From positions 136,461-190,354 of the forward strand of contig VMGX01000001.1 of assembly GCA_007376805.1 (NCBI GenBank): 53,894 nt of DNA, given 5' to 3'. The notes beneath the pieces were generated by a model. That model did not search any database, was not told where the DNA came from, and saw only the letters and a list, made by a program, of their open reading frames with translations. Made by a program: the position numbers and the translations under genes. Origin of the DNA: Parcubacteria group bacterium Athens0714_16 (lineage in GTDB: Bacteria; Patescibacteriota; Minisyncoccia; Phycocordibacterales; 21-14-all-36-13). How positions within the stretch are numbered: position 1 is the stretch's first letter; each line of letters starts with the position of its first letter. Below, in pieces: positions 1 through 53,894 of the stretch.

Positions 1-1
1 G

Positions 2-835
2 CCAGATGAAATATATCATCTTGGAGCACAAAGCCATGTCCGCGTTAGTTTTGATATGCCAGAATATACAGCAGATGTAACAGGACTTGGAACAATTCGT
101 ATTCTTGATGCAATGAGAGAAGTTGGATTAAGTAAAACAAAATTTTACCAGGCATCATCAAGCGAAATGTTTGGTAAGGCAGTGGAAATCCCACTTAAAG
201 AAACAACGCCTTTCCACCCACGTTCCCCTTATGGGTGTGCAAAAGTATATGCGTATTGGGTAACAAAAAATTATAGAGAGTCCTATGGGATGTTTGCTTC
301 AAATGGGGTTCTCTTCAACCATGAATCACCTCGTCGCGGAGAAACATTCGTAACAAAAAAAATTACACATGGTCTTGCACGCATTAAACTTGGCAAGGAA
401 GAAAAACTCTATCTTGGCAATTTAGATGCTAAACGCGACTGGGGTTATGCAAAAGATTTTGTTTATGGAATGTGGTTAATACTTCAACATAAAAAACCTG
501 ATGATTTTCTTCTTGCCACAAATGAATCCCATAGTGTCAGAGAGTTCGCAGAGGAAGTTGGAAAAGTGCTTGGAATAAATATAATTTGGAAAGGAAAAGG
601 ATTAAATGAAAAAGGTATTGATAAAAAAACAGGAAAAATAATTATTGAAATTGATGAAAAATATTTTCGTCCAGCAGAAGTAGATATACTCCAAGGAGAT
701 TATTCCAAAGCAAAAAGAGAGCTCGGTTGGAAACCTACTACAAAATTTAAAGAACTTGTAAAATTGATGGCGGAAGCAGATTTAGAAAAGGAACAATATA
801 AAGAGCTGAAGGTCTGTAAAGTCGAAAGTTTTTAA
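2..835 (+). CDS. gmd: GDP-mannose 4,6-dehydratase, 5'-truncated by the window edge
   Basis: The frame is open from base 2: [18 protein letters not shown] precedes the listed Met at 56. Gmd blocks are present: [29 protein letters not shown] (SDR YxxxK) and [17 protein letters not shown]. It is followed directly by fcl. Confidence 0.9.
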
Positions 836-857
836 AGTCCAAAGTTATTAAAACTAA

Positions 858-1787
858 ATGAAAAAAAATTCAAAAATCTATATAGCTGGACATCGCGGAC
901 TTGTTGGCTCTGCATTAAAAAGAAAGTTGGAAAAACTTGGTTATACCAATATAGTAACAAGAACACGCGAACAACTAGACCTTCTTGATAAAAATAAGAC
1001 GCTTGAATTTTTTAAGAAAGAAAAACCAGAATATGTATTTTTGGCAGCAGCTAAAGTTGGGGGTATTATGGCAAACAAAACTTCTCCGGCAGAATTTATA
1101 TATGAAAACTTAGTTGTTGAAACTAATGTTATTCATAGCGCTTACCTTACAAAAGTAAAAAAACTTCTTTTCCTAGGAAGCTCTTGTATATACCCCAGAG
1201 ATTGTTCACAACCGATTAAAGAAGAATATTTAATGACTGAGGCTCTCGAACCAACAAATTGTAATTATGCATTATCCAAAATCGCCGGTATCTTTATGTG
1301 CCAAGCATACAACAAACAATTTGGAACAAATTTCATTTCTGTTATGCCTACAAATCTATACGGTCCAAATGATAATTTTGATTTAAATAATTCACACGTA
1401 TTACCCGCATTGGTTAGAAAATTTCACGAAGCAAAAGTACGGGGATCAAAAGAAGTTATCGTTTGGGGAACAGGCTCATCAAAACGAGAGTTTCTTCATG
1501 TTGATGACCTCGCGGATGCTTGTATTTTTCTTATGCAAAAATATAATGATTCGGAAATTATAAATATTGGAACAGGTAAAGATCTCTCTGTTAAAGAATT
1601 AGCAGAAAAAATAAAAAAAATTACTGATTATAATGGTAAAATAGTTTGGGATAAAACCAAACCCGACGGCACACCAAGAAAATTACTTAATGTAAACAAA
1701 CTTCATAAATTAGGATGGAAACATTCAATACTATTAGACAAAGGTATCGCATTAACATATGAGTGGTATAAAAAAAATTATGAGTAA
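858..1787 (+). CDS. fcl: GDP-L-fucose synthase (GDP-4-keto-6-deoxymannose 3,5-epimerase/4-reductase)
   Basis: Rossmann motif IAGHRGLVGSAL, SSCIYP, catalytic YALSKIAG (YxxxK) and MPTNLYGPNDNF. It sits immediately downstream of gmd, as in GDP-fucose operons. Confidence 0.85.
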   Translation: MKKNSKIYIAGHRGLVGSALKRKLEKLGYTNIVTRTREQLDLLDKNKTLEFFKKEKPEYVFLAAAKVGGIMANKTSPAEFIYENLVVETNVIHSAYLTKVKKLLFLGSSCIYPRDCSQPIKEEYLMTEALEPTNCNYALSKIAGIFMCQAYNKQFGTNFISVMPTNLYGPNDNFDLNNSHVLPALVRKFHEAKVRGSKEVIVWGTGSSKREFLHVDDLADACIFLMQKYNDSEIINIGTGKDLSVKELAEKIKKITDYNGKIVWDKTKPDGTPRKLLNVNKLHKLGWKHSILLDKGIALTYEWYKKNYE

Positions 1788-2601
1788 AACAACTATAATA
1801 AAACCTAAAAAAACATTCAGTTTTGAAGACATCAAGGAAATTTGGCAATACAAAGAACTCGCGTACTTTTTTGCATGGAGAGATACAAAAGTTAGATACA
1901 AGCAAACTTTTATAGGCATTGCGTGGGCTGTTTTTCAACCATTCGTAGCAATGGTAGTATTCAGTATTTTTTTTGGAACATTAGCAAAAATGCCATCTGA
2001 TGGTGTCCCATATCCTATCTTTGTGTATTCTGGATTATTATTCTGGCAATTTTTTTCCTCCGCGCTTAGTGAAACAAGTAATTCGCTGGTTGGAAACGCT
2101 GGAATAATAACGAAAGTATATTTCCCTAGATTAATTTTACCGATTTCCGGCGTTGTAACTAAGTTTGTAGATTTTGGGATTGCCTCGCTGATCCTCGTGG
2201 GATTAATGTTTTATTACAACATCACTCCAAATCCAATAATATTACTAATATTACCTCTATTACTTTTAATCACATTTATTGCCGCCATGGGAGGAGGACT
2301 ATTTCTTGCATCAATCAATGTAAAATATAGAGATGTAAGATATGTACTCCCCTATTTTATACAAATGTTACTTTTTGTTACACCTGTAATATATCCCGCA
2401 AGTATCGCGGGAAAATGGTCTTTTCTCTTAGCCCTTAACCCGATGACTGGAGTCATAAAAGCATCGCGCGCCGCTCTTTTCGGCACCGAACCAATAAATT
2501 GGGAACTTTTGGGAATTTCTCTTATTGCCGTCTTAATATTATTAGTAATAGGTATTATATTTTTCAAAAGAACAGAGAGATATTTTGCAGACATTATTTA
2601 G
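1780..2601 (+). CDS. ABC-2 type polysaccharide/teichoic-acid export permease (Wzm/TagG-like)
   Basis: Multi-pass hydrophobic protein with the ABC-2 N-terminal block FAWRDTKVRYKQTFIGIAWAVFQP. The ATG at 1780 overlaps the fcl stop by 8 nt (ATGAGTAA). The ORF-track start at 1759 is less likely. Confidence 0.8.
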   Translation: MSKTTIIKPKKTFSFEDIKEIWQYKELAYFFAWRDTKVRYKQTFIGIAWAVFQPFVAMVVFSIFFGTLAKMPSDGVPYPIFVYSGLLFWQFFSSALSETSNSLVGNAGIITKVYFPRLILPISGVVTKFVDFGIASLILVGLMFYYNITPNPIILLILPLLLLITFIAAMGGGLFLASINVKYRDVRYVLPYFIQMLLFVTPVIYPASIAGKWSFLLALNPMTGVIKASRAALFGTEPINWELLGISLIAVLILLVIGIIFFKRTERYFADII

Positions 2602-2611
2602 TTAAAACTTT

Positions 2612-3871
2612 ATGACTAATTCTATTGAAATAAAAAACATAGGGAAAAAATACGATATCACGCATCAGCGGGGTAGTTATGTTTCATTGAGAGATGTAAT
2701 AACAAATATATTAAAAAACCCATTTAAGCACGCTAAACATAAGGTTAAAAAAGTTTTAGGAAAAATAGAAAAAGAAGAATTTTGGGCACTTAAAGACATT
2801 AATTTAACAATAAAAAAAGGTGAGATAATCGGAATTATAGGAGCAAATGGCGCAGGAAAATCTACTTTACTAAAACTTCTTTCTAAAATCACCCCTCCTA
2901 CAACGGGAGAAATAAAAATAGATGGAAAAGTTGCTTCTCTCTTAGAGGTCGGGACTGGGTTCCACCCAGAACTTACGGGAAGAGAAAACATTTTTCTTAA
3001 TGGGGCCATCCTTGGTATGACAAAGAAAGAAATTGTTGAACGATTTGATAACATTGTTGAATTTTCTGGAGTAAAACAATTTTTGGACACGCCAGTAAAA
3101 AGATACTCGTCTGGAATGTATGTTCGTCTTGCATTTGCGGTTGCCGCACATATGGAACCGGATATTTTAGTTGTTGATGAAGTTTTGGCTGTGGGAGACG
3201 CAGAATTTCAAAAAAAATCTCTCGGAAAATTGGATGAGGTCTCAAAAACAGAGGGGCGCACTATTTTATTTGTGAGCCACAATATGGTAGCAATACAAAA
3301 ACTCTGCAAAAAAACCATCTTGCTTGAAGAAGGTAAAATCAAAATGGTTGGGGAGACGAAAGAAGTGATTGATTTTTATTTTCATCGTCAAGGCGAAACG
3401 AGTAAATTACCACTTGAGGAAAGAAAAGACAGAAAGGGTAGCGGGAATGTACGATTTACTAAATGTGAACTTCTTACCCCATCTCTCGAAAACCGTGTTC
3501 TCAAACTTAAATTATCATACAAAAATAAAACAGAAAATACGTACAACAATATAAAAATATCCGTAGACATAAAAAATACCAACGGAGAACATCTTGCTAA
3601 CATAACGAATAATGTTCTTGACCAAAAAATTAATATCCAGAAGGGCGTCGGGAGTATCTTTCTCAAAATTATAAATTTCAATCTTGAAAGCGGAGAATAT
3701 ACGTTCAGTCTTTTCATGGCAACTGACAAAATGAACTCGGAAATACTAGATTCTGTGGAAGATGTGCTTATGTTTAATATTGATAATGGTGGTTTTTATA
3801 ATACCGGCAAACTACCACCAATAAGAAGCAAGGTTTTTTTTGATTTTATATTTAATAATAACAAAAATTAA
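2612..3871 (+). CDS. ABC exporter ATP-binding protein with extra C-terminal domain (Wzt/TagH-like)
   Basis: Walker A GANGAGKST, signature YSSGMYVRL and Walker B ILVVDEVLAVGD. About 170 aa follow the nucleotide-binding domain, the position where Wzt proteins carry a glycan-cap-binding domain. Confidence 0.85.
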   Translation: MTNSIEIKNIGKKYDITHQRGSYVSLRDVITNILKNPFKHAKHKVKKVLGKIEKEEFWALKDINLTIKKGEIIGIIGANGAGKSTLLKLLSKITPPTTGEIKIDGKVASLLEVGTGFHPELTGRENIFLNGAILGMTKKEIVERFDNIVEFSGVKQFLDTPVKRYSSGMYVRLAFAVAAHMEPDILVVDEVLAVGDAEFQKKSLGKLDEVSKTEGRTILFVSHNMVAIQKLCKKTILLEEGKIKMVGETKEVIDFYFHRQGETSKLPLEERKDRKGSGNVRFTKCELLTPSLENRVLKLKLSYKNKTENTYNNIKISVDIKNTNGEHLANITNNVLDQKINIQKGVGSIFLKIINFNLESGEYTFSLFMATDKMNSEILDSVEDVLMFNIDNGGFYNTGKLPPIRSKVFFDFIFNNNKN

Positions 3872-3935
3872 CACGGCGAGGTGAAAAAGTTTAAAGAAAA
3901 TAAAATAAAATTTATCTAATTTAAATAAAATAATT

Positions 3936-5714
3936 ATGTGTGGAATCATTGGAATCACAGGCAAAAATATTAGTGCATATAACAAAGAGACGCTTGACGC
4001 GATGCTCGGTAAACTCTCCAAACGCGGTCCCGATGACTGTGGCACGGTTTTATTCCCTACATGCTTGCTTGGACAAACACGTCTTTCAATTATTGACCTC
4101 ACAAGCGGACATCAACCAATGAGCGACAACAAGCGCGATATGGCAATCACTTTTAACGGGGAAATTTATAACTATCGCGAACTTAAAAAGGACCTTGAGA
4201 CAAAAGGATATATTTTTTCAACAAATTCAGATACTGAGGTAATTATTAAAGCATATCAAGAATATGGCGATGAGTGCCCAAAATACCTTGATGGCATGTT
4301 CGCTTTCGCAATTTGGGATAACGAAAAAAAGCGGCTCTTTATGGCACGTGACCGATTTGGTGAAAAACCTCTTTACTATGTGTTTGATGACAAAAAAAAC
4401 CTTCTAATTGCCTCTGAGATAAAGGCATTATTTGAATCAAGACAAATCAAAGGCAAGATTGATTATGAAGCAATTGATAATTATTTAACTCTCATGTATA
4501 TTCCCCCATGGAAAACGGTTTATAAAAATATCAATGTAATTCCACCCGCGTCTTTCTCTGTTTTTGAAAATAATAATCTACAGATTAAAAAATATTGGCA
4601 ATTAGAAAAAATGGGGGCGCCAACAACATACACAGAAGCAAAAGAAGAAGTACGCCGTCTCTTGACTGAATCAGTTGAGAAAAGAATGATAGCAGACGTT
4701 GAGATAGGTTCATTTCTCTCTGGTGGTGTTGACTCAACACTTATAACAGCCATTGCTCAATCTTTTTCCGAGACGCCAATCAAAACCTTTTCAGTGGGAT
4801 ATCAAGATTACATCAACGAGCTCCCCTTTGCGGCAGAGGCGGCACAAAAGATCGGGACCGATCATCACACACTCCAAGCAAAAGACGATATGGTGCAAGA
4901 GCTTGAAACTGCTATCGAATACTTCGACGAACCGCATGCCGACTCATCAGACTTTCCGCAATACATCCTCTCAAAATTTACCGCACAAAAGGTAAAAGTT
5001 GCTCTATCTGGAGATGGAGCAGATGAACTTTTTCTTGGTTACGGATGGTATACGCGGCACAAAAACCTTTCTTACCGCGCGCATTTTAAAGAAAAAGTTT
5101 TTATGAATCCATTTGACGGATACCTCAATGCGGTACAAGTCTTCACTCCAAAAGAAAGAGCAGTGCTTTGGAAAAATCACGGATACGTAAATGGGGATTT
5201 CATAAACGATGAAATGATAAACTCAAAACTTTCATCTGCAGAAAAAATAAATCTGTTTGATCTTACCACCTATCTTCCCGGCCAACTTCTCGTCAAATCA
5301 GACCGAATGGGGATGATGAATTCCCTCGAAGTGCGCTCCCCTTTTCTTGATTATCATCTCGCTGAATTTGTTTACCGCCTTCCGGACGACTACAAGACAA
5401 ACACCACGATGTTCAAGCGTATCCTGAAAGACATTTTGGGTGAAATAATGCCACAGGAATTCGTCCACCGCAGGAAACAAGGCTTTGGCGCTCCGGTTAA
5501 AAAATGGCTACGAAAAGAAACTTTCAAAAAAGAGGTCTGTGAGAAACTTTATAATTCGAATGCGGACATCTACTCTGTTATGGACGAGCAGTTCGTAAAA
5601 ACAATGATTGATAACTTTTATCTTACTGGCAATGACCAATACAATTATAAGATCTGGGTATTATACTGCCTAGAACTCTGGTTTAATTCACATAAACAAT
5701 ATTTTGCTCCATAA
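3936..5714 (+). CDS. Asparagine synthase (glutamine-hydrolysing) family amidotransferase
   Basis: Starts MCGI (Cys2 Ntn nucleophile), has the PP-loop SGGVDS, and has full AsnB-like length. Its position inside a glycan locus suggests sugar-acid amidation. Confidence 0.85.
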   Translation: MCGIIGITGKNISAYNKETLDAMLGKLSKRGPDDCGTVLFPTCLLGQTRLSIIDLTSGHQPMSDNKRDMAITFNGEIYNYRELKKDLETKGYIFSTNSDTEVIIKAYQEYGDECPKYLDGMFAFAIWDNEKKRLFMARDRFGEKPLYYVFDDKKNLLIASEIKALFESRQIKGKIDYEAIDNYLTLMYIPPWKTVYKNINVIPPASFSVFENNNLQIKKYWQLEKMGAPTTYTEAKEEVRRLLTESVEKRMIADVEIGSFLSGGVDSTLITAIAQSFSETPIKTFSVGYQDYINELPFAAEAAQKIGTDHHTLQAKDDMVQELETAIEYFDEPHADSSDFPQYILSKFTAQKVKVALSGDGADELFLGYGWYTRHKNLSYRAHFKEKVFMNPFDGYLNAVQVFTPKERAVLWKNHGYVNGDFINDEMINSKLSSAEKINLFDLTTYLPGQLLVKSDRMGMMNSLEVRSPFLDYHLAEFVYRLPDDYKTNTTMFKRILKDILGEIMPQEFVHRRKQGFGAPVKKWLRKETFKKEVCEKLYNSNADIYSVMDEQFVKTMIDNFYLTGNDQYNYKIWVLYCLELWFNSHKQYFAP

Positions 5715-6244
5715 TGAAAAACTTCATCAACAATCTCCTTAGAAAAACAGGGTATCAAATCTCAAAATTTGATGTGGCTCCGTATGTGTTCCGAAATAAG
5801 CTTAAAAGCTTTCTCGATGAAAATGTACCGCGAGGTAAAATACTGGATATTGGTTCCGCGCAATGGAACTACCCCAAGGAACATTTCAAAAATGTCACCA
5901 CACTCGACTTAAGACCGCCCGCTGACGTCATCGGCAGCATTATGAACCTCCCATTCGGTGATGAGAGTTTTGACTGTATCGTTTGCTTAGAAACCTTAGA
6001 GCATGTTGAAGATCCTCTCAAGGCAATGCGTGAAGCATATCGCGTCCTTAAACCGGGTGGTAAATTTATTGGATCAGCACCATTTGCCTACGGGCTTCAC
6101 GGCGAAGAATATGGCGACTACTGGCGGTTCACGAGGCAATGTTGGGAAAAATTATTGATGAAAAATTTAAAAAATGTTTCAATAGAACCATACGCAGGAA
6201 AAACACTTGCTCCAATGGGGTACTTGGTGGTAGGAACCAAATAA
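5714..6244 (+). CDS. Class I SAM-dependent methyltransferase (type 11)
   Basis: ILDIGS motif I; LPFGDESFDCIVCLETLEHVEDPLKAMREAYRVLKPGGKF is a typical Methyltransf_11 core. The start overlaps the upstream stop (TAATG). Confidence 0.75.
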   Translation: MKNFINNLLRKTGYQISKFDVAPYVFRNKLKSFLDENVPRGKILDIGSAQWNYPKEHFKNVTTLDLRPPADVIGSIMNLPFGDESFDCIVCLETLEHVEDPLKAMREAYRVLKPGGKFIGSAPFAYGLHGEEYGDYWRFTRQCWEKLLMKNLKNVSIEPYAGKTLAPMGYLVVGTK

Positions 6245-6245
6245 T

Positions 6246-7244
6246 ATGAGTAACTCAAAAAACAAAACAATAGAAACTCCGCCAATCGCGTTTATGATTT
6301 TCAATCGCCCAGAATATACCAAGGCGGTGTTTACTGAAATTCGAAAAGCACGGCCTAAAAAATTGTTCATTATTGCTGACGGTCCCCGCACGCCATCAGA
6401 GGAAGCGGCGTGCTTAGAAACACGTGCAATAGTCGAACATATCGACTGGCTATGCGAAGTACACAGAAACTATGCTGAAAAAAATTTAGGGCTCAAAGAA
6501 CGATTTCGCTCAGGCCTTAATTGGTTTTTTGAAAACGTAGAGGCGGGTATCATTCTTGAGGATGATTGTCTCCCTCACCCTTCGTTTTTTAGGTTCGCAG
6601 GTGAGATGCTTGAAAGATATAAAGATAATAAACAAACTATGATGATCTCGGGTGATAATTTTCTTCCCAATTTTGAAATAAAAGACAGCTATACTTTTTC
6701 AAAATTTTTTTCAATCTGGGGATGGGCAACATGGCGCCGTGCGTGGGTAAAATATGACGTTGATATGAAAAGTTGGGATTCACCCTCATACAAAAGAAAG
6801 ATTAAGGAGATATACAATAAAAAATATATGCGGACGCATATGACAAAAATGTTTGATGATGTTTATGCAAACAGACTTAAGACATGGGATGTGCAGTGGC
6901 TTTACACATGTCTCATGCATGACGGGTTGTGTATCATCCCATATGTAAACCTTGTTTCAAACATTGGCATATCTGGTACACATCAAGGAGGGTATAATCA
7001 GAATCTGCCGATCTTCGACATATATAGGGGTAATTTTACCCACCCACAAGTGATCACACACAACATCGAATATGATAATATTTTTTACGAACGAGATTTT
7101 AAGCCAAAGTTCCAAAGCATTCGTGCGCATCTTTATGGTAAGATGGTTGCAACTCTTGTACAATATGAAGCAATAAAAAAAATCTATCGTTCTTTAGTGA
7201 AAGTAAAAATTTTTATATCATCTAAAAGGGGTTCGTGGAATTGA
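6246..7244 (+). CDS. GT-A fold glycosyltransferase (GNT-I/HlpA-like nucleotide-diphospho-sugar transferase)
   Basis: N-terminal beta-strand IAFMIFNRPEYT, IIADGPR and an EDD-type acidic motif ILEDDCLP. Assigned from motif resemblance only. Confidence 0.5.
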   Translation: MSNSKNKTIETPPIAFMIFNRPEYTKAVFTEIRKARPKKLFIIADGPRTPSEEAACLETRAIVEHIDWLCEVHRNYAEKNLGLKERFRSGLNWFFENVEAGIILEDDCLPHPSFFRFAGEMLERYKDNKQTMMISGDNFLPNFEIKDSYTFSKFFSIWGWATWRRAWVKYDVDMKSWDSPSYKRKIKEIYNKKYMRTHMTKMFDDVYANRLKTWDVQWLYTCLMHDGLCIIPYVNLVSNIGISGTHQGGYNQNLPIFDIYRGNFTHPQVITHNIEYDNIFYERDFKPKFQSIRAHLYGKMVATLVQYEAIKKIYRSLVKVKIFISSKRGSWN

Positions 7245-7261
7245 GTTAATAATTAAATTTC

Positions 7262-8173
7262 ATGAAAAATACAATTAAAAAATTAAAAAAGAAAATTTGG
7301 AACTACCTAAATTTTGACAATAGACTCAGGGCGGTCGAGGGATTGATCATGCGGGAATCTAATATCCAGAAGATGCTATTGGGTACTATCCTTACCGAAA
7401 ACTTACTCAAAAAAGGAGAACTGGGTGATATACACGAAGCAGAATTCAAGATTTTTTCTCAATGGGGGGACGACGGAATAATCCAATATTTAATAAACAA
7501 CATTGATACTCCAAAAACATTTGTCGACATTGGAGCGGGAAGGTACACACAGCCAGACACCAGATTTTTATTGGAGCACGACAATTGGTCTGGTCTTACA
7601 ATTGATGGTTGCTCTGTAGACCATCTCAAGAATAGCGGGCTTTACCCTTGCTATGATATAACGACAAAGCAAGTTTTTGTTACCACAGAAAATATAAACG
7701 AAATAATAGATTTTAAGGAGATTGGCTTACTTAATATAGATATTGATGGCAACGACTACTGGATATGGAAAGCGTTAAAGATCAACCCCGTTATAGTTAT
7801 AATAGAATACAATCCCTATTTTGAATTAAGACCAATTACCGTCCCTTACAACAAAGAATTTGTAAGAAATGCTGCTCATCATAGTTCTATGTATTATGGT
7901 GCATCGTTGATGTCTCTGTGTGACCTCGCAGAAGAAAAAGGATACGTTTTTATTGGGTGCAATAGTCACGGAGGAAACGCCTATTTCATTAGAAAAGATA
8001 AAATTGGAAAATTAAAAGTAGTAACACCGCAAGAGGGGTATAGAGCAACAAAGTCCCGAGAGCACCGGGATAAAAACGGAAATCTCACTTTTACAGCTCC
8101 TAAGAAAGCGGTTGAGAGCTTTAGAGGAATGCCTGTTTTTAACACACAAAAAAACAAAGAGGAGTTATTCTAA
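7262..8173 (+). CDS. Putative SAM-dependent methyltransferase (FkbM-like)
   Basis: EFKIFSQWGDDGIIQYL...FVDIGAGRY...GLTIDG...LLNIDIDGNDYWIW resembles FkbM-type methyltransferases found in LPS loci. This is a weak, motif-level call. Confidence 0.45.
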   Translation: MKNTIKKLKKKIWNYLNFDNRLRAVEGLIMRESNIQKMLLGTILTENLLKKGELGDIHEAEFKIFSQWGDDGIIQYLINNIDTPKTFVDIGAGRYTQPDTRFLLEHDNWSGLTIDGCSVDHLKNSGLYPCYDITTKQVFVTTENINEIIDFKEIGLLNIDIDGNDYWIWKALKINPVIVIIEYNPYFELRPITVPYNKEFVRNAAHHSSMYYGASLMSLCDLAEEKGYVFIGCNSHGGNAYFIRKDKIGKLKVVTPQEGYRATKSREHRDKNGNLTFTAPKKAVESFRGMPVFNTQKNKEELF

Positions 8174-8194
8174 TGCGTGTTTATTTTTAGTTTT

Positions 8195-9364
8195 ATGCCC
8201 ACATTTGACGTATTGCGAATCTACAAAAACAAGGTCTCCAACAAGTTATTTGGGGTTGTGCATTTGCCATCCATTGGTAAAAAGAAGGGTGATGTTCTTC
8301 TTTCTTATATCACTGAATCTTTTACATGCACACCGAGCGAGAGGTTTACTGATCCACACACCAACAAATGGGAGTGCTCAGAAATTGTTCGCTTATTCAC
8401 GTTACGTGGATATGCAGTCGACGTTATCAATTTCAAAAATACTGACTTTATCCCTCGAAAAAAATATGTTGCATGTATAGATATCATGCAAAATCTTGAA
8501 CGCCTGACAAAATACCTGCCAACTAACTGCAAGAAAGTTATGCATATCACTTCTGCTTATGGTGAATTTCAGAACACTGTTGAGAAACAACGCCTCCTAG
8601 AACTTAAACGCCGAAGGAATATCTCTCTCACACCCCATCGCACGGGAGTTGTCTCAAATAACCCGGCGTACGCTGATTTCCTTGAGGGATTGGGGAATCA
8701 AACGACACATGCCACCTACGCCCGGTTCAAAAAACATATTTACCCTATTCCTATATCAGTTGCACGAGAATTTGATTTGCCGGAACAAAAAAACTTTGAA
8801 ACCGCGCGGACACATTTTTTGTGGTTTGGTGGAGGTGGGGCGATACTCAAAGGACTTGATCTTGTAATCGAAGCATTTGCCGATCTACCTAAATTATCCT
8901 TGCATATCGTTGGCCCATTGGCTCGGGAAAAAGACTTCGTACAGGCATACAAATACGAGCTTGCGCTTCCTAACATAAAATATTATCCGCGACCGCACAT
9001 TTTCCCAGATGGAGAAATGCGCTCCGGAGACATCCCATTTCTTGATATAGCGAATCGCTGTTCCACGCTCATCTACCCTTCGGCTTCCGAAGGGACGTCC
9101 GGCGCAGTCGTACAGGCAATGCATGCCGGAATCATTCCTATTATCACGAAACAAACGGGGATTTCCGAGGATGCGCCGGTGATCATCTGTGATACGCCTA
9201 CCGTAGAATCAATCCGGGATCTCGCCATACAAATCACCAAAACCGACCCGCTTGAACTCCGGGAGAGCGCATACAAGGCATGGGGTTACGCGCGGGCACA
9301 TCACACACAAAAAACTTTCAGCGAAGCATACTCGCGTTTTATTGATGATATACTCCATTTATGA
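8195..9364 (+). CDS. Glycosyltransferase family 4 (GT-B, group 1)
   Basis: C-terminal GT-B block FLWFGGGGAILKGLDLVIEAF ... PSASEGTSGAVVQAMHAGIIPIIT (EX7E-like). An ATG at 8195 is preferred over the GTG at 8177. Confidence 0.75.
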   Translation: MPTFDVLRIYKNKVSNKLFGVVHLPSIGKKKGDVLLSYITESFTCTPSERFTDPHTNKWECSEIVRLFTLRGYAVDVINFKNTDFIPRKKYVACIDIMQNLERLTKYLPTNCKKVMHITSAYGEFQNTVEKQRLLELKRRRNISLTPHRTGVVSNNPAYADFLEGLGNQTTHATYARFKKHIYPIPISVAREFDLPEQKNFETARTHFLWFGGGGAILKGLDLVIEAFADLPKLSLHIVGPLAREKDFVQAYKYELALPNIKYYPRPHIFPDGEMRSGDIPFLDIANRCSTLIYPSASEGTSGAVVQAMHAGIIPIITKQTGISEDAPVIICDTPTVESIRDLAIQITKTDPLELRESAYKAWGYARAHHTQKTFSEAYSRFIDDILHL

Positions 9365-10149
9365 ACAAGCCATTAATTTCAGTGATAATACCAACACACA
9401 ACAATTCCTCTACTTTAAGAGAGGCTATTAATTCAATAATTAATCAGACATACAAAAATTTGGAAATAATAATAATTAACGATAATAGTTCTGATAACAC
9501 TTTTGATATTGCAAGAGAATTTGAAAAAAAAGACAGTAGAATAAAAATTTATTATCTCCCCTTTGACGATCCAAATCGTGTAAATAAAAAAGGGAGAAAT
9601 ATAAATGCCGGATATATGGCAAGAAATTATGGTTTTGAAAAATGTAATGGAGAATGGATTACTTTTCAAGACGGAGATGATATTTCTTTACCAAATAGAA
9701 TTGAAATCCAGTATAAATTAACACAAAAATATGATTCAAATCATGTTTGTATAAATTGGAAAAAAGAATATAGAGAAGAAAATAAAATAGATTTAGATGA
9801 CAAAACTAAATTAATAAACAATGCCTCTCTATATAATTTATCTCAAAAAACAAAAGGTTTAATGTACAAATTATTTGGTAAATTAAATTCACATATATCC
9901 TTCCATATTAAAACAATGAGAATACTAAACAAACTATTTTTTGGGTCTTTAGAGCCATATCCACTATGTGGAAGCGTACCCATGGTAAAGAAAGAGATCA
10001 CAGATAAAATAAAATTTAGACAATTGAACGATAGAGTTTGGCCATCATTTACTGGAAGAGGTGCGGACAGAGATTTTAATTTTGCAATTGCAGAAAAATA
10101 CAAAAAGAGTATCTGCTTTGATACCCACCTCTATATATGGAGAGCTTGA
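9361..10149 (+). CDS. Glycosyltransferase family 2
   Basis: ISVIIPTHNNSSTLREAINSIINQTYKNLEIIIINDNSSDNT plus QDGDD (DxD). The start overlaps the upstream stop (ATGA). It ends with TGA. Confidence 0.8.
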   Translation: MNKPLISVIIPTHNNSSTLREAINSIINQTYKNLEIIIINDNSSDNTFDIAREFEKKDSRIKIYYLPFDDPNRVNKKGRNINAGYMARNYGFEKCNGEWITFQDGDDISLPNRIEIQYKLTQKYDSNHVCINWKKEYREENKIDLDDKTKLINNASLYNLSQKTKGLMYKLFGKLNSHISFHIKTMRILNKLFFGSLEPYPLCGSVPMVKKEITDKIKFRQLNDRVWPSFTGRGADRDFNFAIAEKYKKSICFDTHLYIWRA

Positions 10150-10247
10150 AATTTGTGAATAAGAAAATTTTAAGTGATTACTAAAATATTAGCAATTTGA
10201 GATATATTCTGTGTATAAAATGTAAGTACATAGCCCAACCAAATTGA

Positions 10248-10991
10248 TTAGTCTTTTTCTATAACTGAAACACCTTTGTGTCGAACAACTTGAGATGCGC
10301 ATTCATTTGCAAACGCAATTGCACTTTCAATACTTTCTGTTTCAGCATATTTCACAACCAAGGCTGCAAAAAAACTATCCCCTGCCCCAGACGTATCTTT
10401 CACTTCTACTTTTTGTGCTACCGGATATATTTTACCTTTAAAAATAGAGCCATGTTCTCCTTTTGTGTGAATTATTTTATCCGCAACTTCACTAGATATA
10501 TACGGCTTTGATCGTTCGTATTCGTAGTTGTTTATCTTAATGAATTTCGCTTTTACCGCCCAATCCCCCAATATTTTTTTGGTATCAATGAATACATTAT
10601 TATGATGCTCAAAAATGTAAGCCATATCTTCCTCGTGTAAAAACCCTTTATTGTAATCAGAAATAGCAATGATGTCGTATTTTGAGAGTAGAATACTCTC
10701 TACCTTAACTCGTGGTATATGGTGATCGGTATCCACACGAATGAATATGTGGTTTGTGTCACGATGTATATATCGTGTCTTCGTGACTTCCTGCCACTTC
10801 TCATTCGTATATAAATCGACGTTAGAAAAAATACCCCTGATGTTTCGTTCAACATTAGCTGCCATCCCTGGATTTTCTTTTTGTTCAATAATGTTCAGTA
10901 CTGGAATTGGCAAATCAGGAGCCAAGCGTTCGGCCTTACAATACACAAAGATATCACGACAGCTTTCTCCTATGACAAGTATTTTTTTCAT
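10248..10991 (-). CDS. PfkB-family sugar(-phosphate) kinase (RfaE domain-I-like, short)
   Basis: KILVIGESCRDIFV at the N-terminus and the PfkB signature DTSGAGDSFFAAL near the C-terminus. Confidence 0.7.
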   Translation of the reverse strand: MKKILVIGESCRDIFVYCKAERLAPDLPIPVLNIIEQKENPGMAANVERNIRGIFSNVDLYTNEKWQEVTKTRYIHRDTNHIFIRVDTDHHIPRVKVESILLSKYDIIAISDYNKGFLHEEDMAYIFEHHNNVFIDTKKILGDWAVKAKFIKINNYEYERSKPYISSEVADKIIHTKGEHGSIFKGKIYPVAQKVEVKDTSGAGDSFFAALVVKYAETESIESAIAFANECASQVVRHKGVSVIEKD

Positions 10992-10994
10992 TTT

Positions 10995-12197
10995 TTAATA
11001 TCTGCTCTTTCTTTCTACTATCATCACTGGTCCATTAGATAATTGAGCGGTTTTAAAAGCTTTTAATACATCAACTCCGGTCACGGGGTCAAAAATTGGA
11101 AAATTTACTAATTTTCTAAATCCTTTTGTAAAATCTTGTGAATGTGTTGGACCTGAATAAAAAGGACCTGAATCGGCTACAATTGCCCTTATTATTACTG
11201 GAACTTTATACTCACCATGAGAAATCCTTTCAATTTTGTCTATGTGATTAACAATCGCATCAGCAGCCACTAGTATAAAATCCTGTCTTTCAAAATATAT
11301 TACTGGGGTAAATTTTTCAAAAGACATACCTATAGCCAACCCCGATATAAGATTTTCTGCAACGGGTGTCTCTATTTTCTGTTCATCTGGAACATCTTTT
11401 AATGTTCCCATAGCATCTCCTCTTTTTACGTTATACCCCACAAAAATAGCACCATTTTTACCGAGTTCTGTCATAGATTGAATTATTGCATCCTTATATG
11501 TTATATCCATTCCATCTAATTCATCAAAAGAAGGAAATATTTGCGGTTTCAACAACGGAAAATATTCTTCGTCTGTTTTTATAACCGCTTTTGATAAATC
11601 AATCACTCCTGGTTTTCTCGCATGTGGGTAAGAAATATTATAACTATATTTAATAACAGACGGAGAATCCCACTTGTATTCCGCCATTTTCCCCCACCTT
11701 TCTTCATTAGTTGCTTCTACTGATCTATTGTTGTTTTCAATAACAAAGGTGCAAGGAAGTTCAAAACCGTCTACGTACCGCACAGCTTCAAAAAGATGTC
11801 CCGAATCTTCATTTGCATCACCAACAAAACACCACACTCTTTGTTTCGATTTCTTTTTTTTAAGAGCCAAAGCAATACCTGCAGCTATAGCTGGAGTACC
11901 CCCAATAATAGCCGAGCAAAAGAAATTCTTCTCTCTATCATAGATAAACATGCTTCTTCCATTCAGTATTCTTTCTTTCAGTATCTCTGGCGAAATGCCA
12001 TGTAATAAAGCATGGTAGTGACTTCTATGATTTGATATAACATAATCCCCTTCTTTTATGTCTCTAAAAATATTAATCAATTGTTCCTCATTTCCACCAG
12101 ATAAATGAAAAAGAAATGGCAATTTATTGTCCATATATAGATCCCCTATTTCATTTTCAAAAGCTATTAACTCTTCTTTGGTCCATTGTTTTCTCAT
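10995..12197 (-). CDS. Thiamine-diphosphate-dependent enzyme, fused E1 alpha/beta-like (dehydrogenase E1 + transketolase pyrimidine-binding domain)
   Basis: The N-terminal half has IIGGTPAIAAGIALA ... CFVGDANEDSGHLFEAVRYVDGFELPCTFVIENNNRSV (a TPP-binding GDG...NN motif). The C-terminal half has TPVAENLISGLAIGMS ... FERQDFILVAADAIVNHI ... GPTHSQ (E1-beta/Transket_pyr-like). Only about 400 aa in total. Confidence 0.7.
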   Translation of the reverse strand: MRKQWTKEELIAFENEIGDLYMDNKLPFLFHLSGGNEEQLINIFRDIKEGDYVISNHRSHYHALLHGISPEILKERILNGRSMFIYDREKNFFCSAIIGGTPAIAAGIALALKKKKSKQRVWCFVGDANEDSGHLFEAVRYVDGFELPCTFVIENNNRSVEATNEERWGKMAEYKWDSPSVIKYSYNISYPHARKPGVIDLSKAVIKTDEEYFPLLKPQIFPSFDELDGMDITYKDAIIQSMTELGKNGAIFVGYNVKRGDAMGTLKDVPDEQKIETPVAENLISGLAIGMSFEKFTPVIYFERQDFILVAADAIVNHIDKIERISHGEYKVPVIIRAIVADSGPFYSGPTHSQDFTKGFRKLVNFPIFDPVTGVDVLKAFKTAQLSNGPVMIVERKSRY

Positions 12198-12203
12198 ATT
12201 TAT

Positions 12204-13238
12204 TTACATGTTAATTATTATTCTACCAGCTTGACCTTTTTTTACTAAATCAATTGCATCATTAATTTGTTCTAATTTCATTTTATGACTGATTATATTA
12301 TCAATCTTCAATATGCCAGCTTTGTGTAAAGAAATATATCGCTTTATATCTTCACTAGGAGAAAATTGACCTCCTTGTGTTGCCTTTATTGATTTACCAC
12401 TACCATCAAATAAATGATTGGCATTTTTCAGTTCTATACTTTCACCCGGTTTTAATTGCCCTACCAAGATATACCTCCCTTTCCCAGAAAGAAGAGGAAT
12501 TGTTTCTTCTAAACTTTTCTTGTTACCAGAAGTATCAATGATAACGTCAACTCCTTTTATTCCAAATTTGTTTTGAAGTGTTTCTTGTATGTTTTCTTCT
12601 TTACAATTTATATAAAAATCGACTCCAAGAGTTTTACATACTTCTCTTTTGTTTTCATGTATATCAACACCTATTATTGGTGAGGCGTTAAATAATTGTG
12701 CTGCATTTATAAGATTAATTCCCAGTCCACCAATACCAATTATCATAACACTCTCCCCCATTTTTAAATTTGTTTCATTTTCTATCGTCCCAAGGGCTGT
12801 TGATAAACCACACCCTAAAAGAGCACACAATTCGTTTGGAGTATCTTGAGGAACCGATGTAATTCTGTTTTCTGACGAAATAGAATATTCACTAAGAGTA
12901 GTAATCTTGCCACCTCCAATTGTTTTTCCGTTATAAATATACTTTGGAAAATCTGACTCAATTCCATCACCTTTTCTCCAGTGCATAACTACCTTGTCTC
13001 CAACCTTTACTGTTGTAACACCAGAACCAATCTTTTCCACAATCCCACATCCTTCGTGACCCAAAAGATGAGGAACATATTTTACATTATTCTTATGACC
13101 TGCTATTTCTTGTAATTGAGCCCCACAGATTCCACTCACTAAAACTTTGACCAAGACTTGACCTACCAACAAATCGGTAAGTTCTACATTAGCTATTACT
13201 AGTGGTTCGTTTATTTTCTCTAAAATTGCAGCTTTCAT
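12204..13238 (-). CDS. Zinc-dependent medium-chain alcohol/polyol(-phosphate) dehydrogenase
   Basis: GICGAQL, the Zn signature GHEGCGIVEKIG, and the Rossmann motif IIGIGGLGINL. Confidence 0.85.
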   Translation of the reverse strand: MKAAILEKINEPLVIANVELTDLLVGQVLVKVLVSGICGAQLQEIAGHKNNVKYVPHLLGHEGCGIVEKIGSGVTTVKVGDKVVMHWRKGDGIESDFPKYIYNGKTIGGGKITTLSEYSISSENRITSVPQDTPNELCALLGCGLSTALGTIENETNLKMGESVMIIGIGGLGINLINAAQLFNASPIIGVDIHENKREVCKTLGVDFYINCKEENIQETLQNKFGIKGVDVIIDTSGNKKSLEETIPLLSGKGRYILVGQLKPGESIELKNANHLFDGSGKSIKATQGGQFSPSEDIKRYISLHKAGILKIDNIISHKMKLEQINDAIDLVKKGQAGRIIINM

Positions 13239-13350
13239 ATTTAAGATAATTTTAATTAATTATAGTTATATATTTTTATATTAATCACAGATATAATAAA
13301 TGTTATACTAAGTTAAAATATGGGAGTAATCTTATATTAAAAAGTAAAAT

Positions 13351-14625
13351 ATGTCTACAATAATATTATATCACCACCTAGGTCTGGGCGATCACATTAT
13401 GTGTAGTGGAATCGTCCGAGAATATTGTAAAAAATATGACCGAGTGGCTATTTTTTCAAAATCTCATAATTATCCAACTGTATCATTTATGTATCGAGAT
13501 CTGAAAAATATCACTGTCATCAAGGGAGATGACGCGTTTGCAAGGAAATTTATATCCGATAATACATCCAAGTTCAGCAGAGATAAATACGATCAAGTAA
13601 GGCTGTTGGGATTTCAACATTTGGATAGACACTCGGGTATTCCTCTTGAATGGCAATTCCATCAGATTGCTGGTGTTCCATTTGAAAAAAAGTGGAGTAA
13701 TTTTTTCATCAAGAGAGACTTTGAAAAAGAACAAAGGTTTTTTGAACAAGTCGCCCCTCAAAGAGAATATGTATTTTTACACGAGGATGTCTTGCGAAAA
13801 TGTATTATCAAAAGGAAGCTAATCAACAAGGATTACATTATATTTACTCCAGACATAAAATTTACAAATAACATTATTGACTACTGCACTATCATTGAAA
13901 AAGCAAAGGAAATACATGTCATTGATTCTTCGTTTATGTTCTTGATCGACTGTCTCCCCTACAATAATCCAAATCAAAAACTCTATGTTCATCGATATGC
14001 ACGAGAAAATAATGAGTGGCAACTTCCAATCCTCAAAAAAGATTGGCATATATTAATTACAGAACCCAGTAGGCTCGACCCATTAAAAAATTTTCTGGAA
14101 CGGTTTTCTAATTTTAAAATGCCAATCCTAAGACAATTATTTTTTAAAAGAGTTATACGTAAAATATTTCGGACGATGGGTTGGATTATGGGTAGACCAA
14201 AGCAAACTAATGTAATCGCCCTTATTAGACGGTATGTGCCAGGAAAATCGTTTATTGTTATTTCTCCAGAAAAAGATAAAAATAATATGTATGTATCAAC
14301 CGCCAAGATAATGGGCACAACAAAAGCGACGATTGTTGATTTAAATACTGAAGAAAAGATTACCCCGGCTGATATTATATTTTGTTCTAGTATATTCTCT
14401 GAGAATTCTAATCCACTTGATTTATTTAAGAAACTGCGTTTGATAACAAATCAGATCCTCATTTTCAATACTACTTCTATTTTGAAAACATCAAATAAAA
14501 AAACGAAAGGTTTTATATCAAATGATATTAAATCAATGCTTATGCAGACAGGATTTGAAATACGAGAAGAACATATCTTACCTCTTGATGCATGTTTTGT
14601 ATGCCGAGCAATTTTAATTAAATAA
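13351..14625 (+). CDS. Hypothetical protein in glycan locus
   Basis: Long intact ORF with its own AT-rich upstream region. The N-terminal IILYHHLGLGDHIM is vaguely GT9-like, but no family could be assigned. Confidence 0.5.
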   Translation: MSTIILYHHLGLGDHIMCSGIVREYCKKYDRVAIFSKSHNYPTVSFMYRDLKNITVIKGDDAFARKFISDNTSKFSRDKYDQVRLLGFQHLDRHSGIPLEWQFHQIAGVPFEKKWSNFFIKRDFEKEQRFFEQVAPQREYVFLHEDVLRKCIIKRKLINKDYIIFTPDIKFTNNIIDYCTIIEKAKEIHVIDSSFMFLIDCLPYNNPNQKLYVHRYARENNEWQLPILKKDWHILITEPSRLDPLKNFLERFSNFKMPILRQLFFKRVIRKIFRTMGWIMGRPKQTNVIALIRRYVPGKSFIVISPEKDKNNMYVSTAKIMGTTKATIVDLNTEEKITPADIIFCSSIFSENSNPLDLFKKLRLITNQILIFNTTSILKTSNKKTKGFISNDIKSMLMQTGFEIREEHILPLDACFVCRAILIK

Positions 14626-14634
14626 CAAAAGTTT

Positions 14635-15537
14635 ATGAAATTTTCAATAATTACACCTGTATATAACGGAGAAAGATATATTAGAGAAACAATTGAAAGT
14701 GTTTTTTCTCAAAATGGAAATTTTGAAATTGAATATATTATTGTTGATGGTGGATCTTCAGATAAAACAATTGAAATAATAAAGGAATATGAAGAAAAAT
14801 TAAAAAATAATAACTTCCCTTTAAAATGCAGAAGTTTTGATTTAAAATGGATGTCAAAAAAAGATAGTGGTATGTATGACGCAATAAATAAAGGATTCAA
14901 AATGGCAACAGGAGATATTTTTGCATGGATAAATCATGATGATAAATATAAATTGGGTGTATTTGAAATTATTTCAAAAACATTTCAAAAATTTCCAAAA
15001 ATAAGTTGGTTAAAAGGTACTACCTCATACATAAATTCAAGTGGTAAACTAACAAGCTCTGGATTATGTATGGTATATAATCAAAATTGGCTTTCTATGG
15101 GCGTTTATGGGAGAAATGCCTATTTTGTCTATCAAGATAGTGTGTTTTGGAAAAGAGAATTATGGAATAAAATTGGTGAAATACCTACTGAATATAGATT
15201 TGCAGGTGATTATTGGCTTTGGATAAATTTTGCTAAATATGAGAAACTTTGGACATTAAAGACAGACACAAGTTTTTTTAGAAAAAGAGACAAACAGCTA
15301 AGTTCAGATATGAAAAAATATCGAGAAGAACAAATGAAAATATCTCTTGAGAAAGGACTTTTGAATTTAAAAATAAAAATCTATTTCTGGATTAAGTCAA
15401 AATTAAAAAAGAGATGGCAAAATAAAATTATGATATTGTTGTATAAATTGATATTTTGGAATATAAATAGAGATTATGTTGATTTAAACTCAACCAATAC
15501 ACCAATAATGAAAAAAATAAACTTTTATATATGTTAA
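14635..15537 (+). CDS. Glycosyltransferase family 2
   Basis: FSIITPVYNGERYIRETIESVFSQ ... EYIIVDGGSSDKT ... NHDD. Confidence 0.8.
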   Translation: MKFSIITPVYNGERYIRETIESVFSQNGNFEIEYIIVDGGSSDKTIEIIKEYEEKLKNNNFPLKCRSFDLKWMSKKDSGMYDAINKGFKMATGDIFAWINHDDKYKLGVFEIISKTFQKFPKISWLKGTTSYINSSGKLTSSGLCMVYNQNWLSMGVYGRNAYFVYQDSVFWKRELWNKIGEIPTEYRFAGDYWLWINFAKYEKLWTLKTDTSFFRKRDKQLSSDMKKYREEQMKISLEKGLLNLKIKIYFWIKSKLKKRWQNKIMILLYKLIFWNINRDYVDLNSTNTPIMKKINFYIC

Positions 15538-16301
15538 AAAAAATATTGAAAAAGATATCTTTTGTAAAAATTTCTTATTCTCTTGCAAGCGCAATAAAAA
15601 ACAAAGACTCTTTGTTTAAAAGAGTTCGTCTGACTTCTGGTTTTTTAAAAGATTATTCTAATTTTAAAAAACAAAAAGAAAATAAAAACTTTAAATTTAA
15701 AACGGAAGATCTTTATCCAAGAATATATGATAAAACTGAATCCACTCCAATTGACCCTGTTTATTTTTATCAAGACACATGGTGCGCACGAAAAATATTT
15801 GAAAACAAGCCTGCTCGCCACTACGATGTCGGCTCGAAGGCTGACCTCATTGGCACTATTTCTCAATTTATTCCTACCACCATGGTGGATATCCGCCCTC
15901 TCGAAGTCACTCTTCCCGAGCTTTCGTTCGTTAAAGGAAGCATTCTTGATCTCCATTTTAAAGACGGCGAGATAGCATCTTTGAGTTCAATCTGTGTTAT
16001 TGAACACATTGGTCTTGGTCGCTACGGTGACCCCTTTGATCCATTTGGTTCCGAAAAGGCAGCAAAGGAGCTTGTGCGTGTACTTGCTTCTGGTGGGTCG
16101 CTCTACATCTCCGTCCCTATCGACAATGAAAACAAAGTGTACTTCAACGCCCATCGCGCTTTCACTCGCGAATACATCCTTAAAATATTTTCTCCCCTTA
16201 AGCTCGTAGAAGAGAAATACATCTATGGATATAAACTTTCAGACATCTACGATCCTGCTCGAGGATTTGGCACTGGGCTCTATCATCTTAAAAAGATATG
16301 A
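15531..16301 (+). CDS. SAM-dependent methyltransferase-like protein (DUF268-like)
   Basis: HYDVGS ... SSICVIEHIGLGRYGDPFDPFGSEKAAKELVRVLASGGSLYISVPI is a class I methyltransferase core of the DUF268 type. Confidence 0.6.
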   Translation: MLKKILKKISFVKISYSLASAIKNKDSLFKRVRLTSGFLKDYSNFKKQKENKNFKFKTEDLYPRIYDKTESTPIDPVYFYQDTWCARKIFENKPARHYDVGSKADLIGTISQFIPTTMVDIRPLEVTLPELSFVKGSILDLHFKDGEIASLSSICVIEHIGLGRYGDPFDPFGSEKAAKELVRVLASGGSLYISVPIDNENKVYFNAHRAFTREYILKIFSPLKLVEEKYIYGYKLSDIYDPARGFGTGLYHLKKI

Positions 16302-17080
16302 GTAATCACATAGCACAGTCAAAAGCACGACTCATCGACTCACTGATGCTCTTTAGTTTTTTCCAAAAAACGATAGGTCGAAGATGGGTTTCACAATGGA
16401 GAAAAAAATATATACTTGCAGAACAAGAACTTTCTATTTTACCTCAAATACTAGAGAACGATGCTATTATTTTTGATATTGGAGCCAATCGGGGCGAACT
16501 CAGTTTCTTTTTTGCAACTAGCTGCAGTGCAAAAAAAGTATTCTCTTTTGAACCGCAGTATAGGATGTTTGGGATACTCCAGGGTGTCGCAGAGAATATA
16601 GAAAATATTGCACCTATCAATATTGCTCTTTCTGATTCTGTGAAAGAAAAAATTCTAAGAATCCCATTACAGGCCACCGGAAGATATACCCCCGCAGGAT
16701 CTTTCGAACAATTTTCCGAGAATAATTTAAAAGAGGAAAAAGTAAAAGTCGACACGCTTGATAATTTCGTAGTAAAAAATAATATCATTAAGATAGATTT
16801 TATAAAATGTGATACTGAGGGTCACGAGCTTGCAGTGTTCAAAGGAGCCCAAAAAACACTTACGGCACTGAGACCGCTACTCTATGTTGAAGTGAAAGGT
16901 TCGACAAAAGATTCGCTATTTGATCTACTTAAAAATAATAACTATCACCCCTATCAATGGAACTGCGCCGCTTCTCAGTTTGTTGCTGTAAAAAACGGAC
17001 GGTCCATGGAATCAGAAAATTATTATTTCTTTCCCGATGAAAAGGAGGAACGACTCATAAAGATACTTGAACGTTTATGA
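16298..17080 (+). CDS. FkbM-family methyltransferase
   Basis: IFDIGANRGELSFFFA ... FEPQ ... IDFIKCDTEGHELAVFKGA. Confidence 0.75.
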   Translation: MSNHIAQSKARLIDSLMLFSFFQKTIGRRWVSQWRKKYILAEQELSILPQILENDAIIFDIGANRGELSFFFATSCSAKKVFSFEPQYRMFGILQGVAENIENIAPINIALSDSVKEKILRIPLQATGRYTPAGSFEQFSENNLKEEKVKVDTLDNFVVKNNIIKIDFIKCDTEGHELAVFKGAQKTLTALRPLLYVEVKGSTKDSLFDLLKNNNYHPYQWNCAASQFVAVKNGRSMESENYYFFPDEKEERLIKILERL

Positions 17081-17988
17081 AAAAAATAATCGTACTAAAA
17101 CATGGCGGTGGAGAACTCACAAATCAATTGTGGAACTATATTAGTATCTACGCCTATGCCAAAGAAATAAATGCTCATGTAATAAATCCATCTTTTTTTG
17201 AATATGGATCTAATTTTAATATTAAATGTCCACTAATTTTAAATCTATTGCTTTATAAGCCATTTGCCAACTATACAAAAAGAAGGAGTGGTCTCAAAAG
17301 ACGTATATGGAGAAATGTATATAAGTTGTATATCTTTTTAATTCATATTTTCCAAAAAGGAAGTATTGTATCCTCTATAAACCCAAATAATACAGTTTAT
17401 TATCTTCCACCTTCTATCAAAAACAATCCAAAAAATACAAAAGGTTCACTTTATTTTGAAGGTTGGCTTTTTAGAAATCCTGAGGGAATAAAAAAATACA
17501 GAAAAGAAATTTTGGAATATTTCAAACCAACACCGTTGGTAGAAAAAAATATAGAGCGTTTTCTATATAAAAATAAAAATAAATATTTAATCGGGGTTCA
17601 CATACGACAGGGGGACTACAAAACATTCAAGAATGGCTGTTTCTATATAGAACAAAAAAGAATTAGAGAGATTGTGGACGAATATCTTAATTTTATTAAA
17701 AAAAGTCCTAATGAAATTGTATTTATTATTACATCTGACGGACCAATAGATGAAAAACAATTCGCAGGACTGCAATACAACATATCACACATGGGACCAG
17801 TTGAAGATTTGTTTCTATTGTCAAAGACAAAAACAATCTTGGGGTCAAATTCGAGTTTCGGAAATTTTGCTTCGTGGTATGGAAACATTCCCCATATAAT
17901 ATTCAGCAAAGAAAAAACAGATTGGAATTATTATTTAGATAAAAAAGAATATTTTAAAAATAAGTATTGCACAATGGTGCATTATTGA
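17077..17988 (+). CDS. Glycosyltransferase family 11-like (putative alpha-1,2-fucosyltransferase)
   Basis: GT11-type motifs IGVHIRQGDY and LGSNSSFGNFASWYG. Consistent with gmd/fcl in the same locus. Confidence 0.65.
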   Translation: MKKIIVLKHGGGELTNQLWNYISIYAYAKEINAHVINPSFFEYGSNFNIKCPLILNLLLYKPFANYTKRRSGLKRRIWRNVYKLYIFLIHIFQKGSIVSSINPNNTVYYLPPSIKNNPKNTKGSLYFEGWLFRNPEGIKKYRKEILEYFKPTPLVEKNIERFLYKNKNKYLIGVHIRQGDYKTFKNGCFYIEQKRIREIVDEYLNFIKKSPNEIVFIITSDGPIDEKQFAGLQYNISHMGPVEDLFLLSKTKTILGSNSSFGNFASWYGNIPHIIFSKEKTDWNYYLDKKEYFKNKYCTMVHY

Positions 17989-19115
17989 TTTATAAATTCT
18001 GTTATTGTCTTTGCTCTTTTGTCCCATGTCTGATTCATAACATGGTTATACGCATTTTGGGATAGTTTATTTTGTAAACTAACATTTTTTACTAAATCTT
18101 TGATGCCATTAGATAATTTTAAAGGATTATCCGGCTCAACAAAATAAACCATATTGTTATCTGTCACTTCTCTGATAGATGGAATATCACTAGCAATAAT
18201 AGCTCTCCGTGAAGCCATATATTCAAAAAGTTTCATTGGCGAAGTGTAATACTTTGATATTTTTTCTTTGGCAGTGTTTGGTAAAACTAAAATATCTGCA
18301 GACTTTTGCCATATTGGAATTTCTTTATGTTCTCTATGTCCTGTAAATAAAATATTTTTACTTTCAATATATTTCTTTTTAAAATCTTTAACATCATTTG
18401 GAGTGCCTCCAACAAAAACAACAAGGAAACTGTTGTCTAAATACTTGGCAGAGTCCGCTAACACATCTGCACCTTTCCAACCATACAAATGTCCTGTATA
18501 TATAACGTTTTTTTTATCTTTAGGTAAATTAAGTTTTTCTCTAGCATTTTCTTTTGAAATATCAATATCAAACATTTTTATATTTACTACGTTTGGTTGA
18601 TATAAAATCTTATTTTTTGAAACCCCAAACTTTTTTACTGCTTCATTAATTTTCCACTTGTTATGAATAAGTATCCATTTGACTTTTTTCACTAAAAGTT
18701 TGTGGAACCAAAAATTTGACTCTGGGAAATCATGCATTTCATAAAAGGTGTTTTTAAATATAAATGAAGAAATAAATAATGGCAGTGTTTCATTTGAATA
18801 AATTAAATTCTCTTTCTTTGCTTTCTTTAATAAATAGAAAAAGACACCAATTGAAAATGTTATAAAACTAATAACAAAAGCTATTTTTTTTGAAAAACTA
18901 AACAAATCAACAGTGGGAAGATACTTTATAGAAAAATTATTGGGCACGGAATAATATGAAAAAGGATCTCCCTTAAAACGACCCAACCTCCGAGGAACAA
19001 GTAAAACTACACTCCAACCTAAATTCGCAAAAGCTGAACAATTTTCAGCTGTAAATATAGAAGCTGCTTTTTCGCTCGGAAACCTACCATGAAAAATAAG
19101 AAAAAGTGTTTTCAT
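17982..19115 (-). CDS. Glycosyltransferase family 4
   Basis: VIYTGHLYGWKGADVL ... TSPMKLFEYMASRRAIIASDIPSIREV (GT-B EX7E region). Confidence 0.75.
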   Translation of the reverse strand: MKTLFLIFHGRFPSEKAASIFTAENCSAFANLGWSVVLLVPRRLGRFKGDPFSYYSVPNNFSIKYLPTVDLFSFSKKIAFVISFITFSIGVFFYLLKKAKKENLIYSNETLPLFISSFIFKNTFYEMHDFPESNFWFHKLLVKKVKWILIHNKWKINEAVKKFGVSKNKILYQPNVVNIKMFDIDISKENAREKLNLPKDKKNVIYTGHLYGWKGADVLADSAKYLDNSFLVVFVGGTPNDVKDFKKKYIESKNILFTGHREHKEIPIWQKSADILVLPNTAKEKISKYYTSPMKLFEYMASRRAIIASDIPSIREVTDNNMVYFVEPDNPLKLSNGIKDLVKNVSLQNKLSQNAYNHVMNQTWDKRAKTITEFINQ

Positions 19116-19166
19116 AAGCCATGTAATAAGGATATTATAGCAAATTTAGTGCTATATTAATATGTA

Positions 19167-20207
19167 ATGAGGTTCTGCTATATACAAACTGTACACAACT
19201 ATGCACCCGATAAATGCCTTATCAACGGGCTTCGCGAAAACGGGCATATAGTTATTGAACTCTCCGCGAAAGGTCTCGGGTTCAAAAAATACTTACTCCT
19301 TGCATGTAAGTTTCTCAACATTAAAGACGACTATGATGTTGTAATTATAGGGTACACACTCCCTCATTTTGTTCCTCTTATACGATTTCTCACTTTTAAA
19401 AAGGTAATATTCAATGCTGTCGCATCTCAATATGAAGCAAACATTATTTCGCGCGGAGACCGCAAGCCTTGGTCACTAGCCGCATTCAAGTGGCGGTTCC
19501 TTGATATTCTCTCATTCCACCTTTCATCGCGTATTCTCCTCGAAAGCAATGCACAGATCGATTTTGTACACAATCTCTTTTTTGTACCCCGAAAAAAACT
19601 TGTGCAATCATGGATTAGTGTTAATGAGAAAATATTTTTTCGCGATCTATCTGTTAAAAAATTTCCTAATTTCACCGTACTATTTCGTGGAAGATTTTTA
19701 CCAGAATCGGGAATTGACACTATCATTAGAGCAGCAAAAATTCTTGAAGATTCGAGAGTAAATTTTCTTATTATTGGTCACGGGTTTCTCTATCGTGTTG
19801 TAAACAACCTCATGAACGAACTTCACCCACAAAATATAACCATGATCCAAGAGACTTTACTTTATGATGAACTTAGAGAGAAAATGCTTTCTTGTCATGT
19901 AAGTCTTGGACAATTTGCTGACCACCCACGCCTTGCTAGGACACTACCATTCAAGCTTTATGAGAGTTTGGCACTTGGACTCCCATACCTCACCAGCAAA
20001 AGTATCGGTATCCTTCAACTTCTCGAGGATAGTAAGACGTGTATAGCAATAACTCCAAACAACCCTGCCGAACTTGCAGAAAAAATTCTTTTCCTTAAAA
20101 ATAATCCAAAAATATTGACAAAAATCGGAGAACAAGGATACAACCTCTACAAAGAAAAACTCACCTCAAAAAAACTAGCTCAAGAATTTATTGAGAATTG
20201 CTTTTAA
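19167..20207 (+). CDS. Glycosyltransferase, GT-B group 1-like
   Basis: FRGRFLPESGIDTIIRAAKIL ... PFKLYESLALGLPYLTS. An extended -10-like TGCTATATT lies at 19150-19158, 9 nt before the ATG. Confidence 0.65.
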   Translation: MRFCYIQTVHNYAPDKCLINGLRENGHIVIELSAKGLGFKKYLLLACKFLNIKDDYDVVIIGYTLPHFVPLIRFLTFKKVIFNAVASQYEANIISRGDRKPWSLAAFKWRFLDILSFHLSSRILLESNAQIDFVHNLFFVPRKKLVQSWISVNEKIFFRDLSVKKFPNFTVLFRGRFLPESGIDTIIRAAKILEDSRVNFLIIGHGFLYRVVNNLMNELHPQNITMIQETLLYDELREKMLSCHVSLGQFADHPRLARTLPFKLYESLALGLPYLTSKSIGILQLLEDSKTCIAITPNNPAELAEKILFLKNNPKILTKIGEQGYNLYKEKLTSKKLAQEFIENCF

Positions 20208-20288
20208 CAAACCAAACTTATTTTGATAGTGTTTGTATTGCATCTTTTACTAAAAACGATAAGCTATGTTTTTGAATAATAATTTCTC

Positions 20289-21167
20289 TTAATTCTTTTG
20301 ATATTTTTTTCTTTTTTTGCTTTTTGCTCTACCATATACCCCCTGCAATAAATCCAGATCTTTTTTGGTTTTAGTTAAAAGATGTTTATTTTTTTCTTCC
20401 AAACTTTTCAAAACATTTTTACCATATTTATTCCCAACAAACTCATCATACATTTTCGAAAGCATAGCAAAATCTTTTATAAAACAATGTCCGCCGGCAC
20501 CTCTGCCTGTTTTGTGAATTGGGTCTATGTGATATTTCCCAATTCTTGGATCAGCAGAAATTGCTTCTTTAACCGTTTCCCAGTTCGCGCCAGAGTTTAC
20601 AACAAGATCATAAAAAATATTAACAAAAATAATTTTTGCGTAAGACAAACAATTACCACCATACTTTATCAATTCTGCATCTCTTGAATTACAAATTAAA
20701 TTATATGGCGATTTTGGTAATATATTCATTACTTCATCGGCTCTTTTTTTATATGTATCGTTCCAAACAGGCATACCAACAATATTTCTGTCTGGGTATG
20801 CCGCATCATGAGAAGCAGTCGCTTCTGTTAAAAATTCAGGGGAATGAAAAACAAAAATATTTTTGTTTTTCTTTTGTAATTCTTCTGTTTTACCAACCGG
20901 AATTGTTGATTTAATTACAGCCGTCTTATTTTTCCCAACTAGTTTTAGTGCCTCTTTTATTATACTGTCATCAAATCCTTTTGGCGTTGTTGGTGCGGGC
21001 ACGGCTATAAAAACAATGTCACATTCTTTTATTTTTTCTTTATTGTGTTTGTGTACTTCTTCGACGGAATATCTAACAACACTAAATCCCCTATTTTCAA
21101 AGTCGTCAGAATAATTTTTACCAATATATCCCTGACCCATAAACCCAATTTTTTGTGTATATTTCAT
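20289..21167 (-). CDS. UDP-glucose/GDP-mannose dehydrogenase family protein, short form lacking the C-terminal domain
   Basis: N-terminal GQGYIG Rossmann motif and a catalytic-Cys block GRGAGGHCFIKD (compare GGxCxxKD). Only 292 aa. Confidence 0.55.
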   Translation of the reverse strand: MKYTQKIGFMGQGYIGKNYSDDFENRGFSVVRYSVEEVHKHNKEKIKECDIVFIAVPAPTTPKGFDDSIIKEALKLVGKNKTAVIKSTIPVGKTEELQKKNKNIFVFHSPEFLTEATASHDAAYPDRNIVGMPVWNDTYKKRADEVMNILPKSPYNLICNSRDAELIKYGGNCLSYAKIIFVNIFYDLVVNSGANWETVKEAISADPRIGKYHIDPIHKTGRGAGGHCFIKDFAMLSKMYDEFVGNKYGKNVLKSLEEKNKHLLTKTKKDLDLLQGVYGRAKSKKRKKYQKN

Positions 21168-21171
21168 TAAT

Positions 21172-22299
21172 TTATAGCAAGTTCTTTAAAATATTAACAT
21201 ATCTAGACATGTATTCCTCTTTAGAGACTGCGATACCCTGTATGGTATCCCGCATTCTTTCTTTAAACAATTTGCGTTTATCAGGATTTTCTATCAGATT
21301 AATAATAGATTTTGATAAACAATTCACATCTCCCACCGAACAAACGAATGAGTTTTCACCACTCTTAAATAAATCTGTTTTGGCTACTCCGACATTTGTT
21401 GTAACTATTGGACAACCACTAGCCCCGGCTTCAATAAGTGTCATCCCGTAACCCTCGTATTCTGAAGTCAAAAGAAAGATCCCAGCCTTTTTATAAACCG
21501 AAACCACATCATTTTCCCATTCTAAGATTTCTACTTTATTACCAATATTTAATTCATCTATTTTTTGTTTCAAGTTTTTTTCCTCTGGACCAAAACCAAT
21601 AATAGTCATACTAATATTTTTCTTTTGCTCAAGAACTTTTTTGAATACCTTGAGTCCAATATCGATTCTTTTTTCTTTTGTAAATCTAGACACCATCAAA
21701 ATAGATTCAATCCCTCGTTCTTGCGTATAATATGTCACTTCTCGATTTATAATTTTTTCTATATCAACAAAAACAGGTAGAATATCAATTCTTGCTTTTA
21801 AATTTAGAAATGCTTGTTTTATTGAATCAGAAATTACAGAACTGACGACACGTAAACCGTCTGCTTTTGGAATGACGCTCTTAGAAATCAATACTCGAAT
21901 TTTGTTTAAAAATGAGTTTCTAAAATAGGGGCTCAAGAAATCTGTGTGAATCTGAATTTGGAGTGGTAAATCAAATATTTTTTTTAGAACAACACCAACT
22001 TTGCCGGTTTCAAAAGGATCTTGAGTAGAAATTACTGAATCACTCTTTTTAAATTTATTTTTTCTTATTATATCCTTGCCCTTTTTTATTGCGTCTCTAA
22101 TATAAAGCAGACGACAAGAAGAATTTGTCGGATATATGTGAAGTTTAGTACTATGTATTTCCGAAAATCCCAAACTTTTCAGAGAAAAAACAATAATATG
22201 TAGCTCATCCATCCTTTCTGCATATTCGTTAACACGCGACAAAACCGCGCTTCCATTTTCAAACAATTTTCTGTCTGAACCAATGGTTAAAACTTTCAT
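21172..22299 (-). CDS. Glycosyltransferase family 4
   Basis: MKVLTIGSD start at 22299; the ORF-track start at 22353 is less likely. LMVSRFTKEKRIDIGL ... TSEYEGYGMTLIEAGASGCPIVTTNVG. Confidence 0.8.
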   Translation of the reverse strand: MKVLTIGSDRKLFENGSAVLSRVNEYAERMDELHIIVFSLKSLGFSEIHSTKLHIYPTNSSCRLLYIRDAIKKGKDIIRKNKFKKSDSVISTQDPFETGKVGVVLKKIFDLPLQIQIHTDFLSPYFRNSFLNKIRVLISKSVIPKADGLRVVSSVISDSIKQAFLNLKARIDILPVFVDIEKIINREVTYYTQERGIESILMVSRFTKEKRIDIGLKVFKKVLEQKKNISMTIIGFGPEEKNLKQKIDELNIGNKVEILEWENDVVSVYKKAGIFLLTSEYEGYGMTLIEAGASGCPIVTTNVGVAKTDLFKSGENSFVCSVGDVNCLSKSIINLIENPDKRKLFKERMRDTIQGIAVSKEEYMSRYVNILKNLL

Positions 22300-22409
22300 C
22301 CTGTTAGGGTTTTTTATTAGTTTGTTGTACTTCATAATTTTATATAAATACACACCGTACCTACGATATTATCCAAAATTTGTAAAACTCTAACAAGATT
22401 TGTGTTATT

Positions 22410-23510
22410 TTATATAGTGTTCATTATCATCTTAATAGTAACACTCACACTATGCTTCTCCATAACATATTTTTTCATCTCTTCAATTACTTTCCTTTTT
22501 TTAAAATTGTCCATTTCTAAAATTGCTTTGATTTTTGATGACAAATCATAAACATCTCCATCTTTGAAAATAAATTGTTCTGGTAAAACACCTATAAAAA
22601 AAGTATTACAAACTAGCACCAAATCTCCAGAAATCATTGCTGAAAAGATGGTCTTATCTAAAGATCCCGAGGATGTAAGATTTATAAATAATTCGTGAGA
22701 AAAATACTCCTGTGGAGTTTTAGTGTTTGGTACCGAATCTTTAAATTGAATTTTTCCTTTTTTTACCAATAGTTCTGCTAATTCCTTAACCAAATCATAA
22801 TATTGTGGCTCCTTTGGGTCACGGTCACCAACTATATCCACCTTGAATTCAAATCCCTTAGAGTCCAGATGAAGCAGTGCCCGCACCAAAACATCTATTT
22901 TTTTTACACTAGATATTCTTCCCATAGATAAAATCGACCCAGAAACTCTGGTAGGTTCATTTTCTAACATAAACTTTTCAACATTTATACCGGTCGGCAT
23001 CAATTTCGTTTTTTTAAATTTAAAAGTATATGAAGAAGGTGAGGTACAAAAAACAACATCAGACATGTCCACGGCTATATTTGTTAACCAACTACCATTC
23101 TGATGATTGCGCCAAAGCATCACCTTTTTCCCTAAAATTTTCCAAAATATCCCTGCTAAAAGTACGTATTCCTGATTCATATGAACAAAAACGGCATCAT
23201 ATTCTTTTCGTAATTTGAATATATATTTATAAAAGTTCCAAATGTATTTTAATTTTGATTTGTTTTGTTCTTTACCTAACGAAAAAACTTGTACATTTTT
23301 AGGTAAATTATAGCTTCCCTGTGAAATAATTTCGCCTTCGGCGAAATTGTCACCTTGTGACATTTCACGGGGTGAACCTTTTTCTAAACAAATCACATTT
23401 AGTTTTTCAACGTTTTTAGAAAATTCTTCCACCCAGCCGTGAAAAAACCCAAGTATTGGGTCGTTTTTATCCATTTTTTGGGTAACTATAAGCAAATTTT
23501 GACTTTTCAT
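22410..23510 (-). CDS. Glycosyltransferase family 4
   Basis: MKSQNLLIVTQKMDKNDPILGFFHGW start at 23510, plus a C-terminal GT-B half (SMGRISSVKKIDVLV...). Confidence 0.7.
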   Translation of the reverse strand: MKSQNLLIVTQKMDKNDPILGFFHGWVEEFSKNVEKLNVICLEKGSPREMSQGDNFAEGEIISQGSYNLPKNVQVFSLGKEQNKSKLKYIWNFYKYIFKLRKEYDAVFVHMNQEYVLLAGIFWKILGKKVMLWRNHQNGSWLTNIAVDMSDVVFCTSPSSYTFKFKKTKLMPTGINVEKFMLENEPTRVSGSILSMGRISSVKKIDVLVRALLHLDSKGFEFKVDIVGDRDPKEPQYYDLVKELAELLVKKGKIQFKDSVPNTKTPQEYFSHELFINLTSSGSLDKTIFSAMISGDLVLVCNTFFIGVLPEQFIFKDGDVYDLSSKIKAILEMDNFKKRKVIEEMKKYVMEKHSVSVTIKMIMNTI

Positions 23511-23576
23511 AAATATAAATCTATACAGAGAAGACCATAATAGCACATAAAATGCCGGTGTGATAAAATTTGTGGC

Positions 23577-24716
23577 ATGAAAATATTAATTGCTACCCCT
23601 ATATATCTGCCGGAAATTGGAGGTCCCGCAACATATATAAAAGAGCTGTGTGCCAGAATTAATAATAAACATGACATCACCGTCGTAGCATATAGTGACT
23701 TTGGAGTAGCATTTCCTGGAATAAAGTTAGTAAAAGTCACAAAACATGCCCCTCTGTTACAGAGACTAATAAAATACTTTTTATCGCTTTGGAAAACTTC
23801 AAAAGATACAGAAGTAATGTATGTTCAAAATGCTATGGCTGCCGGATTACCAGCAGCTTTGGTATGTGTCATAAGAAAAATACCATTTATTGTCAAAATA
23901 GTTGGTGACGAAGCGTGGGAAAGAGCTACACAACACAGACTGACAAATAAAAATTGGGAAGAATTTCTGGAAAAACCGGAAGGTGGATTGCAAATCAAAA
24001 TAATGATGAAGATCCAAAAATGGGTTCTTGGTAGAGCAAAAATAGTCACAACTCCTTCACTTTATATGTCTAAAGAAATCATTAAATCATATGGTGTTCT
24101 GCCTGAAAAAATAAGGGTAAATTACAATGCAGTCGAAGAAACAGAAGTATCACCATTTAAAGTAGAGCCAATCCCACACCAAATTGTCACAACCGCTCGT
24201 TTGATACATTTGAAACGAATTGATGACACAATACGCGCTTTATCAATTTTAAAAATAAAATATCCTGATACCTCACTTGTTATTGGGGGTGACGGTCCGG
24301 AGTTAGAAAATTTGAAACAACTAACACATAAACTTAATCTTGAAAATGATGTGATTTTTCTGGGTAAAATCTCCAGAGCTGAGACCTGGCAGATAAGAAA
24401 ACAATCATCGGTTTATGTATTAATTTCCACACACGAAGGATTACCAATCACACTCCTGACTTCGTTGGCTGCAAAAATACCAATTGTCGCTACAAATATA
24501 TCAGGAACAAATGAGGTTGTGTATCACGAAAAAACAGGACTTCTTATAGGGGTCGGAGACACTGAAGCTTTGGCAAAAGCTATTGAAAGATTATTTGAAG
24601 ATGAAAAATTAAGAAATATTCTGATCCAAAACGGTCTTCAGCTTTTAAAAGAAAAATTTTCTTGGGAAACTCATCTAAAAATTTTAGAAAACATGTTTAT
24701 GTCTGCGATAAACTAA
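23577..24716 (+). CDS. Glycosyltransferase family 4
   Basis: MKILIATPIYLPEIGGPATY ... STHEGLPITLLTSLAAKIPIVATNISGTNEVV. TGATAAAAT lies at 23561-23569, 8 nt before the ATG. Confidence 0.8.
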   Translation: MKILIATPIYLPEIGGPATYIKELCARINNKHDITVVAYSDFGVAFPGIKLVKVTKHAPLLQRLIKYFLSLWKTSKDTEVMYVQNAMAAGLPAALVCVIRKIPFIVKIVGDEAWERATQHRLTNKNWEEFLEKPEGGLQIKIMMKIQKWVLGRAKIVTTPSLYMSKEIIKSYGVLPEKIRVNYNAVEETEVSPFKVEPIPHQIVTTARLIHLKRIDDTIRALSILKIKYPDTSLVIGGDGPELENLKQLTHKLNLENDVIFLGKISRAETWQIRKQSSVYVLISTHEGLPITLLTSLAAKIPIVATNISGTNEVVYHEKTGLLIGVGDTEALAKAIERLFEDEKLRNILIQNGLQLLKEKFSWETHLKILENMFMSAIN

Positions 24717-25708
24717 GATTTTTTATTTTTTAATCTATTTTCAATAAACCACGATACGTAGTTGGAAATACCTTTTTCTAAACCTATCTTTGGTTTCCAA
24801 CCAAGGAGTTTTTGGGCTTTCCCTATATCTGCATAACTGACTTCTATACTTGCTTTATTACTTTCTCTTTTAATAACAGTAGCTTTCTTTTTTGTAACTT
24901 TTTCCACAATTCGAAGAAGTTCAGCCAAAGATGCCGGATTGGAACTGGCGATATTAATGATGTTAAAACCTTTGTTAGTTTTTAAGGATTTAGCAATAGC
25001 ACTAACAACATCACCAACATAGGTAAAATCTCGTCTTATCATTTTCGTACTGGAAAACTCAATCGGTTTATTATTAAAAATATTCTCTACCCATTTTGAA
25101 AGTACCAAGCCTTGTCGCATTCTCTCTCCATACACATTAAATAATCTAAAACAAGTAACTGGTAATTCGTAATTAAAAAAATATGTATACGATAGAACCT
25201 CACCGGCCTTTTTAGTTGCTCCGTATGGAGAAAGCGGAAAATCAGTTATTTCAGTTTCCTTAAATCGTGATTTAGATTTAATATTTCCATATACGGAAGA
25301 AGATGAAAAAAGTGAAACTCCTTTGATCTTGAAATCCTTGGAAAGCTCAAGAATGTTTAGCACTCCTTTTATGTTTACCTCAATAAATTCTTCTGGCTTA
25401 ATTACGGATAAACGGGTATCTGTTTTAGCCGCAAGATTTATAACATAATCAGGAGTTTCCTTCTTAAAGATATTTTTCAAATCTGATTTATTACAAATAT
25501 CTGTTTTATAAAAATAAAACTTTGAATTTGATGCAAGTAAAGCCAAATTTTCCTTTTTAAAAACTACTGGATAAACTGGATCCAAATTATCCACACAAAT
25601 TACACGGCCAACGTTTGGCATTTTAAACAACTTCTGACAAAGATGTGATCCTATAAAACCCGCCCCTCCTGTAACTAATATACTCAATTTCTTACTATTA
25701 TTTTTCAT
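24713..25708 (-). CDS. NAD-dependent nucleotide-sugar epimerase/dehydratase (UDP-glucuronate 4-epimerase-like)
   Basis: ILVTGGAGFIGSHL and SPYGATKKAGE (YxxxK); extended SDR length. Confidence 0.8.
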   Translation of the reverse strand: MKNNSKKLSILVTGGAGFIGSHLCQKLFKMPNVGRVICVDNLDPVYPVVFKKENLALLASNSKFYFYKTDICNKSDLKNIFKKETPDYVINLAAKTDTRLSVIKPEEFIEVNIKGVLNILELSKDFKIKGVSLFSSSSVYGNIKSKSRFKETEITDFPLSPYGATKKAGEVLSYTYFFNYELPVTCFRLFNVYGERMRQGLVLSKWVENIFNNKPIEFSSTKMIRRDFTYVGDVVSAIAKSLKTNKGFNIINIASSNPASLAELLRIVEKVTKKKATVIKRESNKASIEVSYADIGKAQKLLGWKPKIGLEKGISNYVSWFIENRLKNKKS

Positions 25709-25738
25709 ATTATTATGCTATTGTAAACTAAAAAAACT

Positions 25739-26842
25739 ATGAACTCAAGTGATAAACAAGACGTTTGGAATGAAAAAGTTACTTTGGAAGTGAAGCATAT
25801 TTCTAACATACTCAAACTTACTGGTTTTGAACTAGATATAGAACAACCACACATAAGCGGAGAAAGATATCTCATGACTCGAGATAAACTAGTATTAGTC
25901 GGAACACGTATTGAAGACAATCTAAAAGTTATTATAAAAGTCAGTGACAACAAAACAGGGCGGGAAGAAATAAGACAAGAAAAAAAAGTGCGGGATGCAC
26001 TTGTCTCTTTTACTTTTTCCCAAAATTCTGTTATTTTCCCAACTGAAATATATTTTGGTCAAGAAGAAAATTTCCTTATTTGGATCACAAAATATATCAA
26101 CCAAGAAAAAGTGTTTGCCTCTTATTCGATTGAGAAACAATTTTTTATGATTTTAAAAGTATTTGAGGATCAAGAATCTTTTCATGCTACCACTTTTGAA
26201 CATTTACAAAACATAAGAACAATTTTGCCCATACTCAATGGAAGAAACTATATAGAAAAAATTGAAGGGTTTAAAAAAACAATATTTGATCTAGAAAATT
26301 ATGCAGAATTAAAAAATAGTATATCAGAAGCTCTGAAACTTTTACAAAACCATAAAAGACTGATTGATATGTATTGCAACTATTTAACACATACTGACCT
26401 TGCCCCAGCAAACTTTCGCATACAGAAAAAAGAAATATATACCATTGACCTGTCCTCAATACTTTTTGGTAACAAATATGATGGTTGGGCTAGGTTTTTA
26501 AATTGGACGATTATAAACAGTCCAATTCTAGAAAAAACAATTATTGAGTATGTAAAAACAAACAGAGACCAGGAAGAATATTTGGTTCTCAGGTTAATGA
26601 GAATATATAAAGCAACCTTTCTCATTGATTATTATATAAAAAATCTAAGTAAAACTTCTGGAAATCTACATTTACTCACAAAAAAACGTATAGAGTTGTG
26701 GACTTTAATTCTCAAAAGTCTGCTTAATGATAGTCCTATGCCACCTCAAATAGTGCATCAATATATGAGTGACCGTGACAAACTTCGTTCTCCCGAAGAA
26801 AAGGAACGTCAAAAAGAATTTAATCTACTTACCGTAACCTAA
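25739..26842 (+). CDS. Protein-kinase-fold phosphotransferase (APH/choline-kinase-like)
   Basis: Catalytic-loop-like HTDLAPANF followed by IDLSS (compare HxDxxxxN ... D in APH-type kinases). Motif-level call only. Confidence 0.5.
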   Translation: MNSSDKQDVWNEKVTLEVKHISNILKLTGFELDIEQPHISGERYLMTRDKLVLVGTRIEDNLKVIIKVSDNKTGREEIRQEKKVRDALVSFTFSQNSVIFPTEIYFGQEENFLIWITKYINQEKVFASYSIEKQFFMILKVFEDQESFHATTFEHLQNIRTILPILNGRNYIEKIEGFKKTIFDLENYAELKNSISEALKLLQNHKRLIDMYCNYLTHTDLAPANFRIQKKEIYTIDLSSILFGNKYDGWARFLNWTIINSPILEKTIIEYVKTNRDQEEYLVLRLMRIYKATFLIDYYIKNLSKTSGNLHLLTKKRIELWTLILKSLLNDSPMPPQIVHQYMSDRDKLRSPEEKERQKEFNLLTVT

Positions 26843-27618
26843 TATAATTGTGAAATTTCTTTAAATAGTTCTCTATTTGTAGTGGCAATTATTTGTTGTG
26901 GTTCTTTATTTATAGAAACCGGAATACCAGAAATATCGTAAACTTCGCCACCAGCTTCTCTCACAATAGCAATGGCTGCAGCAATGTCTTTCGTCGTTAA
27001 TGTCCCATAAATAACGGCGTCGACACGCCCAGCCGCAAGAAAACACAAATCAAGTGCCGATGAGCCAAGATTTATGGTTTTTTTTGCTTTACCAAGAAGA
27101 ATTCTCTGAAGTTTTATTCCCCATTCACGAACATCATCTGAACGACCAATGTGTAAAAGTATATAAGATTCTTTTAGGGTGGAAACATCACTAACAGAAA
27201 TTTTTTTTTCATTAAGATACGCTCCTATATTTTTTTCAAAACTAAATAATTCACGAGTGATTGGATTATAAACGGCGCCAACAACCGGTTCGTTATTTTC
27301 TATATATGAAATCACCACAGCAAAATGTGGAATATTACGAGCAAAATTTGAAGTTCCATCTATAGGATCAAGCGACCAGAATCCAGTTTTTGTAGTAATA
27401 ACATCTTCTGTTTCTTCAGAAAAAATAATTTCATCGGGATAAGTTGAATGAATCATTTTTTCTAAAAAATTATTTACTTCTAAATCAACAGAAGTAATAA
27501 TATTGCGAGAATCTCCATCTTTTGATGACACACTGAAATATTTCTCGCGAGAGTCAATCAGAATATCACCAGCTTGCTTTATAGTTGAAATAATAAAATT
27601 GTATTTATTTTTATTCAT
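26839..27618 (-). CDS. Inositol monophosphatase family phosphatase
   Basis: SEETE ... WSLDPIDGTSNFARNIPHFAVVI ... GSSALDLCFLAAGRVD (IMPase motifs). Confidence 0.8.
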   Translation of the reverse strand: MNKNKYNFIISTIKQAGDILIDSREKYFSVSSKDGDSRNIITSVDLEVNNFLEKMIHSTYPDEIIFSEETEDVITTKTGFWSLDPIDGTSNFARNIPHFAVVISYIENNEPVVGAVYNPITRELFSFEKNIGAYLNEKKISVSDVSTLKESYILLHIGRSDDVREWGIKLQRILLGKAKKTINLGSSALDLCFLAAGRVDAVIYGTLTTKDIAAAIAIVREAGGEVYDISGIPVSINKEPQQIIATTNRELFKEISQLY

Positions 27619-27640
27619 CTTTTATTTAATAACTGAATTA

Positions 27641-29143
27641 TTAAAAAATTTCTATCTCGTTTGATATTTTTTGTATCTCATCTTTTTCTTTATCATATGG
27701 TAGTATCGGCTCTTTTTTAACAAAAATAAATCCTATAATTGATAACAAAACCATTGATGACAATCCGACAAGCCATTTAAAAACATCCCCGTTTTGGGCT
27801 GTTTTTGGGGCTAAATCTGAATTAACCACAGTTGCCAAGGAATCCATACTCTCCGTGTTTTTTACCTCATTTTGGGCTTCCTGTGTGTCGGAAATCTCTT
27901 TATTTATAGCATAATTAGACGCTTTAAGCACTTCGGTTAAATCATTTGATTTCGCGACCGTTCCATTGAGAAAAACCTTAGTTACACTTTCACCAAAAGA
28001 TGTAGCCAAACTACCGTTCGGATAAAGTAAGCTAATTTTTGATTGGTTCGTTATATTTAAATTTGTGACACTTTTTGGAAAAATAATTTTTTCGTTCGGA
28101 AGTATTACTGTATTTTTTTGAAGTGTAAAAAAATTATTATCAGCCTGCAAACGCCACCATGATAAATTTAATTCTCTGTTCGTTCTGTTGTATAGTTCTA
28201 TAAAATTTTTATCTGCATCTCTACCAACATTTGATATAACAATATCAGCAGGAAGTGCTGTAACATTTATTCTGTCGGTTACAGAATATTCACCAGAGCT
28301 AGCTTCTAAAAAAACTACATACTTACCGGGATAATTATAGGAGTGCATTATCTTTTTACCTTTTTGAAAGGAACCATCACCAAAATTCCATGTAAATAAT
28401 GCATTTTCAATCGGTTCATCATTAAGACCGATGGCTTTCGCATCAAAAATTGTATCTGCGCCGACAATAACCGTTCTATCTTCGCCTGCATAGGCAAAAA
28501 TCTGTGGATCAAAAGCAGGAGATGTAAAATTTTGTTGTTGTGTTGTTTGAGAATTGTTTGTGACTGTTGTTGTCGCTTGTCCTGAAGGACTTGGGGGCGT
28601 AGATGAAGGTACCGAAGTAATTTCTGAACTTCCCAATGTTGGGTTTCCCGCTTTCCATCCAGAATTTGTTTTTTGTAATGTGTTTCCGTCGCCGGCTCCC
28701 CCCATTTCTTTATTATATAAAACTTTATCTATTTGATTATTTTCTTTATCTAAAATCAAAATTTCTCCTGATATATTTTTCAAACTCATGACAGTGTCTA
28801 TAACTGTACCCGTATAACTTAAATTTTCTGGAATAAATAAATTTGCATCGCCGGAAAGAACCGCATATTCATTTGATTTTAAAATTAATGAACCTCTTCC
28901 ACCATTTTTTGGTGGTTCATTTAATATATGATTAGTAACTCCATCGCCATCATTAAATTTCCAACCAGCTAAATCAACCTGCGCGTTTCCAGAATTAAAA
29001 ATTTCAACCCATTCCCTCCCTGTATCAGAACCTTCAGCTAAGTCATACATTATTTCAGTAATAACAATCTGCCCATGTGCGAAGATGGGCAGAAAAATAA
29101 ATATAATTAAAGCCGTTTTTAGAAAGTTACAACAAGTTTTCAT
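27641..29143 (-). CDS. Secreted/membrane-anchored protein with two lamin-tail domains (LTD) and a PKD domain
   Basis: Signal-like N-terminus. LTD blocks IVITEIMYDLAEGSDTGREWVEIFNSGNAQVDLAGWKF and IVISNVGRDADKNFIELYNRTNRELNLSWWRL. PKD block FTWNFGDGSFQKGKKIMHSYNYPGKYVV. C-terminal TM helix. The ATG is at 29143; the ORF-track start at 29146 is a GTG. Confidence 0.7.
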   Translation of the reverse strand: MKTCCNFLKTALIIFIFLPIFAHGQIVITEIMYDLAEGSDTGREWVEIFNSGNAQVDLAGWKFNDGDGVTNHILNEPPKNGGRGSLILKSNEYAVLSGDANLFIPENLSYTGTVIDTVMSLKNISGEILILDKENNQIDKVLYNKEMGGAGDGNTLQKTNSGWKAGNPTLGSSEITSVPSSTPPSPSGQATTTVTNNSQTTQQQNFTSPAFDPQIFAYAGEDRTVIVGADTIFDAKAIGLNDEPIENALFTWNFGDGSFQKGKKIMHSYNYPGKYVVFLEASSGEYSVTDRINVTALPADIVISNVGRDADKNFIELYNRTNRELNLSWWRLQADNNFFTLQKNTVILPNEKIIFPKSVTNLNITNQSKISLLYPNGSLATSFGESVTKVFLNGTVAKSNDLTEVLKASNYAINKEISDTQEAQNEVKNTESMDSLATVVNSDLAPKTAQNGDVFKWLVGLSSMVLLSIIGFIFVKKEPILPYDKEKDEIQKISNEIEIF

Positions 29144-29252
29144 CACTTAAATTTTAGCATTAGAAATAAATTTTTAAAAATTCCAATAGTGGAAAATTTC
29201 TATTAATTTTATGAAATGAGTATTTTCGTATTTAATTTTTAATTTTCGGTTT

Positions 29253-29397
29253 TTACAGTTAACTGTAATTTTTGACTTATTTATTTTAAATTTTTCGTTC
29301 TTAATTCTCACTCTTTACAGTTAACTGTAATTTTTAATCCTTCACCTCTTATATATCATTCTTTTTATTTTGTTCTACTTTTTACAGTTAACTGTAA
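29253..29397. promoter_or_regulatory. Array of three perfect 16-bp palindromes TTACAGTTAACTGTAA (candidate operators)
   Basis: Perfect copies at 29253-29268, 29315-29330 and 29382-29397, each flanked by T-tracts. They lie between the stop of the TrpR-like gene and the start of the LTD/PKD gene. Confidence 0.6.
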
Positions 29398-29438
29398 AAA
29401 GTTGTTCCTAAAAAAATAAAAAAGTACTACGTCTCATT

Positions 29439-29876
29439 TTATTTCGGCTCTGTAGCTTTATAAAAACCCTTCCACCTTCCTTTTCCTACCTTGGGTGGCA
29501 TCCTCATTTCTAAAAGAGTTTCAATATATGACCAGAATGGGTTATCTTTTATTTTCTTATTTATAAGTGAACCTTTCGGTATTTGATCTATTATAAAACC
29601 ATATTCTCCATCATCCATCTTTTCCGAAATTTTATATATTGTTGTCATGCTTAGTTTGAGTGTTTTTTGTATAACAAAAAAATCATATCCGTACTTTATC
29701 ATTACTATAACAGCAAACCTTTTCGCTATCATAATTTTTTCAGATTCAGTAAACAGTCCGTCTAAAAACATTTTTGTTTTCCCGGGATTGTCCAGTTTGG
29801 AAATATAATTTGTTAATTGGTCACAAATCGCCACAAAAACTTTGTCCTTTAATTTTTTCTTTGAAATATTTGTCAT
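29439..29876 (-). CDS. TrpR/YerC-YecD-like helix-turn-helix DNA-binding protein
   Basis: The core FTESEKIMIAKRFAVIVMIKYGYDFFVIQKTLKLSMTTIYKISEKMDDGEYG matches the TrpR-related pattern (T..E......R..V..M...G.....I......S..TI). Confidence 0.65.
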   Translation of the reverse strand: MTNISKKKLKDKVFVAICDQLTNYISKLDNPGKTKMFLDGLFTESEKIMIAKRFAVIVMIKYGYDFFVIQKTLKLSMTTIYKISEKMDDGEYGFIIDQIPKGSLINKKIKDNPFWSYIETLLEMRMPPKVGKGRWKGFYKATEPK

Positions 29877-29903
29877 ATTTTATACCAGTTTTTAAATAAA
29901 TTT

Positions 29904-30192
29904 TTACAGTTAACTGTAATTTTGGGCTTATTTTATTTTAATTCTTAATTTTTAATTCTTGATTCTTTTTTACAGTTAACTGTAATTTTTGTCCCTCGGT
30001 TTTTGATTTTTGGTTTCTTTATTTTTTTATTTCTTTGTTTTTTGCTCTTGGTTTTTGATTTTCTTTTTTACAGTTAACTATAATTTTGCAATCTATTTAT
30101 TTTTAATTCTTAGTTTTTTACGCTTAACTGTGATTTTTAACTCTCCGAGTTTATCTATGGTTTTTGATTTTCTTTTTTACAGTTAACTGTAA
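29904..30192. promoter_or_regulatory. Array of five copies of the TTACAGTTAACTGTAA palindrome (three perfect, two degenerate)
   Basis: Perfect copies at 29904-29919, 29970-29985 and 30177-30192. One mismatch at 30068-30083 (TTACAGTTAACTATAA). Three mismatches at 30118-30133 (TTACGCTTAACTGTGA). The T-rich spacers share sub-repeats: GGTTTTTGATTTTC(T)n precedes the copies at 30068 and 30177, and TTTTAATTCTT precedes those at 29970 and 30118. Confidence 0.6.
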
Positions 30193-30235
30193 AATTTCTG
30201 CATGAGAAAAAGATTGAATGTTAGAATAATGCTTA

Positions 30236-33200
30236 TTATTCTCCATAAACCCAATTCAAAATTGAATAATTAGAGTGTGGAGCTGGAGATAAGTTGGTTT
30301 TAAAATAATTTCTAAAGTCATTAATATCATTACTACCCTGTCTAATTTCATATATTGCAATAAATATTCTATCCTCATTATTCAAACTTAATACACCCGC
30401 ATCATTTTCAGGACTTTCAACAATTGTCGTTATGTGATTCTTAAGAGAATGACCATTAACGATGATTGAATTGCCGACTTCTCCTTTATAGATATCTCCG
30501 TATGTGGAAACAGTCCTAAAACTTGGAAAAATGTATGTGCATACTCCCTGTGATGGTTTGTATGTCATTCCCTCTTGGAATGTATTAACATAAGGTCCGC
30601 AGTAATAACCAATTCCACTACTGGAAACATTCGCACTGTTTCTTGTTAGTGGAGTTCCATTTATTAAACCATTATTTGCGTTTGTGCCATTCTTTTTATA
30701 TGTATTATTTGAATTCCAATTTGTACTGATTGTTCCACTTATGTCCGGATTTATTCTTTCCATTGTTTTGTAATCAGCCGATGCAGTTCCTGCACACCAA
30801 CCACCTCCACAATCTACAAGATTTGGAGTTTTATCAACGGTCGTTGTCGCCGTTCCGGTTGAATAAACGAGAGATAGAACTTCGCCCGAATTCCCAAGTC
30901 CAGAACCGCTCAAGCCACTAAATGGCGTAACCAAATTTGCAACAACGTTAACAGTTGTATCATCTGTTCTTTCAATTAAATAAAATGAATTTGCTAAAAT
31001 TGTTCCTGAAAGATTTATATACGGAGTTCCGTCTTCTGCAAAAATTACAAATTCAGACATTTTAATTTCCTGCGAACTTCTGTTATATAATTCAATCCAC
31101 TCATCGTTTTCAAGAGTAGCTGAGGTCCCCGCCCAAGCTATTTCATTTATTATTACGGGCATATTTATTGTTGTCTTTACTTGTTTTACATCTGAATATC
31201 TTTCATTGCCCGCCCTATCAACCGCTCTCACTTTAATTTCACTCTGTGAATTTTCTGGAATTGTTATTTCCGTTGTGGTTGCAGTAGTGGTTGTTGCTAA
31301 AACATTATTTAAATAAACTTCATAGTAAGAAATATTTTGTTCGTTGGAATTCCATACTGGATTTATTTTTGTGGTTGGGATTAAACACTCGCTCCCATTT
31401 GTACTTATTGAATGTCCGCATTCGGTTATACTAAATGCACTAAAAATCGGACTTTGTGTATCAACAAAAACTACAAACTCTGTGACGGTAGATGTTGAAT
31501 AACTTGTATTACTTGAAACAAAATTTATTGTTGTTGTCCCTTCTTGAAAACCAGAAAGCGACATTGACCAGTTTTCATTTCCATCGGCTGTGGTTGTAGA
31601 TGTTGAAAAATCGTTTGATATTAAAAGTGTTGACGACGCAATTCCTGAAAATGTAATTGAATTTGTCGCGGACGTGTATGGATTTACTGCTGGTGTTGAA
31701 ATAATAGGTTTTGGTAGATTTTGGACTATAACTCTTCTCGTGATTTCGTTTGCCGTGAGTCCTCCTGAATCCATAACATTATATGAAATTGTGTATGTTC
31801 CGACGGTTGCTGTATCGACTGTTCCTGTTTTAACAATGTTAGCTGTTATACCACCATCTTCTGTATCTGAAGCTGTGGCTCCAGCGTCTGTGTATGTATC
31901 ACCTTTTGTAATTGTCATTTCTGCACTGCCAGTAAGTGTGATCGTGGGATATGTATTTTGTCTTGAATTACCACCTCCGGCTCCTCCGCCACCAAATCCG
32001 GGACCATATTTTGGAGTAATTGGTGCTGGTTCCTGAACATTATATTTAATAGTGCTGTCCGGTATGTTTGGTTGTTGATTTGTTTCCGGTGTTGTTGTAA
32101 TTGTAGTTTGTATTTCATCTACAACAGAATTATTTTGTTCTTGATTATTACTTTCTTGATTTATTACAACATTATTATTAACAACAGGTTGGACCGTGGA
32201 ATAAACTTCATTGCTTTTTTGCTTCGTTGCTCCGTTGCTTTCTTGAGTAACCCCGACACTAGCCGACTGATACAATCCAGCCCCAAATAATTTCTTTATT
32301 GAGTCCCTGTTTTTATTGAACAAAGCCATTGTATCCTCTTCTTCTCTCACTTTTTCAAAGAAAAGTGAAATAACTCCTGACGCATGAAGAACTGCCTGTT
32401 TTGAAAGATGGGACCAGTTGTCAGAAAGAATTAAATCTCCGTCGTCATCTAAAAAATATATGTTTGTATCTTTGTTTGAGAAAAAAGAAATTTTATTTTC
32501 TATACCTATTACTCTGGAAACATCACCTTTTAAATTTTTATATCCAAATGTAATCCCTGTATCTAAATCCTTCTTTTCAAAATCTATTTTTGGTTCAATA
32601 TATTTTTTATCATTTATAGTATCTCCACTAAAAAAATTGTTGTTTGAATAATTAGCCAAACTAGAAAAATAATCAAAAAGTGAAGAAAGTTTTTTTGACT
32701 TTTCTCCACTTTTTACTAATTCTCCTGAAATATCACTTATTGTTTCACTATCATATTTTGTTGTATATGTTTCATAATAATCTCCATTCAAATGCTGGTC
32801 ATCTCTCGTGTGAGCCGGGACAGCCATATCTTCAACCAAATGAAGAATATTGCCTAATGTTTCTAGGCCTCTTTGTTTGTCTCCATTAACATATTCGTAA
32901 ACAGCCCTATCAAAAGAATAATCTGAATTTGAGCTAAAAAAAGACATCAGTTTAGATAAAAGAGCATATTGTGGACTTAACATTGCCTGTGCTTTTGTAT
33001 TTTCAGCCCATTTATATGCTGGAAGAAATTCACCCCACAATCCTTTGTTGTATATTGGGTCATAAAAATGATAAACAGATCTATAAAATGGCTCGTCTTC
33101 TTTTACACTCCCTAAAAGAATTTTTTCTTTATCTTCGTTTGAAATTTTCTTATTATTAATTTCGTTATAGAATTCTATAGTTTCGTTTGTTATTGCCTTG

Positions 33201-33292
33201 TGTGTTACTCCATTATATGAATAAACACCGTTTATAAAAACGAAATTTGCTAAAAATATTATTATCAGAATTACAAACTTTCTATTTTCCAT
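30236..33292 (-). CDS. Giant secreted protein: Zn-dependent phospholipase C / S1-P1 nuclease-superfamily domain + Ig-like (DUF5011/HYR-type) + LTD
   Basis: N-terminal signal/TM. GVTHKAIT ... YHFYDP ... HLVEDMAVPAHTRDD (the His/Asp Zn-ligand pattern of the PLC/P1 fold). Gly-rich linker. PTITLTGSAEMTITKGDTYTDAGATASDTEDGG...VGTYTISYNV Ig-like repeat. LTD block VIINEIAWAGTSATLENDEWIELYNRSSQEI. Confidence 0.7.
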   Translation of the reverse strand: MENRKFVILIIIFLANFVFINGVYSYNGVTHKAITNETIEFYNEINNKKISNEDKEKILLGSVKEDEPFYRSVYHFYDPIYNKGLWGEFLPAYKWAENTKAQAMLSPQYALLSKLMSFFSSNSDYSFDRAVYEYVNGDKQRGLETLGNILHLVEDMAVPAHTRDDQHLNGDYYETYTTKYDSETISDISGELVKSGEKSKKLSSLFDYFSSLANYSNNNFFSGDTINDKKYIEPKIDFEKKDLDTGITFGYKNLKGDVSRVIGIENKISFFSNKDTNIYFLDDDGDLILSDNWSHLSKQAVLHASGVISLFFEKVREEEDTMALFNKNRDSIKKLFGAGLYQSASVGVTQESNGATKQKSNEVYSTVQPVVNNNVVINQESNNQEQNNSVVDEIQTTITTTPETNQQPNIPDSTIKYNVQEPAPITPKYGPGFGGGGAGGGNSRQNTYPTITLTGSAEMTITKGDTYTDAGATASDTEDGGITANIVKTGTVDTATVGTYTISYNVMDSGGLTANEITRRVIVQNLPKPIISTPAVNPYTSATNSITFSGIASSTLLISNDFSTSTTTADGNENWSMSLSGFQEGTTTINFVSSNTSYSTSTVTEFVVFVDTQSPIFSAFSITECGHSISTNGSECLIPTTKINPVWNSNEQNISYYEVYLNNVLATTTTATTTEITIPENSQSEIKVRAVDRAGNERYSDVKQVKTTINMPVIINEIAWAGTSATLENDEWIELYNRSSQEIKMSEFVIFAEDGTPYINLSGTILANSFYLIERTDDTTVNVVANLVTPFSGLSGSGLGNSGEVLSLVYSTGTATTTVDKTPNLVDCGGGWCAGTASADYKTMERINPDISGTISTNWNSNNTYKKNGTNANNGLINGTPLTRNSANVSSSGIGYYCGPYVNTFQEGMTYKPSQGVCTYIFPSFRTVSTYGDIYKGEVGNSIIVNGHSLKNHITTIVESPENDAGVLSLNNEDRIFIAIYEIRQGSNDINDFRNYFKTNLSPAPHSNYSILNWVYGE

Positions 33293-33780
33293 ATATTAGT
33301 TGATTCATTTAAAGCAAAATCAATTATAAACCCAGGCTGATCTTTTTCTTTCAGAATTCTAAATCTATGAGTATTTAATGAATCATTGTAGGTTTTTTCT
33401 GTATTTCCAGTTAAATAGTAATCCATTAACCTGTCCGCTCCTCCACTTTCTATCCCTTGTTTCAAGCTATCTACCATTTCCTTCTGTTTATCCAAAACAA
33501 AATATTTTGAGGCGAGTTCGGTATCGCCTTTTTTGAGTGCATCTACAAACAAACCAAGTGTTTCTTCTGGTGTTTTGCCACCATACGTATCTCTACTTTG
33601 TGCTTGTTTATATTGTTCAACATAGTCCAAATAATCCTGTGGGGATGTAAAACTGTCTTTATCTCTCACAACAAATTCTTTAACAGCTCCTTTTGTGGCA
33701 AAATTCGAAAGAAATACTATTCCTACAATAATAATTATTATCACTCCAAAAAATAAAAAAAATTTTTGATTTTTATCCAT
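33271..33780 (-). CDS. Hypothetical N-terminally membrane-anchored protein
   Basis: Single N-terminal TM (FFLFFGVIIIIIVGIVFL) followed by a soluble domain. It overlaps the downstream giant gene by 22 nt. A palindromic leader element precedes it. Confidence 0.55.
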   Translation of the reverse strand: MDKNQKFFLFFGVIIIIIVGIVFLSNFATKGAVKEFVVRDKDSFTSPQDYLDYVEQYKQAQSRDTYGGKTPEETLGLFVDALKKGDTELASKYFVLDKQKEMVDSLKQGIESGGADRLMDYYLTGNTEKTYNDSLNTHRFRILKEKDQPGFIIDFALNESTNIWKIESL

Positions 33781-33791
33781 GTTTAATTTTG

Positions 33792-33829
33792 CTTGCCCTG
33801 TGAAATATTTTTATTTCACGGGGTGAATT
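33792..33829 (-). repeat. Palindromic element copy E1 (AATTCACCCCGTGAAAT-loop-ATTTCACAGGGCAAG)
   Basis: Hairpin ending 12 nt upstream of the ATG at 33780. It belongs to the same family as the copies at 53153-53194, 51663-51816 and 46966-47027. Confidence 0.55.
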
Positions 33830-33910
33830 TAAAAAATATTAATAAATAAATTTTACTAATCATGGAGTTTATTATCAAATATTTTTTTGATAACTAGTGG
33901 ATAACTTTTT

Positions 33911-33946
33911 TTACACTAAATGTCCCTATAGGGACATTTAGTGTAA
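33911..33946 (-). terminator. Long perfect hairpin (second of two tandem terminator-like hairpins)
   Basis: TTACACTAAATGTCCCTATAGGGACATTTAGTGTAA is a perfect palindrome. It lies downstream of the minus-strand ORFs that end at 34017. Confidence 0.5.
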
Positions 33947-33959
33947 AAATAAAAAAGGA

Positions 33960-33996
33960 AATCGCCACATTGAAGTCAGACTTCAATGTGGCGATT
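33960..33996 (-). terminator. Rho-independent terminator
   Basis: On the minus strand, AATCGCCACATTGAAGTCTGACTTCAATGTGGCGATT is followed by TCCTTTTTTATTTTT. Confidence 0.65.
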
Positions 33997-34016
33997 TGGT
34001 AAAAAAAATTAAAATA

Positions 34017-34286
34017 TTATTTTTCAATTTTTAAAATTCCTCGTAAAACATCTTCTGGAATTTCTTTTTGTTCAGTGTCTTTTGGTATTTCTGTTTTAGC
34101 AGTCGCTTCAGTTGGTTTGTTTTGAACAGCGTCAATAGAAACTGGTGGATTTTCTTTTACTGCTTCTTTTTCGAATAATTCTTTCTCTTTTTTATAATCC
34201 TGTTCAATTGTGTTTTGTGTAGTTTCTGTTGTATTAGTATTTGTTTCTGTGTTTGTAATACTCTCATCAATAGTTAGTATTTCCAT
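34017..34286 (-). CDS. Hypothetical acidic Thr/Glu-rich ORF, or a frameshifted continuation of the upstream tail
   Basis: Low-complexity ORF overlapping the end of the 617-aa gene in another frame. Candidate Met codons at 34346, 34301, 34295 and 34286 all lie inside the overlap. Confidence 0.3.
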   Translation of the reverse strand: MEILTIDESITNTETNTNTTETTQNTIEQDYKKEKELFEKEAVKENPPVSIDAVQNKPTEATAKTEIPKDTEQKEIPEDVLRGILKIEK

Positions 34287-36120
34287 TTGTTCCATTACCA
34301 TTAACACCGCCGGAAGCCAAAGCTTCGCCGTTCTTTTTAGTTTCACTTAAAATTTCACTCAACGCCTCTCTCAACGCGAAAACATTTTCTTCGGACATTT
34401 TTTTCTTCCTTTCAACTGGTTTTTTTGCATCTTCGGCTGGTTTCAAATAATTAAGCGCTATCGCCTTTCTAAATTCTTCTTCGTTGCTTTGTGTTTTGAA
34501 TGGTTTATGAAAATTATTCCCCTGAAAACCATCTCGACGTGTATTATTTCGTTTAAAATCATTTCTTTCTATTGGGTTTCTATTTTCGGACTTATTTTCA
34601 ATTTTGGGTTCAACTTTATTTTCTATTTTAGTTTCTGGCTTAACTTCCGACTTAGTTTCACTTTTATAATTAGGAAATTTTCCTCTTTGAAGATTATTAA
34701 CTGGTACAGAATTTTGAGTTTTGCTGTTTACAAAACCATTTTTATTACTTTCAGTTGTTTTATTATTTACAACTTCACCAACATTTTTACTAGCCCCGTT
34801 GGTTGAGCTACTTTTTTTCTCTGATTTGTTTGTATTTGTGTGCCATTCAATAATGTATTTTTCAACTTCAGCACGTGGCCTAGCAAATCTTTTTCTTGAG
34901 TTTTCAATTATTCTTTCTTTGTAAGAAACGGGTGGCGCTGGTATTGGTGGTAATGTTCTTGCAGAAAATGGCTGTGAGCTTATGCCATCTATCAACAACT
35001 TAATATAAATCTGCGCAAACCCAAGATTAACCAAATCTTCTGGCGTAAACTGCGGGGCAAACTCTTTTTCCAATTCATTTGCGTCATTTGCACCTATACG
35101 AAAAACTATCATAGTCCCTACGTTACCAAACACAGCTGCTTTTACTTCATCTTGCATTTGTTCTATGTACTGATGTGCAATATTTAAATTTAATTTATAT
35201 TTTCTCGCTTCTGACAAAATGTCTGCGAACGATTCATTGGCAAATGATTGAAATTCGTCAACGTGAAGATAAAAATTTGGAAGTTTTCTTAATTCTTCTT
35301 GTGAAGCATCTGCACGAGACATTGATGCCAAATAAATTTTTGTTATTAACATACCGCCCAAAAGATTTGCGTTTGCTTCACCCACTCTTCCCTTTGATAG
35401 GTTTATAATTACTATTTTTTTATTATCTTCTATATCTCTAATATCAAAACTCGAATGTGGTTGCCCTATTATATTTCTTATAAGTGGATTAGAAATAAAC
35501 TGACCAACTTTGTTTTGTATAGCGGCACCAGCTTCTTGCATATATCTTTCACCATATTTTGCAAATTCATCCTGCCAGAATGCTTTTACAGAAACATCTG
35601 TGACATTATCAACGACCATTTTTCTATAATCTTTGTCAGCTAACATTCTATTTACTCCCAAAAGAGTAGCATCTGGATATTCCAAAAGTGCTAAAAGAAT
35701 GTTATTCAAAATATATTCCATTCTCGCAGACCATGCATCAAGCCAAATCTTTTTAAATGCACTCATCAGGCCGTTGGCAACAAGATGTCTTTTATCAATA
35801 CCAACATCCTCCATCACATTGAATGAAACCGGATATTCCAAATCGAAAGGAGCAAAATAAAGAACATCATCAATTCTGCTTTCTGGAACATAATCAAGAA
35901 GTAGTTCTGCTGATTTTCCGTGCGGGTCGACAAAAGCCATTCCATTACCATTCTGGATATCTTGAATCGCCATATTTTCTAGTAGAGTAGATTTTCCTGT
36001 TCCTGTTTTTCCTATGACATAAACGTGTCTTATTCTGTCTGCCTCTTTTATGCCAAATTTAGTTTTGTTATTTCTGTAATCCGTTTCAGCAAAATATGTA
36101 ATTTTATCTCCATTTGCCAT
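34267..36120 (-). CDS. Soluble P-loop NTPase of the VirD4/TraG/TraD coupling-protein (HerA/FtsK) type with a long low-complexity C-terminal tail
   Basis: Walker A VIGKTGTGKSTLL, then AFVDPHGKS, and Walker B FYLHVDEFQSF. No N-terminal TM segments. The tail carries Lys/Glu/Asn-rich repeats (KSETKSEVKPETKIENKVEPKIENKSENR). TATAAT lies at 36128-36133, 7 nt before the ATG. Confidence 0.7.
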   Translation of the reverse strand: MANGDKITYFAETDYRNNKTKFGIKEADRIRHVYVIGKTGTGKSTLLENMAIQDIQNGNGMAFVDPHGKSAELLLDYVPESRIDDVLYFAPFDLEYPVSFNVMEDVGIDKRHLVANGLMSAFKKIWLDAWSARMEYILNNILLALLEYPDATLLGVNRMLADKDYRKMVVDNVTDVSVKAFWQDEFAKYGERYMQEAGAAIQNKVGQFISNPLIRNIIGQPHSSFDIRDIEDNKKIVIINLSKGRVGEANANLLGGMLITKIYLASMSRADASQEELRKLPNFYLHVDEFQSFANESFADILSEARKYKLNLNIAHQYIEQMQDEVKAAVFGNVGTMIVFRIGANDANELEKEFAPQFTPEDLVNLGFAQIYIKLLIDGISSQPFSARTLPPIPAPPVSYKERIIENSRKRFARPRAEVEKYIIEWHTNTNKSEKKSSSTNGASKNVGEVVNNKTTESNKNGFVNSKTQNSVPVNNLQRGKFPNYKSETKSEVKPETKIENKVEPKIENKSENRNPIERNDFKRNNTRRDGFQGNNFHKPFKTQSNEEEFRKAIALNYLKPAEDAKKPVERKKKMSEENVFALREALSEILSETKKNGEALASGGVNGNGTNGNTNY

Positions 36121-36155
36121 TGTGTTAATTATAGAATGTTTAAAGAAATAAAAAA

Positions 36156-36180
36156 AGCCGTTCTGTGTCTCAGAACGGCT
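36156..36180 (-). terminator. Rho-independent terminator
   Basis: On the minus strand, AGCCGTTCTG-AGACA-CAGAACGGCT is followed by TTTTTTTATTTC. It lies directly after the stop of the 36189-36587 ORF. Confidence 0.75.
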
Positions 36181-36188
36181 TGTTACAA

Positions 36189-36587
36189 TTATGTTGAAAA
36201 CCTCAAGTCTACATATGCCTTTGAAAATGTCTTTTCTACAAAAAATTTAAAAATTTTTAAACTTATAAAAGACATTAGAAAAATTCCCAATGCATATATT
36301 ACAACTATTATGCAGATTAAAAAGGTAGACATGTTTTCCGCTTTTGTTGTTAACATGTTTGGATAAATAGAATAGTACACGATTGATACCAGTGTTATTC
36401 CTAAAAAAAATCCAATCGCAAGAGATATCATTGGGAGCTCTTCAAAATTATCAGAAATCAAATAATCTTGAAGCCCTTTTTTGAACTTTCTTTTTTTAGA
36501 ATATATCCAATATATTCCTATTAGTTGCAGAAATATACAACATGCAACAATTACTAGAATCCCAGATTGAAGTTCGTGAGTAAACAC
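36189..36587 (-). CDS. Small multi-pass membrane protein (ORFan)
   Basis: Three to four hydrophobic segments. GTG start preceded by a perfect AGGAGG (36593-36598) at 5-nt spacing. It has its own promoter cassette and terminator. Confidence 0.55.
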   Translation of the reverse strand: MFTHELQSGILVIVACCIFLQLIGIYWIYSKKRKFKKGLQDYLISDNFEELPMISLAIGFFLGITLVSIVYYSIYPNMLTTKAENMSTFLICIIVVIYALGIFLMSFISLKIFKFFVEKTFSKAYVDLRFST

Positions 36588-36592
36588 TTTTA

Positions 36593-36664
36593 CCTCCTAT
36601 TTTTTACTTATTATTGAACTAATTTTCGTATATATTATATATTATTCAATAATTTTGTCAAATT
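36593..36664 (-). promoter_or_regulatory. Promoter + leader cassette (TTGACA-16 nt-TATAAT, AGGAGG SD), copy 1
   Basis: -35 TTGACA at 36656-36661 and -10 TATAAT at 36634-36639 (minus strand). About 54 nt (36611-36664) are near-identical to 44689-44746. Confidence 0.6.
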
Positions 36665-36862
36665 TATTTCCAATCTTCAGTGACGTCGTATCTCTGCTAT
36701 CGCGGAGATACGACGTCACTTCTGTTTTTGTGATTTAATATCTTAGTGTTTTAAGAAAAAACACTGCGGATTCAAAATCTCAAAATTTGAATAAATCCCT
36801 AACACTTTTCTTAAGAACCTCCCCCAGAGATTCTTAAGTTAGAGATTTTGAATTTAGTGATT

Positions 36863-38122
36863 TTATTCTTTGAGTAAGGCCGATTCTGTATAGGTGTTCG
36901 CTGCGTCCCAAAGCATCCAACTCGTTAAACCAGAATCATATGTGGCCTGCATTTGTTTTCTAACCATTTCTGGAGTATACGTAGCACCTAAATCAAAATC
37001 TTGAAGCCATGGACGAAGTTTTTTTACACTTTGACTTGTTGTTTTATTAAACATAGGACTTGTGGTTGCAATCCCAACATTATCAAGTGCAACTGCACGC
37101 TTAACCGCAAAGTCCATTGAATATTTAACTACCTCGTAGGGATATGCTGCTGGGTTAGAAAGACCTATGAAAGTTTTAGGATAATGAGATGGATAAACCA
37201 TTGGCGCAACATAATCAAAATATGGCAACGCTCTTTCCAAAACCTGCCCTATGTTTAAATCATCAGAATTTGTTGTAACCATGCCAAATAAATCTGCAGA
37301 CAAAGTTACACCAGTTCCTTTAAATTTACTCGAAAGATATCTGAAAAAATCTTCCATTATTTTTGCTTTGCCAAGATTTGGGTCTGCTAAAATTTTTTGT
37401 TCACTAAATGGGTAACTTATGTCTTTCATATTTCCGTCCGAAGGAAATCTAATATAATCAAAATTTAATTCATCAAATCCAACTCTATAACTTTCTTTGC
37501 CAATCGAAATAACATAATCCCAAACTTTCTTTGAACCCGCGTCCAACCAACTTATTCCTTTGTAGTCCTTCCAAATAGAACCGTCACTCGCCTTTTTAAC
37601 AGCAAGTTCTGGGAATTTAGAGACAAACTGTGGGTCTTGAAAAACAGAAATCCTTCCTATCACATAAATATTTTTCTCATGTAAAATTTTTATAAAATCT
37701 TTTACATCTGCAATTCTTTTTTCGGACGAACCAACTTCTTTCAAAATAGGGTCTTCGACTTCAAAAGAAATCTTTCCTGTGTAATCCTTTATATCAATAA
37801 CAACAGAATTTATTTCCGTTCTATCAATAATATCAATTACTTTTTTTCTAATACTTGGAGTTCCAGCAACCCAACTTGTCATATATAAAGCTTTAACCTG
37901 TTCTGGGGTTTTGATGTGAGTAGCAACAAAAACATTTTTTTCGGCTTCTGTTTTTTTGTCTTTTTCTCTAATAGAAATACCCACAGCATCATTTGTGCTG
38001 TATTTTGTATATGCAAAAAGAGGAACAACAAAATATATTACGGCAAAAATAAAAAACAAAAAAACCAGAAATATTAAAAGTCGGTTTTTGGGGATGGACT
38101 TATTTATATTTTTAAATGACAT
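36863..38122 (-). CDS. Putative secreted TIM-barrel glycoside hydrolase-like protein (DUF4015/GHL-type)
   Basis: N-terminal TM anchor. YMTSWVAGTPSIRKKVIDIIDRTEINSVVIDIKDYTG ... GFDELNFDYIRFP resembles the hypothetical glycosyl-hydrolase-like families. Confidence 0.5.
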   Translation of the reverse strand: MSFKNINKSIPKNRLLIFLVFLFFIFAVIYFVVPLFAYTKYSTNDAVGISIREKDKKTEAEKNVFVATHIKTPEQVKALYMTSWVAGTPSIRKKVIDIIDRTEINSVVIDIKDYTGKISFEVEDPILKEVGSSEKRIADVKDFIKILHEKNIYVIGRISVFQDPQFVSKFPELAVKKASDGSIWKDYKGISWLDAGSKKVWDYVISIGKESYRVGFDELNFDYIRFPSDGNMKDISYPFSEQKILADPNLGKAKIMEDFFRYLSSKFKGTGVTLSADLFGMVTTNSDDLNIGQVLERALPYFDYVAPMVYPSHYPKTFIGLSNPAAYPYEVVKYSMDFAVKRAVALDNVGIATTSPMFNKTTSQSVKKLRPWLQDFDLGATYTPEMVRKQMQATYDSGLTSWMLWDAANTYTESALLKE

Positions 38123-38145
38123 TTTATATCTTACTATTCAGTTCT

Positions 38146-38436
38146 TTAATTATTTTCTTCTTCTATTTGTTCGGACGGCTTTTCTTTTTTTTCTTTTACC
38201 TTTAAAGAGAAAGCGTCTTTGTTTTTGTGCAACCTAGTTTTCATTTTTTCAATTCTAACACCAATTAATTTAGCAATCATATCGTTAAGTGTTCTTTCAG
38301 AAAAAAATGCAGAGAGCATAACCCAGAGCCCCAAAATGATTGTGAAAAAGAATTTCCACCCAGCTGGAATACCCAAAAGTGGCACAAGAAAAATAATAAT
38401 ACCGAGGGTTATAAATAATTTTCTTTTTTTCTGCAT
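38146..38436 (-). CDS. Small membrane protein (hypothetical)
   Basis: Two TM segments followed by a Lys/Glu-rich tail. The likely start is MQKKRKL at 38436; the ORF-track start is 38454. Confidence 0.45.
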   Translation of the reverse strand: MQKKRKLFITLGIIIFLVPLLGIPAGWKFFFTIILGLWVMLSAFFSERTLNDMIAKLIGVRIEKMKTRLHKNKDAFSLKVKEKKEKPSEQIEEENN

Positions 38437-38475
38437 ATTGTATACATTATACACTACAAAAGATAATTTCCCACA

Positions 38476-39159
38476 TTATTTTTCTGGAACAATAACAACA
38501 AATTCCCCCTTTATTTTGTCCAGATTTTGTTCAAAATATTTCAATAATTCTTCTCCTGTTCCCGAAATTATTTGTTCATAAATTTTTGTTAGTTCACGAG
38601 CTAAAATAATTTTACGTTCATTACCTAAATGTTGTTTTAAAGATTCTAGCGTTTTTAAAATACGATGCGGGGATTCATAAAACGCAACTGTTCTTTTTGA
38701 TTCTGAGATTTCTTTAAACAATGTTTCTCTTCCTTTTTTGTGTGGTAGAAATCCCAAAAATAAAAAATCTGATGCAGGAACACCTGCGCCAGAAAGAGCT
38801 GAGATAACTGCGCTTGGTCCGGGTATTGGAATAATTTGTATATCTTCTAAAAATTTTTCTTTAATTTTCGAAACAAGGAGTGAACCGGGGTCAGAAATAC
38901 ACGGCGTCCCTGCATCAGAAACAAGCGCCAATATTTTTCCTTCATCAATTAAATCTAAAATCTTATCAATTTTTGCCAACTTACTTTGAGAATGATAACT
39001 CATTGTTGGAGTTTTGATTTCGTATTTATCAAGTAGTTTTTTAGTAACCCTTGTGTCTTCACACAAAACCAAATCAACCTCTTTTAGTATACGAATCGCT
39101 CTAAGAGTTATATCCTCAAGATTTCCTATTGGTGTGGCTATCACATAAAATTGTTTCAT
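38476..39159 (-). CDS. rsmI: 16S rRNA (cytidine1402-2'-O)-methyltransferase
   Basis: FYVIATPIGNLEDITLRAIRILKEVDLVLCEDTRVTKKLL ... SDAGTPCISDPG is the typical RsmI/tetrapyrrole-methylase-fold N-terminus. Confidence 0.85.
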   Translation of the reverse strand: MKQFYVIATPIGNLEDITLRAIRILKEVDLVLCEDTRVTKKLLDKYEIKTPTMSYHSQSKLAKIDKILDLIDEGKILALVSDAGTPCISDPGSLLVSKIKEKFLEDIQIIPIPGPSAVISALSGAGVPASDFLFLGFLPHKKGRETLFKEISESKRTVAFYESPHRILKTLESLKQHLGNERKIILARELTKIYEQIISGTGEELLKYFEQNLDKIKGEFVVIVPEK

Positions 39160-39222
39160 TGTCTTTTAATATAACATTTTAAAATAGTTTTGATAAATTA
39201 TGAAATATAAATAAAAAAATTA

Positions 39223-39241
39223 CCACGGAATAAATCCGTGG
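39223..39241 (-). terminator. Rho-independent terminator
   Basis: On the minus strand, CCACGGATTTATTCCGTGG is followed by TAATTTTTTTAT. It lies after the stop of 39248-39499. Confidence 0.65.
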
Positions 39242-39247
39242 CAAAAA

Positions 39248-39499
39248 TTATTTTTTAGATAAACGCTTGTAAAAAATATTAGCTGCGTAATCTTCTTCAC
39301 CGGGTGAACATTTTTGAATCAAAAATTTTCCTAGTTTATATTTTTTTGATCCAAAAATATAAGCAGAGTCATAACTTTCAAAATCTCCACGCACCCTATT
39401 CCCAAATATGAGAAGATACCTACCGTTGTATTTTTTGACAAGTTTCGTCTGGTTTCTAAGATAAAATTCAAATTCTATCTTTAAAGCATTTCGTGCCAT
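39248..39499 (-). CDS. Small hypothetical protein (83 aa)
   Basis: ATG preceded by GGAGG (39504-39508) at 4-nt spacing. It has its own terminator. No family was recognised with confidence. Confidence 0.5.
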   Translation of the reverse strand: MARNALKIEFEFYLRNQTKLVKKYNGRYLLIFGNRVRGDFESYDSAYIFGSKKYKLGKFLIQKCSPGEEDYAANIFYKRLSKK

Positions 39500-39650
39500 T
39501 TTTCCTCCTCAGAAATTGTGGTTTTTAAAAAAATAAATTCAAAATTTGAAATAACCTACCATCTGAAATAGAATGGTATACTTATATTTTATTTTAATCA
39601 AGTTTTTAAAACATTAGTACCTGCCGTTGTTTCTATTCTAATATACAACA

Positions 39651-39677
39651 ATTCGTTTGAGTCGTTCTGGTATATGC
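39651..39677 (-). repeat. 27-nt exact copy of the 3' end of alr (direct repeat partner of 40767-40793)
   Basis: ATTCGTTTGAGTCGTTCTGGTATATGC occurs at both positions. Here it encodes ...HIPERLKRIVVY* with no upstream alr-like frame. Confidence 0.8.
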
Positions 39678-39963
39678 TTTATTCCACAACTGATTGGAAT
39701 GAATTAATTAATGTTCTGGAAGAAAATTCTATTGTTTCGGAGGGTAATTCCGTACATACACTGATTGTTTAATGCAAAAAAGAGCGAATTTATATTCGCT
39801 CTTTCTTTTATTTTTATCTCAACTATTCAATTATTTAATTAAATTAGAAAATCGTTTCCTTATTCTCTTATTCGCACGAATAAGAGAATAGATTATTTTT
39901 ATGATTTAGTGATTTAGTGATTTCCTATCGATGTGGCAATAATATAAAATTTGATCATATTTT

Positions 39964-40737
39964 TTAGTTTTTATCATCTGCCAAAAACTCATATATACAA
40001 ATCGTAGCGGGAACAGCAAAAATTAAAAACAAAAATTCCTCAAGTGCAAACCCAACTCCAAATATTTCTACCCAACCTATATTCATTCCTTTTACAAATC
40101 TCCAATGCCCCAGGTGAACCGCAAGTACTTCATAAATAACGGAAACAAAGAAAAACCAGAATCCTTGAATGGAAATTTTTTTAATCAAAGAAGGATAATT
40201 CCAACACATCAAAATTATTGGGATGAGAAAAAATATTATTAAACCTACAATATAAAAATTCTTAATTACCAATAATTCTCTATTTGTAATGTATATAAAA
40301 GAAAAAAGAAAAATTAATAAAATTGATGCATAAACCCAAAATTTTAAATTTTTTGATATTTTTGTTTTATTTTTGTCTTTGTCAAAAAAATATTCATAAA
40401 AAATAGTTATAAAATAGAAGTAGATGAACCCCCAAATAAAAATATCTAACGGATATGCATTAAGAATTGTTATCCCCAAAGAACCATTTTCATACCAACA
40501 ACCACTCACATTGCATATATAATCAAACACAAATGCCATAGGAAAAGAAAAGGCGATTGAAAATAACGCTGATTTTTTTATGGAGGTTTTTAGCTTAAAT
40601 GATAAGAAAACAGAAGGAATACCAAAAAGTAATATCACGGTTTCAAGATACCCGAGTTTAAATTGATAAACAACAAAAGTAAAAAATAAAAATGCTAATG
40701 TAATATAAAATAAATCTTTCTTTTTTTCTTTGTTCAT
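39964..40737 (-). CDS. Polytopic membrane protein, possibly lycopene-cyclase-domain family
   Basis: About 7 TM segments. Two half-domain motifs resemble the CrtYc/Yd-type domain (YPLDIFIWGFIYF ... ALEEFLFLIFAVP). Low-confidence family call. Confidence 0.45.
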   Translation of the reverse strand: MNKEKKKDLFYITLAFLFFTFVVYQFKLGYLETVILLFGIPSVFLSFKLKTSIKKSALFSIAFSFPMAFVFDYICNVSGCWYENGSLGITILNAYPLDIFIWGFIYFYFITIFYEYFFDKDKNKTKISKNLKFWVYASILLIFLFSFIYITNRELLVIKNFYIVGLIIFFLIPIILMCWNYPSLIKKISIQGFWFFFVSVIYEVLAVHLGHWRFVKGMNIGWVEIFGVGFALEEFLFLIFAVPATICIYEFLADDKN

Positions 40738-40756
40738 TTTTTAATACTCATTTAAA

Positions 40757-41893
40757 TTATATCACGATTCGTTTGAGTCGTTCTGGTATATGCACTAAAA
40801 TTTCATAAGGAATAGTAGCACATTTTTGAGCGATTTTTATAACAGAATTTTCATCTGCACTTTTAGAACTTATGATTACAACTTCGTCTCCTATTTTTAC
40901 TTGTTCAATATCTGAAACATCAATCGTTGTTATGTTCATACTAACCATGCCTAAAATTGGACAAAATTTGTTTTGAATTTTTAAAAAACCATTATTTGAA
41001 AGTCGTCTATCAACTCCTTCATAATACCCAACTGGGACTGTTGCAATTTTCATATTTTTTTCTGCTGTAAATGTTGTGTTGTATCCTATTTTATCGCCTT
41101 TTTTTATTTCTTTAATTGAACTAATTACTGATTTCATTTCTAAAACTGGTTTTAAATTTAATCTATCATCTAAACTTGTATTTATTCCATATAGTCCTAT
41201 TCCCAATCTCATTAAATTCGCATTTACACTATCTGCAAATAAACTACCCGCTGTTGCTGATATGTGATAATAGATTGTTTCTGGAAAATTTTTCTTCCAA
41301 ATTTCAACTAGATTGTTCCATTTTTCGATCTGGTTTGTTGTGAAATCAGAATCATCGCCGTCTGCATCCGCAAAATGTGAACATATTCCTTCAATAAAAA
41401 TATTTTTATTATTTTTTATTAGAATGATTGTTTTTTCTATTTCTTTATCCAAAATACCGTTTCTGTGCATTCCTGTATCAAATTTTATGTGAAAATTTGT
41501 TTTTGTTTTTAAATTTTTAGATATATTTTCTAATTGTTCGAGAGAACCGATGGTGAAAGCAATATTTTTTAATTTATTATTTAAAATATTTTCTTCTAAT
41601 GAATAACCTATTATTAAAATTTCGGATTTTATTCCTTCGTTTCTTAAAATCATTGCTTCATAAAATGAATCGACAACAAGAAAAGGAATGCTTTCTGTAT
41701 CTAAAATTTTTGCGATTTCAATAAGCCCATGCCCATAGGCATTACTTTTTAAAACTGGAGCGACGTCAACTTTTGTATTCAGTTTTCTAAATTCATTTAA
41801 ATTATGAAGAAGATTTTCTTTATATATAAAAACCTCAACAAGTGATTTGTATCTAAATCTCTTTTCTCTTATTTTTCTGAATAGTTTTCTCAT
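40757..41893 (-). CDS. alr: Alanine racemase
   Basis: PLP-lysine block APVLKSNAYGHGL and C-terminal PVGYYEGVDRRLSN; about 378 aa. Confidence 0.85.
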   Translation of the reverse strand: MRKLFRKIREKRFRYKSLVEVFIYKENLLHNLNEFRKLNTKVDVAPVLKSNAYGHGLIEIAKILDTESIPFLVVDSFYEAMILRNEGIKSEILIIGYSLEENILNNKLKNIAFTIGSLEQLENISKNLKTKTNFHIKFDTGMHRNGILDKEIEKTIILIKNNKNIFIEGICSHFADADGDDSDFTTNQIEKWNNLVEIWKKNFPETIYYHISATAGSLFADSVNANLMRLGIGLYGINTSLDDRLNLKPVLEMKSVISSIKEIKKGDKIGYNTTFTAEKNMKIATVPVGYYEGVDRRLSNNGFLKIQNKFCPILGMVSMNITTIDVSDIEQVKIGDEVVIISSKSADENSVIKIAQKCATIPYEILVHIPERLKRIVI

Positions 41894-41912
41894 TGTGCGC
41901 GTGCCAGGACTC
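41893..41912 (-). repeat. 20-nt exact copy of the tRNA-Ile 3' end abutting the alr start codon
   Basis: TTGTGCGCGTGCCAGGACTC at 41893-41912 is identical to 42032-42051. The latter covers the tRNA-Ile T-arm/acceptor 3' strand plus 3 nt of trailer. Confidence 0.8.
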
Positions 41913-42034
41913 TCGAGCTACGCTCGCTGGTGATTTTCCCGTTTTGTTAAAACAAAACATGGAAAATCCTTTCTCGTCCTGAACGAAAGCAAAGCAGTTT
42001 GCTTTCTCACTTGCACAACTCACTTTGTTCGTTG

Positions 42035-42108
42035 TGCGCGTGCCAGGACTCGAACCTGGGACCTCAGTCTTATCAGGACTGCGCTCTAACCACCTGAGCT
42101 ACACGCGC
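42035..42108 (-). tRNA. tRNA-Ile (anticodon GAU)
   Basis: Minus-strand sequence GCGCGTG-TA-GCTC-AGGTGGTTA-GAGC-G-CAGTC-CTGATAA-GACTG-AGGTC-CCAGG-TTCGAGT-CCTGG-CACGCGC-A folds as a canonical cloverleaf. CCA is not encoded. Confidence 0.92.
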
Positions 42109-42205
42109 GTTTCTTTTGCGTGTAGCGAAGGTAATAACACCTGCCTGTCCGCCTCTGACGGAAGCTACACGCGCATTTCTTTGTTTAGAACAATAAAAAT
42201 ATACC

Positions 42206-42233
42206 AAAAAACTCGCCCCATGGCGAGTTTTTT
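42206..42233. terminator. Bidirectional-looking terminator hairpin between 16S and tRNA-Ile
   Basis: AAAAAA-CTCGCC-CCAT-GGCGAG-TTTTTT is a GC stem flanked by an A-run and a T-run. Confidence 0.55.
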
Positions 42234-42656
42234 GATTACTTCTACTGTTCACTCTACTCCACGATAACAGAATAGAGTGGATACTTATTTTTTATTTAAA
42301 CACAAAAACCACCATTACAGCGGTTTCTAATTTTTTCTAATTTCATTAGAAATTAGAAATTAGTTATTGGACATTTCAAATTTAAAACTTCGTTTTAAAT
42401 TTGGTAATTACCCTCTCTTTTGTTTCGTTCAACTATCAGTTTCGTATATCTGACCAAACGGATGTACTTTAGGATAGGACATCAGTACCCTTTCTGTTTG
42501 TATGTTTGTCCACTTAGAGCGGAAAACACAGAAAATCAACCCTTTAATTTTATCTCCTTGAGAGAGATAAAAGTTTTTTTTTAAAATAATCCACGACCAC
42601 CTTCCGGTAGCCGTACCTTGTTACGACTTACTCCCTGTCACCGAATTTACCTTAGG

Positions 42657-42762
42657 CCCAGCACCACTTTTCTAAACTTTTCGTTAAACGATAGCTGTAT
42701 ATAAAAATTTTTTAAAAATTAAAAAAATTATATTAGCTTGCGTTTCGAAAAGTGGTGCTGGG
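42657..42762 (-). other. AT-rich expansion at the tip of 16S helix 44
   Basis: A perfect 16-bp closing stem (CCCAGCACCACTTTTC / GAAAAGTGGTGCTGGG) encloses about 74 nt of very AT-rich sequence. Confidence 0.7.
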
Positions 42763-42835
42763 ACTTCGGGTACCCCCGGCTCCCTTGAGTTGACGGGCGG
42801 TGAGTACAAGGCTCGAGAACGTATTCACCGCAGTA

Positions 42836-42871
<36 letters not shown>

Positions 42872-43024
42872 AGGTCGAGTTGCAGACCTCAATCCGAACT
42901 AGGACCGATTTTTAGGATTGGCTCAGGATTGCTCCGTCGCGACCTATTGTATCGGCCATTGTATTACGTGTGTAGCCCAGGGCATCAAAGGGACATGCTG
43001 ACCTGGCGTCATCCTCTCCTTCCT

Positions 43025-43225
43025 CCCAGCCCCAAAAGTACTTCGCTTCGCTAGTACTTAAAATTTAAAATTAAAAAATCAAAGTTTAAAGTTGTCATGT
43101 CCGCCGAAGGCGGACAAACTATTTTGATTGTAAATTTTTCAAAAAAAATTTACTCAACAATTTTGCATTTTGAGATTTACATTTTGCATTTAAGTATTTA
43201 CGAAGTAAATACGCTTGGGGCTGGG
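43025..43225 (-). other. Insertion of about 173 nt in the 16S helix 40 loop (E. coli ~1165)
   Basis: GAGACTGCCCAGCCCCAA ... TTGGGGCTGGGAGGAAGG brackets AT-rich sequence with one GC hairpin (GTCCGCC-GAAG-GCGGAC, 43099-43115). The equivalent E. coli loop is only a few nt. Confidence 0.75.
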
Positions 43226-43561
43226 CAGTCTCGTCTGAAATTTATAACAGACAACAAGGGTTGCGTTCGTTTCCCTACTTAAAGGAACAGCTCAAGCCAC
43301 GAACTGACGACGGCCATGCATCACCTGCCTATTCGTTTAGATTTTCTGTTTCCAGAAAAACATAAAATAGGTTTCAAGCCCTGGTGAGGTTCTTCGGTTA
43401 GTATCGAATTAAACCACATAATCCACCGCTTGTGCGAGCCCCCGTCTATTTCTTTGAGTTTTAACCTTGCGATCGTACTACCCAGGCGGTTCTCTTAATG
43501 CGTTAGCTACGCCTCCCAGAGGGTCGATACTCCGGAAAGCTAGAGAACAACGTTTACGGCG

Positions 43562-43592
<31 letters not shown>

Positions 43593-44140
43593 CCCCACGC
43601 TTTCGTGTTTCAGTGTCAGGAAATGTGCTAGTTTATTGCCTTCGCTTTTGGTGTTCCCCATAATATCAACGGATTTCACCCCTACACTATGAGTTCCATA
43701 AACCCTTCACACCCTCTAGTTGTACCGTTTCTCTTGCGTCTCTTCGGTTAAGCCGAAGGTTTTGACAAAAGACTAATACAACCACCTACACACCCTTTAC
43801 GCCCAATAATTCCGGATAACGCTTGGGGCCTCTGTATTACCGCTCCTGCTGGCACAGAGTTAGGAGCCCCTTATTCATGAGGTAACGTCAATAATTTCCT
43901 CCCTCATAAAAGATCTTTACGTCCCTAAGGACTTCATCAATCACGCGATGTCGCTCCGTCAGGCTTTCGCCCATTGCGGAAGATTCTCGACTGCTGCCAC
44001 CCGTAGGTGTATGGACCGTGTCGCAGTTCCACCGGTGGAGGTCAGGCTCTCACCTCTCCTAGACGTCATAGCCTTGGTAAGCTTTTACCTTACCAACTAG
44101 CTGATATCCCGCAGGCCGATCCCAAAGCGATAAATCTTTA

Positions 44141-44193
44141 CTGAATTCTGCTTTTTAAATTTTTAAATAAAAAATCCAAAAAGCAGAATTCAG
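44141..44193 (-). other. Extended hairpin in the 16S V2 region (helix 10)
   Basis: A perfect 16-bp stem (CTGAATTCTGCTTTTT / AAAAAGCAGAATTCAG) with an AT-only loop, at a position where most 16S have a hairpin of about 12 nt. Confidence 0.65.
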
Positions 44194-44562
44194 ACCATCA
44201 GGTATTATCCCGCCTTTCGACGGGTTATCCCTGACTTTGGGGGTCGTTCCTACGTGTTACTACCTCGTTTGCCGTGGGTCTAAACCCACTCGACTTGCAT
44301 GCCTAATCCACATCGCCAGCGTTCATCCTGAGCTAGAATCAAACTCTAATTTAAATACCTTGCGAAATTGGGCAAGCCCAAAATTCCAAGATAAAGTTGA
44401 ACGAAACAAAAGAATTGATAATTTCCGTCCGAGACGGATCCGCCCCTGGCGGACAATTTTCTTGCTTCAAAATATTTCTAAAAAATAGACAGGTTTCTAT
44501 ATTCTTATTTCAAGGTTCTCATACTTCGGGCAACAAAAAAGCCACCTTTCAGTAAGGATGTA

Positions 44563-44590
44563 ATTATATACATTCCATTTCAAAAGTCAA
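44563..44590 (-). promoter_or_regulatory. Candidate sigma70-type promoter for the 16S gene
   Basis: On the minus strand, TTGACT (44585-44590), a 16-nt spacer, then TATAAT (44563-44568), about 210 nt upstream of the 16S 5' end. Confidence 0.45.
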
Positions 44591-44688
44591 AGGAATTTGA
44601 AATGAAAACTCAAATCTCAAAACTTAGATCTCAAAACCACAACTAAAAACTAAAAATTGAAAACATCACCTAAAATAAGGACAAAAAC

Positions 44689-44763
44689 AAATTTGACAAA
44701 ATTATTGAATAATATATAATATATAAGAAAATTAGTTCAATAATAATTTAATTTCTTTGGAGG
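44689..44763 (+). promoter_or_regulatory. Promoter + leader cassette (TTGACA-16 nt-TATAAT, GGAGG SD), copy 2
   Basis: TTGACA at 44693-44698, TATAAT at 44715-44720 and GGAGG at 44759-44763. The stretch 44689-44746 is near-identical to the reverse complement of 36611-36664. Confidence 0.6.
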
Positions 44764-44768
44764 AAAAA

Positions 44769-45275
44769 ATGAGAGTATTAAGAAATATTCAATCCATTTT
44801 GGGTTATAGGGTTTATAAAAATAACTCCGAATTTTTTATTTTGTCTTTTGTTGGTGGAACTTTATTGGTTGGTATATCTACATCTTCATTGTCATCTGGT
44901 TTTTCTTTTTATCCATTGCTACTGTTATTGCTCGGTGTAACATTATATTTTTCTTTTCTCGTCGGGATAAACAATGTGTCCCCCCAAAAAAACTGGCGTG
45001 TTGCGATTTTGAAAGCAACCCAAACACGGGAGAAATTTAATGTCCTTGGTTCGTGGGTGAGTAATGAAGTTTTTTCAAAATTTTCTGTTTTGATAATTGA
45101 AACACAGTTATCAAAAAACCCTGAAAAACTGAATGAGTTTATTCAAAAGGTCCAAAAATGCGACCAGATGAAAAAAACTCAAAAAGAAAAAAGGGAGTTA
45201 CTAAAAAAACTTCCTGATGAGATAAACAAACTTGATACGGAAATTTATCTCTTAGAAAATTCTTTACTTCCATGA
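44769..45275 (+). CDS. Hypothetical membrane protein with C-terminal coiled-coil-like region (ORFan)
   Basis: The ATG at 44769 lies 5 nt after GGAGG; the ORF-track TTG at 44757 falls inside the SD. Two TM segments. Followed by two terminator hairpins. Confidence 0.6.
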   Translation: MRVLRNIQSILGYRVYKNNSEFFILSFVGGTLLVGISTSSLSSGFSFYPLLLLLLGVTLYFSFLVGINNVSPQKNWRVAILKATQTREKFNVLGSWVSNEVFSKFSVLIIETQLSKNPEKLNEFIQKVQKCDQMKKTQKEKRELLKKLPDEINKLDTEIYLLENSLLP

Positions 45276-45284
45276 GTTTCAACA

Positions 45285-45311
45285 AAACCCCGACATTCGT
45301 CGGGGTTTTTA
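45285..45311 (+). terminator. Rho-independent terminator
   Basis: CCCCGAC-ATTC-GTCGGGG followed by TTTTTATTTT. Confidence 0.8.
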
Positions 45312-45328
45312 TTTTATTTTATTTTCAG

Positions 45329-45368
45329 CTCTACACTCTATTCTGCGATAGCAGAATAGAGTGTAGAG
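45329..45368 (+). terminator. 18-bp perfect hairpin with GATA tetraloop + T-run (member of a hairpin family)
   Basis: CTCTACACTCTATTCTGC-GATA-GCAGAATAGAGTGTAGAG followed by TTTTGTTTTTTT. A related copy lies at 42250-42279. Confidence 0.6.
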
Positions 45369-45480
45369 TTTTGTTTTTTTAATTTTAATTTTAATTTTTA
45401 TTTTTTTATGGTCGCCATATTTTAATTATTTAATAAGAAACCACATCTACGCCATGGCGTAGATGTGGTTTTATAGTTTT

Positions 45481-45557
45481 ATTGCTTTATTGCTTTATTG
45501 TTTTCTTGTTTTAGTGTTTTTATGATTTAGTGATTTGGTGATTTAGTGATTTGGTAA
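45481..45557 (-). repeat. 8-nt periodic array (about 10 units; minus strand AAATCACT/AAATCACC ... AAAGCAAT)
   Basis: Plus strand: ATTGCTTT ATTGCTTT ATTGTTTT CTTGTTTT AGTGTTTT TATGATTT AGTGATTT GGTGATTT AGTGATTT GGTAATT. It starts right after the stop of the 45558-46136 gene. Confidence 0.7.

Positions 45558-53894: not shown

Follow-up and report, generated by a model that had tools for sequence, protein, structure and literature searches.

Palindrome arrays around a TrpR-like regulator gene of CPR bacteria as its predicted operators

In the window, that is, the whole 53,894-bp stretch of DNA analysed, the gene of a small regulator lies between two arrays of a 16-bp palindrome, which raises the question of what these repeats are for and whether the protein encoded between them reads them. 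A sequence-only reading had proposed a multi-operator, autoregulated switch controlling the two flanking surface-protein genes or, alternatively, a centromere-like site. CPR bacteria (Patescibacteria) are mostly uncultivated; full-text literature searches found no paper describing such a regulator–operator pair in them, nor anything on TrpR-like regulators or palindromes in CPR.

A search of the window for the palindrome TTACAGTTAACTGTAA, allowing up to 3 mismatches, reproduced the earlier count: six perfect and two degenerate copies, all between 29253 and 30192, with no further match in the remainder of the 53,894 bp. In 100 dinucleotide-preserving shuffles, matches averaged 0.65 with a maximum of 3, against the 8 observed. 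Five copies fill the upstream intergenic region (29877 to 30235, minus strand), a 359-bp gap from the stop of a 1018-aa gene (30236) to the regulator ATG (29876). The first of them, perfect, is located at 30177–30192, 43 nt past that stop, and extends to the 20-bp palindrome TTTTACAGTTAACTGTAAAA. It is followed by TTACGCTTAACTGTGA with 3 mismatches (30118–30133), TTACAGTTAACTATAA with 1 mismatch (30068–30083), and perfect copies at 29970–29985 and 29904–29919. This last, promoter-proximal copy has a core ending 27 nt 5' of the ATG, and both its position and the sequence after it are kept in L001, L006 and L009 (L-numbers are labels of related loci). The downstream intergenic region (29144 to 29438, minus strand) carries three perfect copies past the regulator stop (29439). 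The first (29382–29397), 42 nt past the stop, extends to the 26-bp perfect palindrome ACTTTTTACAGTTAACTGTAAAAAGT, with an RNA hairpin of −11.6 kcal/mol; the others are at 29315–29330 and 29253–29268. Between the last copy and the ATG of the next gene lie about 110 nt of conserved sequence, ending in an extended −10-like TGCTAAAAT 7 nt before that ATG.

The start-to-start spacings (62, 67, 66, 98, 50 and 59 bp) and the distribution of five and three copies over the two gaps were as first described. The plus-strand T-tracts and the sub-repeats between copies were also confirmed: A makes up 55% of the sense strand in the upstream gap and 48% in the downstream gap, runs of at least four A number 23 and 14 against 2 and 5 T-runs, and the upstream region is low-complexity sequence built of palindrome units and 34–82-nt spacers with common sub-repeats. 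Curved DNA from phased A-tracts was rejected, since the array region shows no 10–11-bp A-tract periodicity. A consensus promoter scan of the window gave 9 matches, not above the 5.5 ± 2.4 of shuffles, and no convincing −10 for the regulator.

The regulator gene (29439–29876, minus strand) encodes a 145-aa protein with a TrpR-like helical core and a helix-turn-helix (HTH), belonging to the TrpR/HisR (PF01371) family, in agreement with the sequence-only reading. Residues 19–90 match Pfam Trp_repressor PF01371 with 36.7 bits (cut-off 27), and a family profile searched against the PDB matched 3KOR, 3G1C and 3FRW with E-values from 4e-7 to 2e-6. In an AF2 model, a prediction with pLDDT of about 90 over residues 1–100, the top 30 PDB matches by Foldseek were all TrpR-like, with target-normalised TM from 0.57 to 0.78. 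Conserved features are the N-terminal MTNISK, EKIMIAKRF, an HTH whose recognition helix reads SMTTIYKI, and a C-terminal MPPKVGKGRWK motif. The last closes an extension of some 40 aa specific to the family, whose general ending is MPPxG(K/R)GRWK. Reading the TrpR register by hand from the 3KOR alignment and the E. coli TrpR sequence, we take M-T-T-I-Y-K of the recognition helix to correspond to TrpR I79–R84, with the Thr81 equivalent kept. By a hand alignment likewise, R52 is presumably the counterpart of TrpR Arg54; it is invariant in a 72-sequence family alignment. Clustering at 90% identity (E ≤ 1e-5) gives 508 clusters for the family, and clustering at 50% identity (E ≤ 1e-3) gives 740. 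We interpret it as a subfamily of TrpR/HisR repressors spread across CPR, with Patescibacteria only wherever the sources name the organism.

The association between gene and palindrome was then followed in relatives, comparing 13 lineages with a defined core, whose regulators are 31–68% identical to the window protein and among themselves. In all 13, perfect palindromes with a lineage-specific core flank the regulator on both its upstream and its downstream side. Among close relatives (L001–L006 and L009, 92–95% identity), the same palindrome occurs on both sides of the gene and the array copy number varies from strain to strain. In distant relatives the bracket is kept and the core changes symmetrically: GTCCAGTTAACTGGAC at 67% regulator identity, TTCCAGTTAACTGGAA at 43%, CCCCAGTTAACTGGGG at 38%, GTACAGTTAACTGTAC at 35%, and TTACGGTTAACCGTAA in three lineages at 36–39%. 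Other lineages have TTTCGGTTAACCGAAA, GTACGATTAATCGTAC, ATACGATTAATCGTAT and CATCGATATATCGATG, or TACGATATATCGTA with 3 + 3 copies. The common framework is C-R-R-T-W|W-A-Y-Y-G, with half-site C-R-R-T-W and an A/T-only centre TWWA; all 13 lineages keep C at half-site position −5 and T at −2. Half-site distance correlates with protein distance (Mantel r = 0.53, reached by 4 of 10,000 permutations), a co-variation statistic confounded by the common ancestry of the lineages. Arrays break metagenome assemblies at the regulator locus.

These sites lie close to the gene. In every lineage, all matches to the lineage core (up to 3 mismatches) are within about 400 bp of the gene, on both sides, and none was found farther away in about 130 kb of related loci. 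Independently of the core sequence, perfect palindromes of at least 16 bp occur at 3.23 per kb within 400 bp of the gene ends and at 0.077 per kb elsewhere in the same loci, an enrichment of about 42-fold, with at least one such gene-end palindrome in 18 of 19 loci. A metagenome-wide scan for TTACRGTTAACYGTAA serves as background. Among the at least 120 matches listed, all but one were single, in unrelated organisms; the only double match was a duplication inside an IF-2 gene, and an unfiltered HMM search (E < 0.5) found no family gene near the matches listed. Lone 16-mers of this kind arise by chance or in generic hairpins; clusters beside the gene do not arise as isolated 16-mers do. Gene–site association and co-variation over 13 lineages give strong comparative support to the palindrome as the predicted cognate site of the adjoining TrpR-like protein.

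The sites follow the regulator and not its neighbours. In the window, the regulator and both flanking genes are on the minus strand. Upstream, the gene of the 1018-aa surface protein (30236–33292), which combines Bact_surface_Ig-like and LTD domains, has its 3' end abutting the array; downstream, the gene of a protein with LTD and PKD domains, either secreted or on the surface (27641–29143), probably starts at ATG 29143, kept in L001 and L009, rather than at GTG 29146. Synteny between the LTD/PKD gene and the regulator persists to a regulator identity of 67%. In other lineages, the bracketed regulator is found between tatD and metG, between ligA and gatC, or beside a P-type ATPase. L071 has a solitary copy 29 nt 5' of a spermidine-synthase-like gene, a candidate promoter-proximal site. 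Since the sites accompany the regulator into these other neighbourhoods, the proposed switch controlling both surface-protein genes is unsupported; in addition, it is the end of the 1018-aa gene, not its start, that meets the array, and the last downstream copy is about 110 nt from the LTD/PKD ATG. The other half of that proposal, predicted autoregulated operators, is supported by the bracket, the co-variation and the promoter-proximal copy.

In most of the family, only one site precedes the gene and only one follows it. The proximal upstream core ends 6–18 nt before the ATG in the tatD/metG clade, and a −10-like TAnnnT hexamer is placed exactly at −12 to −7 from the ATG in L150, L018, L011, L013 and L021, within the right arm of the upstream palindrome in the first four and downstream of the palindrome in L021. 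This placement fits an operator laid over the promoter of putatively leaderless mRNAs. Autoregulation is likely from sequence comparison, because the upstream copy is promoter-proximal.

TrpR-family proteins are intertwined dimers acting on palindromic operators of about 20 bp, and DNA binding by TrpR and HisR depends on an amino-acid co-repressor (Trp and His, respectively). We consider it probable that the window encodes a TrpR/HisR-family CPR repressor among its own operators, a self-bracketing gene whose operators were duplicated here to arrays of 5 + 3. A symmetric dimer would bind TTACAGTTAACTGTAA, and minor-groove contact is predicted at the A/T centre or flanks for a dimer that includes the C-terminal GRGRW tail; with the proximal upstream site on or against the core promoter, the protein would repress its own synthesis and, in divergent gene arrangements, that of the neighbouring gene too. 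In the window lineage, single upstream and downstream sites have grown into arrays by tandem duplication of units of about 50–100 bp.

A downstream site is unusual for a simple autorepressor. The downstream copies may cooperate with the upstream ones, looping the gene of about 0.45–0.55 kb, or may act as protein-reinforced boundaries or terminators. Repressors with auxiliary operators and DNA looping include those of lac O1/O2/O3, gal OE/OI and lambda OL/OR, which likewise have identical sites several hundred bp apart flanking a transcription unit. Since identical sites lie on both sides of the transcription unit, a multimer, if one forms beyond the dimer, could bridge them. Unlike in lac, gal and lambda, the loop would enclose the entire gene of the repressor itself, with up to 5 + 3 sites. 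The distances between proximal upstream and downstream sites, 436–576 bp as calculated by hand, share no common helical phase and so give no guidance here.

The anatomy of the sites in relatives speaks in part against this model. Many copies are perfect palindromes of 28–50 bp (50 bp in L022; 40, 34 and 28 bp in L145; 38 bp in L013), with outer arms that differ between copies and are still symmetric. A dimer footprint is insufficient to account for these arms, which instead suggest a role as hairpins or cruciforms, or else mutational perfecting. The palindrome–gene–palindrome unit could then be a self-contained module recurring in CPR, in which protein-bound palindromes are boundary elements, not a classical promoter operator: insulators or roadblock terminators that depend on the protein, which might recognise them in cruciform or hairpin form, with the very long perfect arms being functional and not mutational by-products. 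Such a module would gate metG to tatD read-through in the major clade and, in the window lineage, array length, which differs between strains, would set the level of expression around the surface-protein genes. We regard this as unlikely, albeit worth bearing in mind.

A rival reading, to which we give a small probability, would be RNA or DNA hairpins (bidirectional terminators, insulators or mRNA-stabilising stem-loops) around the gene that the protein does not recognise. The very long arms of relatives, with folding energies of −42 kcal/mol for the 50-bp copy of L022, −27 for L013 and −18 for L150, would suit such hairpins, as would outer arms that vary while keeping symmetry. The L150 downstream copy scores as a bidirectional intrinsic terminator, passing the scan on both strands, and the 16-mer of the metagenome scan occurs inside generic long hairpins of unrelated organisms among the matches listed. 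However, hairpins require no set sequence, yet C(−5), T(−2) and TWWA are invariant across proteins only 31–45% identical, and such palindromes are some 40-fold rarer elsewhere in the same loci. Upstream copies are placed in divergent promoter regions, where a terminator would be superfluous. In the window itself, most copies reach only −4.4 kcal/mol and the sense strand carries A-tracts rather than U-tracts; the terminator scan found no terminator-like site and flagged none of the copies.

Somewhat less credible still is a selfish or formerly mobile cassette of IS200/RAYT-like architecture, with the palindromes as its ends. REP/RAYT and IS200/IS605 elements similarly consist of a small gene flanked by palindromes, and the family bracket is always tight; in L013, L018, L148 and L150 the sites even overlap the start and stop codons. 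The neighbourhood of the cassette differs between clades, and in the major clade the regulator lies antisense between co-directional metG and tatD. Against mobility, the protein contains no catalytic domain (no HUH/Y1 transposase, DDE or recombinase), only the TrpR fold; there is one copy per locus, the palindromes are undispersed in the DNA searched, and no relatives were found in viral contigs or PHROGs. Position is also vertically stable: the tatD/metG location is common to regulators 49–75% identical to one another, in line with the LTD/PKD synteny noted above. Integron attC sites were rejected as candidates, with their conserved bases at the outer ends and not at the centre, and with cassettes that carry varied genes. 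The same holds for a controller protein of a restriction-modification system that would recognise GTTAAC, the HpaI site, as no restriction-modification genes adjoin the regulator in any locus.

The centromere-like site of the sequence-only reading, or an origin-like nucleoprotein site of parC/iteron type, is very improbable. Repeats on both sides of a binding-protein gene, set in A/T-tracts, are superficially parC-like, but no ParA/ParM-type NTPase, dnaA or rep was found beside the regulator in the window or in any family locus, the repeats are palindromes and not direct iterons, and a single site on each side suffices in most family members. The A-tracts are not phased, and cumulative GC skew falls steadily across the region with no inflection. 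Least probable of all, with hardly any weight, is an array for guide RNAs or defence, of the CRISPR or TIGR stem-loop type common in CPR. Regular palindromes flanking the gene of a small CPR protein would suit it. Against it stand a TrpR-fold protein, 50–98-bp units with an invariant palindrome and A-rich low-complexity spacers common to the units instead of 36-nt dual-spacer units, no Nop-domain Tas or Cas proteins in domain and PADLOC searches, no Rfam match in the palindrome region, and no PADLOC match for the regulator or its two neighbours.

Returning to the reading as a repressor with its predicted operators, HisR (3KOR, 3G1C, 3FRW) is the best sequence and fold match to the window protein. 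The two have in common a small, all-helical HTH protein, palindromic operators some 20 bp long (predicted in the window family), a lineage-specific operator consensus, and a site often before the own gene. In contrast to HisR, the window protein carries about 40 additional residues, including a conserved W...MPPxGxGRWK tail, and scores 25.6 bits against TIGR02531 (YerC/YecD = HisR), below the cut-off of 42.2. No his genes are near the regulator, the neighbours being surface proteins, tatD/metG, ligA/gatC or the ATPase, and the sites of the window family also occur downstream of the gene, forming arrays. The core C-R-R-T-W|W-A-Y-Y-G does not resemble cacTTTAnnnnnnTAAAgtg, the consensus of HisR (PMC9413887). 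HisR and TrpR bind 20-bp palindromes and are frequently autoregulated; YerC is HisR, with validated operators of this kind (PMC9413887), and the earlier statement that no DNA target is established for YerC/YecD-like proteins is outdated.

E. coli TrpR shares the fold of the window protein (target-normalised TM 0.57–0.73) at an identity of only about 10–18%. It uses Trp, whereas there is no evidence of a tryptophan co-repressor for the window protein, and the E. coli trpR gene is not known to have operators on both sides. The resemblance to the trp operator claimed by the sequence-only reading stood in part. Compared with the published TrpR motif TGTAcTnGTnnACnAgTACA (PMC9413887), the window centre GTTAAC matches GTnnAC, but the TAC block is 1 bp nearer the centre, with a 1-bp difference in half-site spacing on each side. 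The L150 core GTACAGTTAACTGTAC equals the trp operator with each GTAC shifted 1 bp inward.

Gene bracketing, array expansion and strain-to-strain copy-number variation are new for TrpR/HisR regulators, being previously undescribed. The family offers a widespread, small and easily purified protein whose predicted site adjoins the gene in every lineage examined, so the regulator–site pairing is directly testable. Lineages with CAG, CGG or CGA cores and with TTAA or ATAT centres constitute a natural specificity series that helps to decode DNA reading by TrpR-fold recognition helices. Relative to the window palindrome, CGGTTAACCG and CGATTAATCG are heterologous cores.

The pattern scan of the window found six perfect copies of TTACAGTTAACTGTAA (29253, 29315, 29382, 29904, 29970 and 30177) and two imperfect ones (30068 with one mismatch and 30118 with three), and no further match with three mismatches or fewer across the 53,894 bp. 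The coordinates, spacings and counts of the sequence-only reading were all correct. Dinucleotide-preserving shuffles gave 0.65 matches on average and a maximum of 3. The array surrounds the gene of the 145-aa regulator (29439-29876, minus strand), with five copies in the 359-bp gap upstream of it and three in the downstream gap. The flanking surface-protein genes, also on the minus strand, are 30236-33292, whose 1018-aa product has Bact_surface_Ig-like and LTD domains, and 27641-29146 (as the listed ORF), which encodes the LTD/PKD protein of about 500 aa. Almost all copies are framed by A-runs on the sense strand, as AAAA(A)-TTACAGTTAACTGTAA-AAA(A), and the A content of that strand is 55% in the upstream gap and 48% in the downstream gap.

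The regulator scored 36.7 bits against Pfam Trp_repressor (PF01371, cut-off 27) and 25.6 against the YerC/YecD model TIGR02531, under its cut-off of 42.2. With a 72-sequence family profile, residues ~14-103 matched three solved structures of the YerC/HisR type, 3KOR, 3G1C and 3FRW (E 4e-7 to 2e-6). The AlphaFold2 model showed a pLDDT of about 90 over residues 1-100 and about 50 over the last 40, and its best 30 PDB matches were all TrpR-like proteins, E. coli TrpR among them. The protein belongs to PF01371 and probably works like TrpR/HisR, being neither HisR/YerC proper nor TrpR proper. Its recognition helix, S-M-T-T-I-Y-K, presumably corresponds to TrpR G78-R84 (G-I-A-T-I-T-R), in a register set by hand from the 3KOR alignment and the E. 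coli TrpR sequence. In the family alignment the C-terminal extension holds a nearly invariant W...L...G-M-P-P-x-G-x-G-R-W motif, for which no Pfam model was found and whose RGR-like core we take to resemble an AT-hook.

An exhaustive HMMER search gave 740 clusters (50% identity, E <= 1e-3), nearly all of 130-160 aa and 144 of them with E <= 1e-10; a word-indexed profile search gave 508 clusters at 90% identity. Members are annotated, where named, as 'hypothetical protein', 'uncharacterized protein YerC' or 'Trp family transcriptional regulator', and the organisms named are Patescibacteria, Parcubacteria, Nomurabacteria, Saccharibacteria, Yanofskybacteria and Kaiserbacteria. No relatives were found in viral contigs or PHROGs.

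DNA around the genes of relatives (loci L001 to L151) was retrieved at falling identity to the window protein. Strains at 92-95% identity (L001-L006, L009) have the window's palindrome unchanged on either side of the regulator gene, in varying copy number: 5 upstream and 3 downstream in the window, 2+4 in L001, 2+3 in L009 and at least 1+5 in L006, where one 59-bp unit of palindrome and spacer is cleanly duplicated in tandem relative to L001. In the upstream gap of the 92%-identical strain (L001:4816-4956), three of the window's palindrome units give way to short A-rich tandem repeats, among them a (GAAAAAT)n microsatellite. At the loci of the 67% orthologue (L007, L008, L012), the LTD/PKD and inositol-phosphatase genes are still downstream and TTACAGTTAACTGTAA is absent; TGTCCAGTTAACTGGACA is found both upstream and downstream, with the same centre and symmetrically altered flanks. 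Many regulator-carrying metagenome contigs (L003-L008, L012) begin 30-140 nt upstream of the ATG, inside or at the palindrome array; short-read assembly apparently breaks off at these repeats.

More distant relatives carry cores of their own: TTCCAGTTAACTGGAA in L021 (43%; one upstream, two downstream), CCCCAGTTAACTGGGG in L145 (38%; two and one), ATACGATTAATCGTAT in L014 from Saccharibacteria (33%; three and one), TACGATATATCGTA in L146 (36%; three and three) and, among the weakest matches, three copies of TTATGATATATCATAA in L015 (34% over a partial match; two and one). Cores on both gene sides are also TTACGGTTAACCGTAA in L010, L011 and L013 (36-39%), TTTCGGTTAACCGAAA in L022 (35%), GTACGATTAATCGTAC in L018 from Nomurabacteria (37%) and CATCGATATATCGATG in L148 (38%). 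In L150 (35%, GTACAGTTAACTGTAC) the upstream palindrome stops 3 nt short of the ATG (its core 9 nt) and the downstream copy lies over the stop codon. Of the other two weakest matches, L016 (31%) has a lone palindrome of 46 bp, lying 194 nt downstream and centred differently (on TCGA), and no flanking palindrome was found in L017 (23%). Since L146 carries 3+3 copies at 36% identity, array expansion is not confined to the window's lineage; its arrays (L146:2073-2964) occupy the intergenic gaps toward a 689-aa gene on one side and a P-type cation ATPase gene on the other.

All own-core matches (three mismatches or fewer) lay within about 400 bp of the gene, with sites on either side in every lineage. 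Within 400 bp of the gene ends, perfect palindromes of at least 16 bp had a density of 3.23/kb, versus 0.077/kb elsewhere in the same loci (2.29 versus 0.046/kb for at least 20 bp), and 18 of 19 loci had at least one. In every one of the 13 lineages the half-site has C in position -5 and T in position -2, while positions -4 and -3 are R and position -1 is W. The distance between half-sites followed protein distance with a Mantel r of 0.53, reached by 4 of 10,000 permutations, a kind of statistic that is inflated by shared ancestry. Because specific bases persist in intergenic DNA that cannot otherwise be aligned, between loci whose proteins are 31-45% identical, the palindromes are read as cognate sites of the 145-aa protein. 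Strong comparative evidence across lineages supports this assignment, with binding predicted, and likewise the earlier proposal of autoregulated operators. The window locus would be an expanded example of a CPR-wide, apparently undescribed TrpR/HisR-type subfamily whose genes are bracketed by their own predicted sites.

HisR operators were established by the same comparative logic and then confirmed in vitro (PMC9413887). That work identifies YerC as HisR, so the statement that YerC-like proteins have no established DNA target is outdated. The HisR consensus cacTTTAnnnnnnTAAAgtg is unlike the regulator sites, whereas the published TrpR motif TGTAcTnGTnnACnAgTACA (PMC9413887) has the central GTnnAC in common with them. 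The noted resemblance to the trp operator is real in this respect and inexact in detail: GTAC-A-GTTAAC-T-GTAC in L150 is the trp operator with each GTAC shifted inward by one base pair.

In the major clade the regulator gene is placed between metG and tatD in antisense orientation, transcribed divergently from tatD and convergently with metG. This arrangement, with metG and tatD co-directional, was seen in L018, L019, L022-L024, L150, L151, also L013 and probably L010/L011, and gives the appearance of the regulator gene having been inserted into a metG-tatD pair, a pair that is adjacent in Bacillus subtilis as metS-yabD. With 0-17 nt between the upstream palindrome and the ATG in this clade, there is no space for a Shine-Dalgarno sequence. 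A TAnnnT hexamer stands exactly at -12..-7 from the ATG within the palindrome's right arm (TACTAT in L150 and L018, TAATAT in L011, TAAGAT in L013), and L021 has a perfect TATAAT at the same position downstream of its palindrome. These positions fit leaderless transcripts and a repressor that would sit over its own promoter; in the major clade this promoter would drive the divergent tatD as well. For the window clade, a conserved stretch of 27-28 nt separates the end of the proximal core from the regulator ATG, and the promoter scan gave no confident placement for the regulator. Simple autorepression does not account for the downstream sites, which might serve DNA looping with the upstream sites or have a boundary or terminator role.

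Many relatives' copies are perfect palindromes of 28-50 bp (22, 50 and 32 bp in L022; 40, 34 and 28 bp in L145; 38 bp in L013), whose outer arms differ among copies of one locus yet stay symmetric, and this does not fit a plain operator. Perfect palindromes of 38-50 bp are unusual in bacterial chromosomes; those around the family core are L022:3555-3604, L145:2664-2703 and L013:2962-2999, and L014:3413-3454 (42 bp) has one mismatched pair, all with outer arms unique to each copy. Two readings may be offered. The downstream copies may also act as terminators: as RNA the long palindromes would form very stable hairpins, down to -42 kcal/mol, and the L150 downstream copy passes the terminator scan on both strands. 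Alternatively, long-lived protein-bound quasipalindromes may have been perfected and extended via replication template switching, a documented mutational process (PMC7202029) that protein-DNA complexes stimulate (PMC6357072). For the window the hairpin reading is weak, since the copies are short and mostly have a folding energy of only -4.4 kcal/mol, the sense strand has A-tracts, not U-tracts, and no terminator was called among them.

Control of both flanking surface-protein genes, as first proposed, is not borne out, the sites accompanying the regulator gene into unrelated neighbourhoods. Against it also stand the 1018-aa gene, which terminates at the array, and the distance of about 110 nt from the last downstream copy to the LTD/PKD start, which has a conserved TGCTAAAAT of its own, 7 nt from the ATG. 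Some influence on LTD/PKD is possible. The LTD/PKD start is probably ATG 29143, conserved in L001 and L009, rather than the listed GTG 29146, and the extended -10-like TGCTAAAAT, which ends 7 nt upstream, suggests a leaderless or very-short-leader mRNA. The centromere or iteron alternative is not supported, as the locus has no partner NTPase, no GC-skew inflection and no helical phasing of its A-tracts.

A metagenome scan with TTACRGTTAACYGTAA returned at least 120 matches. All but one of those listed were single occurrences in unrelated organisms, none carried a regulator-family gene, and many sat within generic long hairpins; the 16-mer alone is therefore not diagnostic, clustering beside the gene is. 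One of the matches, L071, a 10.7-kb Hainich groundwater contig, has a tetranucleotide profile as close to that of the window as the conspecific L001 and L009 have (r = 0.989, versus 0.991-0.992 for those two). It carries a solitary TTACAGTTAACTGTAA (L071:3603-3618) as part of a palindrome of 24 bp, AATTTTACAGTTAACTGTAAAATT, situated in an A-rich spacer that separates pheT from the gene of a 501-aa membrane protein with a Spermine_synth (spermidine-synthase) domain. Since the copy lies 29 nt upstream of this gene's ATG, the same class of distance as the regulator's proximal site, the gene is a candidate regulon member and possibly an additional target. In the phenylalanyl-tRNA synthetase beta chain of this contig (L071:3680-6061), an inserted NlpC/P60 domain separates B3_4 from B5.

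Elsewhere in the window, the 16S rRNA gene (42579-44354, minus strand) measures 1776 nt against a 1533-nt model, which implies roughly 240 nt of insertion; only tRNA-Ile (42035-42108) comes after it, then a gene for alanine racemase, and no 23S gene adjoins it. The gene at 34267-36120 (minus strand), which lies two genes upstream of those for the surface proteins, encodes a 617-aa TrwB/VirD4/HerA-type ATPase (PADLOC mad8 match, E 1e-14), in an arrangement shared with L009.

Follow-up and report, generated by a model that had tools for sequence, protein, structure and literature searches.

The window, by which we mean the whole stretch of 53,894 nucleotides from Parcubacteria group bacterium Athens0714_16 analysed here (contig VMGX01000001.1), contains a 16S rRNA gene (rrs) that is very probably an intact, functional-looking Parcubacteria/Patescibacteria gene whose tail has lost the CCUCC core of the anti-Shine-Dalgarno (anti-SD) sequence and now consists of A and U only, a state inherited by its clade. 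It would be a clean, well-supported case of a free-living bacterial lineage with ribosomes unable to use Shine-Dalgarno (SD) pairing, with a bearing on the annotation of 16S 3′ ends and on how minimal ribosomes initiate; it also indicates that SD-based models mislead gene calling and start-site prediction in CPR genomes.

The full-length gene lies at 42579..44354 on the minus strand and matched the Rfam model of bacterial SSU rRNA (RF00177) with 1332 bits, against a threshold of 50, over model positions 1-1533. It has CPR-type insertions and is unlinked to 23S; Rfam detected no 23S or 5S rRNA gene in the window, and a single tRNA. We observed a 191-nt insertion in the helix-40 loop (about 43036-43226, minus strand) and an 81-nt A/T-rich hairpin extension at the tip of helix 44 (about 42665-42750, minus strand). 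When the 3′ end was aligned to the model, the 1492-1506 region (AAGUCGUAACAAGGUA) matched it with standard pairs, and helix 45 (GGUACGGCUACCGGAAGGUGGUCGUGGAU; 42592..42615, minus strand) formed a 10-pair stem with a GGAA loop in which all pairs are standard (UACGGCUACC-GGAA-GGUGGUCGUG, also given as CGGCUACC-GGAA-GGUGGUCG), followed by GAU at 42591..42589. The normal 1492 region and helix 45 described in the initial annotation were thus borne out, and the sequence quoted there is accurate, being the reverse complement of the plus strand. Past the GGAU, which ends at 42589, the tail starts at 42588 and reads UAUUUUAAAAAAAAAC in place of CACCUCCUU. The last 10 model positions (CACCUCCUUu) aligned to UAUUUUAAAA essentially without matches, and the CCUCC core that RF00177 places in the single-stranded 3′ tail is absent. 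The segment at the anti-SD position (42573..42588, minus strand) is A/U only except for its last base, and alignment and folding predict it to be single-stranded: the 16 nt after GGAU were unpaired in the centroid structure, and the isolated tail had a minimum free energy (MFE) of 0 kcal/mol. The position of the mature 16S 3′ end is one that we infer. CCTCC was not found by an exact search of the minus strand from 40586 to 44037, an interval that includes the tail and all 470 nt of the spacer to tRNA-Ile, and a search of the whole window for GATCACCTCCTT with 3 mismatches gave chance-level matches only. The model alignment and the exact search therefore confirm what had been noted earlier, namely that the 16S 3′ end is without the CCUCC tail and that no CCUCC occurs up to tRNA-Ile.

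The sequence after helix 45 also changed from GAUCA to GAUUA. Era recognises GAUCACCUCC, and era has been lost in most CPR (PMC10582724; PMC12641178). Judged from the sequence, the change removes the predicted Era binding site, in keeping with published reports that most CPR classes have lost era. Searched for as loss-correlated genes, era, rpsU, rpsA, infC and rplA were not found in the window, which holds no ribosomal protein genes. Elsewhere in the gene, the 515F primer region (43835-43870, minus strand) reads GTGCCAGCAGGAGCGGTAA, with two mismatches relative to the universal GTGCCAGCMGCCGCGGTAA, and the 505-507/524-526 pairing of the 530 region, read directly from the Rfam alignment, covaries, UCC/GGA replacing GGC/GCC. 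Given these mismatches and the compensating UCC in the 505-507 partner, standard primers probably miss this organism. A G+C-rich hairpin motif, GTCCGCC...GGCGGAC, occurs in a 16S insertion (43098-43116), in the rrs leader (44439-44453) and upstream of tRNA-Ile (42140-42160), and similar hairpins are present in the trailer of one related locus, L126.

Around the gene we recognised the elements of a transcription unit, all on the minus strand. A promoter-like site, TTGACT-16-TATAAT, with 11/12 consensus matches, lies at 44563..44590. The leader and the trailer pair with each other in a processing helix, whose 5′ strand (AUUAUCAAUUCUUUUGUUUCGUUCAACU) occupies 44395..44422 and whose 3′ strand (AGUUGAACGAAACAAAAGAGAGGGUAAU), at 42407..42434, begins about 150 nt past GGAU. 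In an alignment of 11 lineages with both flanks, drawn from tail groups A, B and C (see below), this helix (leader CUUUUGUUUCGUUCA, trailer UGAACGAAACAAAAG) was conserved in all 11; 95.8% of the cells were paired, against about 50% when the partner was slid by 1-3 columns, and both-sided changes were found in 10 pairs. The trailer motif was not located in L128 (group B) or L136 (group D). The helix appears to be the expected kind of pre-16S processing stem, and stems of this kind are RNase III substrates. Closer to the gene, a first trailer hairpin, UUUUAUCUC-UCUCAAG-GAGAUAAAA (42548..42572), was predicted in both the MFE and the centroid fold, and its stem has compensatory changes in L143/148 (UUGUCUC/GAGACAA) and L126 (CUUGUUCC/GGAAUAAG); more hairpins are predicted beyond it, up to the processing helix. 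The unit ends before tRNA-Ile at a strong intrinsic terminator-like hairpin (42203..42236), a 15-pair stem followed by a U-run, and equivalent hairpins were found in relatives. Helix 45 together with GAUUAUUUUA also scores as terminator-like; since the processing helix is conserved downstream, transcription should normally read through it.

Downstream of rrs, ARAGORN and Rfam placed tRNA-Ile(GAU) at 42034..42108 (minus strand). It is flanked by fragments of a second tRNA-Ile on the same strand: a 5′ piece upstream, GCGCGTGTAGCT (42167-42178), and a 3′ T-arm and acceptor fragment, GAGAGTCCTGGCACGCGCA (41896-41914), which ends 2 nt before the ATG (41893) of the alanine racemase gene (alr). In L126 (4666-4910) the outer tRNA-Ile is split exactly in its anticodon loop by about 170 nt that hold a complete second tRNA-Ile. 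As for the remainder of the window, positions 56-26842 carry a large polysaccharide biosynthesis cluster (GDP-mannose dehydratase and epimerases, a Wzm/Wzt ABC exporter, many glycosyltransferases, methyltransferases and asparagine synthase), with LTD/PKD surface proteins (27641-33292) and then a VirD4/TrwB-like ATPase (34267-36120) coming after it; DUF4015, TP_methylase, alr, gatCA, ligA and type IV pilus parts are also encoded. The TP_methylase-family protein, of 227 aa (38476-39159, minus strand), lies near rrs, has a −10 element placed for a leaderless transcript, and may be RsmI, the 16S C1402 2′-O-methyltransferase.

We examined the spread of the loss with a metagenome scan in which the lineage's helix-45 sequence was the query and the tail was left unconstrained. 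The 27 loci returned, together with Patescibacteria group bacterium UBA3458 and UBA3530, which have the same helix type, made up 29 relatives. CCUCC was missing after GGAU in all 29, so that, in a comparison of the type made by Tsurumaki et al., the motif is absent also in relatives. Their 16S sequences share about 78-96% identity with the window over aligned segments; UBA3458 and UBA3530, the only named relatives, share about 81-92% over partial 16S segments. The genes range from about 1450 to 3900 nt, with insertions that vary widely, and helix 45 has a compensatory change from C-G to G-C in four loci (L070, L093, L140 and L146). The tails fall into subgroups: A, UAUUUUAAAA..., conserved between the window and L129, L147, L143/148 and L126/131; B, UAUUUCAAAUUGAAC, in L123, L124, L127, L128 and L130; C, UCAUUCCGAUUGGAA, in L070, L093 and others; D, UAUUUAAAACAAAAAACC, in L136, L138, L141 and L149; and a single locus, L133, with UAUAUUAAAUGAAAUCC. 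The loss of CCUCC is well supported as a trait that would have been inherited clade-wide, and not as a defect of the window copy.

A second scan, of a genome collection, used helix 45, then GGAT, then any base except C; among the matches listed, 12 of 123 were without CCUCC (10 without the window's own assemblies, L001 and L002). The matches listed were mostly GGAUUACCUCC variants from SAR11, Rickettsiales and Saccharibacteria in which the anti-SD is kept, so they are no guide to how the loss is distributed. Two other CPR classes among them, Saccharibacteria and Dojkabacteria, have GGAUUACCUCCUU with an intact anti-SD, and for this reason we regard the loss as derived within the present branch. 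In the archaeal 16S of a Heimdallarchaeota MAG (RDOB01000001, locus L072), GGAU and CACCUCC are separated by about 30 additional nt, possibly a small intervening sequence in the 3′ tail.

Translation starts were analysed in the window and related loci, taking as genes the ORFs of at least 100 aa chosen by a greedy longest-ORF rule (n = 134-140). The regions upstream of the starts were 80-90% A+U, G stayed at or below about 20% throughout −25 to −1, including −12 to −6, and codons 2-3 were A-rich. AGGAG or GGAGG starting between −22 and −9 was present in 16 of 134 genes (12%), a low SD usage that agrees with the earlier statement that most genes have no SD. Among the window's 45 counted ORFs, 2 have such a motif at SD spacing, and three more window starts with an SD-like motif fall outside this count: 39248-39499 (shorter than 100 aa), 44769-45275 (called from an upstream TTG) and 8177-9364 (GAGGAG). 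We also found that hexamer starts of an extended −10 element (TGnTAnnnT) peak at −14 to −12, a placement found in 18/134 genes where about 1.4 would be expected (other positions have about 0.5 each), and that a looser −10-like hexamer starts at −15 to −11 in 30/140 genes (about 21%), 7 of them in the window. In these genes 6-8 nt separate the promoter −10 element from the start codon, as in a leaderless regime. Since transcription from a hexamer starting at −15 to −11 would begin at the ATG or a few nt from it, these mRNAs are predicted to be leaderless, in the window for example those of 34267-36120, 38476-39159 and 9361-10149. In two related loci, L125 (9928-9930) and L132 (1788-1792), the tRNA-Ile 3′ end is only 1-3 nt away from the ATG that follows, a spacing at which tRNA processing could leave the mRNA with a near-leaderless 5′ end.

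From the loss of CCUCC in an intact gene, its occurrence as a trait of the relatives, the scarcity of SD motifs and the close −10 elements, we infer that SD:anti-SD pairing would play no part in initiation at most genes. Ribosomes would instead bind unstructured start regions rich in A and U, as well as leaderless or near-leaderless mRNAs made from promoters 6-8 nt upstream of the ATG; some of the near-leaderless mRNAs could possibly originate from tRNA 3′ processing just before the ATG. The initial annotation had offered three accounts of the missing tail, and the first of them, that the lineage has lost anti-SD pairing, is supported by the 29 relatives without CCUCC and by the rarity of SD-like motifs.

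The SD-like motifs that persist speak against a simple form of this explanation, because the complete loss of any mechanism that reads GGAGG does not predict that such motifs would be enriched and conserved. At canonical spacing AGGAG/GGAGG is enriched about 7-fold (16/134 against 2.4 expected), and the positions of 4-mer SD cores show a peak from −15 to −8. Three group-C Cu-oxidase_4 orthologs with differing flanks retain the motif, which is also conserved in an ORFan cassette of group A. This cassette, a repeated promoter-leader unit, precedes small membrane ORFans at 36588-36665 (minus strand) and 44693-44768 (plus strand); it comprises TTGACA-16-TATAAT (12/12 consensus matches), the conserved 5′ UTR GAAAATTAGTTCAATAATAA, and (A)ATTTCYTTAGGAGGAAAAA-ATG, also given as TTTCCTTAGGAGGAAAAA-ATG. 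A 20-mer from it occurs exactly twice in the window, at 36627..36608 (minus strand) and 44727..44746 (plus strand), with 0.1 expected, and the cassette recurs in L126, L129, L143 and L148, in the first of these ahead of unrelated ORFs. The SD-bearing ORFans are small predicted membrane proteins with no Pfam matches. The caveat attached to the initial annotation, that some ORFans have perfect SD sites, was correct, and at least two of these ORFans in the window share the cassette. A common function of the SD-bearing genes was considered and discarded, as they are heterogeneous (membrane ORFans, DUF4015, Cu-oxidase_4, formyltransferase).

Among other options, the GGAGG motif may have been acquired recently, may form part of a regulatory hairpin, or may be recognised by an unknown reader. 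The predicted hairpin UUUCC-UUAGGA-GGAAA would present GGA in its loop, and a CsrA-type RNA-binding regulator presumably recognises GGA in a small hairpin of this sort. It is conceivable, though unlikely, that GGAGG is still recognised by an element distinct from the canonical tail, be it another ribosomal element, a CsrA-type regulator or a specialised or trans-supplied anti-SD; the genes it reads would then form a small translation class under separate control. The residual conserved motifs are the only part of the analysis that might repay further work.

The well-placed SD-like motifs in about 12% of the genes could also be served by a second rrs with a canonical anti-SD elsewhere in the genome, which would give a heterogeneous ribosome population. 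The evidence here comes from one window of the genome, and Alteromonas has been reported to have two 16S types with different anti-SDs (PMC6107228). However, a second, canonical rrs with the same helix 45 should have been met at least sometimes by a scan that is indifferent to the tail, and with helix 45 alone constrained a canonical tail was found in 0 of the 27 metagenome matches. CPR genomes usually have one rRNA gene set, which also counts against this possibility. Moreover, the motif's absence has been reported in surveys of complete Parcubacteria genomes (PMC9297842; PMC10783764). We therefore consider a second rrs copy, the third of the accounts first proposed, very unlikely.

A replacement for the anti-SD within the new tail is still less probable, and we give it little credence. 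According to this idea, the tail would pair with a co-evolved, non-canonical motif upstream of the genes; the first nucleotides after GGAU are indeed kept within subgroups (UAUUUU, UAUUUC, UCAUUCC), and tail-to-mRNA binding without a CCUCC core has been described in other organisms (PMC10783764). Nevertheless, duplexes between a subgroup's tail and positions −22 to −3 of genes from that subgroup were no better than far-upstream or shuffled controls (duplex energy of −1.82 against −1.95 and −2.12 in group A; −3.84 against −4.44 for shuffled sequences in group C), no subgroup-specific complementary k-mer (AAAAU, GAAAU, GGAAU) was visible upstream of the starts, and a duplex of A and U only would be very weak. 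Separately, we considered a mini-hairpin immediately after GGAU, suggested by an apparent covariation between subgroups (UUCC/GGAA, UUCA/UGAA, UUUU/AAAA), and rejected it for want of thermodynamic support: 4 of 6 subgroup tails had an MFE of 0 to −0.5 kcal/mol or folded through the GGAU bases, the other two formed a weak A-U stem of 3-4 bp, and none folded better than shuffled sequences.

Equally hard to credit is a displaced anti-SD, supplied by a downstream CCUCC exon after excision of an intervening sequence, or by a small RNA in trans. In its favour are the insertion-rich rRNA genes of CPR (the window 16S has its 191-nt and 81-nt insertions), the precedent of the extra nucleotides before CACCUCC in L072, and the roughly 150 nt of conserved trailer enclosed by the processing helix. 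Against it, the rRNA strand has no CCUCC in the tail, the trailer or the spacer, nothing like GAUCACCUCCUU occurs above chance anywhere in the window, and no downstream (GAU)CACCUCC segment that could be a split-off tail was found in the tail, trailer, spacer or window. The motif is also absent from all group-A and group-B trailers, and a CCUCG in group C is buried in a palindromic stem.

Finally, the alr protein encoded next to rrs recurs in two other samples, on contigs of ERZ27284374 (52.9 kb) and ERZ27284377 (9.6 kb), where the 16S end, spacer, tRNA and alr region are base-identical. An assembly artefact or a 3′-disrupted pseudogene, in which a chimeric join or deletion removed the true tail, has as its sole hint the abrupt low-complexity A/T sequence right after GGAU, and is excluded for practical purposes by this junction being identical in two assemblies from different samples, by the same tail in L129 and L147, from an unrelated study of Hainich groundwater, by the absence of CCUCC in 29/29 relatives, by the covarying processing helix that brackets the gene and about 150 nt of trailer, and by the promoter and terminator of rrs; the identical junctions and the intact transcription unit contradict the remaining account in the initial annotation, that of a disrupted or misassembled copy.

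The inherited loss of the CCUCC core agrees with what has been described for Parcubacteria. Only 48% of the 16S genes in that group were found to contain CCTCCT (Tsurumaki et al. 2022, RNA 28:1041; PMC9297842); the Parcubacteria without it largely overlap the group lacking uL1, and the same authors infer that no SD helix is formed in them (PMC9297842). Candidatus Wolfebacteria GW2, Candidatus Campbellbacteria, SR1 and Peribacter are likewise SD-scarce and without CCUCC (PLoS One 2024, e0289914; PMC10783764), and organisms without an anti-SD generally also have no SD enrichment (Amin et al. 2018, PMC6107228). Anti-SD loss in Parcubacteria is therefore already published, contrary to the novelty implied in the initial annotation (PMC9297842; PMC10783764), and the window is one more instance of it. 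Beyond the published absence of the motif, our analysis describes how the trailer is built and where the processing helix lies, and it adds the leaderless-type promoters and the conserved SD-like motifs that remain; its value lies in these, in the anatomy of the rrs transcription unit and in the exclusion of an artefact.

Compared with the anti-SD-less 16S of other Parcubacteria/Paceibacteria, the window gene has the same CPR-type insertions, normal helix 45, absence of CCUCC(U), scarce SD motifs and clade-wide occurrence; nothing essential differs, and the nearest named relatives found here are Patescibacteria MAGs. Anti-SD-less 16S genes reportedly also occur in reduced insect endosymbionts (Carsonella, Zinderia, Hodgkinia and Nasuia; Lim 2012; Amin 2018); among the genome-scan matches listed, Zinderia insecticola (L080) reads GGAU-UACAUUUUAAAUU. 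As in these, the CCUCC core is lost in an A/T-rich, reduced genome where SD motifs are rare. The origin is independent, however, and the endosymbionts are obligately intracellular and extremely reduced, whereas the present lineage belongs to a broad environmental clade with well-conserved processing signals. In Bacteroidota, ribosomes have an anti-SD that is sequestered, and SD is rarely used. Most genes there also begin without SD pairing, in A-rich start regions, but CCUCC is kept (GGAUUACCUCC in L005, L027 and L082, among the matches listed), whereas here the sequence itself is gone. Mitochondrial small-subunit rRNA offers an analogy only: it has no anti-SD past helix 45 and initiates on leaderless mRNAs, as we suppose for this lineage. 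The tRNA punctuation of mitochondria would likewise be an analogy, limited to one locus type (L125, L132), for mRNA 5′ ends that tRNA processing could form; in contrast to mitochondria, the genomes described here are free bacterial genomes with sigma-70-type promoters.
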